A stretch of DNA of 64,000 nucleotides from Dehalococcoidia bacterium. GTDB lineage: Bacteria > Chloroflexota > Dehalococcoidia > SHYD01. Positions 1 through 64,000 of this stretch are shown in pieces. The stretch covers positions 2,617,733 to 2,681,732 of the forward strand of contig OZ253478.1 of NCBI GenBank assembly GCA_965261835.1, given 5' to 3'. A model generated the notes under the pieces. It saw only the letters and a list, made by a program, of their open reading frames with translations. It was not told where the DNA came from and ran no database searches. A program made the translations under genes and the position numbers. Within the stretch, counting starts at the first letter, position 1, and every line of letters starts with the position of its first letter.

Positions 1-446
1 CGCGCTACAGCTCGCTCGATGCGCTGCTCCAGGAGAGCGACGTGGTGAGCATCAACATCCCGTTGACGCCGACCACCCAGGGCATGTTCGACCGCACACT
101 GCTCAACAGTATGAAACGTGGCGCCTACTTGGTGAACACTGCCCGCGGACGGATTATCGACACCGACGCGCTGGTGGAAGTGATGGAAGCCGGACACCTG
201 GCCGGTTACGCCGGAGACGTGTGGTATCCTCAACCGGCGCCGGCCGACCACCCCTGGCGCCGGATGCCCAACCACGCCATGACTCCCCACGTATCCGGTA
301 CGTCGCTGGAGGCGCAAAAACGCTACGCCGACGGCATCCAGCAGTGCCTGATAAACTATATGAACGGCAACCCCATCGACCGCGACTACATCATCGTCGA
401 GAACGGCCGCGTCAGCAGTCCCAGCTACAGCTACGCCTATCAATAG
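1..446 (+). CDS. fdh: NAD-dependent formate dehydrogenase, C-terminal part (5' end outside the window)
   Basis: NTARG, GDVWYPQPAPADHPWR and MTPHVSGTSL motifs are typical of NAD-FDH (D-2-hydroxyacid dehydrogenase fold). Confidence 0.85.
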   Translation, partial: RYSSLDALLQESDVVSINIPLTPTTQGMFDRTLLNSMKRGAYLVNTARGRIIDTDALVEVMEAGHLAGYAGDVWYPQPAPADHPWRRMPNHAMTPHVSGTSLEAQKRYADGIQQCLINYMNGNPIDRDYIIVENGRVSSPSYSYAYQ

Positions 447-606
447 TAGTGCGCAGTCAAGTAGTGCGCAGTCATAGGCGCCCGATGCGTCTATGGCTCA
501 GGACGAACGGGGTAGCGATTATAGACACTTTCCGCACAGCTACGCGCTGCCTGCGGCATGGGCTACCCATGAAAATCATCTACGCTAACCACAAAAGGAG
601 GCAATC

Positions 607-1395
607 ATGCCAGAGGTAACCAAACACGAGCCGGGAATGTTCAACTGGGTGGACCTGATGACCACCGACGCGGAAGGCGCGCGGAAGTTCTATACGCAAC
701 TGCTCGGATGCGAAAGCTATGACAACCCTGCGGGCGAGGGCCACATCTACACGATGCTCGCCCGGAACGGCAAGAACGTCGCCGGGCTGTCACAGATGAC
801 GCCCGATATGCTCGAGCAAGGCATGAGCCCCTGCTGGAACTCTTACGTGGCAGTTGCGGACGTGGAGGAATCGGCGGTGAAAGCGGCCAGCCTGGGCGGG
901 ACGATCATCGTGCCACCGATGGACATAATGGACGTGGGGAGAATGGCCATTACCGCCGACCCCACCGGTGGCGTGCTGTCCCTGTGGGAGGCGAAATCGC
1001 ACATAGGCGCGCAGCTGATTGGGGATCCGGGGACGTTCGGCTGGGCTGAGCTCAACACCCACGACACCGCCGCCGCCGCCGAGTTCTACTTCGGCCTGTT
1101 CGGCTGGGAAGCGCAGCAGCAGGAAGTCGGGGAGGGGATGCCCTACACCGTGTTCATGAGCGGCGGCGCCCCCGCAGCCGGGATGGTCGCCATCCAGCCT
1201 GAGCAGGGCGAGGTCCTGCCTAACTGGACAGTGTACTTTGTCGTGGAAAGCCTGGAGGCGGCGCTGGAGAAGGTGCAGGCTATGGGCGGCAGCGTGCAGA
1301 TGCAGCCAATGTCCGTACCCACGGTAGGGACGTTTGCCCTCATTACCGACCCCCAGGACGTCTACTTGATGCTCATCGAGCTGGCCGTGGCGTAA
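607..1395 (+). CDS. VOC/glyoxalase family protein with two domains (CFP32-like)
   Basis: Duplicated W-x-D/E-L-x-T...FY..L.GW and DP.G motifs; AGGAGG RBS. Confidence 0.85.
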   Translation: MPEVTKHEPGMFNWVDLMTTDAEGARKFYTQLLGCESYDNPAGEGHIYTMLARNGKNVAGLSQMTPDMLEQGMSPCWNSYVAVADVEESAVKAASLGGTIIVPPMDIMDVGRMAITADPTGGVLSLWEAKSHIGAQLIGDPGTFGWAELNTHDTAAAAEFYFGLFGWEAQQQEVGEGMPYTVFMSGGAPAAGMVAIQPEQGEVLPNWTVYFVVESLEAALEKVQAMGGSVQMQPMSVPTVGTFALITDPQDVYLMLIELAVA

Positions 1396-1426
1396 AGCCG
1401 GGCACCTGACCGGTTCCTAATCGACA

Positions 1427-1455
1427 CCGCTCACCCGGAGCCTGTCGAAGAGTGG
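1427..1455. repeat. Degenerate REP-like element half; related halves at 495-510 and 50029-50054
   Basis: ccgctcacccggagcctgtcgaag resembles ccattggtcctgagcctgtcaaaggg and the reverse complement of ggctcaggacgaacgg. Confidence 0.45.
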
Positions 1456-1472
1456 CCGCCGCGGCGCAGCTC

Positions 1473-1536
1473 CCGCCGGCGCGGCTCCCCGCGTTCAGCG
1501 GCCATGCCGAGAGGACGGTGACGTTGCATATCGATT
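1473..1536 (+). repeat. Direct repeat of the RM gene 5' end (RBS plus first 6 codons, then stop); partner at 2380-2443
   Basis: 62/64 identical by manual alignment; reads GTG ACG TTG CAT ATC GAT TGA. Confidence 0.95.
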
Positions 1537-1566
1537 GACTAGGCAAGACCCACTACGATGAGTTAT

Positions 1567-1582
1567 AGTACTACTTGTAGTA
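1567..1582. promoter_or_regulatory. Putative HicB operator palindrome
   Basis: GTACTAC-TT-GTAGTAC perfect inverted repeat just upstream of hicA; autoregulation is inferred from the family. Confidence 0.6.
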
Positions 1583-1596
1583 CCATTTGAGCGAAG

Positions 1597-1833
1597 ATGC
1601 CGGACATTGATAAGCTACTCGCTAAGATCAAGGCTCGGCCATCGGAGGCTGACTATCGTGACGTTCGGGCATTGCTGGAAGCTTTTGGGTGGACAGAACG
1701 GAAGGGGAAGGGCAGCCATTCAGTCTTTACCAAAGAAGGCGAACGCTCTATCACCGTTCCGACCATCAGCGGGCGCAAAATAAAACGCTATATCCTCGAC
1801 CAAATCATTGAGCGCTTGGGGCTAGACAACTGA
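1597..1833 (+). CDS. hicA: HicA family toxin (mRNA interferase)
   Basis: 78 aa, GKGSH catalytic motif, ITVP; lies upstream of hicB. Confidence 0.9.
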   Translation: MPDIDKLLAKIKARPSEADYRDVRALLEAFGWTERKGKGSHSVFTKEGERSITVPTISGRKIKRYILDQIIERLGLDN

Positions 1834-1846
1834 ACTGGAGCATACT

Positions 1847-2242
1847 GTGAGCACCGTTACGCGTAAGCCTTTAGCACACTATCTCGCGTTGCAGTATCCC
1901 TTTAACGTGGTCGCTGATCCCGAGGGAGGATATGTCGTGGTCTATCCTGACCTCCCTGGTTGTATGACCCAAGGGGAGACCTTGGAAGAGCTGGTTGCCA
2001 TGGCGCAAGATGCCAGGCAGAGCTGGATCGAGGCCGAGTATGAGCGCGGCAATGACATCCCGCTACCGAGCTACCCTGAGGAATATAGCGGCAAGTTCAA
2101 CGTGCGCATTCCCAAATCGTTGCACCGGGCATTAGCTGAGGCCTCCCACCGTGAGGAAGTTAGCCTCAACCAATATGTCCTTAGCCTGCTCGCCCGTGGC
2201 GATGCACAGTATCGAGTCGAACGCCTGCTAGAGAGGGACTAA
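1847..2242 (+). CDS. hicB: HicB family antitoxin with C-terminal RHH domain
   Basis: YPDLPGCMTQGETLEE and KFNVRIPKSLHRAL...SLNQY. Confidence 0.92.
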   Translation: MSTVTRKPLAHYLALQYPFNVVADPEGGYVVVYPDLPGCMTQGETLEELVAMAQDARQSWIEAEYERGNDIPLPSYPEEYSGKFNVRIPKSLHRALAEASHREEVSLNQYVLSLLARGDAQYRVERLLERD

Positions 2243-2424
2243 CAGGCAAGATCGTTCGGCAAGATGGGGTGGGCGCCCCACACGCTCCCCGCGTTTAAGC
2301 CGGGCAACAACTCCCAGTAACAAACTGTCGAAGCGCTTACTCGCCCCAGAGTCGCTGGGCCATTGCGAGATCCGGCCCTCCGCCGGCGCGGCTTCCCGCG
2401 TTCAGCGGCCATTCCGAGAGGACG

Positions 2425-5400
2425 GTGACGTTGCATATCGATTACGACGACCCGAAATTCGCCGCCGCCGCCGCCGAGATCCTGCAGCGGCATAACAACG
2501 GCGAGCCGGAGGCCAACATCACCAGCGCGGTGCGGGGCTTCCTCATCGCCACCGGCCTGGCCAGCCCCAGCGAGATCGGCGAGGAGAACCCGCCCGCTCA
2601 AGGTTCACGCAGCGCCGTAGACCTGACCGCCCTCGACACCTTCATCGAGTCGAAGCGCCGGATCGGCAACGGCATCGACCCCAACCCCGAGTACGTCCAG
2701 CAGCTTGACGACTACCTGGCGCAGTCGGCGAAGCAAGGCCGGGAGCGGATGGGCATCCTGACCGACGGCAAGTACTGGCTGACGCGCTGGCCGAACGCCG
2801 GACCGGTCAAGCTGGTCCCGCCCTACGCCTTCACGCTGGAGAGCCCGGACGGCTGGATCCTCCTCTACGAGTGGCTGCGCGATCATGCCCTGGCCGCAGT
2901 GGAGAACAAGCAGCCCACCCGGCTCACCATCGCCGAGAGCTTCGGCCCCAACAGTCTCGCTTACCAGCGCGACGTGGCGCAGCTCAGGGCTAAGTATGAC
3001 GAGTACGCCGGTTTGAACACGATCAAGGTCAAGTACCAACTGTGGCAGAACCTGCTTACCGCGGCCCTGGGCGAAATCGCCGGCACCCCCGCGCAGTTGG
3101 ATGACCTGTTCGTCCGCCACACCTATTTGAGCGCCGTCATCGGGATGGTGGTGCAGGCGTCCTTCGGCAGCGACATCCGCCAGCTGGCGGAGACCGATCC
3201 CGCAGACCTGCTCCAGGGCCGCTCCTTCCGCAACCAGACCGGCCTGCAGGGCGTGGTGGAGTCGGACTTCTTCGCCTGGCCCACCGAGGTCGGCGGCTTG
3301 CCGCTGCTCAAAGCGCTGGCCCGCCGCGTCGCCAAGTTCGACTGGCGCAACCCGCCCAACGACATCGCCGCCATCCTCTACGAGACCGTCATCCCCCCCG
3401 AGGAGCGCCGCCAGCTCAGCGAGTACTACACCCCCGGCTGGCTGGCACGGGCCATCGTGCAGGAGCTGGTGACCGACCCCATGGACCAATACGTGCTCGA
3501 CCCGGCCTGCGGCTCCGGGACGTTCATCGCCGAAGCCGTCACCCACCTCCTCGACGCGGCCAACAAGACCTCCCTGGACGCCAAGGAGGTGTTGGACTGG
3601 CTGCGCTTCTCCGTGACCGGCATCGACGTCCACCCGGTGGCGGTGCACCTCGCCCGCGCCGCTTGGGTGCTGGCGGCGCAGCCCGCGATCCAGGCGGCGG
3701 TCGAGGACGGCTTCGCAGCCAATCTCACCGTTCCCGTCTACCTGGGAGACGCCCTCCAACTCCGGTTTCGCACCGGTGACATGTTCGCCGAGCACAACGT
3801 AACCGTCCAGGTGGAGGACGAACACCACACCGAGTTAGTCTTTCCCGTGAGCCTGGTACAGCGGGCCGAGACCTTTGACGGCCTGATGGGTGACATTGCC
3901 GATGCCATTGATCATGGCGACGACCCAGACGTCGCCCTCGATGACCATCGCATTACCGACCCCGGCGAGCGGGCGACCCTCCAGCAGACCATTGCGTCGC
4001 TGCAAAGGCTGCACGGCGAGGGCCGCGACCACATTTGGGCCTACTACACCCGCAACCTGGTGCGCCCGGTGGCCCTCGCCCAAAGCAAGGTGGACGTGAT
4101 CGTGGGCAACCCGCCCTGGCTCAACTACAACCAGACCGCCAGCATCCTGCGCAGCGAGCTGGAGCGACAGAGCAAAGACCTCTACGGCATCTGGACCGGT
4201 GGTCGTTACGCCACTCACCAAGACGTAGCCGGGCTGTTCTTCGCCCGCAGCGTTGACCTGTACTTGAAGCAGGGCGGGCTTATCGGCATGGTGCTGCCCC
4301 ACAGCGCATTGCAGACCGGCCAGTATTCCAAGTGGCGCAGCGGCGCCTGGCAGGCAAAATCCATCGGCAGCGGAAAAGGCCGCCAGCCGGGCCGGGTCCT
4401 GTCAGTGGACTTCAGTCACAAGATGGCTTGGGACCTGGAGGGGCTGGAACCCAACAGCTTCTTCCCAGTGCCGGCCGCGGTGGTGTTTGCCCGCAATCTT
4501 GGGGTGGACGCCCAGGCAATAGGGCTTGCGGGCGAGGTGGAGCGCTGGCGGGGTAAGCCGGGCGGGGACGCTGACAGGCGTAAACGCGTAGCCATAGTTG
4601 ACACATCAACAGCTAGCATATCTCCCTACGGTCATTTCTCAAGAAATGGTGCAACAATTTTCCCTCGCTGCCTCTTCTTCATCAATGAAACAGAGAACAC
4701 CGCCCTTATTCAAGCGGGTCAGACCATCACCGTGAACCCCCGCCGCGGCGGCCAGGACAAGGAACCTTGGCGCAACCTGGACCTCACCGCGCTCACCGGC
4801 CAGACCATTGAGGCTCAACACGTCTTTGATGTCTATTTAGGAGAGACGTTGGCCCCCTATGCGACGCTCGACCCGCTCAAAGCAGTACTACCCCTGAAGC
4901 CGCGCAACCGCGAACTCCCTGCCGATAGCAAAGGCGTGGGGGGTATTCGCTTGGGCGGATTGAGCCAGAGGATGCGCGACCGCTGGCGGGTCGTCAGCAA
5001 CCTGTGGGAGGCAAACAGGGCGGCAGCTACCAAAATGAACCTGTTGGGGCAGTTGGACTATTACGGCAAGCTCTCGTCGCAGTTGGAATGGCGGGCGGCT
5101 CCTGGCGACCGGCCGGTCCGGGTGGTCTACAACCAATCGGGCGCGCCGACGGCGGCGCTACTCCAGGACGATGACGCCATAGTTGACTACAGGCTGTTCT
5201 GGATTGCCTGCAAAGATGCGCAGGAAGCCCATTATCTGCTGGCCATCATCAACAGCGATGCGCTGGCAACGGCAGTAGCCCCACTCATGTCAAAGGGCCA
5301 GTTTGGGGCGCGAGACTTGGAGAAACACCTGTGGAAGCTGCCGATCCCAGCGTTCGACGCGGGCAACCCGCTGCACCTTGAGCTTGCGGCCGCGGGGGAA

Positions 5401-5565
5401 GCAGCGGCGGCAGGGGTGGCGGAGCAGCTGGCGGCGTTGCGGTCGGCGCGCGGGCAAAGCGTCAGCGTCACGATCGCGCGTCGGGAGCTGCGGGCGTGGC
5501 TGCGCGGGTCAGCGGCGGGCGCGCGGGTGGAGGCAGGGGTGGGTCGGCTGCTGGGTGGCGGGTAG
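2425..5565 (+). CDS. Type IIG-like fused restriction endonuclease / N6-adenine DNA methyltransferase
   Basis: N-terminal D...ExK plus QL..YL and GILTDG..W nuclease signature; EYYTP; DPACGSGTF (motif I); NPPW (motif IV); C-terminal TRD-like region. Confidence 0.85.
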   Translation: MTLHIDYDDPKFAAAAAEILQRHNNGEPEANITSAVRGFLIATGLASPSEIGEENPPAQGSRSAVDLTALDTFIESKRRIGNGIDPNPEYVQQLDDYLAQSAKQGRERMGILTDGKYWLTRWPNAGPVKLVPPYAFTLESPDGWILLYEWLRDHALAAVENKQPTRLTIAESFGPNSLAYQRDVAQLRAKYDEYAGLNTIKVKYQLWQNLLTAALGEIAGTPAQLDDLFVRHTYLSAVIGMVVQASFGSDIRQLAETDPADLLQGRSFRNQTGLQGVVESDFFAWPTEVGGLPLLKALARRVAKFDWRNPPNDIAAILYETVIPPEERRQLSEYYTPGWLARAIVQELVTDPMDQYVLDPACGSGTFIAEAVTHLLDAANKTSLDAKEVLDWLRFSVTGIDVHPVAVHLARAAWVLAAQPAIQAAVEDGFAANLTVPVYLGDALQLRFRTGDMFAEHNVTVQVEDEHHTELVFPVSLVQRAETFDGLMGDIADAIDHGDDPDVALDDHRITDPGERATLQQTIASLQRLHGEGRDHIWAYYTRNLVRPVALAQSKVDVIVGNPPWLNYNQTASILRSELERQSKDLYGIWTGGRYATHQDVAGLFFARSVDLYLKQGGLIGMVLPHSALQTGQYSKWRSGAWQAKSIGSGKGRQPGRVLSVDFSHKMAWDLEGLEPNSFFPVPAAVVFARNLGVDAQAIGLAGEVERWRGKPGGDADRRKRVAIVDTSTASISPYGHFSRNGATIFPRCLFFINETENTALIQAGQTITVNPRRGGQDKEPWRNLDLTALTGQTIEAQHVFDVYLGETLAPYATLDPLKAVLPLKPRNRELPADSKGVGGIRLGGLSQRMRDRWRVVSNLWEANRAAATKMNLLGQLDYYGKLSSQLEWRAAPGDRPVRVVYNQSGAPTAALLQDDDAIVDYRLFWIACKDAQEAHYLLAIINSDALATAVAPLMSKGQFGARDLEKHLWKLPIPAFDAGNPLHLELAAAGEAAAAGVAEQLAALRSARGQSVSVTIARRELRAWLRGSAAGARVEAGVGRLLGGG

Positions 5566-5567
5566 GG

Positions 5568-5653
5568 GATGCCGCCTCCATATTAAAGCCTGCCTATCGT
5601 ATAGAGCGCCGTGGCCGCCATATGTAAGGCGGGCTTCAACATAGGAAGGATGG
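5568..5653 (+). repeat. Two-site copy of the 40-bp palindromic array; direct repeat of 13942-14027
   Basis: Sites at 5576-5606 and 5616-5646; the last 40 bp (5614-5653) are identical to 13988-14027. Confidence 0.95.
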
Positions 5654-6546
5654 AAGGCAGAATGAAGTCCTTGCGAGAATTGCTGGCCTATTATAAGGGG
5701 TGCCAGATGGGTGCTGACGCTACATCTGAACGACGATTCGGGTCAAGACACGGCACGGTTACGATCTCGGATGAAACGAGGATTATTGATTCGGCCCTTC
5801 TCTATGATGCCGACCGATTGACCAAGGCGTCCTTAGCATCGTACTTGGCGTGCAGCCACCTGAGTTTGGGAGGCCACAGCACATGGGGAGACATCAGCTT
5901 GTACTATGCCCGGTTTCATAGCATCTTGGCAATGGTGCGGCTGGTAGGGATAGCCTCCGACAATAATTGGCTCTTGATTCGCACAAACGAAGAGCGCCGT
6001 GAATACAAGCGCATGAAAAAGTGCACCCAGGAAGCGAAAGAGGTCGGGTGCGGCGGGGGCAGCCACAGAGAGGCCTGGCGCATCTTCTCACGGTATTTTC
6101 AAGACTGGGCACAGGACGAGACGCCGAGAAAAGTGGCATCCATTCTGGGAGAAGACCCCATCTTCGCCAAAGGCACAGCCATGTATGCAGCGGCGATAGT
6201 GGAGCGAAACGAGGCCAACTATCTCCAGTCCAACGCCGGCGTCTTCTTTCCCGAGACCGATTTTTCGGGATCGCAGCATGTGGTTAAGGTAGCAAAGTCG
6301 CGGGGGAACTGGAACTGGTTGCGGACTGACGCTACTCCAGGTGGGTCCGAGGACTCGCCTGAAGAGTGGTTCGCCAAAGAGATGGGAACCTGGTACTTAA
6401 TCAAGTTCGTCATTGCGGCATTGGTCAAGTCGCAGGGTCAACTCCTCTTGGAAGACTATGTCTGGATTATCGACAACCTCGACGCCTACCCGGGACTGAC
6501 CCAGCACATGAAGAACGACCTTCTCGATGTGTGCACCTATGATTGA
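5650..6546 (+). CDS. Hypothetical protein, probable HEPN domain
   Basis: LYYARFH...GSH...ERNEANY matches the HEPN YYAxFH / sH / RxxADY pattern; visibly more AT-rich; start 5650 or 5662. Confidence 0.55.
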   Translation: MEGRMKSLRELLAYYKGCQMGADATSERRFGSRHGTVTISDETRIIDSALLYDADRLTKASLASYLACSHLSLGGHSTWGDISLYYARFHSILAMVRLVGIASDNNWLLIRTNEERREYKRMKKCTQEAKEVGCGGGSHREAWRIFSRYFQDWAQDETPRKVASILGEDPIFAKGTAMYAAAIVERNEANYLQSNAGVFFPETDFSGSQHVVKVAKSRGNWNWLRTDATPGGSEDSPEEWFAKEMGTWYLIKFVIAALVKSQGQLLLEDYVWIIDNLDAYPGLTQHMKNDLLDVCTYD

Positions 6547-6569
6547 CATTTTTGTGGGGTTGACGCCCC

Positions 6570-6688
6570 CGCGCGGGCAGGGCGTCAGCGTCACGATAGC
6601 GCGACGGGAGCTGCGGGCGTGGCTGCGCGGGTCAGCCGCGGGCGCGCGGGTGGAGGCAGGGGTGGGGCGGCTGCTGGGGGGCGGGTGA
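6570..6688 (+). repeat. Copy 2 of the RM gene 3' end (gene fragment with TGA stop)
   Basis: Aligns to 5448-5565 and encodes RGQGVSVTIARRELRAWLRGSAAGARVEAGVGRLLGGG*. Confidence 0.95.
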
Positions 6689-6821
6689 CGGGGGGCGACC
6701 TGCTTTGGCGAAACGGGATGGCTCACTCACAGATTTCACGGTAACATTAACATTCATTAACATGATTGTATCTACTCACTCTCAGAGTAGCCCGATACCC
6801 TGGTGACTGACAACCGGATGA

Positions 6822-9800
6822 GTGCTGAGCAAAGACACCACCACAAATCTGACCTATGGACCGGGCACGAAGGAATTCACTCTGGTGTCTGACGACAGCA
6901 GCCCGCTCTTGCTCCGTTGCCTCTCACTGGACCTTGAAGTCGGCGTCCGAGACCCCCGTATCCACGCTTTCGCCGGGGTCCGCCCGGACACTGGTCAATC
7001 CCTGATTTTCCCCGCAGCGGGCGACGGCTTGGCCGCAGCATTGGGCAAGCTAGACGACCTTTCCGATGGCGCGGACTTCCTGCTGGGCCACAATCTGATC
7101 GATTTCGATGTGCCCCAACTGCAAGCGGTGAATCCCGGTTTGCGGCTATTGCGGCTGCCAGCCGTGGATACCCTCCGACTCAATCCCCTGGCCTTCCCCC
7201 GTAACCCCTATCACCACTTGGTCAAGCACTACCAAGACGGACAACTCAAACGCGGGCGCATCAACGACCCAGAACTGGATGCCAGGCTTACGCTGGAGGT
7301 CTTCGGCAACCAGCAAAAGGCCCTGTCCGATGCATCGTCTGATCTGTTAACAGCCTGGCATTGGCTGACCACGGCGGACAAAGGTGCGGGATTCGATAGG
7401 GTTTTCGCGTCGCTGCGGCACTCGCGCAGGCCGTCCAACGCCGAGGCTTATGACGCGATTGCCACACGTTTGGCTGGCAACTCGTGCCAGGCGCGCGCCC
7501 GCGAGGCCATAGCGGATGCAGCCCGGCACCGCTGGGCACTGGCCTATGCGCTGGCGTGGCTGTCGGTGGCTGGGGGCAATTCGGTCATGCCTCCCTGGGT
7601 GCGGCATCAGTTTCCCGAAGCGGGGCAGTTGGTGCGCCGGTTGCGCGACACCGCCTGCGCCGACACCGCCTGCGGCTGGTGCCGGGAGCGGCACGACGCC
7701 CGCAAGGAGCTTGCCCGCTGGTTCGGCTTTGCCAACTTCCGGGCGGAGCCGGCGGACGAGGCCGGGCGGCCTCTGCAGCAGTCCATCGTCGAGGCGGCGA
7801 TGGCGGGGGAGCATGTGCTGGCAATCCTGCCCACCGGCGCCGGCAAGTCGCTTTGCTATCAGATACCGGCCCTGTCCCGCTACGACAAGACCGGCGCACT
7901 GACCGTGGTTATCTCGCCCCTGGTCGCCCTCATGTCTGACCAAGTGGCCGGTCTCGAGGCGCGCGGCATTGGCTCCTGCGTCACCATCAACGGGAATCTG
8001 TCCATGCCTGAGCGATCCGATGCGTTGGACCGAGTGCGGCTGGGGGATGCCGGCATCCTCATCATCTCGCCGGAGCAGCTTCGCAGTGTTTCCGTACGCC
8101 GCGCCCTGGCACAGCGTGAGATCGGTGCTTGGGTGCTGGACGAGGCCCACTGCCTCTCGAAGTGGGGGCACGACTTCCGTCCCGATTACCGTTATGTGGG
8201 GCGCTTCATCCGCAAGACAGCGGGGAAGGATCCGGCGCCGCCAGTGTTGTGCCTGACAGCGACCGCCAAGCCCGACGTGAAGGCCGAGATCGTGGCTTAC
8301 TTCCAGCAAGAGCTCGGCATCAAACTGAAGGTCTTCGACGGCGGCGCCCAACGCACCAACTTGGAATTTGTGGTGGCGCAGACGAGCAACGGGGAGAAGT
8401 TCGCCCATATTCACCAAGTCCTCATGGCCGATCTACCGCAGGATGAACCGGGCGGTGCCATCGTCTATTGCGCAACGCGACGGGAGACCGAAGAGGTCGC
8501 GGAGTTCTTGCAGGCGAAAGAGACGAAGGCGGACTACTTCCATGCAGGACTGCCGCCGGAGACCAAGAAGAACGTCCAGCAAAGCTTCATCCGCGGCGAT
8601 CTGCAGGTTATGGTCGCCACCAATGCGTTTGGCATGGGTATCGATAAGCCGGATGTGAGACTGGTGATCCATGCCGACATCCCCAGTTCCCTAGAGAACT
8701 ACCTGCAGGAGGCGGGCCGCGCCGGACGGGACCAGCGGACCGCGCGCTGCGTCCTGTTCTACACACTGGATGATGTGGAACGCCAGTTCGGCATGTCAGC
8801 GCGTTCGCGGCTCACGCGGCGGGAGATCCACGGCATCCTGAAGGCACTGCGGAATCTGGACCGGAAGAAACGCCTGGGCGGCCAGGTCGAGGCCACTGCC
8901 GGTGAGATCCTCGGTGAAGACGAAGACAAAGCATTCGGGCGAGATTCCGCCACCGACGACACCCGAGTGCGGACCGCAGTGGCTTGGCTGGAGGAGGCGG
9001 CGCTGCTGACCCGAGAGGAGAACCGGGTGCAGCTGTTTCCGTCCTCCTTGCGGGTGGGTTCAACAGACGAGGCACGGGACAAGATCGAGAAGGCTCCCAT
9101 CGCGAAGGGTTATGGCCGCCAATTGCTGACCATCTCCGAGACGCTGATCGGGGCGGATGCGGATGAGGGCATCTCCACCGACGAGCTGATGGCCGCGGCG
9201 GGTCTGACCTCTGAGGGAGTGCGCGGCGCGCTCTACGACCTAGAACGGTTGGGGATCGCCAGCAACGATACGGTGTTGACCGCCTTCGTCCACACCGGGG
9301 TGGAGCGCGCCTCGCGGAGACGCTTAGAGGAGGCGGAGGCATTGGAGCGGTCTCTGATTGCCCTATTGCGCGAGACAGCTCCGGATATGGCTAAGGGCGA
9401 TACGTCGACGCTGCATCTCCGCCTCGCCACGCAACGGCTCAAGGATAACGGTCATAGCTACGCCCTGCCCGAACGCTTATGGCGGATCGTCCGTAGCATC
9501 GCCGCCGACGGACGGGGTGAGGGCGGCAGTGGCGGAAGCCTTGGAGTGCGCCAATTGGATCGGGAGACCGTGCAAGTGACGTTGCAACGCGAGTGGGAAG
9601 CGTTGGAAATGACCGCTGAAATGCGTCGCGCAGGTGCCCGGCGACTGCTGGATCATCTACTCGCCTGCCTGCCTCCAAGAAGCCGGGGCACGGACCTGCT
9701 GGCGGAGACGACCCTCGGCAAGCTGTTGAAAGCCATCGAGGCCGACCTCATCCTTAGGAGTCAAGTTAGGGACCCCGCCAAGCTAATGGACCGCGCCCTG

Positions 9801-12008
9801 CTGTGGCTACACGAACAGGAGGTCGTCCGGCTGAATAAGGGTCTGGCCGTGTTCCGCCCCGCCATGACCATCCATCTGAGGCCGGAACAGCGCGGCTTCG
9901 CCCAGGCCGACTTTGCATCCCTTAAGATCCACTACGACGAACAGGTGCTGCAGATTCACGTGATGGCGGAATTCGTACAGCAGGGCCTTAGAGCCATGGC
10001 CGGCGCCCTGCGTTTGGCTGCAGACTATTTCAGCCTTCGCCGAGAAGACTTTCTGCACCGCTGGCTACGGGATCGAGACAGCGAACTCTCGCGTCAAACC
10101 ACGCCGGAATCGTGGCAGACCATCGTCGAAAGCCTGAAGAACCCCATCCAGCGACGAATCGTGGCGGATGACCGGGAGCAGACGAATGTCCTGGTGCTCG
10201 CAGGCCCCGGCTCCGGCAAGACCCGCGTGCTGGTACATCGCATCGCCTATCTGATTCGCGCAAAGCGTGAGAACCCGCGCGGCATCGTGGCTCTAGCCTA
10301 CAACCGGCACGCCGCGGTGGAGATCCGCCGCCGCATATCAGAGCTCATTGGCGACGACGCCCGCAGAGTGATTGTGCTCACCTGCCACGCGCTCGCCATG
10401 CGACTGGTCGGCACCAGTTTCACGGGGCGTGCGAATCGTCTGGAGGAGGGGGATTTCCAGGAAGTACTCCGGCAGGCTTCGGCCCTATTGCACGGGGAAG
10501 GACTGCCGCCCGACGAAGTAGACGAGTATCGGGCACGTCTGCTGGCAGGTTTCCGCTGGATATTGGTGGACGAGTACCAGGACATTGGCCCGGATCAGTA
10601 CGAATTGATTTCCGCCCTGGCAGGCAGAACCCTTGCCGACGAGGACGACAAGCCCAGCCTCTTTGCAGTGGGGGACGACGATCAGAACATCTATGCCTTC
10701 AGTGGCTCGTCGGTGGAGTTTATCCACCGTTTCGAGACGGACTACGGAGCCAAGCCCGCCTTCCTAACCGACAACTATCGTTCCACCGGTCACATCATCG
10801 CGGCCGCCAATGCGGTGATGCACCCGGCCCGGCAACGGATGAAGACCGGGCATCCAATTCACGTCGACCGGGCACGCGAGAAGGAATCGCCTGGCGGTGC
10901 ATGGACTGAACGGGACCCGGTCGCCCGCGGTCGAGTCCAGATACTCCCGGCTGGCGACACCCCTATCTCCCAAGCGCAGGCGGTCGTCGCTGAGTTGAAG
11001 CGGTTGTCCGATCTCACGTCCGACTGGAACTGGTCCGCTTGCGCGGTGGTGGCGCGCGAATGGAGCTACCTGGATCCGGTGCGCAGCCTCTGCGAGCTTG
11101 AGGGGATTCCGGTGCAGCTGGCGAGCGAAGAGCTCTCGAGCGTCTGGCATCTACGGGAGACTCAAGCGCTTTTGAACTGGCTACGCGGGCGCAACTCCAA
11201 GTTGGTTAAGAATGCGGACCTGCACGACTGGGTAGTCAATCAACCCTCAGGCCCTTGGATCGAACTGCTGATGGAAGCCATAACCGAGTACGGCGAGGAG
11301 ACCAGTGGCGCGGAAACATCGGTGGAGCACTTCATCGAATGGCTGGCCGAGTGGGGAAGGGACGTGCGTCGCCGCCAACGCGGGCTGCTGCTGCTGACCG
11401 CCCATCGCGCCAAGGGCTTGGAGTTCGACCACGTGGTTGTGCTGGACGGAGGCTGGGATCGCGTTGGCAGTGGCGAGGATGCGGGGGCCCCGCGCCGGTT
11501 GTACTACGTGGCCATGACCCGCGCACGGCAGACCCTCGCCCTCGCGCGCTTTCCAAGGTCGCACCCACTCCAGAATGCGTTGTCGGACACTTCCTCGGTG
11601 CTGCGCCGCCGGGATCCCGTAAAACTCCCACCGGCAGCGCCGGAGCTCGCCCGCCGCTATCGGCGGCTCAGCCTGCGCGACGTCTTTCTGAGCTTCGCAG
11701 GGTACCAACGCCCTAGCGATCCGGTGCATCGCGCCATTGCCGCGCTCTCGCCCGGCGATCTGCTACAGGCGCGGGTCCAGTCGAATCGCCGGTCGAATCG
11801 CTGGGAGCTTCTGAACCGCGACGGGATGGTCGTAGGACGACTTGCTGGTGATTTCGAGGCTCCTGCCGGCATGCGCTGCACGTTTGCCACGGTCTCGGCC
11901 ATCGCCACCTGGAACCGCGAGAGTTCGGATCCGCAGTACCTAGACCGCCTTAAATGCGATACCTGGGAAGTGGTGGTCCCGGAGCTGGTGTTCGAGCCCG
12001 AGTCGTAA
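6822..12008 (+). CDS. Large fusion of DEDD-like exonuclease, RecQ SF2 helicase and UvrD/Rep SF1 helicase
   Basis: DLEV and GHNLIDFD; [31 protein letters not shown]; [41 protein letters not shown]. True start may be GTG near 6886. Confidence 0.88.
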
Positions 12009-12095
12009 CCCCTCCGGCAAGGGAGCACGCCCACATGCCGGTTCACCCACCCATTCCGGTTGCAGGCTGGCGGCTTGGCTGCGCTGCACCCGCTC

Positions 12096-12241
12096 GCAGC
12101 TCGCCGCACTGCGCGCCGCCCGCGGCCACAGCGTCAGCGTCACGATAGCGCGTCGGGAGCTGCGGGCGTGGCTGCGCGGGTCAGCCGCGGGCGCGCGGGT
12201 GGAGGCAGGGGTGGGGCGGCTGCTGGGTGGCGGGTAGGGGA
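12096..12241 (+). repeat. Copy 3 of the RM gene 3' end (gene fragment with TAG stop)
   Basis: 12130-12241 differs from 5458-5569 at 3 synonymous positions; 12096-12129 encodes QLAALRAARGH with recoded third positions. Confidence 0.95.
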
Positions 12242-12329
12242 AAGACGACAGATAGCGATTATTGATGATATGTATTGGTAAGATACAGAAAGCGAATGCG
12301 CGTTGCGTTCCCGATAGGAGGTGTGAGCT

Positions 12330-12503
12330 ATGGCAAGAGTAGCCCCTTTTCATTCATCTAATCCCACCGACCCAGATGTTTATCACGAATGCTCAAATTG
12401 TCCACCAGGAAAACAAATCCCGCCCGGTAACAAGCGATCGGGCACAGGTGGCCAGCGCCGTTGCCTAGTGTGCGACAACTTGATTAGCAGCGGTGGTTGC
12501 TGA
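12330..12503 (+). CDS. Small Cys/His-rich protein (57 aa), missed by the ORF track
   Basis: AGGAGGTG RBS; MARVAPFHSSNPTDPDVYHECSNCPPGKQIPPGNKRSGTGGQRRCLVCDNLISSGGC. Confidence 0.75.
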   Translation: MARVAPFHSSNPTDPDVYHECSNCPPGKQIPPGNKRSGTGGQRRCLVCDNLISSGGC

Positions 12504-12538
12504 ACCAGGACCTTACGTCCGCAACAAGGGGAGGGGAG

Positions 12539-13762
12539 CTATGGTGAATCGTCCCCTCCACTGACTTGGGGGTCTTCCGTGCCTTCGCCGAAAATGCTGA
12601 CGTACGCATCGTAGCTAAAAAGGCGATTGCGCCTTCGCCCGGTAAGTTCCTTCAGAATACCAACGTTAACGAGGCGTGTGACGAGACCATTGGCAGCAGC
12701 ATAGCTGGTTCCGGTTATCTGCTGCACGCTGGCAACCGATAGATAAGGCTGTTGGTAGAGGCTTTCGAGAACGCGGTGGCCGTTGGCAGCAGCCTGGCCG
12801 AGGTGGTTGGTAACGGCCGTTCGGTGTTGTTCCCGAAGCGCAACGATGCGCCGGGCGGTCTTGGTGGCTTCCTCGCTCACTTCAGCCACGCCGCGGAGAA
12901 AGAACTTGAGCCAGCCCTCCCAATCGCCATGGTCCCGCACGGCTTGCAGGCGGTCGTAATATGACTGCCGTCGGCTCCTGAAATAGTGCGACAGGTACAG
13001 CACTGGCTTGCTCAGGATGCCCCATTCGGTCAGCAGGAAGGTGATGAGCAGCCTCCCTATGCGCCCGTTTCCGTCGAGGAAGGGGTGGATCGTCTCGAAC
13101 TGGGCATGGGCCAATCCAGTGCGCACGACGGCTGGAAGGGAATCGCTTTTGTGCAGAAAGGCTTCTAGTTCTCCCAGGACCCGGGGCACCTCCTGGGGTG
13201 GCGGGGGCACAAAATCGGCTTCGTTAAGCCCGCTGCCTGCAGCGCCAATCCAGTTCTGGCTGGTTCGCAGCTCCCCCGGCGTTAGCTGTGCGCCCCGGAC
13301 ACCTCGAAGCAACCGGGCGTGGATCTCCCTGATGAGACGAATGGATAGCGGCAGGTCATGTAGCCGCTCGAGTCCGTAGTTCATCGCAGATACGTAATTG
13401 ATCACCTCATACACGTCACGAGGACGGCCCGGCGTGCGAATCTGTGCCTCGGCGGCCAGCACGTCCTGGAGCGAGCTCTGCGTGCCTTCGATCTGGCTGG
13501 AGAGCACGGCTTCCTTCCGCACGTACATGAACACGAAGAGGTCAGGGTCGGGCAAGGTCTGGATGGAACCATCTAGGCGGCCCAAGGCGCTATCGGCGTT
13601 TGATAACAAGACCTGAAGCTCGCCGGTCAAATCCAGCGGTGGTTCCGGTGGAAGCCGGGCCGGGATAAAGGCGCGGTAGCCGGTTGGTTGGGGCAAGTAC
13701 TGCCCGGCTCGCCCAGAAGCGCGCGGGTGGTCTCGGGGAGGTTGAGTGTGCCCACTAACCAT
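12539..13762 (-). CDS. Fic family protein with N-terminal inhibitory motif and C-terminal HTH-like region
   Basis: HPFLDGNGRIGR catalytic loop; SSQIEG inhibitory motif. Confidence 0.92.
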   Translation of the reverse strand: MVSGHTQPPRDHPRASGRAGQYLPQPTGYRAFIPARLPPEPPLDLTGELQVLLSNADSALGRLDGSIQTLPDPDLFVFMYVRKEAVLSSQIEGTQSSLQDVLAAEAQIRTPGRPRDVYEVINYVSAMNYGLERLHDLPLSIRLIREIHARLLRGVRGAQLTPGELRTSQNWIGAAGSGLNEADFVPPPPQEVPRVLGELEAFLHKSDSLPAVVRTGLAHAQFETIHPFLDGNGRIGRLLITFLLTEWGILSKPVLYLSHYFRSRRQSYYDRLQAVRDHGDWEGWLKFFLRGVAEVSEEATKTARRIVALREQHRTAVTNHLGQAAANGHRVLESLYQQPYLSVASVQQITGTSYAAANGLVTRLVNVGILKELTGRRRNRLFSYDAYVSIFGEGTEDPQVSGGDDSP

Positions 13763-13768
13763 GGAAGG

Positions 13769-14027
13769 TCCAATATGGCGGGAGTCCGCCTCTATAGTAT
13801 AGTCTGCCTATAGTATAGAGCGAGATTGCCGCCATATGCAAGGCTGGCTATAATATGGCGAGATCTCCGCTCCATAGTATAGTTTGTCTATAGTATGGAG
13901 CGCCGTGGCCGCCATATGTAAGGCAGGCTACACTATGGCGAGATGCCCGCCCCATATTAAAGTCTGCCTTTACTATGGAGCGCTTTTGCCGCCATATGTA
14001 AGGCGGGCTTCAACATAGGAAGGATGG
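13769..14027. repeat. 40-bp-period array of six 31-bp imperfect palindromes (12-7-12) plus a leading half-site
   Basis: Sites start at 13790, 13830, 13870, 13910, 13950 and 13990; arms CKCCATA.. / ..TATGGMG; 9-bp linkers. Confidence 0.95.
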
Positions 14028-14033
14028 CCGGGG

Positions 14034-14762
14034 CTAGCGGCGGTAGTCCACCACCCGGAAGGTCTCAACCAGCCCGTGCTCCATGCCTTCGGGCAGCGCG
14101 CCCATGAAGCGGCGGGACATGGTCTTCATGCGTTCGGTGAACTCTTCCACCGAGCGATCGCCCACCTGGCTCTGGTGGCAGCGCAGCGCCTGTATCTTCA
14201 GATCGAAGGTGTCGCTGATATCCATGAACACATCGGGCTCCTCCGGGCCGGACACAAAGACCTGGCCGGTCTTGTGCGACTCCAGCCCCTCGGCCTCGTG
14301 CTCCGGGTAGGTGAGCCGGTCCCGTGCATAGGGGAACACCGCATCCATGGCCATGATCGCCGCCATGCGGTGGTCCCGGTGCTGGCGGTAGCGGCGGTAG
14401 GGGTCCATGGTGATGACAATGTCGGGCTTGAGGGTGCGGATGTAGCGGACGACTTGGCCGCGGCCCTCCTTGGTGTCCTCAACGCCGCCGTCAGGATGGC
14501 CCAGGAAAAAGACGTCCTTCACGCCGAGCGTGGCGGCCGCGGCCCGCTGCTCCGCCTCCCTGGTCTGGGCTAGGCGCTCCGGCGTCATCTGCGGGTCTTC
14601 GGTGCCCTTATCGCCGCGGGTGAACAGCACGTAGTAGATCTCCTTGCCCTCTTGGGCCCACTTACCAATGGTGCCGCCCGCGGAGAACTCGGCGTCGTCA
14701 GGATGGGCCATCACCAGCATGACGCGTTGGGCCCAGGCGCCGGGCAGTTCGTTTTCAGCCAT
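14034..14762 (-). CDS. PIG-L/LmbE family N-acetylglucosaminyl deacetylase (MshB/BshB-like)
   Basis: AHPDDAE and HRDH motifs; start overlaps the upstream GT stop. Confidence 0.88.
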   Translation of the reverse strand: MAENELPGAWAQRVMLVMAHPDDAEFSAGGTIGKWAQEGKEIYYVLFTRGDKGTEDPQMTPERLAQTREAEQRAAAATLGVKDVFFLGHPDGGVEDTKEGRGQVVRYIRTLKPDIVITMDPYRRYRQHRDHRMAAIMAMDAVFPYARDRLTYPEHEAEGLESHKTGQVFVSGPEEPDVFMDISDTFDLKIQALRCHQSQVGDRSVEEFTERMKTMSRRFMGALPEGMEHGLVETFRVVDYRR

Positions 14763-15993
14763 GTGCAACCTCCGAGAATGTGGGTTGAGCGCGGAGTTCA
14801 TCATAAAGCTCAAGTATCCGGTCGGCCACGGCGGGCCAGCGATAGGCCTGGGCGGCGACTCGCCCCGCCGCGCCCAGATGCTGACGCAAGGTCTCGTTGT
14901 CCAGCAGGAGCTCCAACCGCTCGGCAAACGGCTCCGGGCAGTGCCAGGGCACCAGGTAGCCGGTCTCACCGTCCCGCACGGTGCTCTGGAGGCCGCCCAC
15001 GCGTGACGCCACGACGGGGGTAGCGCAGGCCATGGCTTCCAGCGCCACCAGTCCGAAGCTCTCGTAATAGGACGGGATGACGCAGACGTCGGCGGCGTTG
15101 TAATAGAGCGGGAGCTGCGATTGGGTCACGCTGCCCATGAAGCTGATGTTGCGGTCCATGTCCAGGGTCTGGGCCAGCGACATCGCTTCTTCGAAAGGCG
15201 CGGCGTGCTCTAGCTCGCCGCCGACCACCAGCACCCGCACGCCTTCCGGCTGTTCGAGCTGCGAGGCGGCGTTGATAAGAATATTCAGGCCTTTTAGAGG
15301 GTCCGGCCGCCCCACGAAGAGCAGGATCTTCTCGCCGTTCAGCCCCAAGCGCTGGCGGGTGCTCCGCATGTCCAGCGGGCGGAAGATGTCGAGGTCCACC
15401 CCGCAGGGGATAACCCGCACCTTGCGCTCCATTCCGGGGTACAGGCGCATCATCCGTTCACCCTCTTGGGGCGACGCCACCACAATGGCGTCGGCGCCGC
15501 GCATGACCTTCAGCTCGGTGCGGATGCGGAGCGAGCTCTCATGCTCACCGGCGCGGGCCTGGTTCTTGACGGCGCCCATGGTGTGGAACATGGTCACGTG
15601 GGGCACGCGCCAACGGCGGCGGAGGAAGGCGCCGACCCAGCCGGAGAGCCAGTAGTGCGAGTGGATCGCGTCGTAAGTAAGGCCCTCCCGCTGCTGGAAG
15701 GCCAGCAGGCTGCTCAGGAACTCCGGCAGGTGGGGGTAGATGTCATCCTTGGTGAGGAACTCCCGGTTGCCCGCCTTCAGATGGATAACGCGAACGTTGT
15801 GATGGGGGGTGGTTATCTCAGGGTCGCCGGGGTTGTGCCAGCGCGAGAAGACGTCGACCTGGATCCCGCGCCGGGCCATCTCTGCGCTGAGCATGCCGAT
15901 GTAGACGTTCATGCCGCCCGCCTCCTTGTTGCCCGGCGGGAGCAAGGGGCAGCCGTGGACGCTGATAACGGCGATGCGCTGCGGTTGGTTCAT
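14755..15993 (-). CDS. MshA-like GT4 glycosyltransferase
   Basis: SVHGCPL...AGGMNVY, HSHYWLSG, ESFGLVALEA. Confidence 0.85.
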   Translation of the reverse strand: MNQPQRIAVISVHGCPLLPPGNKEAGGMNVYIGMLSAEMARRGIQVDVFSRWHNPGDPEITTPHHNVRVIHLKAGNREFLTKDDIYPHLPEFLSSLLAFQQREGLTYDAIHSHYWLSGWVGAFLRRRWRVPHVTMFHTMGAVKNQARAGEHESSLRIRTELKVMRGADAIVVASPQEGERMMRLYPGMERKVRVIPCGVDLDIFRPLDMRSTRQRLGLNGEKILLFVGRPDPLKGLNILINAASQLEQPEGVRVLVVGGELEHAAPFEEAMSLAQTLDMDRNISFMGSVTQSQLPLYYNAADVCVIPSYYESFGLVALEAMACATPVVASRVGGLQSTVRDGETGYLVPWHCPEPFAERLELLLDNETLRQHLGAAGRVAAQAYRWPAVADRILELYDELRAQPTFSEVAHG

Positions 15994-16970
15994 GAGCGAG
16001 TGATAGTGCAGTGATAGATCGGATAATCGACGCCGCCGAGGTCGTACTTGTAGGGTTCGTTGCCCCGCAGGAAGTCGAAGCGGCGCATGCCCTGGTCGAT
16101 GGCGTCACGGATGGCGTAAGCCTTTAGCAGCAACCCCACGCTGAGGGGCGCGTACGCGAAGTCGTAGCCGCTATTGTAGAGCAAGCGGTCGCCCTGATAG
16201 TCGAAGCAGAGTACGGCGGCGGCCCGCGCCCCATCGATCTCTAAGAACTGGAGCTTAGCCACGCCCCTTTTCACTTGGGCGTCCACCGCGGCGCGGAAGA
16301 AGCGCTCCATCTCCGGGGTCATGAAGTCCGCCTTCTCCTGCGCGCTGTTACGCATCAGGCGCAGAAAGTCATCTAGGTCACGGTCAAACGCGGCGGGGTC
16401 GGCAGCGGTGTAGTAGCAGACCTCACCGGCGCCCTCCAAGCGGCGGAGCTTGCGGCGGAGCTCATGGCGGTCCTTCTTGCTGAGACCGGCCAGGTAGCTG
16501 TCCCAGTCGCCCGGCAGATCCGCCCGGGGGCACACGTCTTCCTGCTCCTGGGTCAGGCAAAAGCCGCGCTGCTGGGCAATACTGCGCACGGCGGATAGGG
16601 TGGGCGAATCCCCGGGAATGCTATGGAGCACCGTAGTGCTCCATGACAGGGTCTCCAAATGGTCAAATACTGCGGACAGCCCGCCGGTACAGTGCTCCGC
16701 TGGCAGCACAAAGTCCAGGTAGTCGCACACGTCGGTGCTGCCCAGCAGCGACACCTGGCCGTCCATGATAGTGAGCGGGGCAATGCCTGCCACCACACCG
16801 TTCTGCTGTACCGCTAACAGCCGCATCTCCCGCTGGGTGCGGAAATGCTCCCACCAGATCTCTTGCCAGCGCGGCGTAACAAAGACGGTATTTGTGGCAC
16901 AGGAGGGCAATAATGCCTTCCAGCTATCTCGCAGGCTGTCGAAACTGCCCTCAATGACAGAGTAGGTCAC
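15990..16970 (-). CDS. GNAT-fold protein, Acetyltransf_6 (CelD/BcsL, FemAB-related)
   Basis: F.TP.W..W, DYLD, LSKKDRHELRRKLRRL, YNSGYD, FDFLRGNEPYK. Confidence 0.85.
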   Translation of the reverse strand: MTYSVIEGSFDSLRDSWKALLPSCATNTVFVTPRWQEIWWEHFRTQREMRLLAVQQNGVVAGIAPLTIMDGQVSLLGSTDVCDYLDFVLPAEHCTGGLSAVFDHLETLSWSTTVLHSIPGDSPTLSAVRSIAQQRGFCLTQEQEDVCPRADLPGDWDSYLAGLSKKDRHELRRKLRRLEGAGEVCYYTAADPAAFDRDLDDFLRLMRNSAQEKADFMTPEMERFFRAAVDAQVKRGVAKLQFLEIDGARAAAVLCFDYQGDRLLYNSGYDFAYAPLSVGLLLKAYAIRDAIDQGMRRFDFLRGNEPYKYDLGGVDYPIYHCTITRS

Positions 16971-17129
16971 CTATGCGTTCATCCCGCTGTGCTTAGCCGC
17001 CTTGCATAAAGGTGTGTACGGTGTGCAGGTGGGGAGCATAACAAAGGGCGGCGCCTGCCGTCCGCCCTTTTCCCTACTGCACACATGGACGCCGCGCCAA
17101 AACGCTTAACTTGATGGCGAGGCAGGCCA

Positions 17130-17159
17130 ATTGTAGCAGCGCCACAAAGCGACGGTCAA
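17130..17159 (-). promoter_or_regulatory. Sigma70-type promoter for the GNAT-GT-deacetylase operon
   Basis: Minus strand TTGACC-N18-TACAAT with TGn extension. Confidence 0.5.
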
Positions 17160-17320
17160 GGCGCAGCGGGCGCAGCGCCTGCTTCACGGAGCCCCAGATC
17201 TGACCCGCCAGTGCAGTTGTTCTGCCGCCCGTGCGCGCCTACAATCGTGAGCGAACGTGAGCGAAACGTGCGTGACAGCGTGCGAGACGCGACGGCAAAC
17301 AGCGATCGGGAGGGATAAGC

Positions 17321-18079
17321 GTGAACCTGTTCCAACTTGACGGAAAAACCGCGGTGGTGACCGGCGCGGCATCGGGTATCGGCAAAGCGCTAGCCATGGG
17401 GTTTGCCGAGGCCGGGGCCAGTCTGGTGCTGGCCGACCTCAACGAGGGGGGTTTGGCCGAGGCCGCGCGGGAGGTGGAGGCTTTAGGCCAGCCTGCGGCA
17501 GCCATTGTCTGCGATGTCACCAACGAAGGGGAGGTGGACGCTCTGATGGCGGCAGCGATCGAGCGTTTTGGGCGCATCGACGTGCTGCTGGCAGCGGCGG
17601 GTATCAACGCGCGCGCCGCTGCCGTGGACATGACCGCCGAAGACTACCGCCGCGTGCTGGAGGTGAACCTGGTGGGGGTGTTCTTGAGCGCACGGGCCGC
17701 GGGCCGCCGAATGATCGCACAGGGGAGCGGCAGCGTCATCAACATCAGCTCCATCATGGGCCACGTGGCCTCGGCCAACGTTCCGGCGTACACCTCATCC
17801 AAAGGGGGTGTGAGCCAGCTTACTCGCAGTTTGGCCTTGGAATGGGCGCAGCACAACGTGCGGGTAAACGCGCTCTGCCCCGGCTACATCCGCACGCCCT
17901 TCATTCAGCCGTTGCTGGACGACCCGGAGCGCGTCGCCTTCCTCATGGACCGAACGCCCATGAAGCGACTGGGCGAGACCCAAGACCTGATTGGCCCGGC
18001 GGTCTTCTTAGCCTCCGACGCATCGGCCTACGTCACCGGCACTTCGCTGTTTGTGGACGGCGGTTGGATGGCCTGGTAA
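17321..18079 (+). CDS. SDR oxidoreductase (KduD/gluconate 5-dehydrogenase-like)
   Basis: TGAASGIG, YTSSK, FVDGG. Confidence 0.9.
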   Translation: MNLFQLDGKTAVVTGAASGIGKALAMGFAEAGASLVLADLNEGGLAEAAREVEALGQPAAAIVCDVTNEGEVDALMAAAIERFGRIDVLLAAAGINARAAAVDMTAEDYRRVLEVNLVGVFLSARAAGRRMIAQGSGSVINISSIMGHVASANVPAYTSSKGGVSQLTRSLALEWAQHNVRVNALCPGYIRTPFIQPLLDDPERVAFLMDRTPMKRLGETQDLIGPAVFLASDASAYVTGTSLFVDGGWMAW

Positions 18080-18194
18080 ACCTGTTGACAGCGTTGTTGC
18101 GGTTCCCCATAATGTGCCAAACTACCCGAACCGACCGCAAATTGTGTCCGATTGTGATCACTTAGGGAAGAAACTATGGCTTAGGGAGGAAACT

Positions 18195-18638
18195 ATGGCC
18201 ATCAACGTCAAGGAGCTGCACCACCACGCAGTGCGCATCCCAAAAGCCAAAGCGGAAGAAGTCCAGCAGTTTTACGGCGAGGTGCTAGGGCTGGGTTCCG
18301 ACGCCCGCCGCCCCACAATTCCCGGCATTCCGGGCGCCTGGATGTACGTGGGAGAGCAGGGCCAACCCACTGCTCAGATCCATCTGATGGGGGTGGACGG
18401 CCGCTCGCCCGCCGCCCGGAACGACCACGAAGACCCCACGCGGTTCCATGTAGCCCTGGCGGTGGACGACATTGACGCGGCCTGCGCCGAACTGGACAGA
18501 ATGAGCGTGGAGTACTGGGTGCTACAGGGCATGGTAGGAACGAACTCGGTGCAAGTGTTCCTAGACGACCCTGCCGGCAATTTAATTGAGTTGCACCAAA
18601 CGGGCAGTTGCAGCTGCAACCGACTGGCCCTCAGCTAG
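18195..18638 (+). CDS. VOC/glyoxalase family protein
   Basis: LHHHAV, FYGEVLGL, HVALAV, DPAGNLIEL; GGAGG RBS. Confidence 0.85.
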   Translation: MAINVKELHHHAVRIPKAKAEEVQQFYGEVLGLGSDARRPTIPGIPGAWMYVGEQGQPTAQIHLMGVDGRSPAARNDHEDPTRFHVALAVDDIDAACAELDRMSVEYWVLQGMVGTNSVQVFLDDPAGNLIELHQTGSCSCNRLALS

Positions 18639-18652
18639 CGGAGTTCGCCACC

Positions 18653-19828
18653 ATGGACTCTGCACGCACTACTGAACACCAGACCCTCCTAGACTGCGCG
18701 GCGGCGCTCAGCAAGGACAGCCTCGCGCCCCGGGCCGCGGCCTATGACCGGGACGCAACGTACCCCAAGGAGAGCTGGCAGGACCTGTGGGAAGCCGGGC
18801 TCTTTGGGATGCTTATCCCCCAGGAGTATGGCGGTCTAGGATTGGACACGCCGGCCTACATCTCGGTGTTGGAAACACTGGCAAAGGGCTGCGCGTCCAG
18901 CGCCATGACGCTGCACATGCACTCTGTGGCCACCGCCTATGTCGCCGCGCTAGGCACACCGCAGCAGCAGCAGCGTTACTTCGATGGTGTGCTGCGAGAA
19001 GGCAAGCTCTTCGGCAGTTGGGCCAGTGAGCCCCAGGTAAGCCTCACCCGCACGTTTCTGGTGGATACGTCGATCAAGCCCGCGCCGGGCGGCTATGTCA
19101 TCAACGGACTCAAACACTTCTGCACAATGGCGGGCGCGGCGGGCTATTACCTGGTTTGGTGCTACCTAGAAGGCCAACCGGACATGTCCCATGCGCTGTT
19201 GCAGGCGATAGTCCTGGCCGATAATCCCGGCGTGAGCATCGAAGGCTCCTGGGACCCCATAGGCATGCGGGCTACCGTAAGCCCGCGCACCCGCTACACC
19301 GACTGCATGGTGGGGGAAGACGAAGTGCTGGCCCCGGCGGGCGCAGCCACCCGCGTGGGCGTGATCGAACTGTTCGGGCTGGGCTACGCCGCGATTTACG
19401 TTGGGGCCGCGCAGGGAGCGCTGGACTTCACCACGGAGTACTGTCGCACCAAGACCTTCCAACCGGAGAACCGCCCGCTGGCGGAGGACCCCATGATCCA
19501 GCGGCACTGCGGCGAAATGAGCATCACCCTAGACCAGGCACGCCTGGTGACCCAACGGGCGGCGGCGCGCTGGCACGACCTAGACTCCGGGCAGCGCGCG
19601 GTCCACTCGGCCCAAGCCAAGTACTGCGCCACCCAAGCGGCGTTAGAGGTCACCAGCCGCTGCCTACAGGTGTGCGGCGGCCGGGCGGCGCTCAAGGAGA
19701 TGCCCATTGAGCGCGCATTCCGAGATGTGCGCACCGCCACCCTCATGCCCCCCAACGCCGATTCCACCTTGACCATCATCGGCAAGGACGCTCTGGGCAT
19801 GGAATCGGGCGTGTTCCAGTACGGGTAG
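18653..19828 (+). CDS. Acyl-CoA dehydrogenase family protein
   Basis: IPQEYGGLG, SEP, INGLKHFCT, GMRATVS, ERAFRD. Confidence 0.88.
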   Translation: MDSARTTEHQTLLDCAAALSKDSLAPRAAAYDRDATYPKESWQDLWEAGLFGMLIPQEYGGLGLDTPAYISVLETLAKGCASSAMTLHMHSVATAYVAALGTPQQQQRYFDGVLREGKLFGSWASEPQVSLTRTFLVDTSIKPAPGGYVINGLKHFCTMAGAAGYYLVWCYLEGQPDMSHALLQAIVLADNPGVSIEGSWDPIGMRATVSPRTRYTDCMVGEDEVLAPAGAATRVGVIELFGLGYAAIYVGAAQGALDFTTEYCRTKTFQPENRPLAEDPMIQRHCGEMSITLDQARLVTQRAAARWHDLDSGQRAVHSAQAKYCATQAALEVTSRCLQVCGGRAALKEMPIERAFRDVRTATLMPPNADSTLTIIGKDALGMESGVFQYG

Positions 19829-19846
19829 CGGGGGCGCCATTACCGG

Positions 19847-20503
19847 CTAGTCGCTCCCCAGCAGCGCCTCCACGGTAAGCGCTTCCAGCGAGTCCAGCCG
19901 CACGTCGGCAAGGGCGTACTCTGGGCGATGACGCATGTGCGGGTCCGGCACGGCGATGCAGCGCATGCGGGCGGCCTTGGCCGCAAGCACTCCGGCCGGG
20001 GAGTCCTCCAAGGCGACGCACTCGGACGGGGCGACGCCCAACAGCCCCGCCGCGGTAATGTACACCGCTGGGTGCGGCTTGCCGTAGGCCTCGTTGGTAG
20101 CCGAGTAGCGGATGGGGAAGGTGTCTGCGAGGCCCAGCTTCTCCACCGCCGCGTCGATGATCGCGGCGGCAGAGGATGAGGCGATGGCCCGTGGCAGCGG
20201 CAGTCCGGCCAAGAGGCGGGCAAAATGGTCCACGCCCGGTTGTCCCCGGCCCTCCGTCCGAATGGCATGAATGATCCCCTGGACAATGTCCGCCGCCACC
20301 TGTTGCTGCGACGGCCCCTGCCAGCGGTAGCGCGGCCACCAATGGGCCACCACCTCGTCCACTCGCATGCCCATGGTCTGCATGCACATCTCCTCGGTGA
20401 GCGGCACGCCAAGCGGATGAAAAACAGCCTGCTCCACCTTGCGCCAAAGCGGCTCGCTATCGATGAGCAGTCCGTCCAGATCTGAGATAACCGCGTTGAT
20501 CAT
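19847..20503 (-). CDS. HAD hexitol/sugar phosphatase (HxpB/YniC-like)
   Basis: DLDGLLIDSE, KPHP, EDS motifs. Confidence 0.85.
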   Translation of the reverse strand: MINAVISDLDGLLIDSEPLWRKVEQAVFHPLGVPLTEEMCMQTMGMRVDEVVAHWWPRYRWQGPSQQQVAADIVQGIIHAIRTEGRGQPGVDHFARLLAGLPLPRAIASSSAAAIIDAAVEKLGLADTFPIRYSATNEAYGKPHPAVYITAAGLLGVAPSECVALEDSPAGVLAAKAARMRCIAVPDPHMRHRPEYALADVRLDSLEALTVEALLGSD

Positions 20504-20519
20504 GAGGCTCCGGACAGGC

Positions 20520-20567
20520 AGCAGCCCGTTCCCAACCATTTTCCACAGTCTTAAGGAACGGGCTGCT
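20520..20567. terminator. 13-bp inverted repeat downstream of the cupin gene
   Basis: AGCAGCCCGTTCC ... GGAACGGGCTGCT. Confidence 0.45.
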
Positions 20568-20588
20568 CAGTAGCTCTAGTGTAGGGGG

Positions 20589-21689
20589 TTAGACGCCAGT
20601 GCACCAGGGAACCATGGATTTCATGCGGCAGAGTGCGCCGGCTGCCTTCAGATCGGCCTCAAACATCTGGTGGATCTTGGGATCCTCGTTCTCATACTCA
20701 ATCTGGGTGCCGCCACCTTCCTCCACCGTGATGCCCTCTTCGCTGCCGGTGAGGCCGCCGCCGGTAACCTGGTAGCGCTGGCTCCCCCACCGCAACGCCA
20801 TATAGCGGGCCGGGTCGGCACCACCATTGAAGTGCTCGTGGAACCAGAGGGAGGGCGGCACCACCACGCTGCCGGGCTTCCAGTCCACTCGTTTCGGTTC
20901 CCCGCCGGCGGGCCACAAGAGAGAGTACCCTTGGCCGCCAAGGATGATGACGTGCGCGCCCGGGCCGTGGCGGTGGGCCTTCTTGTAGGTGCCTACCGGG
21001 AACTCCGAGATGTGCGACGCCATGGTGTTGTGGGACAGTTCGAAGCTGATGTTCTTGCCGCCGGCGCCGCGCTCTGCCCACTCGTACAGGGTGATGCCAT
21101 AGGCATCCGGCACGAAGTTGGTCTCCAGCACCCGATTCTTATACAGCGTTCCACCCGCCTCAAAGTAGCGGTCCTCGTCACCAAAACGGTCGTCGAAGGT
21201 GAAATCGTTCTCAAAGATGAAGCGAGCGTTGTGGAATAGGCTCATCACAATGGGGGCGTTGGTCACGGAGAACATCCGGGCGGGCCGTCCCCCCTGGCCG
21301 TTGAAGTGCTGGAAGTTCGCATTCAGGGGGATAGCAAAAAGGCTGCCTCGTTGCCACTCGAAGGTGACCTTCTTATCCGGGTTGTACCAAACCGAGGTAG
21401 CACCGGAGCCGTCCAGCACGAACACCATCTCCTCGTACATGTGGCGCATCGGGTTGAGCGTGCCGCCGGGGGGGATTTCGCAGAGGTACGCGTCGTTAGT
21501 GCCACCGGTTCCGTCCAGGTTAATGAAGATGCCCTTCCCGCCACGCTTGGGCCACGGTGCGAGGTCCACGTCGAAGACGTTCTCAACGGCAAACCCGGTG
21601 ATGACGGGCAACCCCTGCTCCGCCTGGTACTCCGTGTAGGCGTTGACGACTTGGATACTGGATGAATTGGTGATGAGCTGTTGCGTCAT
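20589..21689 (-). CDS. Bicupin protein (gentisate dioxygenase-like fold); paralogue of 55491-56600
   Basis: HMYEE and KAHRHGPG, WFHEHFN metal motifs. Confidence 0.8.
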   Translation of the reverse strand: MTQQLITNSSSIQVVNAYTEYQAEQGLPVITGFAVENVFDVDLAPWPKRGGKGIFINLDGTGGTNDAYLCEIPPGGTLNPMRHMYEEMVFVLDGSGATSVWYNPDKKVTFEWQRGSLFAIPLNANFQHFNGQGGRPARMFSVTNAPIVMSLFHNARFIFENDFTFDDRFGDEDRYFEAGGTLYKNRVLETNFVPDAYGITLYEWAERGAGGKNISFELSHNTMASHISEFPVGTYKKAHRHGPGAHVIILGGQGYSLLWPAGGEPKRVDWKPGSVVVPPSLWFHEHFNGGADPARYMALRWGSQRYQVTGGGLTGSEEGITVEEGGGTQIEYENEDPKIHQMFEADLKAAGALCRMKSMVPWCTGV

Positions 21690-21930
21690 AATGTTGCCTC
21701 CTTCCGGCGCGAGTCAGCCTAGCAGAGGCGGGAAGCGGCGTCAACTATCGCCTATCGCCTGCGCTCGATAGTGGGTTGGTTGGCTGTGGTTCGGCCGCGG
21801 TTACGGTGGCCTATGGTGTGTTTTGGCGCGCCCGTGGCGGGCCGATTCGCCTAGTAAAGCTTGACGGCGCGCCCTGGCAGGGTATAGTGCTAATGCCGTT
21901 TAGCCAGCAATAGCAGCACAGGAGGGTGCT

Positions 21931-22242
21931 ATGGGAGCGCACATCATCAATGAGCAGAACGTTCCGTTGAAGAAAACGGGACAAGGTTTCACAAAGTTTC
22001 TGTTTGAAGGCACCGGCGCCGACCCCAGCATTATGATCCGCTACTGGGGGCCAGATACGGACCTAGACGTGCACAGCCATCCCTACAACGAGATGTTCTA
22101 TGTGCTGGAGGGGGAGGTGGAGATGGGCGGCGTGGCTTACGGCGCCGGTTCCTGCATTTTCTTGAGCAAGGATACGCCCTACGGACCCACCAGAGCTCCC
22201 AAGAGCGCAACCCTCCTCCGTTACGCGGAAGGGCATGAGTAG
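21931..22242 (+). CDS. Small cupin domain protein
   Basis: HSHPYNEMFYVLEG; AGGAG RBS; TTGACG/TATAGT promoter at 21861-21888. Confidence 0.8.
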   Translation: MGAHIINEQNVPLKKTGQGFTKFLFEGTGADPSIMIRYWGPDTDLDVHSHPYNEMFYVLEGEVEMGGVAYGAGSCIFLSKDTPYGPTRAPKSATLLRYAEGHE

Positions 22243-22274
22243 GCCCATGACTATGGGCAGAGTGGAATAAAGAC

Positions 22275-22733
22275 GTGGACGAGACACAGACCTTAGCGCA
22301 TCCCCAGTTCGGCAAGCTGGCGGTGCTTGACGATACCGACCCCTCATTGCTCACCGTTCAGCACGCCAACGGGGAAACCTTCAAGATCGGGAAGGCGACT
22401 GTGGGCTGGCCCGTAGCGATTGCGGCGGCGCTTGCCACCCCCGCGGCGGCGGCCATGCCCCCGGTTTCCAACAACGGCGCCCCCACTTCGCCGGCAGCGC
22501 CGGAAGACGTGGACGAGGCTACATCCACCCACGACGCCCCTGCGCCGGTCATTAGGCGCAGCGCCAAGTCCACGCGCCCGCCCAAGGCGAAGCCGGCGCC
22601 TAGCACTACCAAACCCCCCAGGCAAAAGCAACCGGCGAAGGGTTCCGCACAAACGACCACACCACCAACCCGAAAGAGCGCAAAAGCCGTGAAAGCAAAA
22701 GTCACTGAGGGCACGGTGGAAACCGACGAGTAA
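22275..22733 (+). CDS. Hypothetical protein with Ala/Pro/Lys-rich tail
   Basis: Short globular N-terminus (HPQFG) followed by a low-complexity basic tail. Confidence 0.55.
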   Translation: MDETQTLAHPQFGKLAVLDDTDPSLLTVQHANGETFKIGKATVGWPVAIAAALATPAAAAMPPVSNNGAPTSPAAPEDVDEATSTHDAPAPVIRRSAKSTRPPKAKPAPSTTKPPRQKQPAKGSAQTTTPPTRKSAKAVKAKVTEGTVETDE

Positions 22734-22875
22734 GCGCGCGGTAATGCTTGACCAGCCATGTACTCCGCAGAAGCAGCACAAGTTCGAGCGTCCCGTCATC
22801 ACTACTCCGGAACCCTAAGGGAATATGGCTGCACCCCGTGCGGATCACGGGTCCGATGCCGTATACTAAGACATT

Positions 22876-23775
22876 ATGACTGACACTATCATCTCGCCGG
22901 AAAGTCTGTCCGCCGCGCCAGCGAAGCCCCGGCTTCCTTCCTGGATTAAGGCGCGCTTCCCGGGCGGGCCCACCTACATCCGGCTCAAGAGCCTCATGCG
23001 CGCCTCCGGACTCCATACGGTCTGCGAAGAGGCCCACTGCCCCAACATTGGCGAGTGCTGGGAGAACGGCACCGCCACCTTCATGATTTTGGGCGACATC
23101 TGCACCCGCCGCTGCGCCTACTGTGCGGTGGGCAAAGGCCGCCCGGAAGCGGTGGACTGGGGCGAGCCGGACCGGGTGGCCAAGGCGGTGCAGGAGATGG
23201 GCCTCCGCCACGCCGTCATCACCTCGGTAGACCGAGACGACATGGCGGACGGCGGCGCGCAGCTCTTTGCCATGACCATCCGTCGCATTCGGGCCCGGGT
23301 GCCGAACTGCGCCGTGGAAGTGCTTATCCCAGACTTCAACGGCTCTGAGGAGTCGCTGCGGACAGTGCTGGAAACGCGTCCGGACATCCTGAACCACAAC
23401 ACGGAGACGGTGCCGCGGCTGTACGGCAAGACCCGCCGCGGTGGACGCTATTCGCGCGCGTTGGAGCTGCTGGCCCGCTCCAAGGAAATCGCGCCGGACA
23501 TCATCAGCAAGACCGGCTTGATGGTGGGCCTGGGCGAAGCCGAGGATGAACTGTTCCAGGTGATGGATGACCTCCGGGCCGTGGACTGCGACGTGCTGAC
23601 CATTGGCCAGTACCTGCGGCCCTCTCAGGACCACCTGCCGGTGGAGCGCTTCTACACTCCCGATGACTTTGTGCGGTTGAAGGACGAGGGCCTGCGCCGC
23701 GGCTTCAAACACGTGGAGTCGGGGCCGCTCGTGCGCTCTTCCTACCATGCCCACGAGCAGGTACCGGGCCGCTAG
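22876..23775 (+). CDS. lipA: Lipoyl synthase
   Basis: CEEAHCPNIGEC, CTRRCAYC, RSSY. Confidence 0.97.
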   Translation: MTDTIISPESLSAAPAKPRLPSWIKARFPGGPTYIRLKSLMRASGLHTVCEEAHCPNIGECWENGTATFMILGDICTRRCAYCAVGKGRPEAVDWGEPDRVAKAVQEMGLRHAVITSVDRDDMADGGAQLFAMTIRRIRARVPNCAVEVLIPDFNGSEESLRTVLETRPDILNHNTETVPRLYGKTRRGGRYSRALELLARSKEIAPDIISKTGLMVGLGEAEDELFQVMDDLRAVDCDVLTIGQYLRPSQDHLPVERFYTPDDFVRLKDEGLRRGFKHVESGPLVRSSYHAHEQVPGR

Positions 23776-24643
23776 GTCCCGCGTTATCGCACACGTTCCG
23801 AGCGGGGCCGTGGCCCCCTCCCTCACCAACAACCGGTTACTCCACAGCCCCAAGTGGTTCGCCGCCACTATCGTCACCGGTATCTTCTGCCTCACTTTGC
23901 TGTGGACTGTCCGCACGTTTTGGAATCCGCTGCTGTTCTTCGGACTATGGACTTCGGCTATCCTCACCGCTCGTAACCTGGCGGGCGATCACCCGCTGCC
24001 GGTGCGCCGCCTCCTCACGCTCAGTGCGCTCTCCATCCCGCTGTGGTGGTGGTTCGAGCTGGTCAACCAATCCGTGCGCAACTGGGACTACGGCAACGCC
24101 GGACACTACAACTACATCGAGTACGCCATCTTCGCCACCATCGCATTCTCTACGGTGATCCCCGCGCTGGACGCCGCCTGGCGGCTGGCGCTGCGCATAG
24201 CCAACGCGCCACGCTCACCCGTTCCCAACGCCGACCGGAAGCGTTGGTACGCGCTGCTTGTGGGTGTGGGGGTGGCTGCCCAAGCTATGGTCTTTCTGGA
24301 GCCGGGGGTGTACTACAGCCTGGTTTGGCTAGGACCGTTCTTCATCCTAGACGGGGTGTCCGGAATGATCGGCGCTGGCAGCCTGCTGGGTGAGCTGCAG
24401 GCCAGACGCTGGCGATTACCGCTGACCCTAGCGCTGGCAGGTATTGGGTGCGGACTTTGCTGGGAGTTCTGGAACTACTGGGCAGTGCCCAAGTGGACCT
24501 ACAGCGTTCCCTACTTCGACTTCTTAAAGGTGTTCGAGATGCCACTGTTGGGGTACCTGGGCTACGTGCCTTTCATCTGGAGCGTGTATCAGGCGCTGCG
24601 TCTGTTGCATCACCGCTGGCCCCGGTGGCTGCCGCAGCCTTGA
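23747..24643 (+). CDS. Integral membrane protein of unknown function (start uncertain)
   Basis: Multiple TM segments; WWWFE, WEFWNYW, FEMPLLGY. Confidence 0.7.
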   Translation: MPTSRYRAARSRVIAHVPSGAVAPSLTNNRLLHSPKWFAATIVTGIFCLTLLWTVRTFWNPLLFFGLWTSAILTARNLAGDHPLPVRRLLTLSALSIPLWWWFELVNQSVRNWDYGNAGHYNYIEYAIFATIAFSTVIPALDAAWRLALRIANAPRSPVPNADRKRWYALLVGVGVAAQAMVFLEPGVYYSLVWLGPFFILDGVSGMIGAGSLLGELQARRWRLPLTLALAGIGCGLCWEFWNYWAVPKWTYSVPYFDFLKVFEMPLLGYLGYVPFIWSVYQALRLLHHRWPRWLPQP

Positions 24644-24698
24644 CGCAGTCCGCCGATTGGCTCAAGAATGCGGAGCAGTCTGGGCCAAGGAGCACGCC

Positions 24699-25718
24699 AT
24701 GTACAGCGGCCGCAAAGTCATCGATACCCACGGGCACCTCTCCGCACCACCGCAGTTCGAGGCCTATGGCTTCAACCTAGTCATCGGCACCCCCAACGCC
24801 TTCGCACCGTACCACATGGACGACGCGCTGCTGGACACGGCGGCCCGCCGCCACGTTGCCATACTGGACGAACGCAGCATCGATGTGCAGCTGATCTCGC
24901 CCCGGCCATTCGCCATGATGCAGTGGGAGCGTCCCACCATTGTGGAGCACTGGACCCGCGCCACCAACGACCTCATCGCCCAAACCTGCCGGCTTCACCC
25001 CACGCGGTTCCGCGGCGTGGCCCAACTGCCGCAGCGCAGTGACGCCGACACCGCCGACTGCCTGCCGGAGCTGGACCGTTGCATCAACGATTTGGGCTTT
25101 GTAGGCGCGCTGATCACGCCCGACCCCGGCGGCGATCGGAAGACGCCGAAGCTGGACTCCGAGTACTGGTTCCCACTGTACCAGCGGGCCGAGGCGCTGC
25201 GCGTTACGTTGGTGGTGCACGGCTCCGGGCCGCGGGAGGACCGGCGTATCGTGCATGGCTACGACCTTACGGGCGACCCTCAGATGGACCGGCAGTTCAA
25301 CTTCATGATGGAGCAGACGCTGGCAACGTTGGTGCTGGAGCGGGGCCATGTGTTCGAGCAGTTTCCCGACCTCAAGATGGTGGTGGTGCACTGCGGCGGC
25401 GCACCCTCGCGCTTTGTGCCGCAGCCACCGCGGCCCGGCCAGTCCGCACGAGACCTGAGCGGCAACCTGTTCTTCGATACCTGCGCTTACGACAAGTGGT
25501 TCCTGACCGCGGCGCTGCGGCAGCGCGGGACGGGGCGGATGGTGTTCGGGACGGAGGCGCCCGGCGCCGGCACCAGCATGGTGAACCCGGACACAGGCCG
25601 GCCCTCAGATGACCTCATACCGGTGCTGGACAGCCTTGATTTCCTGACCACCGAGGACAAAGCCATGCTCTTCCATGACAACCCGCTGCGAGTATTCCCG
25701 CTGCTGGGGAGTGTCTAG
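24699..25718 (+). CDS. Amidohydrolase-2 family protein (LigJ/ACMSD-like)
   Basis: IDTHGH, HCGG, FGTE. Confidence 0.85.
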   Translation: MYSGRKVIDTHGHLSAPPQFEAYGFNLVIGTPNAFAPYHMDDALLDTAARRHVAILDERSIDVQLISPRPFAMMQWERPTIVEHWTRATNDLIAQTCRLHPTRFRGVAQLPQRSDADTADCLPELDRCINDLGFVGALITPDPGGDRKTPKLDSEYWFPLYQRAEALRVTLVVHGSGPREDRRIVHGYDLTGDPQMDRQFNFMMEQTLATLVLERGHVFEQFPDLKMVVVHCGGAPSRFVPQPPRPGQSARDLSGNLFFDTCAYDKWFLTAALRQRGTGRMVFGTEAPGAGTSMVNPDTGRPSDDLIPVLDSLDFLTTEDKAMLFHDNPLRVFPLLGSV

Positions 25719-25731
25719 ACGCTGACACAAG

Positions 25732-25771
25732 CACGCACAAGCGCCCGGCCTTGGCCGGGCGCTTGTGCGTG
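25732..25771. terminator. Long perfect hairpin between convergent genes
   Basis: 19-bp stem CACGCACAAGCGCCCGGCC-TT-GGCCGGGCGCTTGTGCGTG. Confidence 0.7.
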
Positions 25772-25850
25772 TGCGTTTCTCCGCGTTGCCCTAGGGTGGC
25801 AATGCAAACGGTTTAGGGTCAGTTCAGGCCCGAAAACGGTCTGCATTCAC

Positions 25851-27626
25851 CTACGGCAGCTGTTTCCGCAGAATGGCCGGCTGCGGTGTGGTCTCCGCAA
25901 CCGAGGTGCCCAAGGCACCAGCACCCGCGGCAATGTGGAGTATGCTGCTGTCGCCCCCCACTCCAAGGGTGAGGTCGCCAACGGTATGTAGAGGACCCCC
26001 CACATCAATGGTAACCATCTCACCGTCAGGGGTAATCCGCAGCAGTGCATTCGTGAGGAACGAACTCACGTAGACATTGTCGTCCCCATCAATAACAAGG
26101 CCGTTCGCGCCACGCAGGTTTCCACAATTCGGCGCGACCAACAGCTTCGGCACGCCGGGGCTACGATCACCGCTGACCGATATTTTGATCACCGAAGGCT
26201 TAGTCATGTTGGCCACAAACAGGGCGCCGTGGGAATCAAAGGCCAAGCCGTTGGCACCTACGTCAAGGGGCACCTCTTCCGCCCCGCAGTATTCTTTGTC
26301 ACCCATCAAGAGCGGGCTCTCTTTCCATTTGATTAATACCCCGCCCGGGGAGATTCTGAATATCGCTCCCGCTAGTGAATCGCTGACGTACAGGTCACCG
26401 TTGGCATCGAACTTCAACGCATTCGGGAACGTCATATCATGGTGGGACGCGAAGAGGGAGTAATTTCCGCTCCTGGCATGGACTCGGTAGATCCCGGTCG
26501 GACTCGCGGGGTTAAAGGAGACTTGGGCCACATAGAGGAAGCCGTTGCGATCCGCGGCTATCCCCGTCAGGTACCCCATACCGAGAGCGATTGGAGGCAG
26601 TTGAGCGACCACCCTGAAGCTACCATCATCTGGGTTGATTTTGACCACCTGGCCGGTATTAGCAAAGCTGGCATACAGCGCGTCCTCCCCGGCAGCCAAC
26701 CCTAGGGGGCGCTGACCCATGCCGGCGTCGAAGGCAGTCAGCACATGTATGGGGTCGCCGTAGGCCGCCGTGTATTCCCGGTCGTAGGAAACAAGGTCTC
26801 GGATATCCTCAATGCTGCGGCCGCTGCTGACCCAGGCGTGCAGTCCTGTGCAATCCCCGGAGAAGGGGTCCCGGCCCACGAGGTAGCTGTAGACGTCACG
26901 GATGGACGTTACCAATTGGCCTTCCTCGCTGATAGCGAGTGTCGCCCGTAGCTGCGCTGACGGTACACCGGCCGCTGCCCAAGTCTCCACGCCGTGCGGG
27001 TCCGGTCTGCGGCAAAGCACGGACATGTAGATGTCGGAGACCGTATCCGGCTCGACATCTTGCCTCTGGGCTTCATCGCTGTCCGATATAAGCTTCTGGA
27101 TTGCACCCACAGTGCGCTCATTGTCCACCCAGCTGCGCAAGCCGGGGCAGTCGCCGGGTATGGGGTCACGGTTGAGCAGGTGGCGGTACAGCGCACGGAC
27201 TGCGGTGGTTCGCTGCCCCTCCGCGCTTATGGCAAGCGCGGCCCGCAGCTGGTCCGCAGGCATGGCTGAGCTCACCCATGACGTGAGATCAGCGCCCGGC
27301 GCCCGGCAGAGGATCTCCCAGGATACCGCAGTCACCATCTCCTCTCGGTGGTTGGCCGCGGCCACGCCGGTGCGGGGTACAAAGAACAACGCCGTGGCGA
27401 GCATAGTCACTAGTACCATGCCCAACACAACGCCCGTAAAACGCTTTCCGGCAGTCACCTTCTCCGCTCGGTGGTTGCCCGCTCGGTTGCTAGCCGCTCG
27501 GTTGCTGGCCGCTCGGTGCTTGCCCGCAGCCACGCCGGTGCGGAGTACAAAGAATAAGACCGTGGCGAGCGTAGTCAGCAATACGATGCCCAACACAACG
27601 CCCGAATGACGCTTTAGGCTCGACAT
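25851..27626 (-). CDS. Membrane-anchored/secreted SMP-30/gluconolactonase-like beta-propeller with helical repeats
   Basis: FPNALKFD, GANGLAFD, GANGLVID blades; duplicated N-terminal TM segments; two LY..LL.R.P repeats. Confidence 0.7.
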   Translation of the reverse strand: MSSLKRHSGVVLGIVLLTTLATVLFFVLRTGVAAGKHRAASNRAASNRAGNHRAEKVTAGKRFTGVVLGMVLVTMLATALFFVPRTGVAAANHREEMVTAVSWEILCRAPGADLTSWVSSAMPADQLRAALAISAEGQRTTAVRALYRHLLNRDPIPGDCPGLRSWVDNERTVGAIQKLISDSDEAQRQDVEPDTVSDIYMSVLCRRPDPHGVETWAAAGVPSAQLRATLAISEEGQLVTSIRDVYSYLVGRDPFSGDCTGLHAWVSSGRSIEDIRDLVSYDREYTAAYGDPIHVLTAFDAGMGQRPLGLAAGEDALYASFANTGQVVKINPDDGSFRVVAQLPPIALGMGYLTGIAADRNGFLYVAQVSFNPASPTGIYRVHARSGNYSLFASHHDMTFPNALKFDANGDLYVSDSLAGAIFRISPGGVLIKWKESPLLMGDKEYCGAEEVPLDVGANGLAFDSHGALFVANMTKPSVIKISVSGDRSPGVPKLLVAPNCGNLRGANGLVIDGDDNVYVSSFLTNALLRITPDGEMVTIDVGGPLHTVGDLTLGVGGDSSILHIAAGAGALGTSVAETTPQPAILRKQLP

Positions 27627-27783
27627 AGCAAGTCTCCAGAAATGAAATAAAAAATTGCCTGAGTAAAGGCACATAAAACGTAGCTGGTTGTTGGAAAAAC
27701 TGCAAGGGGTGTTGCTTAAGTCGTTGAGCAACGCCCAGGCTCACTTATAGTGTTGCGATGTCACACCGCGCTAGTGGAGCACA

Positions 27784-27889
27784 GTCATTGCGAGCGCGGC
27801 GGGGCAAGCCGGGGTGGCGGCGGGGCAAGCCTACGTGGCGCACGGCCACCTCCCCCCAGATTGCTTCCTCGCACGCTCCTCGCAATGAC
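27784..27889. repeat. Palindromic REP/RPE-like element
   Basis: Terminal IR GTCATTGCGAG...CTCGCAATGAC with internal AGATTGCTTC; related to 55228-55431. Confidence 0.75.
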
Positions 27890-27977
27890 GACGTGGCGCA
27901 CGGTCCTTGTTATTACCTTTCCTCGGCGCACGTGGCCTATGTGCTACTATGACTAATAGCCCCCGCAAGATGGAACC

Positions 27978-28832
27978 ATGCGCATCGTCACTACCACCTA
28001 CCCCGTCTACAATCTCTGGATCCAGCGTCCCTTTGAAATCGAGGGGTACGCATTCACTCCTGTGGGCGGTATGGAGGGCTACCAGGAACGGCTACGGGAG
28101 ATGCTGGCCACTTCAGACGACGTGCACACCGTGGATGTGGTCCGCACCGCGCAGGAGGGCGACGCTACGGTTCAGGCCCACCTCTGGGACTCGGGTGAAC
28201 TCATTGAAGATCTAATGGTACTGCTGTCCCTGGCGCAGGGGCGGAGCGTCCATTATCAGAACGCCCCTTGGGTCACCCGTGACGGCGACGCGATAGTGGC
28301 ACAGGGGGCGCACCGCCAGTACTTTGGCCGAGCGGTGCTACGCGGTGAGCAGGCCATCAGCCCTTTCGAGATCGATAGTTACCTCGAGTCAGCGCTAAAG
28401 TACATCCATCACCCGGGTTGGGTGGTAGACCGCGGCTTTGGCACGGCGGCGCAGTGGTACTTGGAGTCGCTCTCCGTGGCCAGCCACGAGCTGCGCTTCG
28501 TGTGTGTCTGGCACGGCATGAGTGCATTGGTGCAACGCTACTTCCACGGCCACTGGGAGGGTACGGGCGAAGAGGACAACATGTCGATGCTGTTCCTGGC
28601 CTTCCGGGACGCTCACGAATACGATTTCATTCTGGATCAGCACCCGCCGATCTGGCTGGAGATAAGTAAAGACCTTCTGGGCCGGCATCCATCCCGGCGC
28701 GTCTTCCCCTCCCGTCAGGTATTCATCTATACCCGTAAGCTCCAGATAGTGCTGCTGCTCTCGCTGCTGGACCTCGCAGGGTACGGGGACTTTGCCCGTC
28801 GGGAAAATCTGCTGCGAGACGTCAGGAGATAG
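27978..28832 (+). CDS. Hypothetical protein in an operon with lepA
   Basis: 284-aa ORF with normal codon usage, 2 bp from the lepA start. Confidence 0.7.
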
Positions 28833-28834
28833 CA

Positions 28835-30664
28835 GTGGACCAGGCGCACATTCGCAACTTCTGTATCATCGCTCACATCGATCACGGTAAATCCACGCTC
28901 GCAGACCGCCTGCTGGAAACCACTCACACCATCAGCGCCCGGCAGATGCAGGAGCAGGTGCTGGACTCCATGGAACTGGAGCGGGAACGCGGCATCACTA
29001 TCAAACTCCAGCCGGCGCAGATGCTCTACCGCGCCGACGACGGTGCACAGTACCATCTCAACCTCATTGACACCCCCGGCCACGTTGATTTCACCTACGA
29101 AGTCTCCCGGAGTCTGGCGGCCTGTGAAGGCGCCATCGTGGTGGTAGATGCTACCCAGGGCATCCAGGCGCAGACCCTGGCGAACATGTACCTAGCACTG
29201 GGGGAAGACCTAACGCTGATCCCGGTAGTCAACAAGATCGACCTGCCTAGCGCCGACCCAGAGGGCACCGCGCTCCAAGTGCAAAAAGTGCTGGGCCTGC
29301 CCATGGACGACGTGATCTACGCCTCCGGCAAAGAGGGAATTGGCACAAAGGAGATCTTGGAGGCCATTGTGCGCCGGGTACCCTCGCCCCGCGGCAAAGT
29401 GGACGCGCCGCTACGGGCGCTGATCTTCGACTCGAAGTACGACTCCTACAAGGGCGTGATTGCCTACGTACGGCTTATAGACGGCCGCGTGTGCACCAAT
29501 GACCGCCTTCGGATGATGGTGGCCGGCACGTCGGTGGAAGCCCTGGAAGTGGGTGTCTTCAAACCCGCGTTGCTGGCCCAGAACGAGTTGGAAACGGGCG
29601 AGGTAGGCTACATTGCCACCGGTCTCAAGAACGTCCGCGAGGCACGCGTAGGTGACACCGTAACGCTGGAGCAGCACGCAGCCCGGGCGCCGCTGGGCGG
29701 GTATCGCGCCGTCAAACCTATGGTGTTCGCCGGACTATACCCCTCGGAGGGCACCGACTTTCCTCTGCTGCGAGACGCGCTGGATAAATTAAAGCTAAAC
29801 GACGCCTCCCTCACCTACGAACCGGAGACCTCGGTGGCCCTAGGGCCGGGCTTCCGCTGCGGTTTCCTGGGCCTGCTCCACATGGAAGTGGTACAGGAGC
29901 GATTGGAGCGGGAGTTCGACCTGAACCTGCTGATTACCGCGCCCAGCGTGGAGTACCACGTGCGGCTGACCAACGGCAGCGAGATTGTGGTGGACAACCC
30001 GGCGCTGCTGCCGCCGTCCCAACAGATCGACGCGGTGTTCGAGCCGTGGATGGAGATCAGCATCATCACACCCAACCGGTATATCGGGGCGGTCATGGAC
30101 ATGACGCTCACCCGCCGCGGCGAGTACCAGGCCATGGAGTATCTGGAGCAGGCCGGCGATGCAGTTGCCGACGGCGACGCCCGGGTATTGATACGCTTCC
30201 GGCTGCCATTGGCCGAGATGCTCGTGGACTTCTACGATGAGCTGAAGTCTCGTACCCAAGGCTACGCTTCGCTGGACTACAGCTACGCCGAACGCCGCAC
30301 TTCGCCCTTGGTCAAGCTGGACATCCTGGTGAACAGCCAGCCCGTGGACGCACTCTCCATGATTACCCACGCGGACGGAGCCCCCCGGGAGGGCCGCAAG
30401 CTGGTAGAACGGTTGCGTTCACTCATCCCCCGCCAGATGTTCGACGTGCCGATTCAGGCGGCTATCGGTGGGCGGGTTGTGGCGCGGGAGACCATCCGAG
30501 CGATGCGTAAAAATGTGCTGGCCAAGTGCTATGGGGGTGACATCAGCCGCAAGCGCAAGCTGCTGGAAAAACAGGCCGAAGGCAAGCGCCGGATGAAGCG
30601 TCTAGGCGCAGTGGAGATTCCCCAGGAGGCTTTCATGGCCGTCCTCAAACTGCGGGATAAGTGA
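28835..30664 (+). CDS. lepA: Elongation factor 4
   Basis: [38 protein letters not shown]. Confidence 0.98.
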
Positions 30665-30891
30665 GCCTCGTAAACGCTTTGCCCGCATCTCAGTAGTGCG
30701 CCGGTGCATTACCCCCGAGGGGCTATGCCGCCACGTCCACGCATGCTTGCGCTGCAGTATAGACCGTACGGGATGTCCTGGTTCCCCTACGCTACCACGT
30801 TGACACCCTCTCCCAGAGGCACGACAATAAGTAAAGGGATATCTCCCAAACTCTCCTCGTACCCTCACAACAGTATGCTCTAGGAGTAGGC

Positions 30892-32223
30892 ATGGCCACT
30901 AGAGGCGCGCGCCGGCGGAGACGCTCGACACAAGGCATTAGGCTGCAACAACGCTTACGGCAGTTCGTCACCGGTTGGTCCGGCCTTGTCACCCTAAGTG
31001 TCCTGCTGGTTGTAGTGGTGCTAGTGCAGGGCATCTTACGGCTCCCGTTGCCCTTTGGCGTCGGTGAAAGACAAGAAACGCCCGATCCCTGGGGCTACGT
31101 CACCGTTCCCAGGGGCGAGCTGCCCAAGGTCGTCTTTGTGGCTGATGTGTCGGACGGCAAGAACGTTGAGGAGTCGGGCGCGAAGTACGGTATCGAACAA
31201 GCGCTCAACGAAAGAGGCCAAGTCCGCAACACAGGCTTCGAACTCGCCGTGGTGGAAGACACCTGCGACGCGGCTGCCGCCGCGCTAAAAGCGCAAGAGT
31301 TGGCGGCCGACGTCCAGGTGGTGGGCATCATCAGTGAAGCTTGCGCCGCCAGCGGCATAGCTGCAAAAGCGGTCTACGAAGAGCAAAAGCTACCCTACTT
31401 CGTCATGGGTACCGCCCCTGAGTTGACCGGGCGGGGCACTCAAGTCACTTACCGGCTGCGTTGGAACGAACGGAACCAGGCCAGACTGGCGGCTACCTAT
31501 GCCCGAGAGGAATTGCAAGTAGCGCGGGCCATGGTGCTTACGGATGGCACCGCCGAGGCCAACACCACCAGCGAGCTCTTCCGCAGTCAGTTCAGAGTAA
31601 TCGGTGGCCGTATCGCGGACGGCCGCGCGCTAGGCGACAACACTGCGGAAATAAAACGCCTCGCAGCAGACGCCCTCGCCCTCGACGTCGACTACATCTA
31701 CTACATTGGCAACGGCAGGACCGGCGCTCTAGTGCTGAGCGCACTACAAGACGGCGACTACGAGGGCCACTTTGTTGTGGCACGTCGCACCCATATCGAT
31801 CCGGACTACCTGGCAGTGGGTCCGGCTGCGCTGGAAGGGACCTTCGCCACCAACATGCAGACACCGCGTGCAGACCTATACGCCTTCTGGAAAGAGACCT
31901 ATGAAAAGGATTACGGGCCAGTGCAGCCACTGTCTCCGGAAGGCTATGACGCCACCAACATTCTCCTGAGCTCTGTGGACGTGGCCGCGCGCGACAGTAC
32001 CACAGGCGCCCTGGAGTTCGGACGGCAGCTACTCACCGGCATCATCCGTGTGCTGCCTTATGCAGGCATCACCGGACAATTTGGCTATCAGCTCACCAAC
32101 CCCGGCGATCGGACTACCATGCTCATCACTATGAACAAGTTCGAGGACGGGGAATACCGGCAGGTTGCCGGGCAGGGACCGTTGCCCACCCCCGAGCCGC
32201 AAGACGAGAACATTAACGAGTAA
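30892..32223 (+). CDS. LivJ-like periplasmic binding protein, membrane-anchored
   Basis: N-terminal TM; EDTCD, YDAT, GITG motifs. Confidence 0.7.
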   Translation: MATRGARRRRRSTQGIRLQQRLRQFVTGWSGLVTLSVLLVVVVLVQGILRLPLPFGVGERQETPDPWGYVTVPRGELPKVVFVADVSDGKNVEESGAKYGIEQALNERGQVRNTGFELAVVEDTCDAAAAALKAQELAADVQVVGIISEACAASGIAAKAVYEEQKLPYFVMGTAPELTGRGTQVTYRLRWNERNQARLAATYAREELQVARAMVLTDGTAEANTTSELFRSQFRVIGGRIADGRALGDNTAEIKRLAADALALDVDYIYYIGNGRTGALVLSALQDGDYEGHFVVARRTHIDPDYLAVGPAALEGTFATNMQTPRADLYAFWKETYEKDYGPVQPLSPEGYDATNILLSSVDVAARDSTTGALEFGRQLLTGIIRVLPYAGITGQFGYQLTNPGDRTTMLITMNKFEDGEYRQVAGQGPLPTPEPQDENINE

Positions 32224-32294
32224 CCACGGCCCCGCCCGCCACGGTCAGTCTGGATCTAGTGTAGGATCAGACAAACCCATGAAGGGATAAAATC

Positions 32295-35200
32295 TTGGCA
32301 ACCGACCAGCAGCAGTCCTTAGTCCCTGGTGCTCTCGTTCAATGGGATCACGGAAAAGCATACGGGGTAATCGCCGCCAACGACGGCCGGATGATTTACG
32401 TACACTGGGATGACGTAGGCCACCCTCCTCAGTTCTCGGCTTCGGACCCACCCCTGTCAAGGGTTGACTTTATGGGCAAGCTCGTGCAGAGGAAGTCCAC
32501 TGGGCAAAATGTCGTCGTGTCGGGCCCGGTGGTTACGGCAACGCCCACTTGGCGATGTCAAATCTTCTCCACTACAGGAACGCCGAGTATTGCAAACGTG
32601 CCCGAAGCGGACTTGCGTCCGCTAGCCATTACAGACCCGCTGGAAAGATTCCGCGCCGGCAAAATCGGCTCCACAGAACGGTATTTGCTCCGTCAGGTCG
32701 CTCAGCAATACCGGATACAAAACTTACAGAATGACCTTGTCTCATTGGGGCAGTCGCAGGTAAACATACTGCCCCATCAGGTGTCAGTGGTTCACAAGGT
32801 GATTTCCAACTATCCACACCGCTTCCTTCTTTGCGACGAAGTAGGCCTTGGAAAGACTATTGAGGCCGGAATGGCACTCAAGGAATTGCGGGCCAGGGGC
32901 GGTGCTCAACGAGTTTTGGCCGTTGTGCCACCTAACCTGGTACGCCAGTGGCAGTTCGAAATGAGGACGAAGTTCAATGAGTCTTTCGCGGTGCTGAACA
33001 CCGCCACTGTCAACAATCTGAGCGCCAACGGCTATCATGGAAATCCTTTTGCCCATCCTGATTACTCCAGTGTACTGTGCTCATCAAAGTGGATAAGCAA
33101 CCGAAAGTGGGAAGGTCCGTGCACCGACGCCTACTGGGATTTGATTATCGTGGACGAGGCCCATCACGCGCGCAGCTACCCTGACGGCACCACCACTGCG
33201 TTGTACCGGCTGGTCAGAAACCTTGCCACGGAGGAGCACCCTCAGCGCATGATGCTCTTTCTCACTGCAACGCCTATGCAGCTCCATACCCATGAACTTT
33301 ACGCACTGGTGGAGATATTGGATCCAACCTTATTCCCTTCAGAAGAGGATTTTGAACAGCACCGGAGGGCAACGCCCGGTCTTTCCCGGCTGGTTGAAAG
33401 TCTTAGTCACCGTGTGTTTCCCGTTCACGGCCAGGACGAAGAGGAAACGGCCCAGACCGTAGAGCAGGTTGCCAAGTGGCTAGATATGGACTCTCGAGAA
33501 GTGCGGAGGCACCTGTCAGCCGGTCAAGATGAACTGCAGGAAATTGCAGATAAACTAGCGGACAAGCATCGTCTCAGCGAAGTGCTAATACGAAACAGAA
33601 AAGCCATGGTCGGAGGCTTTATGCCCCGCACCGCCTACCGCTGGGAGGTCGACTTGTCGCCAGAGGAACGCGATGCGCTCCAGGCGGTAGAAGACTACGT
33701 GCGATTCGGATACCAGTTTGCTGCGGACACCAACGCCAACGCCATTGGGTTCCTGATGGTAATTTTCCAGAAATTAACAGCTTCCAGCATCGCCGCTATT
33801 CGTCAGTCGCTACTCAGACGCCGGGAGAAGGTCCAAGCCATGTCGGCTGCCGGTAACGCATCTGCTGATGACATGGAGGAGATGCTGGACGAAGACTCAA
33901 ATGCCAGCGATGTCGTGGAACTGGGCGCCACTATCGCCAATAGAGCAGCGGAGGAACTGGCACTACTGGACAATGCTATCGGAGCCCTGAACGACGTCGG
34001 CGAAACCGACTCCAAGGCGCGCGTGCTTGTGGACCGGCTGAGCTACTTGTTCCGTGAGCAACCAAATGAGAAGGTAATCGTGTTCACCCAGTTCCGCGAG
34101 ACTCAGCGCCATCTGGAAAAACTGTTCACCGGACAAGGCTGGGACGTCAATGTGTTCCACGGGGCAATGAATCCAGGTGCGAAAGACCGTGCCATAGAGC
34201 AGTTCAAGCAAAACTCGGGTTCCCAAGTACTTATCTGCACGGAAGCGGGCGGAGAGGGACGGAATTTGCAGTTCTGCCATTTGCTGGTCAATTATGACCT
34301 GCCCTGGAACCCGATGAAAGTCGAGCAGCGCATTGGACGGATCGACCGCATAGGCCAGGCTCAGCCGATCAGCATCTTCAATCTCTGGGTGAAGAACACG
34401 GTTGAAGAGCGTGTTCTGGACATCCTGGAAAATCGCATCAGGATGTTTGAAGAAACTGTAGGCGGCCTCGACCCCATCCTCGGTGACGCTGAGAACATAG
34501 AGAGCGACATACAGAAAATAATGCGAACCGCTGATGAAAATCTCGAAGCAGTCCTCGCCGATTTCGTCCGTCAGACCGAAGAGAAAGTCCGCGCATCGAG
34601 AGAGGCTGGGGAGCTGCTGGGCGACTTCATTATGGACACCAAGTCTTTTCGGCGGGGAATTGCCGAGCGTATTTCAGGTCAAACTTCGCCGGTGGACAAT
34701 GACAATTTCGAGAAGTTCATCGGGCAACTCCTCTCCGACGTGAACACCTACATCAAAAAATCAGGCGATACCTACGAGTTAACCTTTCACGGCGATTTCC
34801 TTGAAGAATATCGAAGGCAGCTTTTTGTAGGCGGGCCACACATGAAGGCCGTGCTACGCCCGGACCGACGGGCGGATGCCGAGGACGTTGAGTTTATGGT
34901 ATTCGGCCACAAAGTCGTCGATACCATCGTCAACCAAGTGCTTGGCGAGGAATACGAAGGGGCCACGGGTACTCGGGCGCTCGTTGCGGATGGAGATCTG
35001 CCGGCCACGAAGGGATGGCTGTTCCAATACCAGTTCACCACCTCTGGCATACGTGACGCCGAACACTTGGAAGCAGTATTCGTAAGCGACACCGGGGAAG
35101 TGAGTGAGGAGAGAGGACGATTGCTAGTGCAACGGGCTTTCCGGTTTGACAATGAAAGAAGCATCGGCTGGGAGCAGATTCCCGATAATCTCGACCAAAT

Positions 35201-35585
35201 CGAGCCGCAGGCCAGCAATTTCGCCAGCGCCAGGCAGCAAACACTACAAAGCGAGGCTGAGGCCGATGCAGCCGGGCGCATCGAACGCGAGATTTCCCGA
35301 CTTGGAGATTTCTACGACTACAAAGAGCGCGCTGCCAGGGACAAGGTCGAGGCTACGCGAGCCAGACTTGTCCGCATTAAGGAGAGTGGAACTGAGAGTC
35401 AGCGTCAGATATTGCCCGTATGGGAGGCTAATCTACGGCGGGATGAGGGGATTTCCGCGAATCTGGCAGAGGAACGGCGGCGGCGGGTTGAAGAAGCAGA
35501 TCAGCACCGCTACCCGCAAGTTAGTTCGGCGCTGAAATCCCTCGGCCGCATAGAGGTCGTGGAACCCAGCCAGCGACAAACCTGA
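32295..35585 (+). CDS. SNF2/RapA(HepA)-like helicase
   Basis: DEVGLGKT, DEAHH, TATPMQ, TEAGGEGRNLQ, NYDLPWNP.KVEQRIGRIDRIGQ. Confidence 0.9.
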   Translation: MATDQQQSLVPGALVQWDHGKAYGVIAANDGRMIYVHWDDVGHPPQFSASDPPLSRVDFMGKLVQRKSTGQNVVVSGPVVTATPTWRCQIFSTTGTPSIANVPEADLRPLAITDPLERFRAGKIGSTERYLLRQVAQQYRIQNLQNDLVSLGQSQVNILPHQVSVVHKVISNYPHRFLLCDEVGLGKTIEAGMALKELRARGGAQRVLAVVPPNLVRQWQFEMRTKFNESFAVLNTATVNNLSANGYHGNPFAHPDYSSVLCSSKWISNRKWEGPCTDAYWDLIIVDEAHHARSYPDGTTTALYRLVRNLATEEHPQRMMLFLTATPMQLHTHELYALVEILDPTLFPSEEDFEQHRRATPGLSRLVESLSHRVFPVHGQDEEETAQTVEQVAKWLDMDSREVRRHLSAGQDELQEIADKLADKHRLSEVLIRNRKAMVGGFMPRTAYRWEVDLSPEERDALQAVEDYVRFGYQFAADTNANAIGFLMVIFQKLTASSIAAIRQSLLRRREKVQAMSAAGNASADDMEEMLDEDSNASDVVELGATIANRAAEELALLDNAIGALNDVGETDSKARVLVDRLSYLFREQPNEKVIVFTQFRETQRHLEKLFTGQGWDVNVFHGAMNPGAKDRAIEQFKQNSGSQVLICTEAGGEGRNLQFCHLLVNYDLPWNPMKVEQRIGRIDRIGQAQPISIFNLWVKNTVEERVLDILENRIRMFEETVGGLDPILGDAENIESDIQKIMRTADENLEAVLADFVRQTEEKVRASREAGELLGDFIMDTKSFRRGIAERISGQTSPVDNDNFEKFIGQLLSDVNTYIKKSGDTYELTFHGDFLEEYRRQLFVGGPHMKAVLRPDRRADAEDVEFMVFGHKVVDTIVNQVLGEEYEGATGTRALVADGDLPATKGWLFQYQFTTSGIRDAEHLEAVFVSDTGEVSEERGRLLVQRAFRFDNERSIGWEQIPDNLDQIEPQASNFASARQQTLQSEAEADAAGRIEREISRLGDFYDYKERAARDKVEATRARLVRIKESGTESQRQILPVWEANLRRDEGISANLAEERRRRVEEADQHRYPQVSSALKSLGRIEVVEPSQRQT

Positions 35586-35695
35586 GCCGTGCAACCAAAC
35601 TGGGGCTTATAAAGCGCAGGGGCGTGGGGAACGCAGCACCCCGTATGCCGGCACCGGAGCGGGCGCCATCCTGACCTGCTGGCGCAACCCGCTCC

Positions 35696-37495
35696 TTACG
35701 GCAGGTTTGCCAGCGGCGCCTGTTTCACCACCATTGGCAGCATCAGGGTACCGGGCAGATCGCCCATGAACACAGAGCCGGCACCCAGCTGGTTGTTCCT
35801 TTGGGCCACACCAGGCCCTTGGGCGCGTCCTAGCAGCATCAGACGGACCAGGTGTGGCGGCATGGAGGGCTGGGCGCTTTTTATCAGCCCGGCCGCTCCG
35901 GCAACATAGGGCACGGCCGCAGACGTACCGGGAAAGGCGCCCGGACCATAAGTGGCCGTGGACACCTGATCCCCTGCCACGAGGTCGGGCTTGGGCCGCC
36001 CGTCTTTGGTGGGGCCTTGTGAGCTGTAGGGACGGAGGTTGAGCGTGCCCGGCTCAACCGCACCCACGGTGAGCGCGTAGGGTGAGTCCGCAGGGATGAC
36101 CAGACTCTCTTCGGGCACGTTGTACTCCTGCTCGTAATTGATGGTAGTGACCAGGTCCAGATTCACCCTTCGGTTGGCGCGGAACCGCTGCACGGAAATC
36201 CAGTAGTCCCCTGGTGAGGCCGTGGTGAACACGATGTGCTCCAGAGGAGGAAACGTCCCATTCTGGAACGCCGTGGATTGAGCCACCACGCTCTCACCCT
36301 TGAAGAGAAACAGGTCGTAGTCCTGCTCCAAGGTGTCCCAGTCATCCCAGGTAAGAAAGACCTCTACACGGAAAACCCGCTCTTCTTTAGGCCGGCTGCG
36401 ACGGAGAGTGATCGTGTTGCCTTCGTCAGAGCCACTGAAGTTGTGGAAACCGTTCCCGTCCGAGTCACTAAACCGGCCGGACCAGTGGGTCTCGCCGTAG
36501 TTGCCGGCAGCCTGAACCCAAACAATACCGGCCGCCTCCGCCTTCTGCACCAGGCCGTTCACCGACCCTCGGCCGTCGCCGTAGGCGGTGCCAGGCCACC
36601 CCACTGAAGAGGAGATAACATGAACGTTCTGCTCCACCAGCCAGTCTATCGCGTTAGCTAGCTCCACTTCCGTGCTGAAGTTCACCAGGTAAAACGTGGC
36701 CTCGGGCGCGACGTCATAGACCACCTCGGCGGCAGCGGTACCATGGGGATTGCCCTCGCCACTGATATCTTCGTCGGCACGAAAGGAGCGGGCAACAACC
36801 TCGGGAGGCAACTCTTTCCCCATGAGCGTCTGGTAGCTGTCGAATCCCAGGTCCACAATGGCGATTTTGGCGCCCCGGCCTTTAAACCCCGTGTTGTGCC
36901 ACCCTTCCAAGCCCATGCCCTGGGTGCCTTCGCTGACCACGGCCTGAGTCTGGGGCTGATGGGGTGGACGCACGAAGGCCACACCGTCGGTAGCAGCCAG
37001 CGGCTCCAATTGCTGTGGGGGTAGCACCGCTTGGAGCATCGTGCCGTGGCGGGTCTCCACCACGCCGCCCAAGTCGGCGATACGCTGACCGACCTCCTCC
37101 GTGCGCCGGGCGTCGGTATCCAGTACCACCTGGACCCGTCCATGTTTCAGGGTCACACTCACCGCACGGGCGGCCTGGACGATGCTCCCGCTGTTCGCGG
37201 CTGAGGCTAGCTGCTGTAACCGAGTCTCAAGCTTTGTGGGCTTGGACTTATCCGGGACCGCCGCGAGCGGTACCCGCTCCAGGCTGCGGGGCGCTTGTCG
37301 TTGGCTGAACGCGTCGGGCGCGGGCACCGGCGCCGTCAGTGAAGTCGGTGCCTCCGGCAATGCCGCGACGGAGTAGAAAGAGAGCACGTCGCGCGCTCCC
37401 AGCACGCCGGCAAGCAGCAGCGTAGCCATAAGCAGCAGCCCAATCCGGCCTGTTTGGATCAACAAGGACTTACGAGGACGAGATGACTGATTCAA
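35696..37495 (-). CDS. Secreted subtilisin-like S8 peptidase
   Basis: Signal peptide; IVDLG, HGT, AAGN, GTSAA catalytic motifs. Confidence 0.88.
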   Translation of the reverse strand: MNQSSRPRKSLLIQTGRIGLLLMATLLLAGVLGARDVLSFYSVAALPEAPTSLTAPVPAPDAFSQRQAPRSLERVPLAAVPDKSKPTKLETRLQQLASAANSGSIVQAARAVSVTLKHGRVQVVLDTDARRTEEVGQRIADLGGVVETRHGTMLQAVLPPQQLEPLAATDGVAFVRPPHQPQTQAVVSEGTQGMGLEGWHNTGFKGRGAKIAIVDLGFDSYQTLMGKELPPEVVARSFRADEDISGEGNPHGTAAAEVVYDVAPEATFYLVNFSTEVELANAIDWLVEQNVHVISSSVGWPGTAYGDGRGSVNGLVQKAEAAGIVWVQAAGNYGETHWSGRFSDSDGNGFHNFSGSDEGNTITLRRSRPKEERVFRVEVFLTWDDWDTLEQDYDLFLFKGESVVAQSTAFQNGTFPPLEHIVFTTASPGDYWISVQRFRANRRVNLDLVTTINYEQEYNVPEESLVIPADSPYALTVGAVEPGTLNLRPYSSQGPTKDGRPKPDLVAGDQVSTATYGPGAFPGTSAAVPYVAGAAGLIKSAQPSMPPHLVRLMLLGRAQGPGVAQRNNQLGAGSVFMGDLPGTLMLPMVVKQAPLANLP

Positions 37496-37617
37496 GAAGG
37501 CGTAACCTCACGCCCGTTGGATACCTAGAGGGCATCATACTACGCGCTCACTCGCGAGCGTCAACGGTGCGTCGCCAAACTCCACACGCGCGCGCGTGGG
37601 TTGCATGGTGTGACGTG

Positions 37618-38367
37618 CTATTGCGTAAATAGCGACGCCGCTCCCCCAGGGGTAACCAAGCGCCGGCCGCGTGAGCGCATCCGCTGGAGTTGCTCCAGCC
37701 CCAACCGCGTGTCACTGGCCACCTTAGCGGGGTCTCGGTGCAGCAGGCGATACTTGAAACACCAGTACGTGAACTCCCGCCACATCTCCAGCGAAAAGTC
37801 CGACGCCACGGCTAGCCCGCGCTCCTCGCGGAAGCGCTCTAGCAACGCCTGCTCACCGATCCCATACACCCACTGATAAGCGGTCTCAAGGTCACGGGAG
37901 CGGGCGAGAAAACCAATGGAGCGGCGGTCTTTTGTAATCCGTTCTTCAACGGCCAGCTGCAGCGCCTCTTCCACCAGAATACCGTACCAATAATTGAGAT
38001 ACGCCCGGTATTTGGTGCGGCCAATCAGGCGCTGGAACTCCCACGGCCCGACGTCCACGGGGAACTTATTGAAAAAAAGCAGGGCTTCCAGCTCGGCTTC
38101 CGGGATAACGTCCTCGATCTCCTCTGTGAGCCGCTCCGCCAAGAGCAGCCAGTCGAACGCCTCGCCGCCCACCAGGTAGCGGTAGTGGCGATCGCCCACC
38201 TGCTCCTCTGGGCTGCGCCAGAGGGCAATAGCCTCCAGCACGGCTGAAAACCAGTGATTGCCCTCAACCAGCGCCTCGTGCAGCCGTGCCAGCGCCTCCT
38301 CATTCCCCCAGCGCGCGCCGGTTGACTCTTGGTCAACCGTGGCGGTGGTGAAGGGTGTGGCTGGCAT
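37618..38367 (-). CDS. Hypothetical protein
   Basis: 249-aa ORF with normal codon usage, downstream of the DinB-like gene; no family recognised. Confidence 0.7.
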   Translation of the reverse strand: MPATPFTTATVDQESTGARWGNEEALARLHEALVEGNHWFSAVLEAIALWRSPEEQVGDRHYRYLVGGEAFDWLLLAERLTEEIEDVIPEAELEALLFFNKFPVDVGPWEFQRLIGRTKYRAYLNYWYGILVEEALQLAVEERITKDRRSIGFLARSRDLETAYQWVYGIGEQALLERFREERGLAVASDFSLEMWREFTYWCFKYRLLHRDPAKVASDTRLGLEQLQRMRSRGRRLVTPGGAASLFTQ

Positions 38368-38376
38368 GCCGCCCGC

Positions 38377-38841
38377 CTAGCCCCCGGCTCCCTGGAGCGC
38401 CTCGATGTGTGACCTGCAGTGATTGGTGAGCAATTCGAGCCGCTGCCGGAACGTATGCTGGCTCCCGTCCGGACGAATACTCACCGGTGCGTCCAGATCG
38501 TCCAACCCACTGGCCACTCGCACCATGCGCGCGGTGGCCTGCCGCAGTTGCGTTAGCAGGTCCGGGATCGTCTCGTCTTTGTATAGCAACTGAGCAGCCT
38601 CGTTTACTTCATCCGGGGAGCCGGGATTCCGCCACGTCGGGCCGCCCGTCAGCGCTAAAGCAATCCCCATTGCGCCGGAGTAGTGCCAGTACAGAAAGTG
38701 GGCCAGCACGTCGTGTGCGTCCCATTGATCTACCTTTACGCCGCGGGGCGGACCGCTTTCGTAATACGCCAGCAAGGTCTGGAACACCTGGTCAAACTCT
38801 TCAAGCAACTGTGCTTTGCTTTTTTGCGTGGTCATAGCCAC
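38377..38841 (-). CDS. DinB family protein
   Basis: W...DVLAH...H..SH four-helix metal motif. Confidence 0.7.
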   Translation of the reverse strand: MAMTTQKSKAQLLEEFDQVFQTLLAYYESGPPRGVKVDQWDAHDVLAHFLYWHYSGAMGIALALTGGPTWRNPGSPDEVNEAAQLLYKDETIPDLLTQLRQATARMVRVASGLDDLDAPVSIRPDGSQHTFRQRLELLTNHCRSHIEALQGAGG

Positions 38842-39127
38842 CCCATAGCGAATAGCGAGTTTCGAAAGGATTGTACTCCAGTATGCCTACCTACTGGAAG
38901 CGCGCCCCGCCGTCTATCGCACTAACCCAGCACAAACCGAGCGCAAATCCAACACAAACCGAACGCCATACCCCGTTGCCGAACAGGTGCGGGAGTTGGG
39001 TCCGCCGGTCCGGTGGCGGTGCGTCCAGCGGCTGGCAGGGAGGGAGTCGCCGTTTTGAGCGCCCGTTACTGAGTGAAAGACCGTTCAGAACGGACGGCGC
39101 CGCGCGGGAGCACGGCCACCCCCTGCG

Positions 39128-41884
<2,757 letters not shown>

Positions 41885-42036
41885 CTTACTACCAGAGTAC
41901 TACACTTTTCGGTGCGAATTTGTTTAGCCCGGGTAGACACGTCCAGCGCGCGGTGCGGCCGCTATGGAATCTATGGCCGTCCAACAGGGCTATTGCTCAC
42001 TTGGAGAGTTGCCTACGATTGGTAACGCCCATTGCG

Positions 42037-42987
42037 TTACTCCTCGAACATCGCCCCAACCGACTGTCCGGTGTGGATGCGTTGGATAGCTTCACCGAGA
42101 AGCGGCGCAATGGAGAGGCTGATGATCTGGGGGATACGCTTCTCCGGCGGCAGGGGCACCGTGTCGGTGATCACCAGCTGTTTGAGCGCGCTCTTGCTAA
42201 TGCGATCGATAGCGGGGCCGGAGAAGAGACCGTGGGTAGCGCAAGCGTATACGTCAACCACACCCTGCATTTTAAGGGCGGTCACTGCCTCAGTAAGGGT
42301 GCCCGCCGTGTCGATCTCGTCGTCCACGATAATCCCGGTCTTCCCCTCCACCTCACCAATAACGTTGAGCGCCTCTGCATGGTCGTTGTTGAACTGGCGA
42401 CGCTTCTCGATCACCGCAAAGGGGGCGTTCAACCGTTCGGCAAAGTTACGCGCCCTCTTGGCGCCGCCAATATCCGAGGCCACCACCACCGGGTTCGCAA
42501 TCTGCAGATCGCGGAAGTAACGCGTGAGGGTATACAGGGCCGTCAGCTCATCTACCGGGACGTTGAAGAACCCCTGGATTTGGCCGGCGTGCAGATCCAC
42601 CGTGAGCACCCGGTCGGTCCCCGCGGTCTGAAGAATATCCGCAACTAATCGCGCCGTGATGGGCACGCGCGGCTGGTCTTTCTTGTCCGTGCGGGAATAG
42701 CCGTAATAAGGAATGACCGCCGTGATACGGCCTGCCGACGCCCGCTTCACCGCATCGATCATGATGAGCAACTCCATGATCCCATTGTTGACCGGCGCAC
42801 TGGTGGGCTGAATGATGAACACGTCGTTCTGGCGGACATTCTCATTGATGCGGACGAAGATGTTCTCGTTGCTGAAGGTGAACACGTCCGCCGATCCGAG
42901 GGGGATGCCCAGATAGTCACATACAGACTGGGCGAGGCTGGGATGGGTGTTTCCAGTAAAAACAGACAGTGGGAGATCACGGAACAA
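42037..42987 (-). CDS. prs: Ribose-phosphate pyrophosphokinase
   Basis: PYYGYSRTDKK, DLHAGQIQGFF, DDEIDTAGT; TTG start with GAGGT RBS. Confidence 0.96.
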   Translation of the reverse strand: MFRDLPLSVFTGNTHPSLAQSVCDYLGIPLGSADVFTFSNENIFVRINENVRQNDVFIIQPTSAPVNNGIMELLIMIDAVKRASAGRITAVIPYYGYSRTDKKDQPRVPITARLVADILQTAGTDRVLTVDLHAGQIQGFFNVPVDELTALYTLTRYFRDLQIANPVVVASDIGGAKRARNFAERLNAPFAVIEKRRQFNNDHAEALNVIGEVEGKTGIIVDDEIDTAGTLTEAVTALKMQGVVDVYACATHGLFSGPAIDRISKSALKQLVITDTVPLPPEKRIPQIISLSIAPLLGEAIQRIHTGQSVGAMFEE

Positions 42988-43119
42988 GGCGTCTACCTCG
43001 TGCAACAATCTACTCCCGTGCAACGGCGCGGAGCCCGGCACGCCACAGTGTAGCATATGGTGAACCGACCGAGTAGCGGCCCGCCGGCGCGCGCAGTGCC
43101 GGCCGCGTGCATGCTGAGG

Positions 43120-43470
43120 CTATGCGCCGGCCTCTTCGGTGTGCGGATTTTCGGCGCCAGGGATGCCGCCCACCCACTGGGGCGATCCCACCCGCTGGTT
43201 GAGCCAGAAACGCAGCTCCTGGTTGAGCCACTTGTCCTCTAGGTACACGTCTGCCACAATGCTCACCCCATCCCAGTGCAGGTGGCCGTTGGGCTGGTAT
43301 TGCACCGTCTTGCCCAGCACCAGACCGCGGTTCAACTCGGTCAGCGCGTCGCCCAGCGGGGTGCCGACCGCGGGCGCCCACACGTTGCAGTAGCGTACCT
43401 GGGTGGCTCCGTCCAGCACGATCGTATCGCCGTTAAGCACCGCGGTGCAGGTGCCGTTACGTTTACTCAT
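43120..43470 (-). CDS. Small SNase/thermonuclease-like protein
   Basis: V.NGDTI, VRY..V.AP, ADVY...LN..L; catalytic residues look degenerate. Confidence 0.55.
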   Translation of the reverse strand: MSKRNGTCTAVLNGDTIVLDGATQVRYCNVWAPAVGTPLGDALTELNRGLVLGKTVQYQPNGHLHWDGVSIVADVYLEDKWLNQELRFWLNQRVGSPQWVGGIPGAENPHTEEAGA

Positions 43471-43662
43471 ACCCTAATGTTACCCCACCAATGATGGCGT
43501 GACCAGTCCCGCGGGCGTACCAGCGCGGGTGCGCTGGCCATAAGTGCGGCCACTCCATCCCAAACCAGCATGCCAAATCAGCATAGCTGTACCCAGCCAC
43601 GCTGCCGCTCTGCTGTGCTATTCTAGCTCCGCGTGATCTCACGCCGCGGAGTACCTTCCCGA

Positions 43663-43995
43663 ATGGACGTTGCCCGAGCGCTCACCCTCTTTGCCCTCGC
43701 CGGCCTCTGCGAGATCGGCGGCGGCTACCTCGTGTGGCAATGGCTGCGGGAGGGCCGGGCGCTCGCGCTGGGGGTCATCGGCGCCGGCATCCTCATCCTC
43801 TACGGGGTGATCCCCACCTTTCAGGCCGAGCCGGCCTTCGGGCGGGTGTACGCTGCGTACGGCGGCACGTTTATCGTGCTCGCCCTGCTGTGGGGCGTCG
43901 TTATCGACCGCTGGCGGCCGGACCGCTGGGATATCATTGGCGCCGGCGTCGCCGTCATCGGAGTGTTTATCATCATGTGGGGACCTAGGAACTAG
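43663..43995 (+). CDS. YnfA family small membrane protein
   Basis: AGLCEIGGGYLVW, FGRVYAAYGG, PDRWD. Confidence 0.9.
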   Translation: MDVARALTLFALAGLCEIGGGYLVWQWLREGRALALGVIGAGILILYGVIPTFQAEPAFGRVYAAYGGTFIVLALLWGVVIDRWRPDRWDIIGAGVAVIGVFIIMWGPRN

Positions 43996-44004
43996 GAGCA
44001 CGCT

Positions 44005-44784
44005 ATGACCAGCAACCGCATCGATTCCGCCGTTCGCCAGCAGTTCGGCAAACAGGCGGCCTACTACGTTCACAGCCAGGTGCACATGTCCGGCGACACG
44101 CTGGACATTCTGGTGGACTGGGCGCAGCCCCGCGCCACCGACCGGGCGCTGGACGTGGCCACGGGCGTGGGCTTCACCGGCTTCGCCTTCGCGCCCCACG
44201 CCGGCCAGGTGGTGGCCTACGACCTCACCCATGAGATGCTGCGTGAGGCCATCGGTATCGCCGGGCAGCGCAGCCTCACCAACGTCAGCTTCGTCCAGGG
44301 CCCGGCCGAGCACCTGCCCTTCTCGGACGACACCTTCGACATCTACACCTGCCGCACGGCTCCCCACCACTTCTTTTCAGTGCCGGACTTCCTGGCCGAG
44401 GCCTGCCGCGTGCTCAAACCCGGCGGCCAGTTCCTCATGGCCGACACCGTGACGGTGGAGGACCCTGAGGTGGATGCCTGGCAAAACCGCATCGAGCTAT
44501 TGCGGGACCCATCCCACGTCCGGGACTACGCCCCCTCCGAGTGGCTGCGCTTCATCGGTCAGGCCGGCCTCAGCACGCTGCGCGCCGATCTCGCCCTCCA
44601 CACCAACCTCACCTTCAACGACTGGGTGGAGCGCTCCGGCACCCCGCCCGCGGTGGTGGACGAACTGCGCGCAGCCTATCTCAACCCGCCCAACGCGGTT
44701 GCCCGCGCTTTCGCAATCGAGCCGCAGGACGGCGACATTGCGTTCGCCTGGCCCGTGCTCACAGTCCAGGCAGTCAAACCCTAG
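44005..44784 (+). CDS. Class I SAM-dependent methyltransferase (YafE/YcgJ-like)
   Basis: LDVATGVG, AEHLPF, APHHF, RDPSH. Confidence 0.88.
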   Translation: MTSNRIDSAVRQQFGKQAAYYVHSQVHMSGDTLDILVDWAQPRATDRALDVATGVGFTGFAFAPHAGQVVAYDLTHEMLREAIGIAGQRSLTNVSFVQGPAEHLPFSDDTFDIYTCRTAPHHFFSVPDFLAEACRVLKPGGQFLMADTVTVEDPEVDAWQNRIELLRDPSHVRDYAPSEWLRFIGQAGLSTLRADLALHTNLTFNDWVERSGTPPAVVDELRAAYLNPPNAVARAFAIEPQDGDIAFAWPVLTVQAVKP

Positions 44785-44785
44785 C

Positions 44786-45889
44786 GTGTCAACCCACCTC
44801 CTCCGCTACCCCATCGGCGCACTAGCAGCGCGCGCGACCGCCGGCCACGATATTCCATTGGTGGCGCCCCTCCGCCCCGAGCCGGAACCGCCGCCGCCCA
44901 GTCACAACGGCCCGGAATTCTTCCACGCCGGGGACTTCCAGCTGGAGTCCGGCGCAGTCATCCCGGACTTGGTGGTCTGCTACGAGACCTGGGGCCAGGC
45001 CAATCAGTTCCGCACCAACGTACTACTTGTATGCCACGGTCGCGGGGGCGACCGCCTCAGCCTGGGCGCTTACATTGGCCCCGGGAAGGCATTCGACACC
45101 GACCGCTATTTCGTGGTGGCCGTGGACGCAATTGGCGCCGGGCTCTCCACCACGCCTGCGTCCTCGGGGTTAGGCATGCGCTTCCCTCGCTACAACATTC
45201 GGGACATGGTGCGCGCCCAGTGCCTGGCCCTCACCACCGGGTTGGGGCTAACCCAGGTCCGCTGCGTGGTCGGGCCCTCCATGGGCTCATACATGGCCCT
45301 GGAGTGGGCCGTCAACTGGCCGCCCTTTGTCCGCTCTGCGGTCTGCATGGTCCCATCCGCCCGCTGCGCGCCCCACCTGCGCGCCGTGCACGAAGCCATG
45401 CGCGCCGCTATCACCGCCGACCCTGCGTGGCCTGCCTGGGAGGAGGGCGACTACCAGCAGCAACCCACTGCCGGACTAAGCGCCGCTGCGCTCGCCGAGT
45501 TCCCCTGGTCCCACGGCGAGGAGTGGTACCTGCAATACCAGCAGGAGGAGCACTACCAGACCCGCATCGGGTGGGCCCAACACCGCATGACTCAGCGCGA
45601 CCCCACAAGCGTCATCTACCAGAGCCTCGCCTGCGACCTGCACGACGTGGCCCTTCCCTTCGGCGGCGACCTCCATGCTACGCTTCAGCGCTGCCGCATG
45701 CCCGTGCTGCTCATGCCCTGTGCTACCGATCAGCTCATCCCGCCTCGGAATGCTCAGCTGATGGAGCACCACCTAGCTAACGCCACCTACGTGGAGATCC
45801 CCTCCTACGCCGGCCACGCCGCCGGCAGCCTGGAGGTGGATTTCGTCTCCCATCACATCAGCGAGTTCCTGGGGAGCCTGCACCGCTAG
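44786..45889 (+). CDS. MetX-like alpha/beta hydrolase or acyltransferase
   Basis: FQLESG, YETWG, GPSMG nucleophile, D and GH triad residues. Confidence 0.8.
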   Translation: MSTHLLRYPIGALAARATAGHDIPLVAPLRPEPEPPPPSHNGPEFFHAGDFQLESGAVIPDLVVCYETWGQANQFRTNVLLVCHGRGGDRLSLGAYIGPGKAFDTDRYFVVAVDAIGAGLSTTPASSGLGMRFPRYNIRDMVRAQCLALTTGLGLTQVRCVVGPSMGSYMALEWAVNWPPFVRSAVCMVPSARCAPHLRAVHEAMRAAITADPAWPAWEEGDYQQQPTAGLSAAALAEFPWSHGEEWYLQYQQEEHYQTRIGWAQHRMTQRDPTSVIYQSLACDLHDVALPFGGDLHATLQRCRMPVLLMPCATDQLIPPRNAQLMEHHLANATYVEIPSYAGHAAGSLEVDFVSHHISEFLGSLHR

Positions 45890-47198
45890 CGGACTGCTGC
45901 AGCTGCGAGGGATACCGTGGCGGCCTCGCGATAAAGGTCAACAACGACGCCGTGAGCAGCACCCCGGTGTAGATGACAAAAGTCCCCCTATAGGAACCCG
46001 TAAGGTCGTAAGACAGCGCCCCGACTATCGGCCCCAGACCTAAGCCCGTCATGTGGAATGGCGACATGAACCCGGTGATCGCGCCATAGGAGCGCCGGCC
46101 GTAGTACCGGGCGATCAAAATATTGTAGAGAGACCCCTCACCGCGGCCAGTGAGCCCCATCAACGTGCTGACCAATAGCGCCATGGGCACGCTTTGCACG
46201 AATAAGCCCAACGCCATCACGCCCGCACCGCAGCACACCACCGCGGATGCCAGGATACGTTCATCAACCCGCTCACTCAGAAACCCCCAGAGGGTGCTGG
46301 AAAACGCGCCCGCCAGCCCGAACATACTTACGCTCAGGCTCGCCACCGCAACCCCCAACCCCAGATCGGAATAGTAGGACGCCTGGTGGAAAGAGTAGGT
46401 GCTGTTTGCCACGGTGGCGATCAGCTGGGCAATCATGATCAGCCACAGCGCTCGCGTCCGTAGCGCCTGGGCCAGCGTAAAGCTGACGTCGCTGCCCCTT
46501 GCGGCCGCGCCGTGACCGCCAGCCCGTGCGCTGTCCTCCCCGCGGCCCCCTTCCATCTCCAACCCCATGTCTTCCGGCCGCCGCCGCATGAAGAGGGCTA
46601 AAGGAATGGCGTAGAGCGCCACGCAAACGCCCGTCACCACAAACACTGGGCGCCAGCTGCCAAATACCCTAATCAAAAATTGCGCGAGAAACGCCAAGAT
46701 GGCGGCGCCCAACGGCAGGCACATGTTGGTTAAGCCAATAGCCCGGCCGCGGCGGCGGTTGAACCAGTTGGTGATCGCCGTTATTGGCGTCACCCCGGTC
46801 AGGGTGGACTGGGCCACCACTCGTGCCACAATATTTGCCGCGTAGAACTGGAACAGGCCGTTCATCCCCGCCAATGCCAGTAGTGCCACCGAGGCAATCA
46901 GGCACCCTATAGGCATCAGCAGCCGGGGGCCGTGTCTGTCCGCAATCGGCCCGACAAACGCCCCACCGAAGCCCGCCAGAATCGTGCCTGCACTCACCGC
47001 GCCCGCGGTCAAGGTCCGCGTCCAGCCGAGGTCCTCCGAGATGGGCTTCAGCATGACGCCCATGAACAACTGGTTGTTGGAGCTCGCCAGCAACCCCGCG
47101 CCCATAGCCAGCGTCAGGATCACCCAGCCGTAATAGAACGGCACCTTGAACCGAGGCCGCGGGGGTTGGCCGCTATGATGCTGTTCAGTAGTGTTCAC
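45858..47198 (-). CDS. MFS transporter
   Basis: FYYGW, GPIADRHGPR motif A, about 12 TM segments. Confidence 0.9.
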   Translation of the reverse strand: MNTTEQHHSGQPPRPRFKVPFYYGWVILTLAMGAGLLASSNNQLFMGVMLKPISEDLGWTRTLTAGAVSAGTILAGFGGAFVGPIADRHGPRLLMPIGCLIASVALLALAGMNGLFQFYAANIVARVVAQSTLTGVTPITAITNWFNRRRGRAIGLTNMCLPLGAAILAFLAQFLIRVFGSWRPVFVVTGVCVALYAIPLALFMRRRPEDMGLEMEGGRGEDSARAGGHGAAARGSDVSFTLAQALRTRALWLIMIAQLIATVANSTYSFHQASYYSDLGLGVAVASLSVSMFGLAGAFSSTLWGFLSERVDERILASAVVCCGAGVMALGLFVQSVPMALLVSTLMGLTGRGEGSLYNILIARYYGRRSYGAITGFMSPFHMTGLGLGPIVGALSYDLTGSYRGTFVIYTGVLLTASLLTFIARPPRYPSQLQQSASGAGSPGTR

Positions 47199-47416
47199 GA
47201 AGGCAAGTCACAAGAGGAAGTACCCAGCATGTCGGCCACCCAAGTGTAGCCCTTATCTTCTAGCGTTGTCAGCCGTTGGCGACCGCTGCCAACACGCACT
47301 CCTAAGCTGGCCGCTTGCTTAAGCCCATAAGCATAGGTAGCGATTCTTCAGCCGATGGGGGAACTGCATTGTGCATTGATTGGTGGTGAGGCGTTGCCGG
47401 CGCTCGAGATGCTCCC

Positions 47417-48895
47417 CTACCCGTCCAACCGCAACCGCCCGTTCTCGTACACCAGCGTCTGCCCCGGCGCCACCGGCAGTGTGGCCACCCAGGTGTCTCC
47501 CGGCAGGTGGTCAGCCTGCGCCGGCAACGCCATCAGCAGCCAGAAGACACTGGGGTCGGTCAGCACAACCTCCGTGACGCCCGCCGGTATCGGAAACTGT
47601 TGGGGCTGCAGCGTGCTGGTGTCCAGCCAGACCGAGTTCGTGTAGGCGGGCAGGTAATACCGCAGCTGCTTGTAGCTGTCGTGCGTAACCAGCAGCACCT
47701 GCTCCGGCTTCTGAGCAGCCAGAAACGCCAGCCTGGACTGCACTTGCACGTCGTTCTTGCGGAGGCCGGCCAGTGTCAGCGGCTTATCGTACAGAAAGAA
47801 GACGAGCACGTTAGCCAGCAGCACCAGCGTCAGTCCACTCCCCGCCAGCGTAGTCCACTCCGGCGGGCGGTTCCGCAGCCAGCGCCACCAGCCTCCCAAC
47901 CCGAACAGCAGCACCGCCGGCAGCATCCCCAAGACCTGGCCGGGGTCTCCAACTTGCACCAGTGCGTAGAACCCTACAATAGGCGCAACCCATACTGCCA
48001 GAAACAAGAACGGTAGCCACTCCTTGCGGCTCGGCCGCGTCACTGCCAGCAGGAACAATCCCCCGGCCACTACCAGCACCTCGGCGTACAGCGCGTCAAA
48101 GGTGTACTGAGCGGTATCCCCTAGATTCACTACTAGGCCGGGCAAGCCGCCGCCGGTGGGCGCAGCGCGCGCGGCGACATCCGCCCCGAAGGACGCGCTC
48201 AAGGTCGCCCAGTACTGACCGAAGCCTCCCGAGAGCAACGCCGTAGGGATCAGCCAGAGCAGCAGCCCGCCAATGGCTATTGCCGCAGCCCCCGCAACCC
48301 TGACCGCAGGCTGCCGCCAGCACGCCACTAGCAACAGTGGCAGCAGGAACAGCGCCAGGTCGGGCTGGAACCCCGTTCCCACTGCGTAGGCCAGCGCGCA
48401 CGGGAGCGCCCGATCCCGCTGTTCGAACGCGGTCTGATAGGCGAACAGCGCGGTGAGGGCGCTGAAGGCTGCCAGGGCCGGGTAGCCCAGCGCCACCTCG
48501 CCATAGGCCCAGAAGGTCACGCTGACTATCACTAGCAGCGCCGCCGCCGCTCCCACGCCCGCCGAGAACATGCGCGCGCCCAGCAGAAACACCGCCACCA
48601 CCGCCACCACCTCCAGCGCAATGCTCACAATCACCAGTGCGCCGTTGACGTCGCCGAACAGGGGTGCCAGCAGCGCTCCGAGCGCTACAAAGTAGGGGTA
48701 CCCGGGCGGATGCGGTTGATGGAGCGTAACGTCGAATGCGCGGGTCCCCAGCGCAAGGTTGGCGGCATCCCAGTTGTAGAGAAATTCCGTCCGGAAAGGC
48801 CAGCGGGTTGCCACTACCAGGAATGCGAATAGTCCGGCAGTGATGGCGGAAGGTTGGAAAGTAAACCGGGGCGTTTGCTGGTGGGCGTCGGTCAC
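47417..48895 (-). CDS. Multi-TM GT-C/DUF2723-like membrane protein
   Basis: WDAAN, PHPPGYP motif; GTG start coupled to the pfkB stop. Confidence 0.7.
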   Translation of the reverse strand: MTDAHQQTPRFTFQPSAITAGLFAFLVVATRWPFRTEFLYNWDAANLALGTRAFDVTLHQPHPPGYPYFVALGALLAPLFGDVNGALVIVSIALEVVAVVAVFLLGARMFSAGVGAAAALLVIVSVTFWAYGEVALGYPALAAFSALTALFAYQTAFEQRDRALPCALAYAVGTGFQPDLALFLLPLLLVACWRQPAVRVAGAAAIAIGGLLLWLIPTALLSGGFGQYWATLSASFGADVAARAAPTGGGLPGLVVNLGDTAQYTFDALYAEVLVVAGGLFLLAVTRPSRKEWLPFLFLAVWVAPIVGFYALVQVGDPGQVLGMLPAVLLFGLGGWWRWLRNRPPEWTTLAGSGLTLVLLANVLVFFLYDKPLTLAGLRKNDVQVQSRLAFLAAQKPEQVLLVTHDSYKQLRYYLPAYTNSVWLDTSTLQPQQFPIPAGVTEVVLTDPSVFWLLMALPAQADHLPGDTWVATLPVAPGQTLVYENGRLRLDG

Positions 48896-49875
48896 CGAGC
48901 GGCGCCTGCCAGTGCGAGTTCTCGGGCCGCAGGCGGAACGTAGTCCTTGATTGGGTGCACTCGCACGCGGGACACCAGCCGGATAATGTCGGCCTGATGG
49001 CACAGTTGAGTGCCTTCCGTTATGGCTGCCGCGGCCCCCGCAGCGGCGCCCAGCCGGAGTGCCTCCGGCAAGTCCCCGCCGTGGCTCAGCACCTGCACCA
49101 GCCCGGCCACCATCGCGTCGCCGGTGCCCACCGTGCTCACTGCGGGCACCGTAGGCGGGTAGACCCGCCACGCATGCTCGTGGCTCACCATGATCGCGCC
49201 GTTAACCCCTTGGGAGAGCACCACCACCTCCACCCCCTCGTGCTGCACCTGCTCCGCACCCACCAACAGCGGGTCGTTATGCTTGGGCAGGCGCCCCACC
49301 ATGCGCTCCACCTCCGTACGGTTGGGTTTCACCAGAAACGGTTTTGCCTTGATGCCGTGGCGCAGGGGCGGCCCGTCGCTGTCCAGAATACAGCGCACCC
49401 CGCGCTGCTTGGCAAAGGCGATGATATCGCCATACAGCGCAGGGTTCAGGCCCGGGGGGATGCTGCCACCAATGACCAGCCAATCGCCGGCAGTGAGATG
49501 TTTCCTCAAGCGCTGAAAGAGGAGCTGTACGTAATGGTGGTCCGTCTCTGGGCCGCGCTCATTCAGCGTAGTGGTGTTGTTAGCCTTGCGATTGATGATA
49601 GAAATGTTGGTGCGGGTTTGGCCGGGCGTGTGTATAAAATCGGTGTAGATGCCGTGGTCCCGTAGACTGTGCTCAATGAACCGGCCTCGTTGGCCGGACA
49701 CGAACCCCAGCGCCATGCTCTCGCAGCCCAGCTCCAGCAGCACCCGTGATACGTTGATGCCCTTACCGCCAGGGTCGCTGCGGCTGGACACGACGCGGTT
49801 GGAGTCTTCAGGTACGAAGTTCTCCAGCGTGACCGTGTGGTCAATGGCCGGGTTGAGCGTTAAGGTGACGATCAT
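48892..49875 (-). CDS. 1-phosphofructokinase family hexose kinase (PfkB)
   Basis: TLNPAID, GGKGINVS, KPN..E, GTGDA. Confidence 0.92.
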   Translation of the reverse strand: MIVTLTLNPAIDHTVTLENFVPEDSNRVVSSRSDPGGKGINVSRVLLELGCESMALGFVSGQRGRFIEHSLRDHGIYTDFIHTPGQTRTNISIINRKANNTTTLNERGPETDHHYVQLLFQRLRKHLTAGDWLVIGGSIPPGLNPALYGDIIAFAKQRGVRCILDSDGPPLRHGIKAKPFLVKPNRTEVERMVGRLPKHNDPLLVGAEQVQHEGVEVVVLSQGVNGAIMVSHEHAWRVYPPTVPAVSTVGTGDAMVAGLVQVLSHGGDLPEALRLGAAAGAAAAITEGTQLCHQADIIRLVSRVRVHPIKDYVPPAARELALAGAAR

Positions 49876-50116
49876 GGCCCTAGAGCGGCTCCCGCGCAGT
49901 TCCCACCCTCTTCGACGGCGGTTCCTTCATTCTAGACCCCGCAGGGTACCGCTGCAATATCTCTCACGAGCGGTTTAACAGCGGTAGCTCGGATAGCTTC
50001 ATGGCCCGGACCCTGCGCGCCACGAGCGCCATTGGTCCTGAGCCTGTCAAAGGGAGTGACGGGAGTCCCGAGCGTGATGTAATAAGGAGGGCGGGCTCTG
50101 CCACGCTTCCCACCTC

Positions 50117-50857
50117 CTACCGGCTCAACATCGCCTCCGCCCGCTGCGGCAGCACCGCCTCGGAACTCCGGACGTACTCCTGCGCCTCGCCCAGACTGAT
50201 GACCCGTCCATACTTGGCGTGCATGTCCATCAGGTTCACTTTGTGGCTGATCTGGAAACGGTCGAAGCAGCAGTCCTCCACAATCCCCACGTAGTAGTTG
50301 CTGCACGCCGCGTCCACCGCCGTGGCCCGCACGCAGCCACTGGTGGAGGTACCGGTGACCAGCACGGTATCCACGTCCATCTCGTTTAGATACGTCGTCA
50401 TTGGCGTGCCAAGGAAGCCGCTAGCGGCCCGCTTCTCGATGACCACGTCGCCGCGCTCCGGCGCAATGTCCGCCACGATGGTATTGCCAAGCCGTTGGTG
50501 CTCCAATTCCGCTTCGCTCTGCTCCCCCAGCGTGCGTTCGTCGCGGGCGCGGGTGGCCCAGCCTGCGCCCCGGCGGGGCCTACTCATGCCGGTAGTGTAG
50601 ATAACCGGCACGCCATGCTCCCTGGCCACCACCAGCAGCTCCTTGATACGGGCCACGCCCTCCCAACCCAGCGCGCCGCAGGAGGTGGAGAACTCCTGTA
50701 CCGACTCCAGCAACGGCTTGGGAGACGTCCCCACGAAGGCGTAGTTCACGTCCACCACAATGATGGCCGGCCGCACGCCCAGGGGCTTGGGCATGCGGAA
50801 CGTGTCGAATACCTGCTGCTCTTCCGCGCTCAATAGACCGTCCCAGATTGCCATCAT
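50117..50857 (-). CDS. Isochorismatase family cysteine hydrolase
   Basis: VVD, K, TSGCVRAT triad. Confidence 0.9.
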   Translation of the reverse strand: MMAIWDGLLSAEEQQVFDTFRMPKPLGVRPAIIVVDVNYAFVGTSPKPLLESVQEFSTSCGALGWEGVARIKELLVVAREHGVPVIYTTGMSRPRRGAGWATRARDERTLGEQSEAELEHQRLGNTIVADIAPERGDVVIEKRAASGFLGTPMTTYLNEMDVDTVLVTGTSTSGCVRATAVDAACSNYYVGIVEDCCFDRFQISHKVNLMDMHAKYGRVISLGEAQEYVRSSEAVLPQRAEAMLSR

Positions 50858-50970
50858 GACCTCCTGCTGGTAAGCCGCTTACCGGCGCCACCGTCAGCCT
50901 AACTTTGGACACTTATCCTACTATGGAGCCTTCGCCAACATCGCGCAGCCCCGCGCCATGGGGCGGCACC

Positions 50971-51813
50971 TCACCCAACCCCAAGGCTCGCTGCGTAGTC
51001 TAGCACAGCGCGCCGTACCGCACCGAACTCCGCCACGCCGCGGGCCGTCAGGTCATACAGAAACCGCTCCCGGTCGGCAACCTCATCCCGCAGCTCGGCG
51101 GCAGTGGCGCCGCCCCAACCCGCCAGATCTTCCCACGTCTCCGGCGAGGCGAAGCGGTTCCAGCTATCGTCTCGTGCGTCCCAGGCCACCAGGCTCTTCG
51201 CCCCCAGCCCGCCCGGCGCGCGCGGTGTGGGCTGCAACCATGATGCGCTACTCACGCGCCGCTGGTTGCCCGAGGGCGCCTCGTTTAACGATTGCATAAC
51301 CACCAGCGGGTGCGCCCGTGCCAGTGCGCTGGGGTGTAGCGACACCGGCGGCTGGCCAAACTGCGCAATCACGTCGTCCATAGAGCGGGCGTGCATCGTG
51401 CCGGCAAAGCTGTAGCCCCGCTCCGTTAGCCGCACTACCTTGGCCGCTGCCTCGCCCCACACGTAGCCGGGGGTGTGGTCACTGAACTCGCCCACCATGA
51501 CGTAGGTCCGTTCCGGGGCGGCCTCAGCGGTAAAAGCAAAGTCTTCCCGCGCGCCGCGCGCCACCACGAACTCGGTGTCCGCTGGCGCAAAGGCGGTCAG
51601 CGCGAGAAGCAGCGTGGTCTTCCCCACATGCCGCTCGAAGCCCCCCACGCTGATTACGGGCGCGCGTCGGGCAATGAGGCTCCAAAACAGCGCGGCCACT
51701 TGCGCGTCCAGCACGTGCTGCTGCATGAGGTGCACGATGGACCATTCGGGGGGATGTGGATCGACGCCGGGATAGCCCCAGAAGTAGCGGGGAAAGGAGA
51801 GGTCGGCCGCCAC
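50971..51813 (-). CDS. P-loop protein, truncated VirB11/GspE-like ATPase domain
   Basis: VGKTTLL, VGE, GTMHA (His box). Confidence 0.6.
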   Translation of the reverse strand: MAADLSFPRYFWGYPGVDPHPPEWSIVHLMQQHVLDAQVAALFWSLIARRAPVISVGGFERHVGKTTLLLALTAFAPADTEFVVARGAREDFAFTAEAAPERTYVMVGEFSDHTPGYVWGEAAAKVVRLTERGYSFAGTMHARSMDDVIAQFGQPPVSLHPSALARAHPLVVMQSLNEAPSGNQRRVSSASWLQPTPRAPGGLGAKSLVAWDARDDSWNRFASPETWEDLAGWGGATAAELRDEVADRERFLYDLTARGVAEFGAVRRAVLDYAASLGVG

Positions 51814-54063
51814 TTAGGAGACCTTGCGCTTTTTCTGTCCCAGGTAGTCCACCAGCACGTACTCGCCCAGGCTCTCCGGCGTGGAGTAGAACACCCGGCC
51901 GCGGTTGAGCTTGGCCAGCTGCCCCATGAACTCCATGAGGTAGTAGCTCTGCTCCAGCATGAACGTGTTAATAGTGATGCCTTCCTTGGTACAGCGCTTC
52001 ACCTCTCGCAGCGTCTCCTGAATGGTGCGATGGGTGGGGGGGTAGGCAAAGTACGCGTAGCCCCGCTCCAGGTGCGCCGTGGGCTCGCCGTCAGTGACCA
52101 TGATGATCTGCTTGGTGCCGCCATTATGCCTGGCCAAGAACTGGCGAGACAGCATCAGGGCGTGCTGCATATTGGTGCCGGACACGTCATAGTTCCAGGA
52201 GACCTTGGCCAGGTCATCCTGCCGGATCTCGGTGGCATAGGCCGAGAAGCCCACCACGTACAGGTTATCCCGCGGGAACTGGCCTTTAATCAAGCTTTGC
52301 AGCGCCAGCGCCACCTTCTTGGCGGCCAGAAACCGCCCGGTGTAGCCCATAGACCGGCTCTGGTCCAGCAGCAGCACCGTGGCGCACTGCGTCTGCTGCT
52401 CGGTCTGAAAGACCTCAAAGTCTTTGGGGGTGAGCTGCACCGGCACCCCGGGGCCGCTCCGCTCCAGCGCGTTCCTGACCGTGCGCTCCAAGTCAAGGAT
52501 GAACGGGTCCCCAAACTCATACGGCTTGGTGTCCAGCACGTTCTCGCCCAAGACGCCGCGCCGCTGGGTGTCGTGGCCTCCAAGGCGGTCCTTCTTGAGC
52601 TTGGTAAATATATCGCTGAGGGCCTTCTGCCCGATCTTCCGCATGCCGCGCGGCGTCAGCTCCAGCTTATCGCCCATGCGCTGCACAAATCCGGCCTCTT
52701 CCAGCTTCTTGGCCAGCTCCCGTAGGTTCTCCAGCTGCTGCGCCTCTTCCTCGCCCAGCATCTGCCGTACCTGCTCGATGTCCGCGTCCGGGATCTCATC
52801 ACCATACTGCGCCCGCTTCAGCGAGGCCTCCAGTTGCTCCATCTCCGCCATCTGCTCCATGAGCCGCATGGCCTCCTGGAGCGTGACCGGATCGTCGCCT
52901 CGGAACTGGTAGTTGGAGGGCCGCTCCATGGGGAAGAGTTGGCCCAGGTTGGCCGCCAGCTCCTGCATCTCCTCCTGGAGCCCCATCTCCGACATCATCG
53001 AGTCCGAGAGTTGCTGCAACTGTTCCCGCTGTTCCGGCGAGAGCGACTCCATGAGCGAGTCCATCTGCTGCATCCGGTCACGCAGTTGCTCCAGCAGTTC
53101 GTCCAGTGATTGCGGCGGGTTGGGGCCAAATGCGTCACCCCAGCGGTCCATAAACGCGTCGAAATTCGGTTCCCGGCCCTCCAGCTGGTCTCGCAGCATC
53201 TGGTTCAGGTCCTGCATCATCTGGCGCATGCCCGCCATCTGCTGCGGGTCGACCTGCTGCATCCCCTCCATCCCTTGTTGCAGGTTCTGGAACATCTGCT
53301 GCGCCATCTGCTGCTGCAGTTGTTCCATCAACTCGTCGTACTTCTGCTTCGCCTCTGCATCCCAGAAGTCGTACTCTTTCAGCTGGGTCAGCGCGCCCCC
53401 AAGCTGCTCTGGAAGCTGGTTGAGAAAGTCCTGCTTCTCCTGAGCCATGCGCTCCATGAACTCCATGAGGCGCTGCGCCTGCTCGGGGTCTAGGTCACCG
53501 TCCTGCTGCCCGCTCTGACCCTGCTGGCCTTGCGAAGGCGACTGCTGCCCCGACTGCGGGGTGGCCCCGCGCTGGCCCGACGCGCTCATTCCCGATGGCT
53601 GGCTGCGGTTAGGGGAAGATTGGCGGCCACTTTGCCCGTCTTGGCCGTCTTGGCCGTCTTGACCTTCCTGCTCGCCGGCGTCGCCCTCCGGCTGGCCGCT
53701 CTGATTCGGCTCGCCCTGCTGACCGTCCTGGGGATCGACCCGATCGCGAGCCTGGTTCAGCCGCCGCTGGATCCCTTCTTTTTCGAGCCGCAGGATCTCT
53801 TCGAGGGCTTCCTGGAGCTGGTCCACCGAGGAGTCGAGGTTATGCTGCTCAAGTTGCTGTTGGCGGCGTTCGCGGAGGCGTTGCATCATCTCCTGGAGGC
53901 CCATGAGGTTCTGGCCCCGCATCCCACGCTGCATTAGGCGACGCATGGCCTGCTGCAGATCCCCTCGCTCCAACACGTCGTCGGAGAGGGCCGCTAGAAT
54001 GTCCTCCGCATCCAGGTCAACGGCTTGAGTGCCGTCCCAAGTGGTATATCGGAAACGTTGCAT
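51814..54063 (-). CDS. vWA domain protein with Gln-rich coiled-coil region (Rv0959-like)
   Basis: RY..WDGTQ N-terminus; DQSRS MIDAS, GTN, TDGEPT. Confidence 0.85.
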   Translation of the reverse strand: MQRFRYTTWDGTQAVDLDAEDILAALSDDVLERGDLQQAMRRLMQRGMRGQNLMGLQEMMQRLRERRQQQLEQHNLDSSVDQLQEALEEILRLEKEGIQRRLNQARDRVDPQDGQQGEPNQSGQPEGDAGEQEGQDGQDGQDGQSGRQSSPNRSQPSGMSASGQRGATPQSGQQSPSQGQQGQSGQQDGDLDPEQAQRLMEFMERMAQEKQDFLNQLPEQLGGALTQLKEYDFWDAEAKQKYDELMEQLQQQMAQQMFQNLQQGMEGMQQVDPQQMAGMRQMMQDLNQMLRDQLEGREPNFDAFMDRWGDAFGPNPPQSLDELLEQLRDRMQQMDSLMESLSPEQREQLQQLSDSMMSEMGLQEEMQELAANLGQLFPMERPSNYQFRGDDPVTLQEAMRLMEQMAEMEQLEASLKRAQYGDEIPDADIEQVRQMLGEEEAQQLENLRELAKKLEEAGFVQRMGDKLELTPRGMRKIGQKALSDIFTKLKKDRLGGHDTQRRGVLGENVLDTKPYEFGDPFILDLERTVRNALERSGPGVPVQLTPKDFEVFQTEQQTQCATVLLLDQSRSMGYTGRFLAAKKVALALQSLIKGQFPRDNLYVVGFSAYATEIRQDDLAKVSWNYDVSGTNMQHALMLSRQFLARHNGGTKQIIMVTDGEPTAHLERGYAYFAYPPTHRTIQETLREVKRCTKEGITINTFMLEQSYYLMEFMGQLAKLNRGRVFYSTPESLGEYVLVDYLGQKKRKVS

Positions 54064-54221
54064 GGCGCTCTCCCCCCAAACTCCCCACTACCGACCGCTA
54101 CATCCTGCGTTAAATCGTTAACGTTAAGTCGTTAAATTGAAGCTTATTATAGCATTCCTAAGCACCCTCGATTGCTGGGGCAGGTAAGGGTGGGCAGAAG
54201 CGCACAAGAGCCTGCAGTCGC

Positions 54222-54668
54222 TTAAAACCCCGGCGGCGGCGTGCCGTGTATCCCCATCGCAAAAAACACCTCGCCCCGGTGATGCACCTCGTGCTCGATG
54301 ATGTGCCAGAATATCCACTGCTTGGTGCGCGGGCCGCGTCGCGTCTCAATCTGCTCCTCCAGCGCGGAGGCTTCAAGCGCACTGAGGTGGCCCAGCGTCT
54401 TCTGATGCAGCTCGTCCAGCCGGTGCAACAACCCGCTCACCGTTGCCAGCTGCGGGTCCTCGGCAGCGTCCCACACACCCATCGGCTGGTCGACCACGCG
54501 GGAGCACCAGAAATCCTCGCCCTGTCCAATATGCGCCACGTTCTCGCCGATGCTGCGCAGACCGCCGCCGGGGGTGTATGCCAAGTCGCTGTCCTGTAGC
54601 GTCTGCACCGCCTCCACCAGCAGCGTGCGGGCCTCTTCCCAGTGGGAAAACACGTCGATAGCCTTCAT
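54222..54668 (-). CDS. DinB family protein
   Basis: SIGE..AH, HEVHHRG. Confidence 0.85.
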   Translation of the reverse strand: MKAIDVFSHWEEARTLLVEAVQTLQDSDLAYTPGGGLRSIGENVAHIGQGEDFWCSRVVDQPMGVWDAAEDPQLATVSGLLHRLDELHQKTLGHLSALEASALEEQIETRRGPRTKQWIFWHIIEHEVHHRGEVFFAMGIHGTPPPGF

Positions 54669-54704
54669 AGCGCCTCCATCGCCTCCGCGACCCATAGTCC
54701 TTGG

Positions 54705-55139
54705 TTAGAACTGCCGCTTGCGAAACCGCCTGGTCTCACGTTCCGGCTTCGTTTGCGGCGCCTTGGACAGCACGTAATGGTAGCTCTCCCGCACTAGCTC
54801 CAGCGTCGCGGCCCGCTCCGGCCACTGACCGGGGCGGAGCGCCACCCACTCGCCAAAGGTTGCGCCGCCATGAGGGGTGAAAAGCTCCACGCTGCCGCTC
54901 TGCAACAGCGGCCCCCGCACCGCCGCGGGCAGCTTGAGCGCCAATCCCATGTTGCCCACTATAGCGAACATCTTACCGCCCGCCATGTAGACGTTGCACC
55001 CAAACATGAACCGGCGGTCTATGGGCCCCCACTGCTTAACGGCCTCCTCCAGCCAGGAAGTGGCGTTGTCTTGTTCCATCAACGCTTCATCCAACGCTGC
55101 ATCATCCATCACCATCGGATCCATCGGCCAATGCTCCAC
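54705..55139 (-). CDS. TfoX N-terminal / MmcQ-like protein
   Basis: MFG...Y..GKMFA, LKLP, EWV. Confidence 0.7.
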   Translation of the reverse strand: MEHWPMDPMVMDDAALDEALMEQDNATSWLEEAVKQWGPIDRRFMFGCNVYMAGGKMFAIVGNMGLALKLPAAVRGPLLQSGSVELFTPHGGATFGEWVALRPGQWPERAATLELVRESYHYVLSKAPQTKPERETRRFRKRQF

Positions 55140-55227
55140 GGCTGGCTTACACCGCAGCGCCGTCTATTGCGCCGTCAGTATAAGTAGTCAACCACCCTGT
55201 GTCCACAAACGCACTTGTTCAGTACCA

Positions 55228-55431
55228 GCGAAGCAATCTGAGGCGGCGGCGTGGGGCGCCTGGGGAGGCGGAGGCCAGGGGCACTGGGGGAGTCCAGAGG
55301 GGCACAGCCCCTTTGGCAGGAGTCTGAGGGTGTCCCTCAGACCTTCTTTCTATTGCCCCCTTCCTACCAGGAAGCGGGCCAGGGGGATGGTCCCTCCCCA
55401 GATTGCCACGTCGCAGGCTCCTCGCAATGAC
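55228..55431. repeat. REP/RPE-like element with a nested insertion
   Basis: GCGAAGCAATCT...AGATTGCCAC...CTCGCAATGAC surrounding a separate hairpin-rich insert at about 55286-55392. Confidence 0.65.
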
Positions 55432-55490
55432 GGAAATAGAAAGCGGGAGCGCCTCGCGACGCTCCCGCAGCCATTGGCTTCGAGCCCCTG

Positions 55491-56600
55491 TTAGCTGGTC
55501 CGCACCGCGAACGTGTAGTCCGGGTCCGTGTACGCCTCTTCCGGGATCAGCGACGTAAGCCCCCGCTTGGTCAGTTCATCTGAGAACCGCTGCCGGATCA
55601 ACTGCTCCTCTTCCGTGTACTCGATCTGATCGGCAACCGGGTCCTCCAGCTTCTCGCCCTGGCCCTGGAACTTCTCCGGTGGGTGAATGGCCAGGTAGCG
55701 GTCGAAATGCTCGCTCACGTTGAAGTGCTGGTGGAACCACCGCCTTGGCGGTACAAAGCACGAACCTTCGTGCCACGGGATGACGATCTTCTCACCGTTC
55801 TGCGGCCACATGATGGAGTAACCTTCTCCGGCGGGGATCACAATGATGTACCCGGGCCCGTGGCGGTGCGCCTTCTTATAGGTACGGGACGGGAACACGG
55901 ACATGTGCGCGGTCACCGGCGAGCCGGGGAACTCGATCATGACCGCTCGGCCGCCCGCGCCCCGAAACGCCATGGTGTCCAGCTTGTCCCACGCCCGCAG
56001 GTCCGGGAAGAAGTTGCCCAACCAGTGGCTCGCCGTGGACGCGTTCGGGCCCGATGAGTGCGCCACCGCCTCCGAGTAGAACTCGCCGGTGAGGCGGTCC
56101 TCCATTAGCGGATGGTTGAAGAAGAACTCCGGCTCCGGCAACACGGACATCGCCAGCGGCAGGTAGTTCGAGACCAGCACCCGCGCCGCCTGATTGCCCT
56201 GGGTGTTGCTGAGCTGGTAGGTGTGGTTCGCCGGCACCAGGAACAGGCTGTGCGTGTCCCACTCAAAGGTCCGGGATGGACCGTTCTCGTCCGCACGCAG
56301 GGTGGTGATGCCGCGGCCCGCTAGCACGTAGATGCAGTCGTCCACCGCAACCTGGAAGGGCTTGGTGGTCTTGCCGGGCGGGATCTCCAGCACGTAGGCG
56401 CCGGTCACGCCCTCCTGACCCACCAGATCAATGAATGCGGTGTCGCACTCCCGCTGATCCCACGGCCCCACTTTAATAGTACGCAGGTCCTCGATGAAGT
56501 AATCCCGGTAGATCGGGGCGCCCGTAGCCTCGATCCACGCGTTGTACGGCGATTTTACGGCAAATCCGGTTTGCCTGCTGGGCGGTGAAGTCATAACCAT
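55491..56600 (-). CDS. Bicupin protein; paralogue of 20589-21689
   Basis: TYKKAHRHGPG, WFHQHFN, QIEY..E. Confidence 0.8.
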   Translation of the reverse strand: MVMTSPPSRQTGFAVKSPYNAWIEATGAPIYRDYFIEDLRTIKVGPWDQRECDTAFIDLVGQEGVTGAYVLEIPPGKTTKPFQVAVDDCIYVLAGRGITTLRADENGPSRTFEWDTHSLFLVPANHTYQLSNTQGNQAARVLVSNYLPLAMSVLPEPEFFFNHPLMEDRLTGEFYSEAVAHSSGPNASTASHWLGNFFPDLRAWDKLDTMAFRGAGGRAVMIEFPGSPVTAHMSVFPSRTYKKAHRHGPGYIIVIPAGEGYSIMWPQNGEKIVIPWHEGSCFVPPRRWFHQHFNVSEHFDRYLAIHPPEKFQGQGEKLEDPVADQIEYTEEEQLIRQRFSDELTKRGLTSLIPEEAYTDPDYTFAVRTS

Positions 56601-56827
56601 AATGCAACTCCTTTGATAGAAATCCAGAAAGCCCGTGACAATCTCTTAGACAGCTATTGACACGCGGAATTCTATAGGAATTCAACCTATCGTGCAAGGC
56701 TATCGTGCAAGGAGCGCTGCTCAGTAAACGCTCTCAGCACATGATACAATCCGCTGCAATCGAAATGCCCGCTATTTCCCCGCGATCCGTGCAGTCCGAA
56801 TATGGAAATATGGAAGGGAGCAAGGTC

Positions 56828-57958
56828 ATGCAGCGCAGCACCCACCGTATCCTCACCACCCACGCCGGCAACCTGCGGTGGTGGAACGTCCACACTGCCG
56901 ACCTCGACACGGATCCCGGTCAGGTCGAGCGTTACGTTGCCGACTCCGTGCAGCAACAGCGCGCTGCCGGCATCGACGTGGTTAGCGACGGCGAGATCGC
57001 CAAACCCAGCTCCGGAGAATACACCTCCAGACGCCTGACCAACGTAGTCGTCCGGGCCCTCAAACCCGGCGAGACCTACTCCACCAGCGGCAGGACCAAT
57101 GACCGTCTGGCCTTCCCCGACTTTTACAGCCAGACGAGCAACTACTTTGCGTACTATCCACCGCAGATCTGGACGCAGAAAGCGGTCTGCAGCGGCCCGC
57201 TCGCCTACATCGGGCAGGCGGCCATCCAGCAGGAGATCGACCTCTTTACCCAAGCCCTAGGCGAAGACCGGCAGGCCGACGCCTTCATGTGCGTCCAATC
57301 CCCCTCCTGGATCCAGCACCGCCTCTGGAACGAGTACTACGACACCCAAGCAGGCTTCCTCTACGCTCTTGCCGATGCGATGAAAGACGAGTTCGAGGCC
57401 ATTGCGCGGGCGGGCTTCCTGCTCCAGATCGACGACCCGGCCCTGGTCAGCAACTACAACGAAACGATCCCCCCGCCGGACATTGCCGAGTACCGTAAGG
57501 GTGCGGCCGCACGCGTGGAGCTGCTGAACCATGCCCTGGCCGACATCCCGGAAGATCGCATCCGCTACCACGTTTGTTGGGGCAGCTGGCACGGCCCCCA
57601 CACCTTCGACCTGCCGCTCAAGGAGATCGTAGACATTATCCTCACCGTCCGCGCCGGCGCCTACATGGTGGAGGCGGGCAACGTGCGCCACGAGATGGAC
57701 TGGAAGGTGTGGCAGGACGTGAAGCTGTCCGACAACAAGGTCCTGGGCCCTGGCGTAGTGAGCCACGCCACCAACGTGGTGGAGACCCCGGAGCTGGTGG
57801 CCTACCGCATCCGCCAGTACGCCGACCTCGTGGGCCGGGAGCGGGTCATTGCTGCCACGGACTGCGGCATGGGCGACCGCTCCCACCCCGAGATCGCCTG
57901 GGCCAAGCTCCGGGTGCTGGCCGAGGGCGCACGTTTAGCCACCACCCAGCTCTGGTAG
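56828..57958 (+). CDS. Cobalamin-independent methionine synthase II family protein
   Basis: ILTTHAG, DGE, LQIDDP, HVCWG, TDCG zinc ligands. Confidence 0.85.
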   Translation: MQRSTHRILTTHAGNLRWWNVHTADLDTDPGQVERYVADSVQQQRAAGIDVVSDGEIAKPSSGEYTSRRLTNVVVRALKPGETYSTSGRTNDRLAFPDFYSQTSNYFAYYPPQIWTQKAVCSGPLAYIGQAAIQQEIDLFTQALGEDRQADAFMCVQSPSWIQHRLWNEYYDTQAGFLYALADAMKDEFEAIARAGFLLQIDDPALVSNYNETIPPPDIAEYRKGAAARVELLNHALADIPEDRIRYHVCWGSWHGPHTFDLPLKEIVDIILTVRAGAYMVEAGNVRHEMDWKVWQDVKLSDNKVLGPGVVSHATNVVETPELVAYRIRQYADLVGRERVIAATDCGMGDRSHPEIAWAKLRVLAEGARLATTQLW

Positions 57959-57981
57959 CGCTGACCACGCGCACGCAGCAC

Positions 57982-58016
57982 GCAATGGGGGCAGGCGTAA
58001 CGCCTGCCCCCATTGC
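57982..58016. terminator. Perfect hairpin between convergent genes
   Basis: GCAATGGGGGCAGGCG-TAA-CGCCTGCCCCCATTGC. Confidence 0.75.
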
Positions 58017-58033
58017 CCATAGATCGCTTGGAG

Positions 58034-59281
58034 CTACTGGATCAGCTTCAAGATCATCTGACCCGTCACGCCCATCTGATCATCATTTATGTGGTTGCCG
58101 CTGAGCCACGTGTACTTCCGTCCCGGCTTCGGCTTACTGACCTCGTCCGCCACCGGCACATCGGTACGCCGGCTGTTCTCCCGGGTGGCGTTCTGGAAGG
58201 AGAGTTGCCCTTCCTTGCTGAGGAACCAGTTTGCATACAGCTTGGCCGCGGCGGGGTGCTGCGCGCCCTTCAGCGAGAACATTTGGTGCGACATATTCTG
58301 GCTCGCCGCCTCTGGGATGTCGATGGTCTTAAGATTTGTACCCAGGCCTTCCTTCTTGAACTCCTCGAGCACAGGAATGAGTACTCCGGTGGCAATGGCG
58401 TATTGGCCCCGCACCATGGCCTCTGTGATTTGGCGGTTGTCCCGGCTGAACGCCGGCTCCATATCCACAAACACCTTCTTAAGGATCTCATCACCTTGGC
58501 TGAGACGCAGTGCGGTGGCCGGGGCCGACGTGTACCCGGAACGGGGGTCGGTGAAGAAGATCTTCCCCTTCCACTTGGGGTTTATCACGTCGTAGATGCT
58601 CTTGATCTCCCCTTCCTTCACTAGGTCCGTGTTGATCCAGAACAGCTGTGGCACGTTCATCCCGAAGCCGTAGCCGTACTCCTTACCGGGATCGACCCAA
58701 CCAAACTCATAGCCCTCGGTCCAATTGCTGTCCCCGGTGATATCCGGTCGGAAGATTTCTCCCTTCATCGGTCGCAGCGCGCCATCATTGAGGAGCGTTT
58801 CAGCAAAGCGGATCGACGTGAAGATGAGGTCGTAGGAGTAGATGCCGGCTTGATGCTCCTGCAGCAGCTTCGGGACTAGCAGGCTTCCCGAGTTCTCCGA
58901 AGAGATCTCGACCTTCACGCCAAACTCATCCGAGAATTCTTCGCCAATAGGCTGGTAGCTTCCGCCGGAGCTCCGGATCCAGTTGATAGTCAGCAGCCCT
59001 TCCTTCTTGGCGGCCGGTATCAGTGCGTCCCAATCCTGCTCCCACTGCGGTTTAGCCGGTGCCGCGGGCGCCGCCGTTGCGGCCGGAGCAGGTGCGGCCG
59101 GAGCAGGTGCGGGCGCCGCAGGAGCCGCAGGCTGCGCGGGAGCTGCCGGGGCTGCGGGAGCCGGTGCCGGAGCTGGCGCCGCCGCAGGCGCGCACGCCGC
59201 CGCCAGTGCGGCCGCGCCAGTCAAACCGCCGACTCTAAGAAACGTACGGCGAGACTTGTAGAAATCACTGGAGTCGCGCAT
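58034..59281 (-). CDS. ABC transporter substrate-binding lipoprotein with Tat signal (Fe/thiamine-like class)
   Basis: SRRTFL, LAAAC lipobox, Ala/Pro linker, AKKEG, PKWKGK, HPAAAKL..NW.LS.EGQ. Confidence 0.85.
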   Translation of the reverse strand: MRDSSDFYKSRRTFLRVGGLTGAAALAAACAPAAAPAPAPAPAAPAAPAQPAAPAAPAPAPAAPAPAATAAPAAPAKPQWEQDWDALIPAAKKEGLLTINWIRSSGGSYQPIGEEFSDEFGVKVEISSENSGSLLVPKLLQEHQAGIYSYDLIFTSIRFAETLLNDGALRPMKGEIFRPDITGDSNWTEGYEFGWVDPGKEYGYGFGMNVPQLFWINTDLVKEGEIKSIYDVINPKWKGKIFFTDPRSGYTSAPATALRLSQGDEILKKVFVDMEPAFSRDNRQITEAMVRGQYAIATGVLIPVLEEFKKEGLGTNLKTIDIPEAASQNMSHQMFSLKGAQHPAAAKLYANWFLSKEGQLSFQNATRENSRRTDVPVADEVSKPKPGRKYTWLSGNHINDDQMGVTGQMILKLIQ

Positions 59282-59513
59282 AGCCTTTGCCTCCTCGATC
59301 TAACTATAGGAGCTATCACATTATCTGTCAGATTATGTCGAACAGATTAGGAGAAAGTACATCTACCGTCACCGGCTGTCAACAAGCCCCGCAATAGCAT
59401 GCCTGCAATCAAGCGCGCAAGCGCGAACCAAGCAAATCGATGCCTCACCATAATTGACACCGCTCAAGCAAGCTCCTATGCTGCCGTCGAAGCACCTTTG
59501 TGGAGTGACAGTT

Positions 59514-59912
59514 ATGGCAGATTGTGTCCTCATCAAACCTCATCAGCGCAGCCAGAGCACCGCGCAGACCCCCAACATGATCCGCCAGGCCGGCCTTGCC
59601 CCGGAGTTGGTGGGCAACCACGGGCTCTGGATGGGCTTCGTGTCTACTCCACCTGCCCTGGCCTCCGGCGCGCACCACCACGGCGACGCTGAGAGCGGCA
59701 TCTACATCTTGCGGGGCGCCATCAAGTTCTACTTTGGCGACATGCTGGAGAAGGACGTTGTGGCGGAGGAGGGCGATTTTCTCTACGTGCCGCCCTTGAC
59801 CGTCCACGTGGAAGAGAACCTCAGCGCCATCGAGCCGGTGGAGTTCATCGTCGCCCGCAACGGCACCGAGGCGCTGGTAGTCAACGTCCTCGACCCCCGG
59901 GAAAAGCGCTGA
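59514..59912 (+). CDS. Cupin domain protein
   Basis: SGAHHHG.AE, GDFLYVPP..VHVE.N. Confidence 0.85.
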   Translation: MADCVLIKPHQRSQSTAQTPNMIRQAGLAPELVGNHGLWMGFVSTPPALASGAHHHGDAESGIYILRGAIKFYFGDMLEKDVVAEEGDFLYVPPLTVHVEENLSAIEPVEFIVARNGTEALVVNVLDPREKR

Positions 59913-59956
59913 GCACGCGGTAAATAGACCGCAGATTGAAAGGGATCCCCTAAGCG

Positions 59957-60421
59957 ATGGCCAACTACTGGCTACTCAAGTCCGAGCCCAACACCTACTC
60001 GTTTGACGATCTGGTCCGTGATGGCCGCACCGAGTGGGACGGCGTGCGCAACTTCCAGGCCCGCAACTACCTGCGCGACCAGATGCAGGAGGGCGATGGC
60101 GTGCTGTTCTACTACAGCAGCACCAAGCCCCAGGCCGTGGTAGGCACCGCCACAGTAGTGAAGGCAGGCTACGCCGACGACACCGCGTGGGACCCCAACT
60201 CAGGCCACTTCGACCCCAAGAGCACTCCGGAAAAACCCATCTGGTACATGGTAGACATTGCTCCCGACCAGAAGTTCAAGCGGCCCATCACTTTGGAAGA
60301 AGCTAAGGCTCACCCCGTGCTAGCCAACATGACGCTCGTCAAGTCCGGCCGGCTTTCGGTGCAGCCGGTGACCGCCCAGGAGTGGGACATCATCCTCCAG
60401 CTAGGTATGGAAGGGGCGTAA
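59957..60421 (+). CDS. EVE domain protein
   Basis: YWLLKSEP, WDGVRNFQARN, RLSVQPV. Confidence 0.93.
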   Translation: MANYWLLKSEPNTYSFDDLVRDGRTEWDGVRNFQARNYLRDQMQEGDGVLFYYSSTKPQAVVGTATVVKAGYADDTAWDPNSGHFDPKSTPEKPIWYMVDIAPDQKFKRPITLEEAKAHPVLANMTLVKSGRLSVQPVTAQEWDIILQLGMEGA

Positions 60422-60437
60422 CGCGCGCCTCCTCGCC

Positions 60438-61202
60438 TTACGCTCCCGGCTTCTCCGCCACCAGGATCATCCGCCGCGACTCCGGTGCATACGCCGTCCC
60501 ATCGAAGTCGCCATAGGCCGCCCGAAATACCAGCCCCGCGCGCGCCAGCAACGCGATCATCTCGGTGAGCGCGTACACCCGCACTTCAAAGCTCGGCAGC
60601 GCCTCCACCGCCCCGTCCGGCGAGACCACCGCGAACTCGGTGCGGATCGTGCCCCGCGCCAGATCCAGCGTCCGCTCCTCCAGGTAGCGAACCCCCGCCT
60701 CGTCTTGACGCCAGTCGCGCGCCACATAGTGCGCGATCACCCACTCCCGATTGATGGTGTCCAGCAGGAGTCGTCCGCCCGGGCGCAGCGCTCGTTGCAC
60801 GGCCGTCAGCACCGTCAGGTCTTCTTCCACCGTCGGGAAGTACCCGAACGCCGAGAAGATGTTGATCACCGCATCAAACCGCCCGCTGAAGGGGATGTCC
60901 CGCATGTCCGCCTGCACCGTATCTAGCGGTACGCCCGCGGCGGCCGCGTTGCGACTGGCCTCCTCCAACGATGCGTGGTGCAGGTCCTGTCCCGTCACCC
61001 GCACGCCGGCCACTGCCAGCGGCACAGCGTGCCGCCCATGGCCGCAGCACAGGTCCAGCAACTCCTGCCCGGGTTGCAGCGCCAGCGCATCCCGGATGAA
61101 TGTTACTTCCCGCGCCGTCCGCTCCGGCGTCAGCGTGTGGCCGAACAGCCTGCGATAGGGGCCGTCGAAAAAGCGCTCATACCACGGCGGCGGATTAGTC
61201 AT
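60438..61202 (-). CDS. Class I SAM-dependent methyltransferase
   Basis: LDLCCGHGRH, DMR, FSAFGYF. Confidence 0.88.
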   Translation of the reverse strand: MTNPPPWYERFFDGPYRRLFGHTLTPERTAREVTFIRDALALQPGQELLDLCCGHGRHAVPLAVAGVRVTGQDLHHASLEEASRNAAAAGVPLDTVQADMRDIPFSGRFDAVINIFSAFGYFPTVEEDLTVLTAVQRALRPGGRLLLDTINREWVIAHYVARDWRQDEAGVRYLEERTLDLARGTIRTEFAVVSPDGAVEALPSFEVRVYALTEMIALLARAGLVFRAAYGDFDGTAYAPESRRMILVAEKPGA

Positions 61203-61327
61203 CTGTCATTCCGTATCATTCCGCAGCGCATGGTTTGCTCTCCCCCTCAACGTTTGTCCCTGCCTGCGCCGCGCCCTTATAATAGCAGCGCTTGCTAGCA
61301 AATTTGGAGCTTTGCCGGAATGCACTC

Positions 61328-62089
61328 GTGATTGACCTTGCCGGTCGCGGCGCGCTAATCGTCGGTACCCGGCGCGTAGGCGCAACGGTAGTCCAGCGGC
61401 TTGCTGCCGAGGGTGTAGCCCTCGCCATCGGCTACCGCTCCTCCCGGGACGAGGCAGAGGCCCAGGCGCACGCGGTGATCGCCAAGGGGGGCCGCGCCCT
61501 CACCGTCCCGATCGACACCGCGCAGGAGGCCAGTGTGGCCGAAGCGGTGCGCGGCGCCGGCGCCGCCCTCGGCGGCCTCGCCTTCGTGATCAACTTGGCT
61601 TCGGGGTTCGAACGCGCTCCCCTGGAGGCGCTGGACGGCGCGGCGTGGGACCGTGCCATGGCCGACGCCAAGGGCGCGTACCTCCTCACTCTACACGCCA
61701 CTCGCCTACTTCAGGCCAACCCCGGCTCCACCCGCGGTCACATCATCCACACCACGGACTGGGCTGCCGGCGCCACACCCTATCGTCACTACCTGCCCTA
61801 CCTAACATCAAAGGCTGCCGTAGACTTCATGGTGCGGGCTTTCGCGGTGGAGCTGGCCCCCCACCGTATCCTGGTCAACGCCATCGCCCCGGGGCCAACC
61901 ATGCGCCCTCCAGACTACAATGAGACCGCATGGCAGGAACGGATTGTGGGCCAGACGCCCCTGCGGCGCGAGTCCTCGCCCGACGACATAGCCGAGCTGA
62001 TCATTACCCTGTTGAAGAGCGAGACCATAACCGGTGAGACCATTCGGGTGGACGCCGGGCGGCACCTAGCAGGCCCCATGGAAGGATAA
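61328..62089 (+). CDS. Pteridine reductase-like SDR (FolM/PTR1-like)
   Basis: GTRRVG, NLAS.F, TTD, YLTSK, ELAP.I.VN.IAPG. Confidence 0.75.
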   Translation: MIDLAGRGALIVGTRRVGATVVQRLAAEGVALAIGYRSSRDEAEAQAHAVIAKGGRALTVPIDTAQEASVAEAVRGAGAALGGLAFVINLASGFERAPLEALDGAAWDRAMADAKGAYLLTLHATRLLQANPGSTRGHIIHTTDWAAGATPYRHYLPYLTSKAAVDFMVRAFAVELAPHRILVNAIAPGPTMRPPDYNETAWQERIVGQTPLRRESSPDDIAELIITLLKSETITGETIRVDAGRHLAGPMEG

Positions 62090-62101
62090 GGTTAGAGCGC
62101 A

Positions 62102-62512
62102 GTGGAACGCTTCAAAGTCACCAAAACCCTGGAGTTCAGCTACGGCCACCGCCTCCTGAACTACGAAGGCAAGTGCCGCCATCTCCACGGCCACAACGGC
62201 GTGCTAGAGGTGGACGTGGCGTCCGACACCCTGGACCACCGCGGCATGGTGGTCGACTTCGGCGATGTCCGGGACGTGGTCAAGACTTGGGTCGACGAGC
62301 AGTTGGATCACCGCATGCTCCTCTGCAAAGACGATCCCTTGGTGCCCCTCCTTGCCGGAACCGGCGAGCCGCTCTACCTGATGGATGAGAACCCCACCGC
62401 CGAGAACATCGCCAAGCACATCTACGAGGAGGTTCAACGCCAGGGCCTCACCGTAAGCGAAGTCCGGCTCTGGGAGACCTCCACCGGCTACGTCACCTAC
62501 CGGGGCCGTTAG
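62102..62512 (+). CDS. queD: 6-carboxy-5,6,7,8-tetrahydropterin synthase
   Basis: CRHLHGH, DF, LDH, PTAENIA, WET. Confidence 0.88.
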   Translation: MERFKVTKTLEFSYGHRLLNYEGKCRHLHGHNGVLEVDVASDTLDHRGMVVDFGDVRDVVKTWVDEQLDHRMLLCKDDPLVPLLAGTGEPLYLMDENPTAENIAKHIYEEVQRQGLTVSEVRLWETSTGYVTYRGR

Positions 62513-63168
62513 TGGAGCCGGTTGCCGTGCTCACCAGCGGTGGTTTGGACAGCGCCATCTTGCTAGCCGACCTCGCCCGGACGCGCACGGCCTACCCCAT
62601 TTACGTGCGCGCCGGCATGGCCTGGGAGGACGCGGAAGTGGCGGCCCTACCCGCCTACGTCGCCGCCTTGGGCAACCCCAACGTGCAGCCCCTCACCGTG
62701 CTCCAAGCGCCGGTTGCCCCGCTCTACGGCGACCACTGGAGCATCACCGGCCGCGGCACTCCCGGCGCAGATACCCCGGACCACGCCGTCTTCCTGCCGG
62801 GACGCAACATCCTCCTGATTGGCCTGGCCGCGGTGTGGTGCAGCCTCCACCACGTCCGGGATATCGCCATCGGCTCCCTGGGCGACAACCCCTTCCCCGA
62901 CGCATCGCCCCAGTTCTTCGACGAGTTCGCCCGGGTGGTCGGCACCGGTCTGGGGCACCCGGTGCAGGTGCTTGCCCCCTACCGCGGCCTGCACAAGGAC
63001 GCTATAATCGCCCGCAACCCGGATTTACCCCTGGAGTTGACCATAACGTGCATAGCCCCCGCACCGGGTGTCCACTGCGGAGCCTGCAATAAATGCCACG
63101 AGCGTCAAATTGCCTTTGCGGCCAGCGGCGTGCCCGACCGCACCCGCTACGCCGCCAGAAAAGAGTGA
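62512..63168 (+). CDS. QueC-like ATP pyrophosphatase (divergent)
   Basis: SGGLDS PP-loop, PGRN, C-x8-CGACNKC zinc site; lacks YGQRH. Confidence 0.8.
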   Translation: MEPVAVLTSGGLDSAILLADLARTRTAYPIYVRAGMAWEDAEVAALPAYVAALGNPNVQPLTVLQAPVAPLYGDHWSITGRGTPGADTPDHAVFLPGRNILLIGLAAVWCSLHHVRDIAIGSLGDNPFPDASPQFFDEFARVVGTGLGHPVQVLAPYRGLHKDAIIARNPDLPLELTITCIAPAPGVHCGACNKCHERQIAFAASGVPDRTRYAARKE

Positions 63169-63172
63169 GAGC

Positions 63173-63790
63173 TTGGACAACGAAGACCGCATCGAACAAC
63201 TGAAGCCGCTGCTCCGCCAGGTCTTGGAGCTGCTGGGCGAGGACCCCAACCGGGAGGGCCTTCACCGCACCCCCGAACGCTGGGCCGACGCCCTGCTCAC
63301 CTACACCCAGGGCAGCCGGGAAGACGCTGCGCAGCACCTCAAAGTCATCTTTCAGTTGGACGAGGACGAATATCCCGCTGCGTCCGATGACATGATCCTG
63401 GTGAGCAACATCCAGTTCACCTCCACCTGTGAGCACCACATTGCCCCCATCCGGGGTGTCATCCACATCGCCTACATCCCCAATCCGGAGAGCCGGATCA
63501 TCACCGGTCTCTCCAAGCTCACCCGCGTAGTGGAGGTCTACGGCCGCCGGCTCCAGATCCAGGAGCGCATGACTCAGCAGATCGCCAACGCCATCGACAA
63601 GTACCTCAAGCCACAGGGGGTCATCGTGGTAGCCCAGGCCGTCCACTACTGCATGGTGCAGCGCGGCGTGGAGCAGCGAGACAGCGCCACCCTCACTACT
63701 GCCCGTCGCGGCCTCTTCCAGCAAAACCCCGCCCTGGAGGTCAAGTTCCAGGAGTACCTTCGCTCTCGCATGCAGACCACCGCCTACTAA
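63173..63790 (+). CDS. folE: GTP cyclohydrolase I
   Basis: REGL..TP.R, CEHH, GLSK, QIQER, HYCM..RG; TTG start inferred. Confidence 0.93.
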   Translation: MDNEDRIEQLKPLLRQVLELLGEDPNREGLHRTPERWADALLTYTQGSREDAAQHLKVIFQLDEDEYPAASDDMILVSNIQFTSTCEHHIAPIRGVIHIAYIPNPESRIITGLSKLTRVVEVYGRRLQIQERMTQQIANAIDKYLKPQGVIVVAQAVHYCMVQRGVEQRDSATLTTARRGLFQQNPALEVKFQEYLRSRMQTTAY

Positions 63791-63875
63791 CTGCGGTATC
63801 ATCCTAACGGACGACTAACGGACGCTACTTAACGCGATAACCCACCCACTCACCCAACAAGCCAGGAGGCCCCTC

Positions 63876-64000
63876 ATGCCCATCGCCCCCAAGCCCCTGC
63901 GGTCCGCCCTTTTCATCCCTGGAAACCGCCAGCGCTGGCTCGACCGCATTCCCATCATCCCCTCCGATGCCTTTGTCCTGGACCTAGAGGACTCGGTCCC
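63876..64000 (+). CDS. CitE/HpcH-HpaI CoA-ester lyase family, N-terminal fragment
   Basis: RSALFIPGN...DLEDSV; AGGAGG RBS; runs off the window. Confidence 0.8.
   Translation, partial: MPIAPKPLRSALFIPGNRQRWLDRIPIIPSDAFVLDLEDSV

What the first reader, a model, noticed from the sequence alone, without database searches (positions are those of the whole stretch)
5568..5653. A two-site copy of the palindromic array feeds the HEPN gene and bounds an 8.4-kb block
Seen: 5568-5653 repeats 13942-14027 directly, and the last 40 nt are identical. It starts 3 nt after the RM stop, and its end (AGGAAGG-ATG) supplies an RBS and start for the HEPN-like ORF. The copy at 14021-14027 has the same signal but no cargo gene, running into the convergent deacetylase. 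The 5.6-kb copy is a mosaic: left arm like site 5, right arm like site 1, linker CGCCGTGGC as at 13901, second site equal to site 6. Inference: array units recombine, and the end of the array is a filled versus empty expression dock.
Basis: partly seen in the sequence, partly recalled or inferred. Interest (0 to 1): 0.72.

Follow-up and report, generated by a model that had tools for sequence, protein, structure and literature searches.

The report
Recombining Fic operator array copy
The repeat is real: it is a two-site copy of a 40-bp-spaced palindrome array that travels with one family of Fic enzymes across many phyla and is likely the site where the Fic protein represses its own gene, and in relatives such arrays bracket the fic gene and remain as solo arrays where the gene is missing.

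Summary
Observation confirmed: 5568-5653 matches 13942-14027 at 75/86 nt, last 40 identical. The unit is a 27-bp palindrome (consensus CCATATTAAAGGCWGCCTTTAATATGG) at 40-bp period. 21 of 28 GTDB loci with the motif sit at the 5' end of a SoFic-like Fic-wHTH gene, and all 6 closest Fic homologues, found without the motif, carry it. SoFic and CccR bind their own promoters (papers), so an autoregulatory operator is most likely; binding is untested here. The 'mosaic' 5.6-kb copy occurs intact beside fic in run X15. The expression-dock claim is weak: HEPN-fold homologues start at the equivalent of ATG 5662, not 5650. No RM-deacetylase deletion allele and no nearby tyrosine recombinase were seen. 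New variant of a known kind; interest 0.5.

The parts
5568..5653 (.). Two-site copy of the fic-distal end (sites 5-6) of the palindrome array; 27-bp sites at 5578-5604 and 5618-5644; far arm of a direct repeat bounding the 8.4-kb block
   Evidence: same allele at the fic locus in run X15
13792..14027 (.). Six-site array, 40-bp period, alternating A/B units (80-bp doublet), directly upstream of fic; likely Fic operator array
12539..13762 (-). SoFic-like Fic gene (Fic_N + Fic, homology to SoFic running through its C-terminal winged-helix region)
   Evidence: Pfam; PADLOC SoFic E 5e-122; PDB SoFic chains E 5e-38, query 38-374
5662..6546 (+). 294-aa ORF with a likely HEPN fold; start at ATG 5662 by homologues
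   Evidence: fold search top rows HEPN, Z 9.5, rmsd 3.6 over 137 residues; no Pfam or Foldseek match
2425..5565 (+). Type IIG restriction-modification gene; its 3' flank joins site 5 through a 2-nt (GA) overlap at 5568-5569
6547..6692 (+). Second copy of the RM gene 3' end, right after the HEPN-fold ORF
6822..12008 (+). RecQ/UvrD-type helicase gene, cargo inside the block
12096..12241 (+). Third copy of the RM gene 3' end, about 300 nt from the fic stop
14034..14756 (-). PIG-L deacetylase, chromosomal backbone; in the seven same-family genomes other genes follow it and no site was found in the held flank

Best explanation
The 40-bp-period palindromes are likely the autoregulatory operator array of the adjacent SoFic-like Fic-wHTH gene, and 5568-5653 is a second, direct-repeat copy of its two distal sites that likely marks a recombination scar rather than a dedicated expression dock. 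Shown: the motif sits at the 5' end of one Fic clade across phyla, a sister clade has a different palindrome, units are shuffled between strains, and in one genus fic is bracketed by arrays and solo arrays stand where it is missing. Inferred: a Fic dimer places its two winged helices on the CATA and TATG half-sites, 21 bp (two turns, about 71 A) apart, and represses the fic promoter. Inferred: in-register homologous recombination between 40/80-bp units changes copy number and can delete whatever lies between two arrays. Inferred for this locus: the 5.6-kb copy came with an island variant from another strain, either as the remnant of an RM-fic-array segment that lost fic and sites 1-4 at the GA overlap, or by single-crossover integration at sites 5-6. 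It may put the HEPN-fold gene under Fic control as a side effect.
For: Motif-first: 21 of 28 GTDB loci have a Fic 5' end (at least 45% identity) within 200 nt of the array; 25 of 28 first matches are at exactly 40-bp spacing although 37-43 was allowed. In metagenomes 16 of 34 loci with two or more matrix sites do so, of 44 hits. Gene-first: 6 of 6 Fic homologues at 65% identity or more have sites upstream, 4 of 23 below that, and none has an in-gene score above 0. The label clusters on a quick Fic tree (4 changes against 16.2 shuffled; 30 of the 39 labelled rows were found by the motif). A sister clade has CTTRTT...AAYAAG palindromes instead. CccR represses itself through an inverted repeat, with DNA-binding helices 70.2 A apart (PMC9755527, passages). 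Dimeric SoFic binds the first 100 bp upstream of its gene (bioRxiv 10.64898/2026.07.09.737422, abstract and passages). Bracketing and loss: 10 filled, 4 solo and 9 site-free alleles among 23 genomes with both anchors, interspersed on a flank tree. Downstream copies occur in 5 of 66 fic loci, plus L190. Run X15 carries all 8 of the 5.6-kb letters from 13963 to 13987 in one contig that runs from fic into the deacetylase.
Against: No binding or expression data. CccR's operator (10-N26-10) differs in sequence and geometry, and CbFic2 binds random DNA tightly (PMC10628234, passages). 7 of 28 GTDB arrays and 12 plausible metagenome arrays have no fic beside them, four of these near contig ends. The consensus scan found a promoter-like site only on the strand pointing away from fic (13826-13854). 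Only 5 of 66 fic loci show a downstream copy within the held flank. The hybrid test on solo arrays is mixed: the 5' parts of 3 of 4 fit the upstream array, the 3' parts are ambiguous, and G420 fits the downstream array throughout. Here the copy is 6.9 kb from fic and is the distal end, unlike the close brackets in the other genus.
Confidence: 0.7

Rival explanations
1. Portable regulatory dock: the array plus its terminal start signal is duplicated on purpose, so that cargo genes captured behind it (HEPN-fold ORF here; YhcG, DndB-like, type IIG RM or hsdR elsewhere) are expressed under Fic control, and solo arrays can be refilled.
For: The downstream arrays of G421, G418 and G412 end in a geneless copy of the fic start signal. 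Fic-less arrays precede YhcG, DndB-like, type IIG RM, hsdR-like and AAA genes. In Pirellula loci YhcG sits behind two sites between hsdM and hsdS, the slot fic holds in L071. L061 has a two-site copy before a gene block absent from its relative L079. AAGGA at 5646-5650 lies 11 nt before ATG 5662.
Against: ATG 5650 is not the homologues' start. The HEPN-fold ORF lies on the fic-distal side. No refilled solo array was seen among 23 alleles. Loss of fic from an array-fic-next-gene operon explains most orphans; L134 keeps a fic N-terminal remnant and L057 an internally deleted fic. Some orphans sit between housekeeping genes (L069, L070).
Confidence: 0.15
2. Site-specific recombination sites (Xer/pdif-like or att sites of a tyrosine recombinase) that define a fic cassette; the palindrome is arm-core-arm with an asymmetric 5-7-bp core.
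For: Arm-core-arm anatomy with alternating core orientation in this window. Filled, solo and site-free alleles at one locus. The arm resembles a XerD-type arm in 8 letters (recalled motif).
Against: No homologue of the genome's three tyrosine recombinases in 64 loci (E <= 1e-4; positive control worked). The nearest such gene in G000 is about 280 kb away. Cores vary freely between adjacent sites. The motif changes with the Fic clade. The XerD-like letters face a 13-bp gap, not a 6-bp one. Fic start codons often lie in the last arm.
Confidence: 0.1
3. A passive REP/BIME-like or minisatellite repeat with no protein partner, copied by chance duplication.
For: Near-identical tandem expansions of up to 10 units (L076, L086, L053). 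A-type sites can form hairpins (from the sequence).
Against: Only two loci in the genome. Strict position at fic 5' ends across phyla. Conserved 40-bp phase with free 13-bp linkers.
Confidence: 0.05

Closest known systems
CccR autoregulatory operator, Yersinia pseudotuberculosis (PMC9755527; passages read)
   Same: Fic domain plus C-terminal HTH; a dimer binds an inverted repeat in its own promoter and represses it; the window's Fic matches PDB 7xux, titled 'Fido domain-containing protein' and taken as CccR by recall and e1-776403 (E 2e-17)
   Different: One 46-nt operator (10-N26-10) against 2-10 tandem 27-bp sites at 40-bp period; different sequence; no flanking copies mentioned in the passages read
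SoFic (Shewanella oneidensis SO_4266) promoter binding (bioRxiv 10.64898/2026.07.09.737422; abstract and passages) and the SoFic anti-phage system
   Same: Closest solved relative (E 5e-38) and PADLOC SoFic match; the dimer binds the first 100 bp upstream; defence-island context here (RM, helicase, HEPN fold, HicAB)
   Different: No site sequence or array in the main text (0 occurrences of 'palindrom', 'operator' or 'inverted repeat'; supplements not seen); about 35% identity by eye
LTR/solo-LTR-type or direct-repeat-mediated gene loss (general knowledge, recalled)
   Same: Gene bracketed by direct repeats; a single repeat left where the gene is missing
   Different: The repeat is a likely operator array, the cargo is a Fic gene, and there is no reverse transcriptase or integrase
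pdif modules / integron cassettes (recalled)
   Same: A gene flanked by short palindromic sites; filled and empty states
   Different: No cognate recombinase nearby, variable cores, tandem sites with no cargo between them, and a motif tied to a Fic clade

Membership tests
Fic-wHTH autoregulatory operator (CccR/SoFic type) | Adjacent gene encodes Fic_N + Fic + C-terminal winged helix | tested here: met
   (alignment to SoFic through query residue 374 of 390); Pfam SoFic-like_C itself did not hit
Fic-wHTH autoregulatory operator (CccR/SoFic type) | Palindrome within the region just upstream of the fic start | tested here: met
   site 1 starts 30 nt from ATG 13762; 21 of 28 and 6 of 6 in other genomes
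Fic-wHTH autoregulatory operator (CccR/SoFic type) | Site sequence tracks the Fic clade | tested here: met
   (quick tree; 30 of 39 rows selected by the motif; clustering is not proof of co-evolution)
Fic-wHTH autoregulatory operator (CccR/SoFic type) | Sequence-specific binding by the dimer and repression | not testable with these tools
   needs EMSA, footprint and reporter
Fic-wHTH autoregulatory operator (CccR/SoFic type) | Overlap with the fic promoter | tested here: inconclusive
   one search found a sigma-70-like site only on the opposite strand
Tyrosine-recombinase att / pdif site | Cognate recombinase gene linked to the sites | tested here: not met
   (tblastn with three G000 recombinases over 64 loci; serine recombinases not tested; host Xer can act unlinked)
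Tyrosine-recombinase att / pdif site | Conserved 6-8-bp core shared by partner sites | tested here: not met
   cores TCTGC, GCTGG, TTTGT, GCAGG, TCTGC, GCGGG, CCTGC in this window
Tyrosine-recombinase att / pdif site | Filled and empty alleles with a fixed crossover | tested here: inconclusive
   alleles exist; crossover not resolvable at about 80% identity
Expression dock (integron attI-like) | Site supplies the RBS and start codon of the cargo | tested here: not met
   19 of 21 homologues start at the ATG 5662 equivalent (gene-caller starts); part of an SD may still come from the repeat end
Expression dock (integron attI-like) | Same site precedes variable genes in other genomes | tested here: inconclusive
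   fic-less arrays precede several defence genes, but fic loss explains them too; the exact 40-mer was not found in 60 relatives
HEPN domain (cargo ORF) | HEPN helical fold | tested here: inconclusive
   top rows are HEPN proteins, Z 9.5 and 8.6, below the tool's caution level for helical folds; no Pfam or Foldseek hit
REP/BIME | Many dispersed copies in the genome | tested here: not met
   two loci only

The most novel reading that the evidence does not exclude
Fic operator arrays are dual-use modules: they repress fic and also act as LTR-like direct repeats, so array-fic-array cassettes are excised and re-acquired without a dedicated recombinase. Solo or duplicated arrays then act as docks that bring other defence genes, such as the HEPN-fold ORF, under Fic control: a Fic-run defence regulon assembled by recombination at its own operators.
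Probability: 0.25. Interest if true: 0.75.

Novelty: new variant of a known kind. Interest (0 to 1): 0.5.

Why it matters
It gives an exact, testable operator consensus and phase for a widespread SoFic-like clade whose promoter binding is reported but whose site I did not find in print. It also shows that these arrays can bracket fic and remain as solo scars, which offers a route for gain and loss of a toxic defence gene and a marker for past fic carriage. If duplicated arrays control neighbouring genes, Fic would be a regulator of defence islands.

Tried and rejected
Array DNA against 60 relatives: no match outside G000. RM gene homologues (62 of 401 class genomes, G000 included): none of the 29 non-self loci has a site within 1.5 kb, so the array is not an RM feature. 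HEPN-fold ORF context elsewhere: 1 distant hit in 400 class genomes, no site; none in viral contigs; its 35 database homologues have no DNA I could read, so the key catalogue is open. Deletion allele RM-[5,6]-deacetylase: no such loose end in X6, X8, X10 or X15; the joint table for X1 and X5 was cut, and contigs break at a 40-nt repeat, so this shows nothing. Low cover of the ORF in X5, X6 and X8 is not used as evidence. Two X10 contigs join the deacetylase end to other sequence with only 30 nt of overlap: weak, may be other organisms. No RNA holder listed. Viral pattern hits (3), five metagenome loci of one non-palindromic tandem repeat (L126, L129, L131, L146, L156) and L122 were dropped as unrelated. 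The single-site pattern over 400 class genomes gave mostly coding chance hits. A dif-like scan gave two unverified candidates. The protein atlas gave no result. Foldseek gave no match at E <= 0.001. The careful Fic tree did not finish, so the quick tree is used; rows with stops or partial cover were left out. The term 'pristine' for site-free alleles was dropped: they are sisters of filled alleles with support 0.96-0.99 and may be complete losses. PMC12249575 (passages) has no promoter-site data. SoFic preprint supplements (promoter sequence, Table S2) were not seen and may bear on novelty.

Full report
Observation. The two stretches match at 75 of 86 nt and the last 40 nt are identical. The unit is a palindrome, CYATA-N4-AG-core5-CT-N4-TATRG, repeated every 40 bp: six sites at 13792-14018 and two at 5578-5644. 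A matrix trained on 100 sites from other genomes scores these eight at 22.6-39.4 bits and finds nothing else at 12 bits or more in the 2.76-Mb single-contig genome; five shuffled genomes never reached 20 bits. Short-read contigs of run X1 (possibly the source sample) and of X5 reproduce the junctions without differences.

Surroundings. From left to right: glyoxalase, hicAB, type IIG RM gene, two-site copy, 294-aa ORF, RM 3'-end copy, RecQ/UvrD helicase, RM 3'-end copy, fic (minus strand), six-site array, deacetylase (minus strand). The array lies directly upstream of fic. In the seven same-family genomes other genes follow the deacetylase and no site was found in the held flank. None of 29 RM homologue loci has a site within 1.5 kb.

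What the sites travel with. A two-site pattern found 28 loci in GTDB across many phyla, 25 at exactly 40-bp spacing although 37-43 was allowed. 21 of 28 have the 5' end of a close Fic homologue within 200 nt. The consensus is CCATATTAAAGGCWGCCTTTAATATGG, with 2-10 sites per array. In metagenomes, 34 of 44 hits had two or more matrix sites and 16 of these abut fic. Six were dropped as unrelated repeats; 12 are fic-less, four of them near contig ends. In the reverse test on the 29 best class homologues, 6 of 6 at 65% identity or more have sites upstream and 4 of 23 below that. A sister clade carries CTTRTT...AAYAAG palindromes. On a quick tree of 58 rows the motif needs 4 changes against 16.2 for shuffled labels, but 30 of the 39 motif rows were found by the motif and kin share labels.

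Known biology. The Fic is SoFic-like through the C-terminal region. Dimeric SoFic binds the first 100 bp upstream of its gene (bioRxiv 10.64898/2026.07.09.737422; abstract and passages; supplements not seen). CccR represses itself through a 10-N26-10 inverted repeat and has DNA-binding helices 70.2 A apart (PMC9755527; passages). CbFic2 binds random DNA (PMC10628234; passages), which counts against assuming specificity. The CATA and TATG half-sites here are 21 bp apart, about 71 A; the fit to a dimer is my inference. Searches for such arrays or for flanking repeats found no description (open-access library only). Earlier AI notes in this scan reached a similar operator reading for other Fic arrays; they are not independent support.

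Do units recombine? In runs X10 and X15 the linker after site 3 reads like this window's linker after site 5, X15 has the reverse change after site 5, and X15's site 4 resembles site 2. X15 carries, in one 7.5-kb contig covering fic start to deacetylase, all 8 letters that distinguish the 5.6-kb copy between 13963 and 13987. A downstream array copy was found in 5 of 66 fic loci and in L190. Following that lead, genus g114 (28 genomes, 23 with both anchors) shows at one locus 10 array-fic-array alleles, 4 solo arrays (230-245-bp gap, no fic) and 9 site-free alleles (74-89 bp). The states are interspersed on a 960-nt flank tree, which suggests repeated loss; support is uneven. The solo arrays look partly hybrid: the 5' parts of 3 of 4 fit the upstream array, the 3' parts are ambiguous. 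G154 and G365 carry a bracketed fic at a second locus. No tyrosine recombinase homologue lies in 64 loci examined, and the nearest in G000 is about 280 kb away.

Is it an expression dock? AGGA ends 3 nt before ATG 5650. 19 of 21 homologues begin at the ATG 5662 equivalent and the database entry is 294 aa. The repeat end may still supply SD letters (AAGGA, 11 nt before 5662). The frame from ATG 14024 gives 27 codons antisense to the deacetylase. The ORF has a likely HEPN fold (Z 9.5), with no Pfam or Foldseek match. In favour of a dock, downstream arrays in G421, G418 and G412 end in a geneless copy of the fic start signal, and fic-less arrays precede YhcG, DndB-like, type IIG RM, hsdR-like and AAA genes. 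Against it, fic remnants (L134, L057) show that loss explains orphans, no refilled solo array was seen, and here the ORF lies on the fic-distal side.

Mechanism. Most likely (0.7) a Fic dimer binds each palindrome and represses fic, and the periodic array is recombinogenic. The 5.6-kb copy is then the far arm of a direct repeat. The RM 3' flank joins site 5 through a 2-nt overlap, where RM copy 3 instead continues toward fic. This fits a duplicated RM-fic-array segment that lost fic and sites 1-4, or integration at a solo two-site array; I cannot separate these. The predicted RM-[5,6]-deacetylase allele was not seen and cannot be excluded with contigs. Rivals: regulatory dock 0.15, site-specific att 0.1, passive repeat 0.05.

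Verdict. A new variant of a known kind: self-binding Fic-wHTH operators are known, whereas the 40-bp phased array, the bracketing of fic and the solo scars were not found in my searches. Interest 0.5.

Noticed in passing
   Followed up: partly
window 1473-1536 and 2380-2443: 64-nt direct repeat (97%) covering the RM start region brackets hicAB, as if hicAB entered with a duplication of the RM 5' end.
   Followed up: no
L061 3561-6800 versus L079: A block of about 3 kb (two-site array copy plus several ORFs) lies between fic and a 165-nt copy of the fic 3' end; the relative L079 lacks it. Same layout as the RM 3'-end duplications here.
   Followed up: partly
L203-L229 (genus g114): Three allele states at one locus: array-fic-array, solo array, site-free. 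Sites there alternate strong and weak at about 81-bp period.
   Followed up: yes
L097-L106 upstream of fic: A sister Fic clade has a different palindrome family (CTTRTT...AAYAAG) with long and short spacers.
   Followed up: partly
L071, L078, L085, L086 and g114 loci: The fic start codon often appears to be the ATG inside the right arm of the last, degenerate site.
   Followed up: partly
L054, L055, L075, L115, L153: Two sites precede a YhcG/DUF1016 gene, after hsdM where that side is held, with no fic in the locus.
   Followed up: partly
L082, L126, L129, L131, L146, L156: A two-copy 40-nt tandem repeat in a low-GC, virus-like contig family matched the pattern; it is not palindromic and looks unrelated.
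   Followed up: no
window 27341-27615 and 59064-59189: A 107-nt two-copy repeat at 168-nt spacing and a GC-rich 15/21-nt coding-type repeat.
   Followed up: no
window 13826-13854: A sigma-70-like site (10 of 12) inside site 2 points away from fic, toward the deacetylase 3' end.
   Followed up: no

Follow-up and report, generated by a model that had tools for sequence, protein, structure and literature searches.

What is the function of the regularly spaced palindromes that fill the interval between two co-directional genes of a Dehalococcoidia bacterium, the downstream of which encodes a Fic protein of the SoFic type? The single-gene anti-phage system SoFic is widespread and has to keep its toxin silent; one report describes wild-type Sofic as toxic to E. 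coli and hard to clone (PMC12249575). An earlier note on this DNA had left the choice between a bank of empty recombination sites and an operator array directly upstream of Fic. We analyzed the array within the entire 64,000-nucleotide stretch that contains it (the window, contig positions 2617733-2681732; all other coordinates of the locus count from the first letter of the window). Comparison of the sequence with that of other Fic loci indicates that it is probably a phased array of operators through which the toxic Fic gene represses itself.

Layout of the array and of the adjoining Fic gene

The array (13752-14033) extends from the stop codon of a PIG-L deacetylase gene (14034-14036), which abuts it, to over the ATG of the Fic gene (13762), and it comprises seven ladder positions at exact 40-bp steps. 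Six of these are 31-bp palindromic sites, each made of a 12-nt arm, a 7-nt core and a second 12-nt arm, with 9-nt linkers joining neighboring sites, and the seventh is a degenerate site at the Fic end. Counted from the Fic gene, the six sites are A1 (CTCTATAGTATA-gtctgcc-TATAGTATAGAG, 13790-13820), B1 (CGCCATATGCAA-ggctggc-TATAATATGGCG, 13830-13860), A2 (CTCCATAGTATA-gtttgtc-TATAGTATGGAG, 13870-13900), B2 (CGCCATATGTAA-ggcaggc-TACACTATGGCG, 13910-13940), A3 (CCCCATATTAAA-gtctgcc-TTTACTATGGAG, 13950-13980) and B3 (CGCCATATGTAA-ggcgggc-TTCAACATAGGA, 13990-14020), so that sites and linkers read exactly as the earlier note had quoted them. On the Fic-sense strand, the CCATA starts of the seven positions fall at 14018, 13978, 13938, 13898, 13858, 13818 and 13778.

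The exact pattern CCATR-N17-YATGG is retained in four of the six sites (B1, A2, B2 and A3). The outer pentamers of A1 are degenerate (CTATA/TATAG), as is the right half-site of B3, whose sequence is identical to that of the B unit in the second locus described below. The seventh site (13752-13780, minus strand) combines a good left half-site, CGCCATA (13780-13774, minus strand), with a right half AGTGG (degenerate site 13752-13778) and overlaps the ribosome-binding region and the ATG of Fic. The proximal sites are located at 13752-13778, 13792-13818 and 13832-13858, all within ~100 bp of the Fic ATG at 13762. Within a site the pentamer centers are 22 bp apart, or ~75 Å on straight B-DNA, and inverted pentamers at a constant distance are the hallmark of a protein that binds DNA as a dimer.

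Tandem Repeats Finder reported a period of 80 with 3.0 copies (80% matches, score 302) and a sub-period of 40 with 5.2 copies, in agreement with the 40-bp periodicity that had been claimed, and a repeat search revealed extended inverted symmetry in the array (arms of 30-48 nt, complementarity of 71-80%). A degenerate site pattern matched 8 times in the window versus 0.00 expected from 100 shuffles. Two sub-types alternate along the array, a CTCCATA-type (A) and a CGCCATA-type (B). The earlier note had described the sites as alternating in orientation, which is correct for the 7-nt cores only: by manual count, B cores match A cores at 5-6 of 7 positions as the reverse complement versus 3-4 of 7 directly, and the core GCCTGCC that had been cited at 5588 is indeed present, within a copy at 5576-5606. 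It does not extend to whole 40-nt units, for which A and B are equally similar in either orientation (identity 0.42-0.62 direct, 0.46-0.62 inverted). The units within the array have diverged to 64-80% identity, the 40-bp register is preserved without any indel, and half-site positions 1, 3, 5, 6 and 12 are retained in 12 of 13 half-sites. No ORF of at least 50 aa is found inside the array. As had been argued, the array is not a CRISPR, since its units abut via conserved 9-nt linkers and contain no unique spacers of similar length.

The Fic gene (12539-13762, minus strand; alternative TTG start at 13696) encodes a protein of 407 aa with a Fic_N domain, the Fic motif HPFLDGNGRIGR and a C-terminal winged helix. 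Pfam assigns Fic_N (1.5e-28) and Fic (1.7e-20), the PADLOC SoFic model matches residues 28-391 over nearly the entire profile (E 5e-122), and the PDB SoFic chains 9tch/3eqx match residues 55-391, the C-terminal winged-helix domain included (E ~1e-37). A candidate Fic promoter lies inside B1/A1 (13812-13841, minus strand), with a -35 element TTGCAT (13841-13836), an 18-nt spacer and a -10 element TATACT (13817-13812) held by A1. This is a weak consensus match read by eye (-35 consensus 3 of 6), and the promoter scanner did not call TTGCAT-18-TATACT. Within the array the scanner called only TTGCCG-17-TATAAT (13826-13854), which lies on the other strand.

On the minus strand the gene order is acetyltransferase-like gene, GT4 glycosyltransferase, PIG-L deacetylase, array and Fic, with PIG-L and Fic co-directional. 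As the window also contains genes for a HicB antitoxin, a type IIG restriction-modification (RM) enzyme, an ORFan protein and a 1,728-aa DpdF/GajB-like double helicase upstream, the region is a defense island.

Occurrence of the sites in the genome and in public sequence runs

Scanning the genome and its relatives, as the earlier note had proposed, yielded two loci in the genome and no match of the array DNA in any of 40 relatives' genomes. In a sensitive BLAST search against the whole 2.76-Mb genome, the sole other copy was 5572-5653 (76 nt, 89.5%), the remaining matches being 19 nt or shorter. Exact CCATR-N17-YATGG occurs 25 times in the genome versus 10-14 times in five Markov simulations, and its sole genomic cluster is formed by the four consecutive sites of the array. 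A looser genome-wide regular expression gave 405 mostly chance matches and was discarded. The possibility that the motif belongs to an abundant intergenic REP/BIME family, raised by the earlier note, is ruled out by its presence at only two loci in 2.76 Mb and by the lack of a Y1/RAYT transposase (PF01797, 0 matches in a genome that is 98.3% complete). The genome does have a real REP-like family, and its sequence is unrelated to the array.

The second copy (5568-5653) consists of one 80-bp super-unit with an A-type (5576-5606) and a B-type (5616-5646) site and occupies 86 bp in the gap that separates the type IIG RM stop codon from the ORFan start, 8 kb from the array. Its identity to the array's distal super-unit is 87%, higher than that among the super-units of the array themselves (72-78% over 86 nt). 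The region of the second copy is built of cassettes with long direct repeats on their flanks. A fourth copy of the RM-gene 3' end (31 nt, 13700-13730, 74% identity) was regarded as a chance match because it is GC-rich and codes for a part of the conserved Fic N-terminus that homologues have too.

Directly downstream of the second copy, the ORFan gene (5662-6546, plus strand) encodes a protein of 294 aa, counted from MKSL, that belongs to a conserved family without Pfam or PADLOC match. The top rows of a VIA-align search are HEPN proteins (4nqf_B, Z 8.9, rmsd 3.7, 137 aligned residues; 2hsb_A, Z 8.2), at Z scores below the level that VIA-align calls safe for helical bundles, and Foldseek returned nothing for this protein at E <= 0.001. 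The family has an invariant motif R186-N187-x-x-N190-Y191 without the His of the HEPN motif (Rx4-6H), and the likeness of the protein to the HEPN fold is weak. At two loci of ORFan homologues in species-representative genomes no such units are found upstream, which argues that the units are not a feature of the ORFan family and that the second copy was acquired recently and locally. This copy may place the ORFan gene under the control of Fic, or it may be a by-product of the recombination that shaped the defense island.

The exact B-unit pattern had no match in metagenome contigs and the A-unit pattern none in viral contigs. A looser B-unit pattern gave five single matches in viral contigs and no array; four of them lie at the junction of apparent tRNA genes (read from the sequence) on similar phage contigs and the fifth in unrelated sequence. 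Twenty public runs from ten studies contain the 64-kb stretch or part of it, and four of these were compared with the array region, all as assembled contigs. In run X6, from another sample, a DNA contig of 5,055 nt extends without a gap over 13300-14500 and differs by 9 substitutions, and in run X13, from a further sample, an equally ungapped contig differs by 2 substitutions over 13735-13951; the only variants within the array are 13783 A>G, 13810 A>G and 13919 T>C. A joint 13525>13641 in X6 (one contig, depth 10.3) was set aside, as it lies outside the array in the Fic coding region, amid many divergent contigs of other organisms. Contigs from RNA runs map to 14003-14500 on the side of PIG-L and to a short stretch within Fic (13477-13516), leaving the interior of the array uncovered. 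One RNA-library contig (14003-14353) continues beyond PIG-L for 31 nt of the distal unit and stops in a 40-mer that the second locus also has, a place at which assemblies break; moreover, DNA may be present in the library. With contigs as the only data for all runs and with assemblies interrupted at the repeat, RNA coverage of the array is uninformative.

Ladders of inverted pentamers upstream of other Fic genes

SoFic-like genes (E <= 1e-40) are present in 148 of the 401 genomes of the class. We read the upstream regions of the best 29 other loci and counted motifs over 30 loci, including that of the window. With a minimum of 7 matching core letters out of 8, the upstream regions (14,582 nt) contain 36 CCATR-N17-YATGG sites versus 13 in 106,011 nt elsewhere, an enrichment of ~20-fold, and when the window's own locus is left out the counts are 30 upstream versus 11 elsewhere. 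At one locus (L012) Fic is preceded by nine 40-nt direct units, each with CCATA-N17-CATGG, and at another (L011) by four sites at -203, -163, -123 and -83, in exact 40-bp steps. Three sites at exact 40-bp steps are found at L015, three with the pentamer variants CTATG/TTATA at 40-bp steps at L013, and two or three at L014/L016 and L019-L021. Elsewhere, TTGAA-N15-TTCAA recurs every 41 bp (6 and 11-12 units, at L036 and L039), TTAAT-N13-ATTAA every 40 bp (L059, L061 and L093), and TATTC/GAATA arrays have a 71-bp period (L063, L064, L067 and L075). The ladder design is an inverted pentamer pair at fixed spacing, repeated 3 to 12 times with a period of 40-41 bp (in some cases 71 bp), and the pentamer itself varies by Fic subgroup (CCATR, TTGAA, TTAAT or TATTC).

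A strict ladder test, defined as a chain of at least three exact 5-mer palindromes with gaps of 35-85 bp, was positive in 9 of 66 upstream regions versus 0 of 122 control regions. The individual controls were all negative (0/28 downstream, 0/65 far upstream and 0/29 in-gene regions), as were 330 shuffles. Since some of the positives come from the same genus, they represent about six independent lineages. In 46 of the 66 upstream regions there is no chain at all by this test; arrays are thus no general requirement of homologous Fic loci. Plasmid-borne homologues in Alphaproteobacteria and Cyanobacteria have, by eye, only 2-3 differing palindromes near the start.

Fic is the sole gene common to the array loci, the best gene cluster that does not overlap Fic being present at 5 of 30 loci. 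The array sequence is confined to the Fic locus in two genomes, and L012 has secondary copies, namely three units just past the Fic stop and two degenerate units on another contig. Some arrays appear young, with units that are 91-92% identical (L012, L036 and L039). The presumed recognition helix of the winged-helix domain also differs between half-site groups: Y/F-A/P/Q-A/S/G-AN (CCATR), WPTAAAAI (TTGAA) and FPAAASAM (TTAAT). This pairing of helix and half-site would fit co-evolution, a match that is confounded by descent, since close relatives have both in common. Such natural pairs are useful for learning how the SoFic winged helix reads DNA.

A proposed autoregulatory operator and its alternatives

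According to a 2026 preprint, dimeric and not monomeric SoFic of Shewanella oneidensis binds its own promoter specifically, within 100 bp of the start codon, and autoregulation is proposed (bioRxiv 10.64898/2026.07.09.737422). Binding to promoters has been demonstrated by others, for SoFic and for CccR dimers, both relatives of the Fic protein studied here. Together with the ladders at homologous Fic genes, this published binding supports the suggestion that the array is an operator directly upstream of Fic, and we infer that this Fic binds these sites, with repression or a roadblock as the result.

In the mechanism that we propose, the array would be bound by the neighboring SoFic-type Fic AMP-transferase, an abortive-infection toxin, via its C-terminal winged-helix domain. 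Each CCATR-N17-YATGG site would accommodate one Fic dimer through two winged helices, the 22-bp center distance being suited to a dimer with widely separated DNA-reading heads. As the 40-bp repeat is just under four helical turns, the dimers would lie roughly on one face of the DNA, and up to seven of them could be accommodated on nearly the same face; the strict 40-41-bp phasing of the ladders likewise implies side-by-side binding on one DNA face. Fic bound in the proximal units would occlude the Fic promoter and the ribosome-binding region, resulting in negative autoregulation of the toxic gene. Because this occupancy would cover the candidate promoter, the ribosome-binding region and the ATG, Fic synthesis would be shut off once enough protein is present. 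The row of seven sites would probably also block read-through from the upstream operon: the PIG-L operon runs co-directionally into the array, such that bound dimers may stop it, and the RNA-library contig that reaches 31 nt into the distal unit is a hint in this direction. By the same mechanism the second copy before 5662 would put the ORFan gene under Fic control too, unless it is a recombination by-product. The variation in copy number (2 to 12) suggests that the number of units tunes the repression or the insulation of the toxic gene.

Several observations weigh against the operator reading. Ladders are confined to a minority of homologous loci (9/66 by the strict test, with 46/66 lacking a chain), and the plasmid-borne homologues of other phyla make do with their 2-3 differing palindromes. 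The operator of CccR has a spacer of 26 bp, not 17 bp. The -35 element of the candidate Fic promoter matches the consensus at only 3 of 6 positions and the scanner's call points the other way. Each strand of the array folds more stably than its shuffled versions, as would be expected of any array of palindromes. Finally, the second copy precedes a gene whose homologues lack sites, which fits a by-product as well as co-regulation.

A more elaborate version of the operator reading, unlikely as a whole, is that long ladders serve as a DNA scaffold for side-by-side SoFic dimers, which would couple the oligomeric state and AMPylation activity of the protein to the integrity and occupancy of the DNA of the cell itself. 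The toxin gene would at the same time be walled off from upstream transcription, and control would extend to the HEPN-like neighbor, so that Fic would act locally as the island's master regulator. In HEPN/MNT pairs, AMPylation inactivates the HEPN toxin, and a functional link between a Fic AMP-transferase and a HEPN-like protein is therefore conceivable. The titles of two PDB entries among the ORFan structure matches (7ae2 and 8xdj) concern AMPylation of HEPN/MNT pairs.

More doubtful is the alternative that the array binds a protein, though not Fic or not for repression: it could serve another DNA-binding protein, or it could keep Fic dimers in reserve as a scaffold or sponge and thereby adjust their enzymatic state. 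Phased inverted half-sites by themselves only imply some dimeric DNA binder, and the tandem repeat design resembles that of plasmid centromeres such as F sopC. DNA binding alters the oligomeric state and activity of the related Fic protein CbFic2 (PMC10628234), and AMPylation by SoFic requires dimerization (bioRxiv 10.64898/2026.07.09.737422). Against this alternative, the array loci have no gene other than Fic in common and no par or rep gene was found among the neighbors scanned; moreover, half-sites differ from one Fic subgroup to the next inside a single bacterial class, and this speaks against a host factor shared by all.

We give still less credence to the view that only one or two promoter-proximal sites work and that the rest reflects neutral tandem expansion by replication slippage or unequal crossing-over. 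It would account for the unit numbers of 2 to 12 between loci, for the young arrays (91-92% identity at L012, L036 and L039), for plasmid homologues that suffice with 2-3 sites and for the degenerate pentamers of B3 and A1. It is at odds with the conservation within the array, whose units are only 64-80% identical and nonetheless retain exact CCATR-N17-YATGG in 4 of 6 sites, the 40-bp register without indel and half-site positions 1, 3, 5, 6 and 12 in 12 of 13 cases. It is also at odds with the independent origin of ladders with at least four different half-sites.

Slimmer yet are the prospects of an RNA element, in which the array would be transcribed as a 5' leader or as a small-RNA array in the style of type III toxin-antitoxin systems, and hairpins would control or neutralize Fic. 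Tandem repeats directly upstream of a toxin gene resemble the type III layout, the two strands fold with z-scores of -5.7 and -7.2 versus shuffles, one compensated change distinguishes A2 from A3 (TATA/TATA to TAAA/TTTA), and the RNA-library contig 14003-14353 enters the distal unit. The good folding scores are trivial since the array consists of palindromes, and that contig ends in the 40-mer common to the second locus, from a library that may contain DNA. Across loci, the inner-arm positions form 84 Watson-Crick pairs versus 126 non-Watson-Crick combinations (16 G-U, 31 A-C and 79 other), G-U not being in excess over A-C on the Fic-sense strand, and the L012 unit pairs at five positions only, around a 17-nt loop. 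Conservation is limited to the outer pentamers and the distance between them, so that there is no conserved hairpin. An Rfam scan of 13000-14800 (E <= 10) returned four sub-threshold rows only (three microRNA models and the Pseudomonas sRNA P11), the best being a microRNA model at E 0.29, far below its gathering score, and no terminator-like site was found within the array. A type III toxin-antitoxin RNA array thus has little support: the position of the repeats fits, but Fic is not an RNase, let alone a ToxN/AbiQ-type endoribonuclease, and terminator, conserved fold and Rfam match are all lacking.

A bank of site-specific recombination sites of the tyrosine-recombinase type, shufflon- or pdif-like, which the earlier note had raised on geometric grounds, is the least credible of these explanations. 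The arm-core-arm geometry is indeed present, with inverted 12-bp arms around an asymmetric 7-bp core as in recombinase core sites, and the second copy does lie among cassettes flanked by long direct repeats; but the window (2617733-2681732) encodes no tyrosine recombinase, the three genomic matches to Phage_integrase (PF00589; C1:478413, 1825942 and 2343905) being at least 273 kb away, sites only 9 bp apart leave nothing to invert or excise, and the same design stands upstream of Fic genes whatever the neighbors. The X6 contig, which spans the array, and the X13 contig over 13735-13951 show substitutions only and no indel, inversion or change in unit number, within the limit that contigs can conceal rare variants. 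The evidence points instead to what the earlier note had named as the outcome that would speak against recombination, namely sites bound only by the Fic helix-turn-helix, without rearrangement.

Comparison with known systems

R64 shufflon sfx sites and pdif modules have an arm-core-arm structure of ~12-7-12, which is the geometry of the array sites. The array differs from them in having no recombinase nearby, no DNA between sites and no rearrangement in the contigs compared. Plasmid and phage operator or centromere arrays such as F sopC, with 43-bp repeats that each contain an inverted repeat, offer a second parallel: direct repeats of ~40 bp with one inverted-repeat site each, an arrangement that would lead to a phased protein coat. 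Unlike these, the array has no partition or replication genes among the neighbors scanned and its design is tied to Fic in many unrelated contexts.

The closest relatives are Fic proteins that bind their own promoters. SoFic of Shewanella oneidensis belongs to the same protein family as the Fic of the array (PADLOC and PDB matches). In the available text of the SoFic preprint no motif is defined, no repeats are mentioned and the stems 'palindrom' and 'operator' occur 0 times (bioRxiv 10.64898/2026.07.09.737422), whereas the array shows both motif and repeats. The ladders provide concrete operator motif candidates for several SoFic subgroups, where the 2026 preprint shows promoter binding and no site. 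Our literature search, which took in text of the SoFic preprint and of the CccR paper, found no tandem or phased operators described upstream of fic genes.

CccR of Yersinia pseudotuberculosis is likewise a Fic toxin with a C-terminal helix-turn-helix that binds, as a dimer, two inverted repeats separated by a long spacer. Its footprint is AGATAATCAT-N26-ATGATAATCT, located at its own -35/-10 boxes and leading to self-repression, and its DNA-binding helices are 70.2 Å apart (PMC9755527), close to the ~75 Å between pentamer centers in the array. CccR has one 46-nt site with 10-bp boxes and a 26-bp spacer, whereas the array presents CCATR/YATGG with a 17-bp spacer seven times in a 40-bp register; the half-site sequences are unrelated, and the array has a further copy at another gene. 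The array is thus most likely a multi-copy, phased form of the Fic autoregulatory operator, a control circuit that has so far been described with a single site.

Repeats at the ends of the defence genes

The window contains three direct-repeat copies of the final ~146 nt of the type IIG restriction-modification (RM) gene, stop codon included, one each after the RM gene (5424-5569), the ORFan gene (6547-6692) and the gene encoding the 1,728-aa DpdF/GajB-like helicase (12096-12241), the second and third copies being 84% and 91% identical to the first. Because copies of the RM 3' end follow three genes, the defence genes resemble cassettes that each terminate in the same repeat, and this arrangement suggests that they were inserted via recombination at the repeat sequence. 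Shortly past the second copy, the helicase gene's promoter region contains a short AT-rich repeat (TAACAT/CATTAACATT, 6742-6763). The HicB antitoxin region is flanked by a 64-nt direct repeat (1473-1536 and 2380-2443, 97% identical), of which the second copy overlaps the start of the RM gene. With this long duplication at its flanks, the HicB antitoxin region is a second putative cassette-like insertion.

The ORFan protein family

The ORFan gene (5662-6546, + strand) encodes a 294-aa protein with 36 homologues, a family without a match in Pfam or PADLOC. At locus L004 (from a Dehalococcoidia MAG), the homologue is, as in the window, encoded directly 3' of a large gene, here one whose methyltransferase-like matches are weak and sub-threshold. 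The AlphaFold model is of good quality (pLDDT 78, pTM 0.81), and the structures closest to it are HEPN domains, with Z scores (8.9 and 8.2) that are weak for helical bundles. An invariant RNxxNY motif of the family stands in place of Rx4-6H.

Other repeats and a promoter-like match

A family of GC-rich palindromic repeats (GGGAGTCCAGAGGGG...; GGGGGACACCCCCAG) is abundant in the genome, forming tandem arrays with a 62-130-bp period in >20 places, for example at 189478-189880, 193888-194756 and 475440-476014 of contig C1, which carries the window. This is a real REP/BIME-like family and has no kinship with the palindromic array upstream of Fic (13752-14033). At L004, a repeat adjoining a phage portal gene (7298-7438; 3.5 copies, 98% identical; hairpin TTCCGGC-cttc-GCCGGAA) has a 40-bp period but is likewise unrelated to the Fic array. 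The region's best sigma-70-like match (TTGCCG-17-TATAAT, 10/12, 13826-13854, + strand) falls within the array's site B1 (13830-13860), directed away from Fic and antisense to PIG-L.

A small ORF convergent with Fic

Convergent with the Fic gene, a 57-aa ORF (12330-12503, + strand) is preceded by a strong AGGAGG ribosome-binding site and contains two CxxC pairs, four cysteines in a zinc-ribbon-like arrangement, with no match in Pfam or PADLOC. E. coli Sofic is reported to have a 47-aa antitoxin encoded downstream (PMC12249575).
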